Below, one piece after another: positions 1 through 20,000 of a DNA stretch of 20,000 nt. A model generated the notes under the pieces. The model had not been told where the DNA came from and searched no databases. It was given only the letters and a program-made list of their open reading frames with translations. A program made the translations under genes and the position numbers. The DNA lies in the IMG/VR virus record IMGVR_UViG_3300021431_000013; one strand, 5' to 3'. This DNA is from an uncultured virus (IMG/VR IMGVR_UViG_3300021431_000013) (taxonomy: Duplodnaviria; Heunggongvirae; Uroviricota; Caudoviricetes). Every line of letters begins with the position of its first letter. Within the stretch, counting starts at the first letter, position 1.

Positions 1-2
1 AC

Positions 3-173
3 TTGCTTGCAGACTTGGCGGATTTGCTAATTGATGTCGATTTTCTGGAAATGCTGGCGCATAAACCAAAAGAAGGGTCGATTTATGACTGTGCCGGACA
101 GTTTACGTTTGAAGATAGTCAAAATGCTTGGAATGACGAAGATGAAGAAGACGATGACGAAGAATGGTGGTAG
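3..173 (+). CDS. 3' end of a hypothetical protein with an acidic C-terminus (5'-truncated by the window)
   Basis: Frame open from position 3: LLADLADLLIDVDFLEMLAHKPKEGSIYDCAGQFTFEDSQNAWNDEDEEDDDEEWW*, with TAG at 171-173 just before a promoter. Confidence 0.7.
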   Translation: MLADLADLLIDVDFLEMLAHKPKEGSIYDCAGQFTFEDSQNAWNDEDEEDDDEEWW

Positions 174-178
174 AAAAT

Positions 179-210
179 CTATTTACAAATTCTAAAGTGT
201 GTTATATAAT
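179..210 (+). promoter_or_regulatory. sigma-70/sigma-A-type promoter of the packaging/lysis operon
   Basis: TTTACA (182-187), 17-bp spacer, TATAAT (205-210), intergenic. Shares the 12-mer CTATTTACAAAT with the promoter at 7073-7104. Confidence 0.75.
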
Positions 211-233
211 ACAAATATAAGGGGGATATGTAC

Positions 234-479
234 ATGGGCAATGAAGACACTACACTTGCTATGGAAATTCTTAAAGAGTTGAAAGCGAGTGCAAAACGAT
301 GGTTCATAGCATTTATCATTATGCTGTGCATTGAAATTGCCACGATAGGCGGATTCTTATGGTATTTAAGTTTACCTGTTGAAGAATACGTATCTGTCGA
401 AAACGATAGTGGAAACGCTAACTACGTTGGCAATGACATGAATGGAGATTTGTACAATGGCAAAGATAACAGTAATTAA
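234..479 (+). CDS. small single-pass membrane protein, hypothetical
   Basis: GGGGG RBS at 221-225 fits ATG 234 better than ATG 228. Hydrophobic segment WFIAFIIMLCIEIATIGGFLWYL, followed by a polar Asn/Gly-rich tail. Confidence 0.75.
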   Translation: MGNEDTTLAMEILKELKASAKRWFIAFIIMLCIEIATIGGFLWYLSLPVEEYVSVENDSGNANYVGNDMNGDLYNGKDNSN

Positions 480-525
480 ACGTAGACGCGGAGGCGGCGG
501 GCGAAGAAAGCGTAGACGCAGATAA
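457..525 (+). CDS. 22-aa Arg/Gly-rich basic micropeptide MAKITVIKRRRGGGGRRKRRRR (not in ORF track)
   Basis: GGAG at 444-447, ATG 457, TAA 523-525 overlapping the next ATG (TAATG coupling). Fills the gap between two genes. Confidence 0.7.
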   Translation: MAKITVIKRRRGGGGRRKRRRR

Positions 526-872
526 TGAATTATAAGAAAACCTTATTCACGCTTCAGAGTGCTATTAACCGGCACTCTGAAGCTAAAGTATTAGTAACCA
601 CAAATCAATGGTACAGTGATAAAGAGAATAAGCCCGTAACTGTTTATCACATCAAACGCAGAACCTTAGATAAAGTAAAAAACAAAGAATCGGTTGAGGA
701 GATATTTAAAACGTATAGTTTAATCCAAGCGATTCTTTTTTTACGTGATTACTGGTACCTAGAAAATAATTGGGAACCACCGACTGATAATGAAATGTGG
801 AATGAGGTGAAAAGTAAATGGCCGAGCAACAAAAAAGAGGACGCGGCAGACCAAGAAAAGGCGAGTTCGTAG
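525..872 (+). CDS. hypothetical protein (115 aa)
   Basis: Start coupled to the micropeptide stop. Overlaps terS by 55 nt. No family recognised. Confidence 0.7.
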   Translation: MNYKKTLFTLQSAINRHSEAKVLVTTNQWYSDKENKPVTVYHIKRRTLDKVKNKESVEEIFKTYSLIQAILFLRDYWYLENNWEPPTDNEMWNEVKSKWPSNKKEDAADQEKASS

Positions 873-1303
873 TTCCAAGCAGAGGCAGAACGGCTACTAC
901 TCCACTATCACCAGCAGAACAACGTTTCTTGACAGAATATATTAAAACAAGCAATATAAAAGAAGCAGTTATACAAGCTGGCTATAAACCCACAGGAAAA
1001 CAGACGTATAGTAATATAGGTAGAAGGATACTAGGTAGACCAAATGTTCAAGCGGAGTTGGAAAGAGTTATGGATGAATTACGTAAAGAGACTGTAGCAA
1101 CAGCGGAAGAAGTTATGGCATACTTTACCGCAGTGATGCGTGGAGAACTGAATGACCAATTCGGACTTGACGCACCGCTTGCTGAAAGAACAAGAGCGGC
1201 CCAAGAACTTGCTAAACGTACTATTGACGTTGAGAACAGAGCGAAGGGCAATGCTGATGTAAATGTAGCAATTAAACTGGATTGGAATCGTGATGAGGAG
1301 TAA
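818..1303 (+). CDS. terS: terminase small subunit with an N-terminal AT-hook-like motif
   Basis: GAGGTGA RBS. LSPAEQRFLTEY..SNIKEAVIQAGY and ATAEEVMAYFTAVMRGE..DQFG..ERTRAAQELAKR are typical Terminase_2-like segments. KRGRGRPRK at the N-terminus. Confidence 0.9.
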   Translation: MAEQQKRGRGRPRKGEFVVPSRGRTATTPLSPAEQRFLTEYIKTSNIKEAVIQAGYKPTGKQTYSNIGRRILGRPNVQAELERVMDELRKETVATAEEVMAYFTAVMRGELNDQFGLDAPLAERTRAAQELAKRTIDVENRAKGNADVNVAIKLDWNRDEE

Positions 1304-1307
1304 TATT

Positions 1308-1547
1308 ATGTGGGCAAAGAAAGATACTATTATTAGAACGATTGTTCTTACTATTGCACTTGTAAACCAGGCACTTGCTATTTTTGGCAAAGAAGCATTT
1401 CCTGTTACTGAAGACCAAGTATATCAGCTTGTTACTCTTCTTATTACTATCGGAGCGGCTGTTTGGGCTTGGTGGAAGAACAACAGTTTTACACGACATG
1501 CAGTATTAGCAGATGAATATTTCAAGGAACTGAACGAGGGCAAGTAA
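1308..1547 (+). CDS. phage holin, SPP1 family
   Basis: GAGGAG RBS (1295-1300) before ATG 1308. TIIRTIVL.IALVNQ.L..FG and AWWKNNSFT..A..AD signatures, two hydrophobic segments. Confidence 0.9.
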   Translation: MWAKKDTIIRTIVLTIALVNQALAIFGKEAFPVTEDQVYQLVTLLITIGAAVWAWWKNNSFTRHAVLADEYFKELNEGK

Positions 1548-2509
1548 TGCAGAAGGCAATAGACATTAGTTGTTTCGATAGAGAGGTTGATTTTTACAAA
1601 GTCAAGAAAGATGGCTATGTTGCTGTAATTATTCGTGCAGGATACGGAATGACAAACGTTGACCCGTATTTCTATGAGCATATACAGCAAGCGAATAAAG
1701 CAAATATGCCAGTTGGTATTTATTGGTTTTCCTATTCTTGGGATGTCGATATGGCCAAGAAAGAAGCAAAGAAATGTCTTGAACTTATAAAGCCGTATCT
1801 AGTACAGTTACCAGTTTACTTTGACTTTGAGTATGATTCAGATAAATATGCAAAACGTAAAGGACATGCGGTTTCTAATGCTACATTAAATCAGATGGCT
1901 AATGCGTTTTGCAGTGAAATAGAAAAAGCTGGCTATCAAGCCGGCATCTATTTTAATAAAGATTACCGGAATAATCGTTTCTATAAAGATTTATTGAATA
2001 GCTACAGTAAATGGTATGCTTGGTACAATGAAGAACTCGATGATTATACTGTAGATTTATGGCAGTATACAAGCAAAGGCGAAGTTGACGGTATACCAGC
2101 AGATGATGAAGACTTAGATTATATAGTTAATAACCGTATTTTTAATAAGCCTATCGGAGAAGATAAACAAGAAACAACACAGGAAGAATATGTAAAAGCA
2201 CTTCAGATAGCCTTGAATGTTTCTTATAACATGAAATTGCCAGTTGACGGTAAGTTTGGCAAGATGACTGAAGCCGCAGTTACAATCAATTATCTTTTCT
2301 ATAAACGACCAACAATTAAGAATACACATGTATCATGGCTACAAGGTACATTAAAAACACTTGGCTATAAAATCGAAGTTGACGGAAGTTATGGACCTGC
2401 AACTGAAAAAGTTGTCAAACAATTCCAGTATGATTATGAATTATACATAGATGGATGGGCTGGTCCAAATACACACAAGAAATTAATTGAGGTACTTAGC
2501 AATGAGTAA
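1547..2509 (+). CDS. endolysin: GH25 muramidase with C-terminal peptidoglycan-binding (PG_binding_1-like) repeats
   Basis: IDIS, IIRAGYG, GIYWFSY, PVYFDFE and LWQYTS.G.V.GI motifs. C-terminal LQ..L..VDG.FG..T repeats. TAATG coupling to the holin. Confidence 0.92.
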   Translation: MQKAIDISCFDREVDFYKVKKDGYVAVIIRAGYGMTNVDPYFYEHIQQANKANMPVGIYWFSYSWDVDMAKKEAKKCLELIKPYLVQLPVYFDFEYDSDKYAKRKGHAVSNATLNQMANAFCSEIEKAGYQAGIYFNKDYRNNRFYKDLLNSYSKWYAWYNEELDDYTVDLWQYTSKGEVDGIPADDEDLDYIVNNRIFNKPIGEDKQETTQEEYVKALQIALNVSYNMKLPVDGKFGKMTEAAVTINYLFYKRPTIKNTHVSWLQGTLKTLGYKIEVDGSYGPATEKVVKQFQYDYELYIDGWAGPNTHKKLIEVLSNE

Positions 2510-3020
2510 GACATTTTTACAAAAAGATTGGGGAACAGTTAAAGGCATTTCAATGGCAAATGCAGGTTGCGGACCAACAGCAATAGCTGATATTGTCTAT
2601 AACGTAGATAAAGATATTACACCGGCTAAAGTTGCTAGTTGGATGGCTTCTAATAAATTTTTTATAGCTGGAGGTTCTACTCGTATTGGTATTTCCAGAA
2701 CATTAACGAAATACGGTTTTCAGTATTTATACTTTACCCCAGAACATACCGGAAACGAAGAGTGGAAGTTTGCTTTTGATTTATTGAAGAATAGCCGTGA
2801 ACACGAGTGTTGGGCAATATTACTTACAGTCGGCACAAAGAACGGCGGTAAAGATAACAAGTGGACGTATGGTGGTCATTTTATCGCAGTAACAGATTAT
2901 GACCCAGATACTGGAAAAGTTTATGTCAGAGACCCAGCCGGAAAAAATACTGGTTATCATAATCCAGATACTCTGAAATATGATACAAACGCATTGTGGA
3001 TAATCTGTAAACAGTATTAA
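2502..3020 (+). CDS. stand-alone C39-like (papain-fold) cysteine peptidase
   Basis: GAGGT RBS before ATG 2502. Q..W, AGCGPTA (Cys), GGHFIAV (His) and VRDP (Asp) catalytic pattern. No cell-wall-binding domain or signal peptide visible. Confidence 0.85.
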   Translation: MSKTFLQKDWGTVKGISMANAGCGPTAIADIVYNVDKDITPAKVASWMASNKFFIAGGSTRIGISRTLTKYGFQYLYFTPEHTGNEEWKFAFDLLKNSREHECWAILLTVGTKNGGKDNKWTYGGHFIAVTDYDPDTGKVYVRDPAGKNTGYHNPDTLKYDTNALWIICKQY

Positions 3021-3032
3021 GGCGGTGAGTAA

Positions 3033-4364
3033 TTGGCGACTAATCCAACATTTACAGGCGCCACTATATCGCTGAAAGATTGTATAATACCTATGTATGA
3101 CGATGTTTTGATGGACATATTAAAGCATCGTCATACACACTACATTTTCCCAGGTGGTCGAGGAAGTACTAAATCATCATTTGTCGGCGGTATATGTGTG
3201 CCAATGCTAATAATGCAGAATCCAAAAGTTCATGCAGTCTGTTTTAGAAAGGTTGCAAATACAATTCAAAATAGTATATTCTCGCAGGTTGTTTGGGGAA
3301 TATATCAGATGGGCGTTGAACAATTATTTAAAATACCGAAAACATACAGCACACCTATTGTATATTTACCAACAGGACAAATGATATACTTTATGGGTCT
3401 TGATGACCCAATGAAAGTAAAGTCTATTAAACCACCGTTCGGATATATTGGTGTTACGTGGTTTGAAGAACTTGACCAGTTTTCTGGTGAAAATGAATTA
3501 CGTACTGTAACACAGTCAACAATGCGTGGTGGTAAGGTGTTCTGGGATTTTAGAACATTCAATCCCCCTATCAGTAAAAACAACTGGGCAAATGAATATA
3601 CTGAAGACTGCGAAGTTTATAGGCAAGATAATACACTCGTTACTAGAAATACATATTTAGATGTGCCAGAAAATTGGCTTGGTCCTCAGTTCATAGAAGA
3701 AGCTGAAGACTTAAAGAAGATAAATCCAAGAGCATATGAACATGAGTACATGGGCATAGCTATTGGTACTGGTGGTGATGTATTTCAGAATGTTTGTGAT
3801 ATGGATATGAATGAACCAGTACCCACGTTCGATATATATGGAAATACTACTGGTGTTGTTCCTAAGTGGCAAACATTTGACCGTATCTATAACGGTATTG
3901 ACTGGGGATTTGCTCGTGACCCATTTCAATTTGTACGCTGTCATTTTGATAGAAGTCGATTAGACCTATATGTTTTTGATGAGTACAGAACACTTAAAAC
4001 TAGAAATGAGACAGTCTTTAAGATACTATATGAAGAGGAAAAGAAGCTGTCAACAAATGAACTTGTAATAGCAGATAGTGCCGAGGAGAAATCAATCGCA
4101 GACTTTAAAGCATACGGCGCCTATATACGAGGTGCTGTAAAAGGTCCAGATAGTATTAGATACGGTATTAAGTGGTTACAGGGTTTACGACATATTTATA
4201 TTGATAAACGTAGATGTCCGCATACATTTAGAGAATTTACTCAATATGAGTATGAACAAGACAAGGACGGTAACTTTGTTTCTGCTTATCCAGACGCTGA
4301 TAACCATAGTATTGATGCTGTAAGATATGCGATGGAGAAATACGCTAATAGGAGAGGTAATTAA
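3033..4364 (+). CDS. terL: terminase large subunit, PBSX/SPP1-like
   Basis: TTG start after AAGGCGGTGA. Walker A GGRGSTKS, Walker B WFEE, nuclease motifs GIDWGF, ADSAE and NHSIDAVRY. Confidence 0.95.
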   Translation: MATNPTFTGATISLKDCIIPMYDDVLMDILKHRHTHYIFPGGRGSTKSSFVGGICVPMLIMQNPKVHAVCFRKVANTIQNSIFSQVVWGIYQMGVEQLFKIPKTYSTPIVYLPTGQMIYFMGLDDPMKVKSIKPPFGYIGVTWFEELDQFSGENELRTVTQSTMRGGKVFWDFRTFNPPISKNNWANEYTEDCEVYRQDNTLVTRNTYLDVPENWLGPQFIEEAEDLKKINPRAYEHEYMGIAIGTGGDVFQNVCDMDMNEPVPTFDIYGNTTGVVPKWQTFDRIYNGIDWGFARDPFQFVRCHFDRSRLDLYVFDEYRTLKTRNETVFKILYEEEKKLSTNELVIADSAEEKSIADFKAYGAYIRGAVKGPDSIRYGIKWLQGLRHIYIDKRRCPHTFREFTQYEYEQDKDGNFVSAYPDADNHSIDAVRYAMEKYANRRGN

Positions 4365-5014
4365 TGAACTACGATGGTGGTAAATTACAAACACGAATAC
4401 TAGAGCAGAATATTTTAAATCTTACATATGCTCAGTTTGAAGGTGTTGGTGAGTATGATATTCCAGAAATGTATCCTGTTCATATAGATAATTTAAAAGA
4501 TGTACCTATACAAGGTTTTAATTTTGCGTTAAAAGAACAGCACCCAGAAAATATAGGTGTTCATTTCTTTTTACACGATTATCAATTTGAACGTGTATGG
4601 AAATATCCAGATAGATATGTTGAAGTATTAAAAAAATTTGCTTACGTATTATCACCCGATTTTTCTCCTTATGCTGATATGCCGAAAGCATTACAGATAT
4701 ATAATGTATATAGAAATAGATGGTGTGGTAGATATTGGCAAGAACACGGCATAAAAGTTATACCGACATTTACTATGGGCGATACAGATTTATTTAAAGT
4801 ATTCTGTACAGGTATTCCAAAGCATAGTACGATAGCAATATCAACAATGGGTGAAGGACGTTGGGGCAATTTTAGTTATTTACGTACTTGGTGGAATGTC
4901 ATACTCGCAGAATTAATGCCCGAGACAATACTGTTATACGGTAAAGATTTAACTAATGAGTTGAGCGGTAATATCGTATTTAAGAAAATGATAAGTTCAA
5001 AGGTGGCGATATAA
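4364..5014 (+). CDS. DUF4417 domain protein
   Basis: VHFFLHDYQFERVW, VLSPDFSPYADMP.ALQIYNVYRNRW.G..WQ..G..VIPT match the DUF4417 pattern as I recall it. TAATG-coupled to terL. Confidence 0.85.
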   Translation: MNYDGGKLQTRILEQNILNLTYAQFEGVGEYDIPEMYPVHIDNLKDVPIQGFNFALKEQHPENIGVHFFLHDYQFERVWKYPDRYVEVLKKFAYVLSPDFSPYADMPKALQIYNVYRNRWCGRYWQEHGIKVIPTFTMGDTDLFKVFCTGIPKHSTIAISTMGEGRWGNFSYLRTWWNVILAELMPETILLYGKDLTNELSGNIVFKKMISSKVAI

Positions 5015-5277
5015 TGGCTGTAAAGAGACATCGTGGTGGGAAATATTCAAACGTTACTTTTGCTAATGGTGATTTTGGTAGAAATGACGCTGGTACTGCT
5101 AGAGAAGCAAGACCTAATACTGCTGGTCAAGCTAGGGAAATGGGTCGTGGTGATGGAACGTACACGTTCTATAGTAGGTCACGTGGTTATTTAACAGTAC
5201 ATGCTGATTCATTTGAAGAAGCATGGAGGCAAGCACGATTACTTGGTTACAGTAAGCGTAACTATAGGAAGAGGTAA
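5014..5277 (+). CDS. small basic Arg/Gly-rich protein coupled to DUF4417
   Basis: AAGGTGG RBS and TAATG overlap. MAVKRHRGGK N-terminus, internal repeat AGTAREA/AGQAREM, basic C-terminus SKRNYRKR. Confidence 0.75.
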   Translation: MAVKRHRGGKYSNVTFANGDFGRNDAGTAREARPNTAGQAREMGRGDGTYTFYSRSRGYLTVHADSFEEAWRQARLLGYSKRNYRKR

Positions 5278-5279
5278 CT

Positions 5280-7061
5280 ATGACATTAGTAGGAAATGTT
5301 TTAACAAGACTAAAGGAGTTATTACGTACAATGATTGGAAGTAAAACCATTGAACAGGCGTTAAACGTCAACTATGTTATTTCTCCAGAAATGGAAAAAG
5401 CGATTCAGCTATGGACAAATCTTTATAAGGGTAAACCTGAGTGGGTACACGAACCGACACAGGATGACCCAACCAGAGTTGTCAGTTTAGGTATTCCAGC
5501 TATGATTGCAAGTGAAAAAGCAAGAATGGCATTACTTGAGTTTGAATCTAAAATCACTGCTCCGATAGAAGAAGTCGAAGTAGATAATCCTAATTATACA
5601 GGACCGGATACTGATGATTTAGGAAATTTAATTCCTTCTGCTGAACCAAAAGTTATTACTGAGACAAGAATTATTGGAAATCCAGAAAGAGCAGATTACT
5701 TAGATAAGCAATACGTAAAACTGAAAAAGCAATTAAGAAAGCAGATTGAATATGGTATTGCTAAAGGCGGTCTTGTTATTAAGCCATATGTTGTTGTTAA
5801 TGGAACAAAAACAACAGACGGCATCAATTCTGATATTACACCCACAATAGATATTGAATTTGATTTCGTTCAAGCAGATTCATTTTACCCGCTTGCATTT
5901 GATGCTTCTGGTAAGATTACTGAAGCCGCATTTATTCAGACCAAAACAGAGAAGGAATATATTTATCGAAGACTTGAATATCATAAGTGGGAGAATAATG
6001 TTGTTACTGTTTTAAATAAAGCATATAAGAGCAAAAATCTAGTTGGCAACACGGTCAATGATTCTCAACTTGGTGATGAGATTCCATTAACAGATGTACC
6101 AGAATGGAAAGATTTGCAGGAGCGAACAATTATTAAGAATGTTACCCAACCGTTATTTGCATACTTTAAAATGCCAGATGCAAATACGATTGATACAACA
6201 AGTCCGCTCGGTGTATCTGGTTTTAGCCGTGCTGTATCGTTAATCAAAGATGCTGATTTACAGTATTCAAGATTACTTTGGGAATATGAAGCTGGCGAAA
6301 TGGCTATTGATATTGATAGGGACGCACTTAGAGAGGTTGATTTACCTAACGGACACACTCAGACTATACCAAATCATCTGCAAGCACGATTATTCAGAAA
6401 AGTGGACTTAGGTTCTGCATCTGATACATATCAGCCGTTCGCACCGTCATTACGTGACCATAATTATATAGATGGTCTTAATACTATTCTTATGAGAATC
6501 GAAGATGTATGCGGCATAAGTAGAGGCGCACTTTCAGATAGTGCTGAAGTTGCCAGAACTGCTACTGAATTAAAGATTCTTAAACAGCGAAGCTATCAGT
6601 CCAATGCAGAAATACAGAGTGCTATTGAAGACGCCCTTAGAACCGTTGTTTATATAATGAACGTTTATTCTACATTATATCAGATAACACCTGAGGGTGA
6701 ATACGAGATAAACTTTGAGTGGGATGATAGTATTATTGTAGATATAGACGAAGAAACAAATAAGCGTGTAATTCTGTTAGATAAGGGTATCACTAGTGTT
6801 GTTGAAACTCGTATGTGGTATTTCGGAGAAACAGAGCAACAGGCTAGAGAGGCACTTCAGAAAGTACGTGAGGAAAGACTTGAGAATTTACAAAATGAAC
6901 TGCTGATGGAATCCACGTATTTTAATAATAAGCGTGACGGCGAAGAAGGCGAAGGGGAAAACGGCGAGAATAATAATCAGAACTTCAATAATAAAAATAA
7001 GATGTCAAATAATAAAAATCCAGACAATAATAAGTCTGCAAATAAGGCACCTACCAATTAA
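5280..7061 (+). CDS. portal protein (A118/SPP1-like) with an Asn-rich low-complexity tail
   Basis: Position after terL. RRLEYH, PLFAYFKMP.AN.ID..SPLGVS.FSRA, YSRLLWEYEAG, TATE.K and FEWDDSI motifs. Confidence 0.92.
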   Translation: MTLVGNVLTRLKELLRTMIGSKTIEQALNVNYVISPEMEKAIQLWTNLYKGKPEWVHEPTQDDPTRVVSLGIPAMIASEKARMALLEFESKITAPIEEVEVDNPNYTGPDTDDLGNLIPSAEPKVITETRIIGNPERADYLDKQYVKLKKQLRKQIEYGIAKGGLVIKPYVVVNGTKTTDGINSDITPTIDIEFDFVQADSFYPLAFDASGKITEAAFIQTKTEKEYIYRRLEYHKWENNVVTVLNKAYKSKNLVGNTVNDSQLGDEIPLTDVPEWKDLQERTIIKNVTQPLFAYFKMPDANTIDTTSPLGVSGFSRAVSLIKDADLQYSRLLWEYEAGEMAIDIDRDALREVDLPNGHTQTIPNHLQARLFRKVDLGSASDTYQPFAPSLRDHNYIDGLNTILMRIEDVCGISRGALSDSAEVARTATELKILKQRSYQSNAEIQSAIEDALRTVVYIMNVYSTLYQITPEGEYEINFEWDDSIIVDIDEETNKRVILLDKGITSVVETRMWYFGETEQQAREALQKVREERLENLQNELLMESTYFNNKRDGEEGEGENGENNNQNFNNKNKMSNNKNPDNNKSANKAPTN

Positions 7062-7072
7062 AAATTAACAAA

Positions 7073-7104
7073 CTATTTACAAATGTGGTAAAATGTATTA
7101 TAAT
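7073..7104 (+). promoter_or_regulatory. sigma-70/sigma-A-type promoter of the scaffold-capsid-tail transcript
   Basis: TTTACA (7076-7081), 17-bp spacer, TATAAT (7099-7104). Same CTATTTACAAAT as 179-190. Confidence 0.8.
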
Positions 7105-7110
7105 TTAATT

Positions 7111-7297
7111 GAAAGTGTAATCACTTTCGGTGGTTCATTTTTATTTTCTCCTCGACCGGGGTATAAGTATTCGCTTATACCCCTATCGTAGAGGACAGTC
7201 CAGCGTAATGACATATAAAGAACGCACATTCTAACCGCAGACCGTAATGCGGATATAGAAGTAACGGATATAAAAGAATGTAAAGGAGAAATGTAAC
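7111..7297 (+). ncRNA. structured 5' leader of the scaffold gene (two hairpins plus two tandem H-type pseudoknots), candidate cis-regulatory RNA
   Basis: GAAAGTG/CACTTTC (7111-7128); GGGGTATAAG/CTTATACCCC (7158-7183); GTC/GAC with GCGT/ACGC (7198-7225); CCGCA/TGCGG with CCGT/ACGG (7235-7267); ACATTCT/AGAATGT (7226-7232/7275-7281). Confidence 0.65.
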
Positions 7298-7936
7298 ATG
7301 ACAGTGAAGGAACTTTTTGACAAGGCCGAAAATAATACTCTTACTTGGGAGCAGTTTCAAGCGGCTATGGGTAATGCTAAATTCGTTGATTTGAATGAGG
7401 GCGGTTATGTATCTAAACAAAAACATGATGATGAACTTAGTCATCGAGACGCTACGATACAACAATTAAAGGATACTATCGCAACCAGAGATAACGATTT
7501 AAAAGCATTGCAGACAACGTTAAAAGATGCTGGCGATATTGAAGAACTCAAGAAGGCATCTAAAGATTTATCTGATTTACAGAAAAAGTATGACAAAGAA
7601 ACAAAGGCATATGCGGCTCAGTTATCACAGCAGGCATATGAATTTGCAGTCAAAGATTTTGCTAACAGTAAAGAGTTTACAAGTAAGGCTGCAAAAAGAG
7701 ACTTTATACAGTCTATGATTGCAAAGAAACTCCAGTTTGAAGATGGTAGAATTATCGGGGCAGAAGACTTTGTACAAATGTACTCACAAGATAATGGTGA
7801 TGCGTTTAAAGTAGCTGAAGACCCGAAACCCCAGTTTACACAGGGGACACAGAAACAAAAGTCTGAAACGAAACTTACTTTATCTGAAATGATGAAGATG
7901 AAGAACGAAAATCCAGACGCAACTATTGATTTTTAA
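7298..7936 (+). CDS. capsid scaffolding protein (Phage_GP20-like)
   Basis: AAGGAG RBS. GGYVSKQK motif followed by a long coiled coil. Lies directly before the major capsid gene. Confidence 0.85.
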   Translation: MTVKELFDKAENNTLTWEQFQAAMGNAKFVDLNEGGYVSKQKHDDELSHRDATIQQLKDTIATRDNDLKALQTTLKDAGDIEELKKASKDLSDLQKKYDKETKAYAAQLSQQAYEFAVKDFANSKEFTSKAAKRDFIQSMIAKKLQFEDGRIIGAEDFVQMYSQDNGDAFKVAEDPKPQFTQGTQKQKSETKLTLSEMMKMKNENPDATIDF

Positions 7937-7951
7937 TAGGAGGTATAAAAC

Positions 7952-9166
7952 ATGCCGATGCCGCAATTTGATAGTAAAATTTTTAACGGCGAAGTGTTTC
8001 AGAGATACGTAGATAGAGTACCGAATCTGAAACTTAACGAGTTACTTAGGTCCAGAGCAGTTGTTGCTAGACAGGACCTCGCAGGTGCAATGGCAGACCA
8101 GGTTGGTGGTAACTATCTTACTACTCCGCTGAAAGGTCTTATTAGTGGTTCTGTTCCGCTCAACTATGATGGCGTAACTGATATTACTTCCCAGACCACT
8201 CAGACTTTCAGCCACTCTCGTGTTGTTGTTGGTCGTGCCCAAGCATGGACTGAGAAGGATTTCTCTTATGACATCACTGGTGGTGTTGATTTCATGGAGA
8301 ATGTAGCACAGCAGGTTGCTGAATACTGGGATGAAATTGACCAGGCTACTATTGTAGCAATTCTGAATGGCGTATTTGGTATGACTGATACCGAAGGTGC
8401 TAGATTCGTTTCTGAGCATACTCACGATATTTCCACAGTTCAGAATAGTGAAGGCAAGACTGGTTTTATGGATGCAACTTCTCTGAATACGGCTATTCAG
8501 AAAGCAAGTGGTGACCATAAGAACAAATTTACTCTTGCAATTATGCACTCCGCAGTTGCTACTAATCTTGAGAATATGAAGATTCTTGTATATCTCAAGT
8601 ATAACGATGCAAACGGTATGGAACGTGAAACTGGCATGGCTACTCTGAACGGTAGACTTGTTATGATTGACGATAGTATGCCGGTTCTGGAAGACCAGAG
8701 TACAGCTACTTTTTCTAAAACTTCTGATACTACTGTACAGCCGGGTAAGACTTATTACACTCGTACTGGTACATCTGGTAATTATCAGTATCATGTTGTA
8801 GTTAATCCTGTAGATGATAGCATTAACGGCTACTATGAAAAGACCGGTAACGGCGACCCGCTGTATGTAACTTATCTTTTCGGAGACGGCGCTCTTGAAT
8901 ATACTAACTGTGGTGCAAAGGTTCCGGCAGAAATGAGCCGTGACCCGAAGACTAACGGTGGTCAGGATACGCTTTACAACAGACAGAGAAAATGTTGGGC
9001 ACCTTATGGTATTTCCTTTACTAAAGCCCACATGTCTACTCTGTCTCCGACAGATGCAGAACTGTCTGATGGCGATAACTGGGAACTTGTAAATACTGGT
9101 GGTACAAACAAGAAGTATATCAACATCAAAGCTATTCCGATTGCGAGAATTATCTCTAAGGGCTAA
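7952..9166 (+). CDS. major capsid protein
   Basis: AGGAGG RBS. FDSKIFN.EVF..Y..RVPN, NYDG.TDI, GRAQAWTEKDF, IMHSAVATNLE, NGRLV.IDD.MP, TYLFG.GA and RD..TNGGQDTLY.R motifs. Codon usage looks like a highly expressed gene. Confidence 0.93.
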   Translation: MPMPQFDSKIFNGEVFQRYVDRVPNLKLNELLRSRAVVARQDLAGAMADQVGGNYLTTPLKGLISGSVPLNYDGVTDITSQTTQTFSHSRVVVGRAQAWTEKDFSYDITGGVDFMENVAQQVAEYWDEIDQATIVAILNGVFGMTDTEGARFVSEHTHDISTVQNSEGKTGFMDATSLNTAIQKASGDHKNKFTLAIMHSAVATNLENMKILVYLKYNDANGMERETGMATLNGRLVMIDDSMPVLEDQSTATFSKTSDTTVQPGKTYYTRTGTSGNYQYHVVVNPVDDSINGYYEKTGNGDPLYVTYLFGDGALEYTNCGAKVPAEMSRDPKTNGGQDTLYNRQRKCWAPYGISFTKAHMSTLSPTDAELSDGDNWELVNTGGTNKKYINIKAIPIARIISKG

Positions 9167-9197
9167 TATTGTATAATTTGAAAGGCGGTGACGTTTA

Positions 9198-9620
9198 GTG
9201 TATCTTGAATATAATGACTATCAACAGATGGGTGGTACATTAGATGAAACCGCCTTTAACGAATTAGAGTTTGAAGCCCGTGCAATAATAGATTATTGGA
9301 CATTTAATCGACTGAAAAATGAAACTGAGTTTCCAGAAGCAGTCGGACGATGTGTATATAAGTTGATACAGCTAATTAATAATAAAAATATCGCGGAAAT
9401 TCCATTCATAGATACTGGGTATACATCTACAACAACAAATCCCGGCATTGTTAGCGAAAGCAATGACGGAGTATCAACAACATATAATACATTGTCAGCA
9501 CAAGAATCTGTCGATACTATGAAAAAGGAAATGGAAAATGTTGTAAAGATGTATTTAAGTGGTGTGAAAAATTCTTTAGGTCATAGATTATTATATAGAG
9601 GTATATATCCAAATGAATAA
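9198..9620 (+). CDS. head-tail connector/adaptor
   Basis: GTG start. YLEY.DY..MGG, EARAIIDYWTFNR, SESNDGVS and terminal LLYRG motifs. First gene after the capsid. Confidence 0.8.
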   Translation: MYLEYNDYQQMGGTLDETAFNELEFEARAIIDYWTFNRLKNETEFPEAVGRCVYKLIQLINNKNIAEIPFIDTGYTSTTTNPGIVSESNDGVSTTYNTLSAQESVDTMKKEMENVVKMYLSGVKNSLGHRLLYRGIYPNE

Positions 9621-10059
9621 TTATCCTAGATGGTGGAACACTACAATTACAATTTACAACAGATTCGAAGACCCGATAACGAATGTCGTTACATGGTATA
9701 GACATGTAGTTTCTAATTGCTTTTGGCAATATAGTGGAAATAAAATTACTATTGATAAAACAGTACTTGACACTAATAATATTATTTGCCGAATACCAAT
9801 AAGTGAAGAATATTTATCGAAGCATTTATGGCAACAAAAACCAAATGACCAGATGAGCAATTATTTTACATTGGGACAGGGGGATATAATTGTTAGGGAC
9901 GAGGTTACGGATGAAATCAATGAGTATCAATCGAACAAACGTTCTACTGATTTATTAAAGAAGTATAAAGCACTTCAAGGTTGTATGCAGATAGAAGAAT
10001 TTTCTGACAACACGGGCGGAGGACGAGGTAATGAGCATTATTACGTAAGGGGTGTGTAG
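9613..10059 (+). CDS. putative head-closure protein (DUF6751-like)
   Basis: TITIYN..W.R.V, FTL..GDIIV and terminal HYYVRG motifs. Synteny. Confidence 0.65.
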   Translation: MNNYPRWWNTTITIYNRFEDPITNVVTWYRHVVSNCFWQYSGNKITIDKTVLDTNNIICRIPISEEYLSKHLWQQKPNDQMSNYFTLGQGDIIVRDEVTDEINEYQSNKRSTDLLKKYKALQGCMQIEEFSDNTGGGRGNEHYYVRGV

Positions 10060-10060
10060 T

Positions 10061-10606
10061 GTGGCAAATACTGGTCATATACGATTAAGTAATCCGCTAG
10101 ACGGCACTAAATTACAGCGTAGATTATTAAAACTTTTAAATGATAAGGAAGTTAATCGTGAAGTTCATAGACTTCTCGGTGAACGTTGTAATATATATGT
10201 GCCGAAGAAATCTGGTGCATTACGACAGTCTATGAAAGCATATCCTCAATCAGTAAGATGGGAAACACCTTATGCTCATTATCAGTATGAAGGTGAAGTA
10301 TACGGTCCTAATATTCCTGTGTTGGAAGGTGAAGACCCGGCATGGAGAAGCGGAAAAGTTAAATATCCAACCGGCAGACAACTTGGTAAAAAAGGTTCTG
10401 CACTTTTACATCCAATATGGAGAATTGATGAAGGCGAGTATAATCTAGTGGAGCCGGATATTCTTGCTAGTTATAACTTCGGTTACACTACACCGAATAC
10501 TAGTAGTCACTGGCTTGATGAGGCTATGAAAAACGGCGGTCTTAACGCATATAGTAGAGCAGTTACGGCTATGCTGAAACGAAAGGCGAAGGAGTTGAAT
10601 ATATAA
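10061..10606 (+). CDS. minor capsid/neck protein
   Basis: AAGGGG RBS fits GTG 10061. YVPKKSGALRQS, TPYAHYQYEG and HWLDEA motifs. Confidence 0.75.
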   Translation: MANTGHIRLSNPLDGTKLQRRLLKLLNDKEVNREVHRLLGERCNIYVPKKSGALRQSMKAYPQSVRWETPYAHYQYEGEVYGPNIPVLEGEDPAWRSGKVKYPTGRQLGKKGSALLHPIWRIDEGEYNLVEPDILASYNFGYTTPNTSSHWLDEAMKNGGLNAYSRAVTAMLKRKAKELNI

Positions 10607-11082
10607 TGGACAAAAATGAACAGCTTGTAAATTATTTTTTAACTTGTCCGCAGATTAAAGATAGTCCGCTGTATTTTAACTTTATCAAAGCCGAAGATTT
10701 AACCACACAAATTTTAACTGATTCCAATGATATATATGCGATTAGAACATATATAGACGGTTCAGCACTAAAGTTATATAATTTTACTATAATTATGTTT
10801 CGTTCTGTTTCACCCACAGCGATTGCAAAAGTATCTGGATACACTAATGAAAACATTGTTGATTTAGCAGATATTCAAGCACTCATTGATTGGGTGACAG
10901 AGCAGAACGAAATACATAACTATCCAGATTTTGGAGAAAACTGTATTGTTCAGTCTATTAAGTCAACAACAGTGAACCCTATATATAGCGGAATTGATAC
11001 TGAAGTTTCTCCAAATCTTGCAGTATATAATGTAACATTTCAAATTGAATACTTAGATATAAGTAAAAAAATATGGAGGTAA
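10606..11082 (+). CDS. putative tail terminator/completion protein
   Basis: TAATG coupling. YIDGS, WV.EQN...NYP and terminal YNVTFQIEY motifs. Directly upstream of the major tail gene. Confidence 0.65.
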   Translation: MDKNEQLVNYFLTCPQIKDSPLYFNFIKAEDLTTQILTDSNDIYAIRTYIDGSALKLYNFTIIMFRSVSPTAIAKVSGYTNENIVDLADIQALIDWVTEQNEIHNYPDFGENCIVQSIKSTTVNPIYSGIDTEVSPNLAVYNVTFQIEYLDISKKIWR

Positions 11083-11088
11083 TGGAGA

Positions 11089-11625
11089 ATGGCTGTACAG
11101 CAATTTAATCTCGATGCCGGTCAAAGAGCAGAAAGAAAACTGCTTATCACAGTTGCAGAATGGACAGAAGGTTCTGGCTCTACTCCCACTAGAGAAATTC
11201 TTGGTACTCGTACTGAAGATTCTAGTATTGAGTATAATCCGGATATTGAGACTACAACTGATATTCTCGGTATTAACTACACTGACCTTAACAGAACCCA
11301 GCCGCAACAGGATTTTGACCCGTATCTGATTCTCGGTGGCTCTAAACTCGGTGCTAAACTGAATGACATCAGACGCAGAAATGCACTTTCTGAACTGAGC
11401 CAGTTTACAGTTTATATCATCACAGCGTTTGTTGGTGATGCGTCTGCCGGTTATGCCGCAGAAAAGCACACTGGTTGTACTATTACTTATAATAGCATCG
11501 GCGGTGATTCTAATGTAAACTTCCCGATTTCTGTTTACTTTAGTAATAATATCACTCTTGGTACTGTAAATAAACTTGCCGATGACTTTGAGTTTACAGC
11601 TACAAGCGGTACAATCGGCGGTTAA
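11089..11625 (+). CDS. major tail (tube) protein
   Basis: GGAGG RBS. ILG...EDSSIEYNP.IET..DILG and IGGD motifs. Size, position and biased codon usage fit. Confidence 0.8.
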   Translation: MAVQQFNLDAGQRAERKLLITVAEWTEGSGSTPTREILGTRTEDSSIEYNPDIETTTDILGINYTDLNRTQPQQDFDPYLILGGSKLGAKLNDIRRRNALSELSQFTVYIITAFVGDASAGYAAEKHTGCTITYNSIGGDSNVNFPISVYFSNNITLGTVNKLADDFEFTATSGTIGG

Positions 11626-11649
11626 TTAAATTAAAAGGAGGAAATGAAA

Positions 11650-12144
11650 ATGGCTACAAAGAAACCTGTTACGAATGATGTTGTAGATATTTCTCTATCA
11701 GCGATACGGAAAAAACGTATTAGAATTGATGGTGACGATAACAGAATCATTGAATTAAATACGTCAGATTTGAACATTTTGTCCAGACTGAAAGAAGCAT
11801 ATCCGAAACTTGTATCGTTTACACAAGAAGCAGTTGATAAGTGGCCGGATACCGACATTGCTGATAGAGATGATATTTATGATTCACCAGAATTGAACGA
11901 TGTTATCAATATTCTTCAGGACATTGATAAGAAGATGAGGGACCTCATTGATTACATATTTGATTCTAAAGTCGCCGATATTTGTGCCCCCTTTGGTTCC
12001 ATGTACGACCCAGTTAACGGCGAATTTAGATTTGAGCATATAATTAATACGCTGTCCAATCTTTATGAGACTGACTTATCAGCTGAAATGCAGAAAATGT
12101 CAACACGTATCAATAAACACACATCTAAGTATACGGGAAAATAA
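11650..12144 (+). CDS. tail assembly chaperone
   Basis: AGGAGG RBS fits ATG 11650. Acidic helical protein between major tail and tape measure, ending KHTSKYTGK. Confidence 0.7.
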   Translation: MATKKPVTNDVVDISLSAIRKKRIRIDGDDNRIIELNTSDLNILSRLKEAYPKLVSFTQEAVDKWPDTDIADRDDIYDSPELNDVINILQDIDKKMRDLIDYIFDSKVADICAPFGSMYDPVNGEFRFEHIINTLSNLYETDLSAEMQKMSTRINKHTSKYTGK

Positions 12145-12148
12145 AAAT

Positions 12149-12730
12149 ATGTATGAAATACCTACCTCAATTACCATAGACGGTAGAATATTTCAAATAA
12201 GAAATAATGGAGACTACCGAGTGATACTAGACTGCTTTAAAGCCCTTGAAGACGAGGAACTTGAAGCATCTGAGAGGTTGCTTGCTAGTCTCATTATTTT
12301 TTATGAGGATTTTAATTCTATCGAAGATGTTTATAGTATAGATGATTTAAGTAAATTGGTTTCCGAAATGTTCAAATTTTTTAATTGCGGAAACGAAAGT
12401 ATGGGAACAAAAGTTAATCATTCTATTATAGATTGGGAACAAGATTCTCAACTCGTATGTTCTGCAATTAATAAAGTAGCGAATAAGGAAATTCGTAGTG
12501 AGAAGTATATACATTGGTGGACATTTATGGGATATTATATAGCAATAGGTGATTCTCCTCTTTCTACGATTTTAGGCATACGTAACAAGATATTAAGTAA
12601 TAAGAAATTGGAGAAATATGAGCAACAGTTCAGACGAAATAATCCCCAGTATTTTGTTTGGAATAGTCGTTCAATGCAGGAGAAAGAGGCTGATAAGATT
12701 GCAAAAGAAATTTGGAATAGCGGAGGTTGA
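12149..12730 (+). CDS. second tail chaperone (A118 Gp15-like)
   Basis: Likely start MYEIPTSITIDG. IR..DYR.IL, IDWEQD..L, YIHWWTF and ILGIR.K motifs. Precedes the tape measure. Confidence 0.8.
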   Translation: MYEIPTSITIDGRIFQIRNNGDYRVILDCFKALEDEELEASERLLASLIIFYEDFNSIEDVYSIDDLSKLVSEMFKFFNCGNESMGTKVNHSIIDWEQDSQLVCSAINKVANKEIRSEKYIHWWTFMGYYIAIGDSPLSTILGIRNKILSNKKLEKYEQQFRRNNPQYFVWNSRSMQEKEADKIAKEIWNSGG

Positions 12731-12735
12731 TGGTT

Positions 12736-15700
12736 ATGGCTACTTACGATGCTGATATAGGCTTAACTACTAACCTTGAACCGGGTAATGTTATAGCAGC
12801 CGCAGAGAAAATAAATAAGGAAATTGAAGCTGTTTTTAAACATGCCGATGGCATAGATTTATCTAAAAACACTAGTAAAGCACTAGATACCCTTGAAGAT
12901 TTAAGAGTACGACTACAAGATACATTAGCAGAGGTACATGAACTTGCTAATACTCGTGTACCATCACATGATTATGAGGTAATGCTTGATATTGTAGATA
13001 ATGCCAATCGACAGCTTACTGAAACTTCTAATAAAATTGATACACTTATAGATAAACAACAAGAATTGGCACAACAAAAAGTGCCGACACAAGAATATAC
13101 TGACCTAAAAGCCGAAATATCTTATTCAGAAGATGCGTTGACAAGATTACGTGCTAGTATGCAAAAACTTATAGATAAGACAAAAACAGGTAAACCTAGA
13201 AGTGAAAAATTTAAAAAGATGAAAGCCGATGCTGAGGCGCTTGAAATTAAAATTAGTGAACTCAAACAGAAACTTCAAGAATTAGAGGATACAGGAAAGA
13301 ATTTTGAGTCTGGAAGAAATACTCCAGAATTTGCAAATTTAGAAGCACAAATTGAAGCTGAAAATGCTAAATATCAAGCTATCGAACGTACTAGAGCAAC
13401 AGCACAGGCAAAGTTATCTGCAATGGAAAAAACTGGTGCAGACACTATGTCTGGACTTAAATCAGCACAAGCGAAGGAGTTACTTCAATCTTTAAATGAA
13501 ATAACTAATGAAGCTACAGTAGCAACAGAAGCAGTAAGAGGTTTTGGTGAAATACCCGGTATAGATAAAGCTAATCAATCAATGGGTCGGCTTATGTCTA
13601 TAATGACACGATTTTTACAATTAAATGATTCAGCAGAAGGCGAAGATTCTGAAGAAGAAGGAGAAGGAACTCCCGGACTACTTTCTCGTATTGCGTCTAC
13701 AGCCGGGAAAGCCGCAACAAATTTGGCTAAACTTACGTTCGGTGGTCCGTTAAAATTAGTAAAAGCTAGCTTAACTACAATCGCTAATTTAGCAAAGAAA
13801 GCCGCATCTAATCTTGCTAAAATGGCGGGTCGTGCAATAATAAACGGACTTAAAAGTTTAGGAAAATCTATAGCTGGAGTATCAAAACATTCTAGCAGAA
13901 ATAATAGTATTCTTGATAAGGGTTTTAAAACGTTTATCAAATACGCATTTGGTGTTCGTTCATTTTTCTTCCTTTTTAGAAAAATACGAAGTGCTATTAT
14001 TGATGGTTTTGGCGATTTAGCACAAGTACACGAACCGTTTAATAGTGCAATGTCTAGCATCATGACCTCGTTGAATTATTTACGGAACAGTTTTGCTAGT
14101 GCATTTGCTCCTATTATTGAAACTGTCGCACCTGCTCTTACTACATTTATTAATCTTGTTGCTGAAGCTGTAAGTAAAGTTGGTATGCTTATAGCCGCAC
14201 TGACGGGCAAAGAATTTGTACGTGCTTTGCCAGTGCAAAAAGATTATGCTAAATCTGTAGCCGGAACCGCTAAAAATGCAAAGAGTGCTAGTAAAGCAAC
14301 GTCTGAACAGAATAAGAAAACAAAAGAATTACAGCGTACACTTGCAGGATTTGATGATGTTGAAATTCTTCACGAAGACAACGATAATGATACTAGTTCT
14401 CCAGACACAGATGCAAGTGCCGTTGCGGCTCCCGGATTTGGTTCCGGTGCTATAGACAGTGCTGTTAAATCGTTTGCTGGAAAGATTATTGAAGCGTGGA
14501 AAAATGCAGATTTCTATGAAATCGGTAAAATTGTTGGTGAAAAATTAAAAGCCGCACTTGAAAGTATTCCATGGGCAAGGATAAAAGAAGTACTGCGAAA
14601 GATAGCAAAGTCTATAGCTACATTCTTAAACGGCTTCTTAGAAGTTCCTGGATTATTTACTGAAATCGGTAAAACACTTGCAGAAGGTATAAATTCTGCG
14701 TTTGAATTTTTCGATTCGTTTATTAGAAATTTTCACTGGGATAGTCTTGGTAGAGCCATACATGACGGCATTTTAGGCATCACCAGCAATCTTGATTGGA
14801 CTTTAATCTTTAGAACATTCTCGAACTTAGGCAAGGGACTCGCAGAATTTATTAATAATGGATTCACTGACCCAGCGGTTTGGACTGGAATATTTACTAC
14901 TATAGCTAATAAATTTAATGCTATATTGCTTGGCCTTGTATCGTTTGTAAATACAGTAAAGTGGAATGAATTAGCTTCTGCTATTGGAACTGGATTATCA
15001 AATGGTATTGGTACCTTCAAATGGGATACATTAGGTAACTTACTTATTGGCGTAATAAATGGTCTTATAAATAGAACATACGATTTTGTTTCCACGTTTG
15101 ATTTTAAGTCATTTGGTAGTGTACTCGGTGGCAAAGTATCGGGTGCTATAAATGGTATTGATTGGGCAAAGGGTGCCGCAAATGTAGCAAAAACTATAAG
15201 TGGTCTTTTTGAAGCACTGAACGGTTTCATTGAAAGAATCAACTGGAAAGAACTTGGCAAAAAAGTTGTAACTACGATTGCATCATTCCTCGGTAACTTT
15301 AACTGGGCTGCTTTTGGCAGATTTATTTCAAACTGTTTTATAGCATTATGGTCGTTCTTTGCAGGTGTTATTGAAACAATAAAATGGGATGAGATTCCGG
15401 GTAAAATTTTAAAAGTTATCTCAGAATTTCTTACCGGTTTCGATTGGGCAGGAACTGTTCACGCCCTTGGTGAAATATTAGCCGCTGAGTTTAAAACATT
15501 AGTTGATGCGGGCTCTAGTATATTAACAGCCGTTTTTAAAGTTGCCGCAGATATTATTGAAGGCGGGAAAGAAGGCATACTTAATGCACTTACTAATATA
15601 GGAACCTGGATTGTGGATAACATTGTTAATCCGTTTATTGATGGTGTTAACGCTGCTTTTGGAATAGCATCGCCTTCAAAAGAAATGATGCCACTTGGTG

Positions 15701-16953
15701 AAAATGTTATAAACGGATTGTTAGAAGGTATTCTTCATCCCATGTCTACAATAACATCTTGGATTGACAAGAATATCTTTAAACCAATTACTGGTGGTGT
15801 ATCATCGTTATTCGGTATTGGCAAAAGTAATTCCTCGTTTAATAACATAGGTAAAGATTTAGTATCTGATTTACAAGGCGGTATCTCTAGCAGTACAAGC
15901 AATATGAACGGTTGGGTTGCTAGTAACATGACTAACAAAATCAACGGCTTTGTCACTTCCAACTGGGGTATACGCGGTTCATCGTCTTCAACATTTAATA
16001 AATTCGGTAATCAACTTATCGGCGGATTACAGAATGGTTTAACGTCTTCAGCACGTGCCAGCCAAGCATGGTTACAAAGTAGCGTTACTTCTACGATGAG
16101 TAATTACTTTAAAAACTTACTTGGAATTGGAAGTAATCGCGGTGTATTTAATCAGTTCGGTTCTGCTTTGATGAATGACTTAAAGACAGGAATTAACGGT
16201 GGCATAACTGCTATTACAGGTGCTTTATCATCGTTACAGAGTAGTATGTACAATGCCTTTTCTGGATATTCTTGGTCATCTATAGGTAGTAATATCGCAA
16301 CTGGTATTTATAACGGATTAGTTAATAACTGGAATTGGTTAGTTAATACAGCGTACAATCTCGCAACTAATATATTTAATGCCGCATGTTGGGCATTAGG
16401 TATTCACTCTCCGTCAAAGAAATTTGCTTGGATTGGTAACATGGTTACTGCTGGTATGTCAGACGGTATCGAAACAACTGGTGACAGAGTACTCGATGCT
16501 ATGTCTAATATTACTGGTGATTTAATTGAAAACGCAGAAGATACAAATCCAGAACTTGTACTTGATGGCTCACTTAGTGAATTAAATTCTAGCCTTGATA
16601 CGATACTTTCTGGATTCTCTGATAAGGTCGTTACTGAATTTAGCATGTTAATATCTACACTTGAAAAACTCGGAGAATCGTTACAGTTAGCAATTCCAGG
16701 TATTGCACTTGGTCAAGTTGCTCCGTATTCTATCGGTAATTCATCTAACTCTAATGCCAATACAATTTCCAAGTTAATCGACATTGTACGTGAATTAAGT
16801 GCAGATATGGTAACTAGAGATGATTTACAGGAAATTATTGAAGCTATAAATGATAAAGACTTTGATGTTCGTTTAGGGGATGAGCAAGTAGCAAGAAGTG
16901 CAAACCGAGGAAATAAAAAATTAAATAGACGTTATAACCCAGTTGTGTTATAA
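12736..16953 (+). CDS. tail tape measure protein (~1405 aa)
   Basis: GGAGG RBS fits ATG 12736. N-terminal coiled coil, LAGFDDVEIL, periodic (D/N)W..LG repeats and GI(A/H)SPSK motifs. Confidence 0.92.
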   Translation: MATYDADIGLTTNLEPGNVIAAAEKINKEIEAVFKHADGIDLSKNTSKALDTLEDLRVRLQDTLAEVHELANTRVPSHDYEVMLDIVDNANRQLTETSNKIDTLIDKQQELAQQKVPTQEYTDLKAEISYSEDALTRLRASMQKLIDKTKTGKPRSEKFKKMKADAEALEIKISELKQKLQELEDTGKNFESGRNTPEFANLEAQIEAENAKYQAIERTRATAQAKLSAMEKTGADTMSGLKSAQAKELLQSLNEITNEATVATEAVRGFGEIPGIDKANQSMGRLMSIMTRFLQLNDSAEGEDSEEEGEGTPGLLSRIASTAGKAATNLAKLTFGGPLKLVKASLTTIANLAKKAASNLAKMAGRAIINGLKSLGKSIAGVSKHSSRNNSILDKGFKTFIKYAFGVRSFFFLFRKIRSAIIDGFGDLAQVHEPFNSAMSSIMTSLNYLRNSFASAFAPIIETVAPALTTFINLVAEAVSKVGMLIAALTGKEFVRALPVQKDYAKSVAGTAKNAKSASKATSEQNKKTKELQRTLAGFDDVEILHEDNDNDTSSPDTDASAVAAPGFGSGAIDSAVKSFAGKIIEAWKNADFYEIGKIVGEKLKAALESIPWARIKEVLRKIAKSIATFLNGFLEVPGLFTEIGKTLAEGINSAFEFFDSFIRNFHWDSLGRAIHDGILGITSNLDWTLIFRTFSNLGKGLAEFINNGFTDPAVWTGIFTTIANKFNAILLGLVSFVNTVKWNELASAIGTGLSNGIGTFKWDTLGNLLIGVINGLINRTYDFVSTFDFKSFGSVLGGKVSGAINGIDWAKGAANVAKTISGLFEALNGFIERINWKELGKKVVTTIASFLGNFNWAAFGRFISNCFIALWSFFAGVIETIKWDEIPGKILKVISEFLTGFDWAGTVHALGEILAAEFKTLVDAGSSILTAVFKVAADIIEGGKEGILNALTNIGTWIVDNIVNPFIDGVNAAFGIASPSKEMMPLGENVINGLLEGILHPMSTITSWIDKNIFKPITGGVSSLFGIGKSNSSFNNIGKDLVSDLQGGISSSTSNMNGWVASNMTNKINGFVTSNWGIRGSSSSTFNKFGNQLIGGLQNGLTSSARASQAWLQSSVTSTMSNYFKNLLGIGSNRGVFNQFGSALMNDLKTGINGGITAITGALSSLQSSMYNAFSGYSWSSIGSNIATGIYNGLVNNWNWLVNTAYNLATNIFNAACWALGIHSPSKKFAWIGNMVTAGMSDGIETTGDRVLDAMSNITGDLIENAEDTNPELVLDGSLSELNSSLDTILSGFSDKVVTEFSMLISTLEKLGESLQLAIPGIALGQVAPYSIGNSSNSNANTISKLIDIVRELSADMVTRDDLQEIIEAINDKDFDVRLGDEQVARSANRGNKKLNRRYNPVVL

Positions 16954-16954
16954 T
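16926..16954 (+). promoter_or_regulatory. possible internal promoter for tail-tip genes
   Basis: TAGACG (16926-16931), 17 bp, TATAAT (16949-16954) with extended -10 TG at 16946-16947. Overlaps the tape measure stop. Confidence 0.4.
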
Positions 16955-16976
16955 GTTTATATAAGAGGTGATTGAT

Positions 16977-17345
16977 ATGGCAGAATATCAACCGTTTAAG
17001 ATTGATGGGGTGGCAATACCCACCCCTCATGAATACGGATACAGTGAAGAAGATTTGTCAAGCGAAAGAACGGGTAGAACGCTTGATGGCGTTATGCACA
17101 AAGACGTAGTAGCCGTTAAAGATACTTATCCGTGTACATGGAAAAGTTTATCGTGGGAAGATACTGCAACTATTATGAACGCAGTACACGGCAAAACTCA
17201 AGTAAAATTTACACATGTTGACCCAAAATTTCCTAATCAGTTTATCACGAAAGACTTTTATATAGGCAAACGTGATTGTAAATTAAAAGGATTAAATTTA
17301 AAAAAGCAGTGGAGTGACATAACTCTAACATTTATAGAGATATAA
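16977..17345 (+). CDS. putative distal tail protein (DUF6711-like)
   Basis: GAGGTGA RBS fits ATG 16977. IDG..IPTP, DLSSERTGRTLDG.MHKD.V and terminal FIE motifs. Directly after the tape measure. Confidence 0.75.
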   Translation: MAEYQPFKIDGVAIPTPHEYGYSEEDLSSERTGRTLDGVMHKDVVAVKDTYPCTWKSLSWEDTATIMNAVHGKTQVKFTHVDPKFPNQFITKDFYIGKRDCKLKGLNLKKQWSDITLTFIEI

Positions 17346-17354
17346 GGAGTTTAT

Positions 17355-19814
17355 ATGATTAATGTTTCAAAGACATTTAGGCGTAATCTATATGAAGGCA
17401 ATAATAAATTCCTTATGCGATTAGTAATAACATTACAAGACGATACGCAACTTGAAGTACAAAACGACAATATAATGAGTAATAGCGGTATCTTAATTGA
17501 TGATGCTGTTTCTGAAGATGATGATTTTACTGCTTTAGGTTCTGCAATTATTAATGCTTGTGATGTTATTCTTTATAATAATACCAATTTATATTCGAAC
17601 TATGAATTTATTAATGCCAAAGTTGTTGTATACGTAGGATTACGGCTCGGAGAAAATAATGTAGAAGAATTTAAAAAAGGTACATATACAGTTGACGATG
17701 CTGTTTATGGAGAATATACTGTAACATTATCACTCGTTGATGAGATGGCTCAGTTTGACAGACCGTACAGCGAAAGTCAGTTAGCTTATCCTGCAACATT
17801 AAATAGTATTATCTTAAATGCTTGTAGTATCTGTAATGTACCACTTGCAACTAGTTCTTTACAATTTCCGCATAGAGATTTTTCTGTACCTAATAGACCG
17901 AGTGGTGAAAGCACAACATTCAGAGAAGTTATAGGCTGGGTTGCTACGCTAGCAGGTTGTTTTGCAAGATGTAATGTTGATGGCGAATTAGAGTTAAAAT
18001 GGTTTGACATTAATTCACTTGATGCAGAACAAGAAGCTGTATATGATGGCGGAACAATTAATCCGTGGTCAACCGGCAATACTGTAGACGGTGGCACATT
18101 TAATCCGTGGTCAACAGGCGATACTGTAGACGGCGGTGCGTTTACTGATACACATAACGTTCATTACATTTCATCTTTACATTCTCAATCTTTGGGTGTA
18201 GATGATGTAGTAATAACTGGTGTCAGAATAACGGTAGAAATTGACGATGTAGAATCGGATGAAGATACCAAAGTATTCATGCAAGGTACCGATGGTTATG
18301 TGATAGACATAGCTGATAATAAGTTTATTACTGAAGATAACGCCACAACAATATTAACTTGGTTAGCTACATTATTAATCGGCACTAGATTTAGAAAGTG
18401 CAATATTCAACATCCGACAGACCCAACGATTGAAGCTGGTGATATTGCATTATTATGGGATACTAAAGATGTTGAACATAGAATATTAATAACTAGAGTT
18501 GATTTTTCTCCTACTCGTTTACAGACAGTTATTTCAGGAGCGGCTCCTGTTGGTAGAAACTCTGCTACACGATTTAGCAGTCAAACTAAATCATATGTAG
18601 AAACTAGGAGACAGTTACGGGAACAAAAAGATAGTTACGATGATGCACTAGAAAGGTTGGCAGAAAGAGTTGATAGTTCTAGTGGTTTATATGAAACTGA
18701 TGTCACACAACAGGACAGTTCTGTGATAAAATATTATCATAATAAACCACAATTATCAGAATCAGATATACAGATTGTAATCTCTGATGTAGGCATTACA
18801 GTCACATCAAACGGCACCGACACTAATCCAACATGGTATGGTCTTACTGTTGATGGTAATTTAATTACTAGTATTTTAAATACTGTTGGTATTAATGCTG
18901 ACTGGATTGTAACTGGAACAATTCAAGACCAAGCAGGTAAGAACAATTGGAATCTAATTACTGGCCTTTTGTCAATTAATGACGGTTCTATTGAGACATC
19001 GAGGGAAGTCGGAAATAATACGGGTAAAATTGTTATTGACGGCGGTGCGATAACATTTTATAGAGACGGTGTAGAAGGGGCATCGCTAACACCTTTTCAA
19101 TATACAACGTACAGAGACAATTACGGAAATGCTTTATGTATCACATACAAGGACGCTGTTGTATTTGGAAGAGTTTCTGGAAATAGCTATAGTGCATCAA
19201 TGCGTTTGGTATATGGGTCAGATTCCATTGCGAGATTGTTTTTAAGTTCCATTGTCTTTGAAGGCGGGAACTCAAGTTTTCTCAATATAAAGGGCGGTTC
19301 GTCAAGTAGTGCAAAGGGGATGTACTTCACAAATACGGCGGCGTATGTCACAGGGTACTTGTATGCACTTGATAACTTCTACAACGAAAAAGCATTAAGC
19401 AACACAAGTACGTATAGAACCGTTACGATGACAGCTACTGGTCTTCTCGGTGTAACATCTTCATCAAAACGATGGAAAGAGAATATACATAAAGTTGATG
19501 AGACTGATGCAAGAGCGATTGTAGATGGATTATTGGCAGTTGATGTGGTCAGATTCCAATATAAAGAAGGACATGTTTCGGACGAACATTTTGATTATTC
19601 AAAACCTATACTTGGTTTAATAGCTGAAGACGTATATGCCAAATTTCCAGATGGTGCAATTGTTGATGCTAAAGACGAAACACTTGTTGATGACTGGGAT
19701 TTTCGAAAAATAATACCTGCCTTAATCTTGACTGCCCAAGAACAAAAACAGAAAATTGATGAACTTGAGGATCGTATCACACGTCTTGAAACATTATTAT
19801 TAAAGGAGGAATAA
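17355..19814 (+). CDS. tail tip/fibre protein with a C-terminal S74-type intramolecular chaperone
   Basis: AAGGAG RBS. N-terminal hub-like region (YPATL..I...C, TFREVIGWVA..AG.FA), HNKP.L.ES, G.T.DG..I..IL..GINADWI.TG, then SSKRWKENI..GLIAEDV..coiled coil. Confidence 0.85.
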   Translation: MINVSKTFRRNLYEGNNKFLMRLVITLQDDTQLEVQNDNIMSNSGILIDDAVSEDDDFTALGSAIINACDVILYNNTNLYSNYEFINAKVVVYVGLRLGENNVEEFKKGTYTVDDAVYGEYTVTLSLVDEMAQFDRPYSESQLAYPATLNSIILNACSICNVPLATSSLQFPHRDFSVPNRPSGESTTFREVIGWVATLAGCFARCNVDGELELKWFDINSLDAEQEAVYDGGTINPWSTGNTVDGGTFNPWSTGDTVDGGAFTDTHNVHYISSLHSQSLGVDDVVITGVRITVEIDDVESDEDTKVFMQGTDGYVIDIADNKFITEDNATTILTWLATLLIGTRFRKCNIQHPTDPTIEAGDIALLWDTKDVEHRILITRVDFSPTRLQTVISGAAPVGRNSATRFSSQTKSYVETRRQLREQKDSYDDALERLAERVDSSSGLYETDVTQQDSSVIKYYHNKPQLSESDIQIVISDVGITVTSNGTDTNPTWYGLTVDGNLITSILNTVGINADWIVTGTIQDQAGKNNWNLITGLLSINDGSIETSREVGNNTGKIVIDGGAITFYRDGVEGASLTPFQYTTYRDNYGNALCITYKDAVVFGRVSGNSYSASMRLVYGSDSIARLFLSSIVFEGGNSSFLNIKGGSSSSAKGMYFTNTAAYVTGYLYALDNFYNEKALSNTSTYRTVTMTATGLLGVTSSSKRWKENIHKVDETDARAIVDGLLAVDVVRFQYKEGHVSDEHFDYSKPILGLIAEDVYAKFPDGAIVDAKDETLVDDWDFRKIIPALILTAQEQKQKIDELEDRITRLETLLLKEE
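18045..18143 (+). repeat. 42-nt tandem repeat (about 2.4 copies) encoding DGGT(I/F)NPWSTG(N/D)TV
   Basis: Units start at 18045, 18087 and 18129. TAATCCGTGGTCAAC and ATACTGTAGACGG each recur at a 42-nt period. Confidence 0.9.
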
Positions 19815-19816
19815 TT

Positions 19817-20000
19817 GTGTATCAGTATTATGTAACGGAAGTTAGAAAAACACAAGCAGGTGAATTTGAACATGAAAATTATTGGGCTTTTGATGAAAAC
19901 GCTGAAAAAGCAAGACTGAAGGGAGAAGCTAAGTTTCACGAAATCCTGTCTAGAGCGGCGATTTCTACCTATGCAGAACACGGCGCAATCTTGTTCAGTT
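19817..20000 (+). CDS. hypothetical phage protein (3'-truncated; not in ORF track)
   Basis: AAGGAGG RBS, GTG 19817, open to the window end: MYQYYVTEVRKTQAGEFEHENYWAFDENAEKARLKGEAKFHEILSRAAISTYAEHGAILFS. Confidence 0.75.
   Translation, partial: MYQYYVTEVRKTQAGEFEHENYWAFDENAEKARLKGEAKFHEILSRAAISTYAEHGAILFS

Follow-up and report, generated by a model that had tools for sequence, protein, structure and literature searches.

Does the short arginine-rich open reading frame at positions 457 to 525 of this phage DNA represent a gene, and if so, what might its product do? The window, by which we mean the whole stretch of 20,000 nucleotides that was analysed, corresponds to the late region of a tailed phage genome of Gram-positive type. 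The original prediction described here an unannotated protamine-like peptide of the packaging operon, either a core peptide packaged with the genome or an arginine-rich RNA-binding regulator. The features of the window on which the analysis draws are the following.

182..210, + strand: promoter-like site TTTACA-17-TATAAT with 11 of 12 consensus matches, tied for the best in 1-8000; a consensus match only, the total number of such sites not being above that in shuffled sequences
228..479, + strand: gene of an 83-aa membrane protein, single-pass with an acidic C-terminal tail, whose 3' end contains the Shine-Dalgarno (SD) motif and start of the micro-gene
444..447, + strand: GGAG, the SD motif of the micro-gene, with a 9-nt spacer to the ATG and embedded in a Gly codon of the membrane-protein gene
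457..525, + strand: arginine-rich micro-gene, ATG at 457 and TAA stop at 523-525, 22 codons, peptide MAKITVIKRRRGGGGRRKRRRR
523..527, + strand: TAATG stop/start junction from the micro-gene to the 115-aa gene, which has no SD motif here
525..872, + strand: gene of a 115-aa protein, the usual downstream neighbour of the micro-gene
818-1303: TerS (PF03592)
1308-1547: SPP1-type holin, 783 nt downstream of the micro-gene
1547-2509: GH25 endolysin with PG-binding repeats
2487-3020: C39-like peptidase
3033-4364: TerL
4364-5014: DUF4417
5280-7061: SPP1-type portal

The promoter-like site at 182-210 is likely the start of the transcript carrying the micro-gene. Re-reading the sequence confirmed what had been described for the peptide and its signals: 12 of the 22 residues of MAKITVIKRRRGGGGRRKRRRR are Arg or Lys and none is Asp or Glu, a GGAG is located 9 nt ahead of the start codon, and the stop codon overlaps the next start as TAATG. 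The same 1-nt overlap is present at 1547, 4364, 5014 and 10606, i.e., at four further junctions in the window, so that the coupling is indeed recurrent in this operon. Not mentioned earlier is that the micro-ORF shares its first 23 nt (457-479) with the 3' end of the 83-aa ORF (228-479), relative to which it lies in the +1 frame. A GC-rich island (GC 0.48-0.50 across 451-540 vs 0.33-0.40 in the flanks, in 60-nt windows) and a direct repeat, CGTAGACGC at 481-489 and 511-519, had both been explained by the arginine codons, and this explanation holds. Each copy of the repeat reads as Arg-Arg-Arg codons, and close relatives carry AGA at the first CGT or CGC at the second CGT; since the repeat is not itself conserved as DNA, it is a by-product of coding for arginine. 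Within all six frames of the 20-kb window, the micro-ORF is the sole ATG-started ORF of 12-50 aa with an Arg+Lys fraction of at least 0.45, and in related loci comparable Arg/Lys-rich ORFs were found 97 times at the position of the micro-ORF vs 23 times elsewhere (277,899 bases, both strands).

Relatives of the locus were found in IMG/VR. No GenBank phage matched positions 1-3000 of the window by megablast or the 115-aa protein by tblastn. The first four loci from IMG/VR encode 115-aa proteins that are 90, 56, 44, and 38% identical to that of the window, and all four carry a short Arg-rich ORF at the equivalent place. A search with a profile of the 115-aa protein extended this to 47 usable loci, including the window and L005, a locus with DNA identical to it. 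The gene of the 83-aa protein, hereafter the TM gene, was present in 37 of these 47 loci, and the micro-ORF was found in all 37 of them but in none of the 10 loci without the TM gene. A second search using the 83-aa protein itself retrieved 197 gene copies from IMG/VR and metagenome contigs, some contigs being present twice via two collections. Of the 193 copies that are followed by at least 60 nt of sequence, 185 carried the micro-ORF, defined here as an ORF of 12-50 aa in which Arg and Lys make up one third or more of the residues. The micro-gene tracks the membrane-protein gene and neither terS nor the 115-aa gene.

The 185 loci represent considerable diversity. We counted 111 distinct peptides on 121 distinct TM proteins. 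When clustered at 70% identity, the latter fall into 41 groups, and pairwise identities among them have a median of 52% and reach down to 30%. The peptides are 16-38 aa long (median 22) and share the consensus MA[KR][IV]TV[RK][RK]RA[VT]RSR(3-4 residues)RRRRR, of which the N-terminal MA[KR][IV]TV and the central RRA[VT]RSR motif are conserved. In the middle of the peptide, composition is conserved rather than position, and nearly all of the 111 distinct peptides end in an Arg/Lys run. Arg accounts for 42.7% and Lys for 10.6% of the residues in the family, only 5 of 2517 residues are acidic, and the net charge ranges from +7 to +15 with a mean of 12.1, staying near +12 over a 2.4-fold range of lengths. 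A scan with a degenerate DNA pattern revealed two further, more distant phage contigs of higher GC content, L213 and L219, and a single GenBank relative, Dulem virus 35 (PP511522.1), was matched through its membrane protein. All three encode a diverged membrane protein with a GNANY-like tail motif, followed by a basic micro-ORF in the +1 frame and then a small HTH gene.

It could be argued that such a short ORF of low complexity has arisen by chance, either in a spacer rich in purines and GC or in a DNA site such as pac. The micro-ORF is unreported by gene callers, the 21-codon version in PP511522.1 was left unannotated, and a profile of 24 peptides gave no match at E<=0.001 among 1.84 billion representative proteins. 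This null carries no information on rarity, because the profile has 24 positions of low complexity and the genes lie below the cut-offs of gene callers. For the same reason of length and complexity, sensitivity was low when the peptide and its longer homologs were compared with Pfam, PHROGs and NCBIfam, which gave no usable match; a Pfam scan of five peptides at E up to 10 yielded a single match, weak and irrelevant, of the window peptide to H-K_ATPase_N.

Against a chance origin stand the translation signals and the pattern of substitutions. The frame is kept in 185 of the 193 loci, 107 of the 111 distinct peptides are listed with an ATG start and three with GTG at the equivalent place, and 103 of 107 distinct homologs have an SD-like motif 4-13 nt ahead of the start, 81 of them with a spacer of 8-9 nt. 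Conservation of frame, start and ribosome binding site, the loss of which had been named as grounds for abandoning the peptide, was therefore observed. All six Arg codons are used at the proportions seen in long ORFs of the same loci (AGA 0.48 vs 0.47, CGN 0.33 vs 0.37), so that neither a fixed nucleotide motif nor a device based on rare codons can account for the arginines. In the non-overlapping part of the ORF, pN/pS was 0.46 in the micro frame vs 1.25 and 1.24 in the other two frames, a comparison of 66 non-independent pairs that indicates moderate constraint only. In the stretch that is coded twice, pairwise identity was 0.48 in the micro frame vs 0.37 in the TM frame.

Contigs that originate from four runs in four studies and are 95-99% like the window differ from it at four substituted positions within the ORF; for one contig of low depth, which has five differences, the places of three were not listed. 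All four substitutions are synonymous: A>G at 471, C>T at 489, and the pair C>A at 481 and T>A at 483, by which CGT becomes AGA. The change at 471 is non-synonymous in the TM frame. Synonymous exchange of Arg codons, as had been anticipated for close relatives, is thus seen directly. With conservation, frame, start, SD motif, codon usage and silent changes all contradicting it, a chance open frame is hardly credible. We conclude that 457-525 is very probably a real protein-coding gene, and the view that it is a genuine, unannotated and independently initiated micro-gene is upheld by the conservation of frame, start and SD motif and by the silent changes.

The micro-ORF overlaps the TM gene in the +1 frame by 14-74 nt in 105 of 111 cases, and the remaining six have no real overlap. 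We considered whether a programmed +1 frameshift could produce an Arg-tailed membrane protein. The six loci without real overlap imply that the micro-ORF initiates by itself and is not a frameshift tail, and a basic tail was found in 0 of the 120 listed members of the membrane-protein family, so this candidate was rejected. On comparative grounds we are highly confident that the locus encodes a micro-gene with its own SD motif and ATG, overprinted on the 3' end of a membrane-protein gene and ending on the next start, and that the two genes form an accessory pair that is widespread among uncultured tailed phages from the guts of ruminants and other animals.

The accessory status of the pair follows from its distribution. 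Related records span 40-80 kb, and three of these, G020 and G021 (100% complete) and G022 (94% complete), possess the 115-aa gene but yielded no membrane-protein gene when searched with a profile; beside their 115-aa gene no micro-ORF was seen, although a very diverged copy elsewhere in these genomes could escape such a search. Because the pair was not found in these three relatives, the membrane-protein gene and the micro-gene look like an accessory pair, judging from gene content, and for the same reason the pair is not a core part of packaging. A core peptide packaged with the genome, one of the two options of the original prediction, is also disfavored by the linkage, since the gene is tied to the membrane-protein gene and neither to terS nor to the head genes.

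The membrane protein itself begins with a short, charged N-terminus that closes with an invariant R-W-F. A single hydrophobic span follows, and beyond W-Y..P the acidic tail carries a net charge of -8 (median; mean -7.4). The protein matched no known family. Its own family comprises 2910 clusters (E<=1e-3), of which the 120 that were listed are all unnamed, a weak VirB8 flag being attached to three of them. Two proteins, P0121 and P0122, appear as fusions of the membrane protein with the 115-aa protein. In the ESM Atlas, the clusters nearest to the 83-aa protein are viral hypothetical proteins. Eight copies of the TM gene (4 distinct) have no micro-ORF, belong to a subgroup of their own and are followed by a terminator-like hairpin, as read by eye from the sequences. 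At least three of these four distinct copies are second copies, the same contigs also holding a copy with the micro-ORF.

Such a second copy followed by a hairpin is a layout typical of accessory membrane genes, and together with the strict co-occurrence described above it raises the question of whether the peptide acts as a partner of the membrane protein or regulates it. The two would then share a membrane or lysis-related accessory function, such as lysis timing, dissipation of the membrane potential or phage exclusion, with the peptide working with, or being held by, the acidic tail or anionic lipids. The opposite charges of the acidic tail and the peptide agree with this, as does the proximity of lysis genes: an r1t-type holin is the next gene in loci L119 and L122, and holin, endolysin and C39-like peptidase occupy 1308-3020 in the window. 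However, the charges of tail and peptide do not co-vary (Spearman +0.15, p 0.12, n 110), holin adjacency is restricted to two of 106 distinct loci, and the linkage could merely reflect that the SD motif and start of the micro-gene lie inside the membrane-protein gene. Moreover, by the positive-inside rule the positively charged flank of a hydrophobic span stays inside the cell, and as Lys/Arg residues precede the hydrophobic stretch, the acidic tail is predicted to be outside the cell and away from a cytoplasmic peptide. A predicted complex of the membrane protein and peptide of L119, computed with alignments and run without controls, scored 0.00 and gave no verdict either way. A partnership with the membrane protein is a possibility to which we give limited weight.

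Whatever follows it, the micro-gene ends close to the next start. For 100 of 106 loci, the distance from its stop to the start codon that follows is -4 to +9 nt. The next gene belongs to the 115-aa family in 90 loci, encodes small HTH proteins with a weak, sub-threshold likeness to sigma-70 region 4 in seven, an r1t-type holin in two (L119 and L122; PF16945, E 4e-18), and various other products in the remaining seven. In 26 of 100 loci, among them L001, which is near-identical to the window, the next gene has no SD-like motif, and the window reads alike. In the other 74, the last Arg codons of the micro-gene (AGG-AGR or CGG-AGG) constitute the SD motif of the next gene. Since the C-terminal Arg codons double as this signal, not all of the arginine richness needs a reason at the peptide level.

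We asked if the micro-gene could be a purely cis-acting bridge ORF, in which translation and termination at the next start are what matters, the polybasic nascent chain perhaps tuning termination or re-initiation, and the released peptide has no function. Like known bridge ORFs and leader peptides, it links two genes, with its start located within the first and its stop on the start codon of the second, which often has no SD motif; it always spans from inside the TM gene to whichever gene follows, and the 16-aa versions would stay in the ribosomal exit tunnel until release. Unlike these, its amino-acid composition and motifs are constrained. Coupling alone requires no set composition, yet arginine is kept by means of all six codons under the pN/pS difference given above, MA[KR][IV]TV and RRA[VT]RSR are conserved, and the net charge remains near +12 irrespective of length. 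In addition, the predicted RNA fold of 436-545 was no better than that of shuffled sequences (z = +0.46), and no attenuator-like structure was found around the micro-ORF. A function exclusively in cis is therefore unlikely in our opinion.

The other trans-acting role proposed earlier was that of a lambda-N-type arginine-rich antiterminator or regulator acting on the structured leader at 7111-7297. This leader does contain a curated structured RNA, Rfam GP20-a, at 7194-7292 (58.4 bits vs a gathering score of 47.2), and it is preceded by a terminator-like hairpin at 7108-7131 and a promoter-like site with hexamers identical to those of the 182-210 site of the pair. The composition of the peptide resembles arginine-rich RNA-binding motifs such as that borne by N and Nun, and like the lambdoid genes it provides a short Arg-rich stretch early in a long operon with terminator-like hairpins and a structured leader. 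However, 32 of 35 related records contain GP20-a, with G020, G021 and G022 among them, and because this RNA occurs in relatives lacking the pair, the candidate RNA exists independently of the peptide and the proposed link to the leader is weakened. Lambdoid N proteins are about 100 aa long with further domains, whereas the whole product of the micro-gene has 16-38 aa, too short for regions contacting NusA and RNA polymerase. No boxB-like element was identified, and the peptide had no family match in Pfam, NCBIfam or PHROGs. We regard a regulator of this kind as very improbable. The portions of the literature that our search reached contained no description of a function for GP20-a.

The explanation that we prefer, and hold tentatively, is that the peptide is a free polycation which binds a polyanion, most likely nucleic acid, and that its gene also passes ribosomes to the next gene. 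The product would be a free and disordered polycation with a net charge of about +12, nearly constant despite its variable length, and would act in trans on a polyanion in the infected cell. Nucleic acid would be the likeliest target, either phage DNA around the time of packaging or RNA, and the better-conserved N-terminal MA[KR][IV]TV could form a short, strand-like segment to which a partner binds. In cis, termination on the micro-ORF would hand ribosomes to the next gene, which has no SD motif in the window, and the membrane protein, the peptide and the downstream protein may in this way be made in a coupled ratio. As a separate observation, the strict linkage to the membrane protein and the recurrence of lysis genes nearby, namely the r1t-type holin next in two loci and the SPP1-type holin in the window, speak against a role in packaging.

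Several known polycations invite comparison with a nucleic-acid-binding peptide of this kind. Protein J of the Microviridae (phiX174, G4, alpha3) is a small, basic, DNA-binding packaging protein, essential in these ssDNA phages, with a hydrophobic C-terminus that anchors it to the capsid. Like protein J, the micro-gene product is a phage peptide of a few dozen residues or fewer, extremely basic and encoded in tight coupling to neighboring late genes, and like protein J it would neutralize the charge of nucleic acid. The differences are that the C-terminus of the micro-gene peptide is an Arg run and not a hydrophobic anchor, that its phage is a tailed dsDNA phage with TerS, TerL, SPP1-type portal, holin and endolysin, and that the gene looks accessory and is tied to a membrane-protein gene. 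Pfam, PHROGs and NCBIfam gave no match linking the peptides to the protein J family, in searches with low sensitivity for short sequences of low complexity.

Protamines, adenovirus mu and VII, and baculovirus P6.9 are core polycations of eukaryotic cells and viruses. With these the peptide shares a content of more than half Arg/Lys, virtually no acidic residues and Ser/Thr/Gly spacers, and by analogy to protamines it would be expected to condense DNA or RNA. In contrast to the peptide, all of these belong to eukaryotic viruses and cells, and the likeness is one of composition, not homology. As the pair was not found in three near-complete relatives, the peptide is at least not a universal part of the virion in this phage group.

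The size and composition would also fit a mini-protein that binds the ribosome or rRNA, in the manner of the smallest and most basic ribosomal proteins, and changes translation in the host late in infection, and phages are able to encode ribosomal proteins. These two points are all that favors it. No ribosomal model of Pfam or NCBIfam was matched at E up to 10, although short queries of low complexity have little power in such a search, and the linkage to a membrane protein would be unexpected for this role, which we consider very unlikely.

By composition and size, protein J and the protamine-like core peptides of eukaryotic viruses come closest to the peptide, and by layout bridge ORFs do, but it does not have the full set of defining features of any of them. 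Compared to other virus-encoded polycationic peptides, its occurrence in tailed dsDNA phages, its overprinting on a membrane-protein gene and its accessory status are new, and the part of the literature covered by our search held no description of a tailed-phage peptide of such kind. In summary, the original prediction was right in that the gene is real, and the observation behind it is now greatly extended; its link to the leader has been weakened and a core packaging role contradicted.

More than 100 distinct natural variants make the micro-gene a clean case of a functional gene far below the cut-offs of gene callers, and since the carrier family is large, with its 2910 clusters, the peptide is probably present in thousands of gut phages. 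In tailed phages, ions and polyamines are usually credited with neutralizing charge. A polycationic peptide would be added to the biology of these phages if the micro-gene product binds DNA or RNA, and if it works with the membrane protein, the two would represent a new two-part accessory pair beside lysis and packaging genes. A more far-reaching speculation, which we think improbable as a whole, is that a dedicated protamine-like peptide exists in the tailed dsDNA phages of gut Firmicutes, its synthesis being coordinated with that of a membrane protein encoded at the head of the late operon. Such a peptide would be either a counter-ion loaded into the capsid, and then the first peptide DNA-condensing agent in Caudoviricetes, or a late-infection effector that is paired with its membrane partner and acts from inside on anionic membrane, wall or nucleic-acid targets. 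None of the sequencing runs listed with the sequence of the window was an RNA dataset.

The 115-aa protein, the most frequent downstream partner of the micro-gene, provides few further clues. Its profile gave no match among PDB sequences, a Foldseek search of its predicted fold against PDB gave none at E<=0.001, and no Pfam family was matched. Structural alignment by VIA-align ranked T7 Gp1.2 first (Z 6.7, rmsd 2.8 over 72 residues), followed at Z 4-5.6 by ribosome hibernation factors and dsRNA-binding domains; because all of these structural matches are below the level that the tool gives for best hits to unrelated proteins, we do not name a family for this protein. Against PHROGs, it matched phrog_33130 (E 1.7e-5), an entry with no assigned function. 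The fold predicted by AF2 (mean pLDDT 86) is alpha-beta-beta-beta-alpha with two further helices, and in BFVD this fold matched four uncharacterised Siphoviridae sp. proteins.

Some homologous loci carry a second copy of the membrane-protein gene (the counterpart of the 83-aa ORF at 228-479), and in these second copies (L063/L169, L068/L178, L088/L207/L208, and L195, slashed numbers denoting one distinct case) the Arg-rich micro-ORF is missing. Reading the sequences by eye, we found a terminator-like hairpin 3' of each of these copies, and in L063 a vestigial ATG-GCG-AGA-TAG occupies the position at which the micro-ORF usually starts. Changes were also seen between the Shine-Dalgarno sequence and the ATG of the micro-ORF (447-455 in the window), where, in close relatives, two 1-nt indels that offset each other (+T after 447 and -1 at 453) preserve the 9-nt spacer of the micro-ORF, with two codons of the membrane-protein tail being rewritten. 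In two database proteins, P0121 and P0122 (213 and 196 aa), the membrane protein and the 115-aa family that usually follows the micro-ORF are directly joined in a single frame; this joining may be genuine, or it may stem from a frameshift or assembly error.

An arrangement comparable to that of the window was identified in the GenBank record of Dulem virus 35 (PP511522.1, L225), in which an unannotated Lys/Arg-rich ORF of 21 codons (2712-2777; 12 of 21 residues basic) overlaps, in the +1 frame, the end of the membrane-protein homolog CDS XCD05121.1, and is followed by a small HTH gene. The 115-aa protein of the window (525-872) was confidently predicted (pLDDT 86) to adopt an alpha-beta-beta-beta-alpha fold with two further helices, and the predicted structure resembles T7 Gp1.2 only weakly (Z 6.7), with the likeness dropping to Z 4-5.6 for dsRNA-binding domains and hibernation factors.

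Downstream, the TerS N-terminus (gene 818-1303) contains a basic stretch, ..KRGRGRPRKG.. (about 836-862), which resembles an AT-hook-type motif. The lysis cassette is placed between terS and terL and does not close the late operon:

1308-3020, lysis cassette: SPP1-type holin, GH25 endolysin with PG_binding_1 repeats, and C39-like peptidase

The Gram-positive look of the phage lysis genes contrasts with the homologous locus L050, the contig of which was binned to a Paludibacteraceae (Bacteroidota) MAG, and this contig may be mis-binned.

The structured leader at 7111-7297, originally proposed as a possible RNA target of the micro-ORF peptide, corresponds to the Rfam family GP20-a (RF02991), with a match at 7194-7292 that scored 58.4 bits (gathering score 47.2). 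Two features were located upstream of GP20-a:

7076-7104, TTTACA-17-TATAAT site, both hexamers identical to those of the site at 182-210

7108-7131, terminator-like hairpin

Among 35 related phage records, 32 contain GP20-a, which scores above the cut-off in 21 of those 32.
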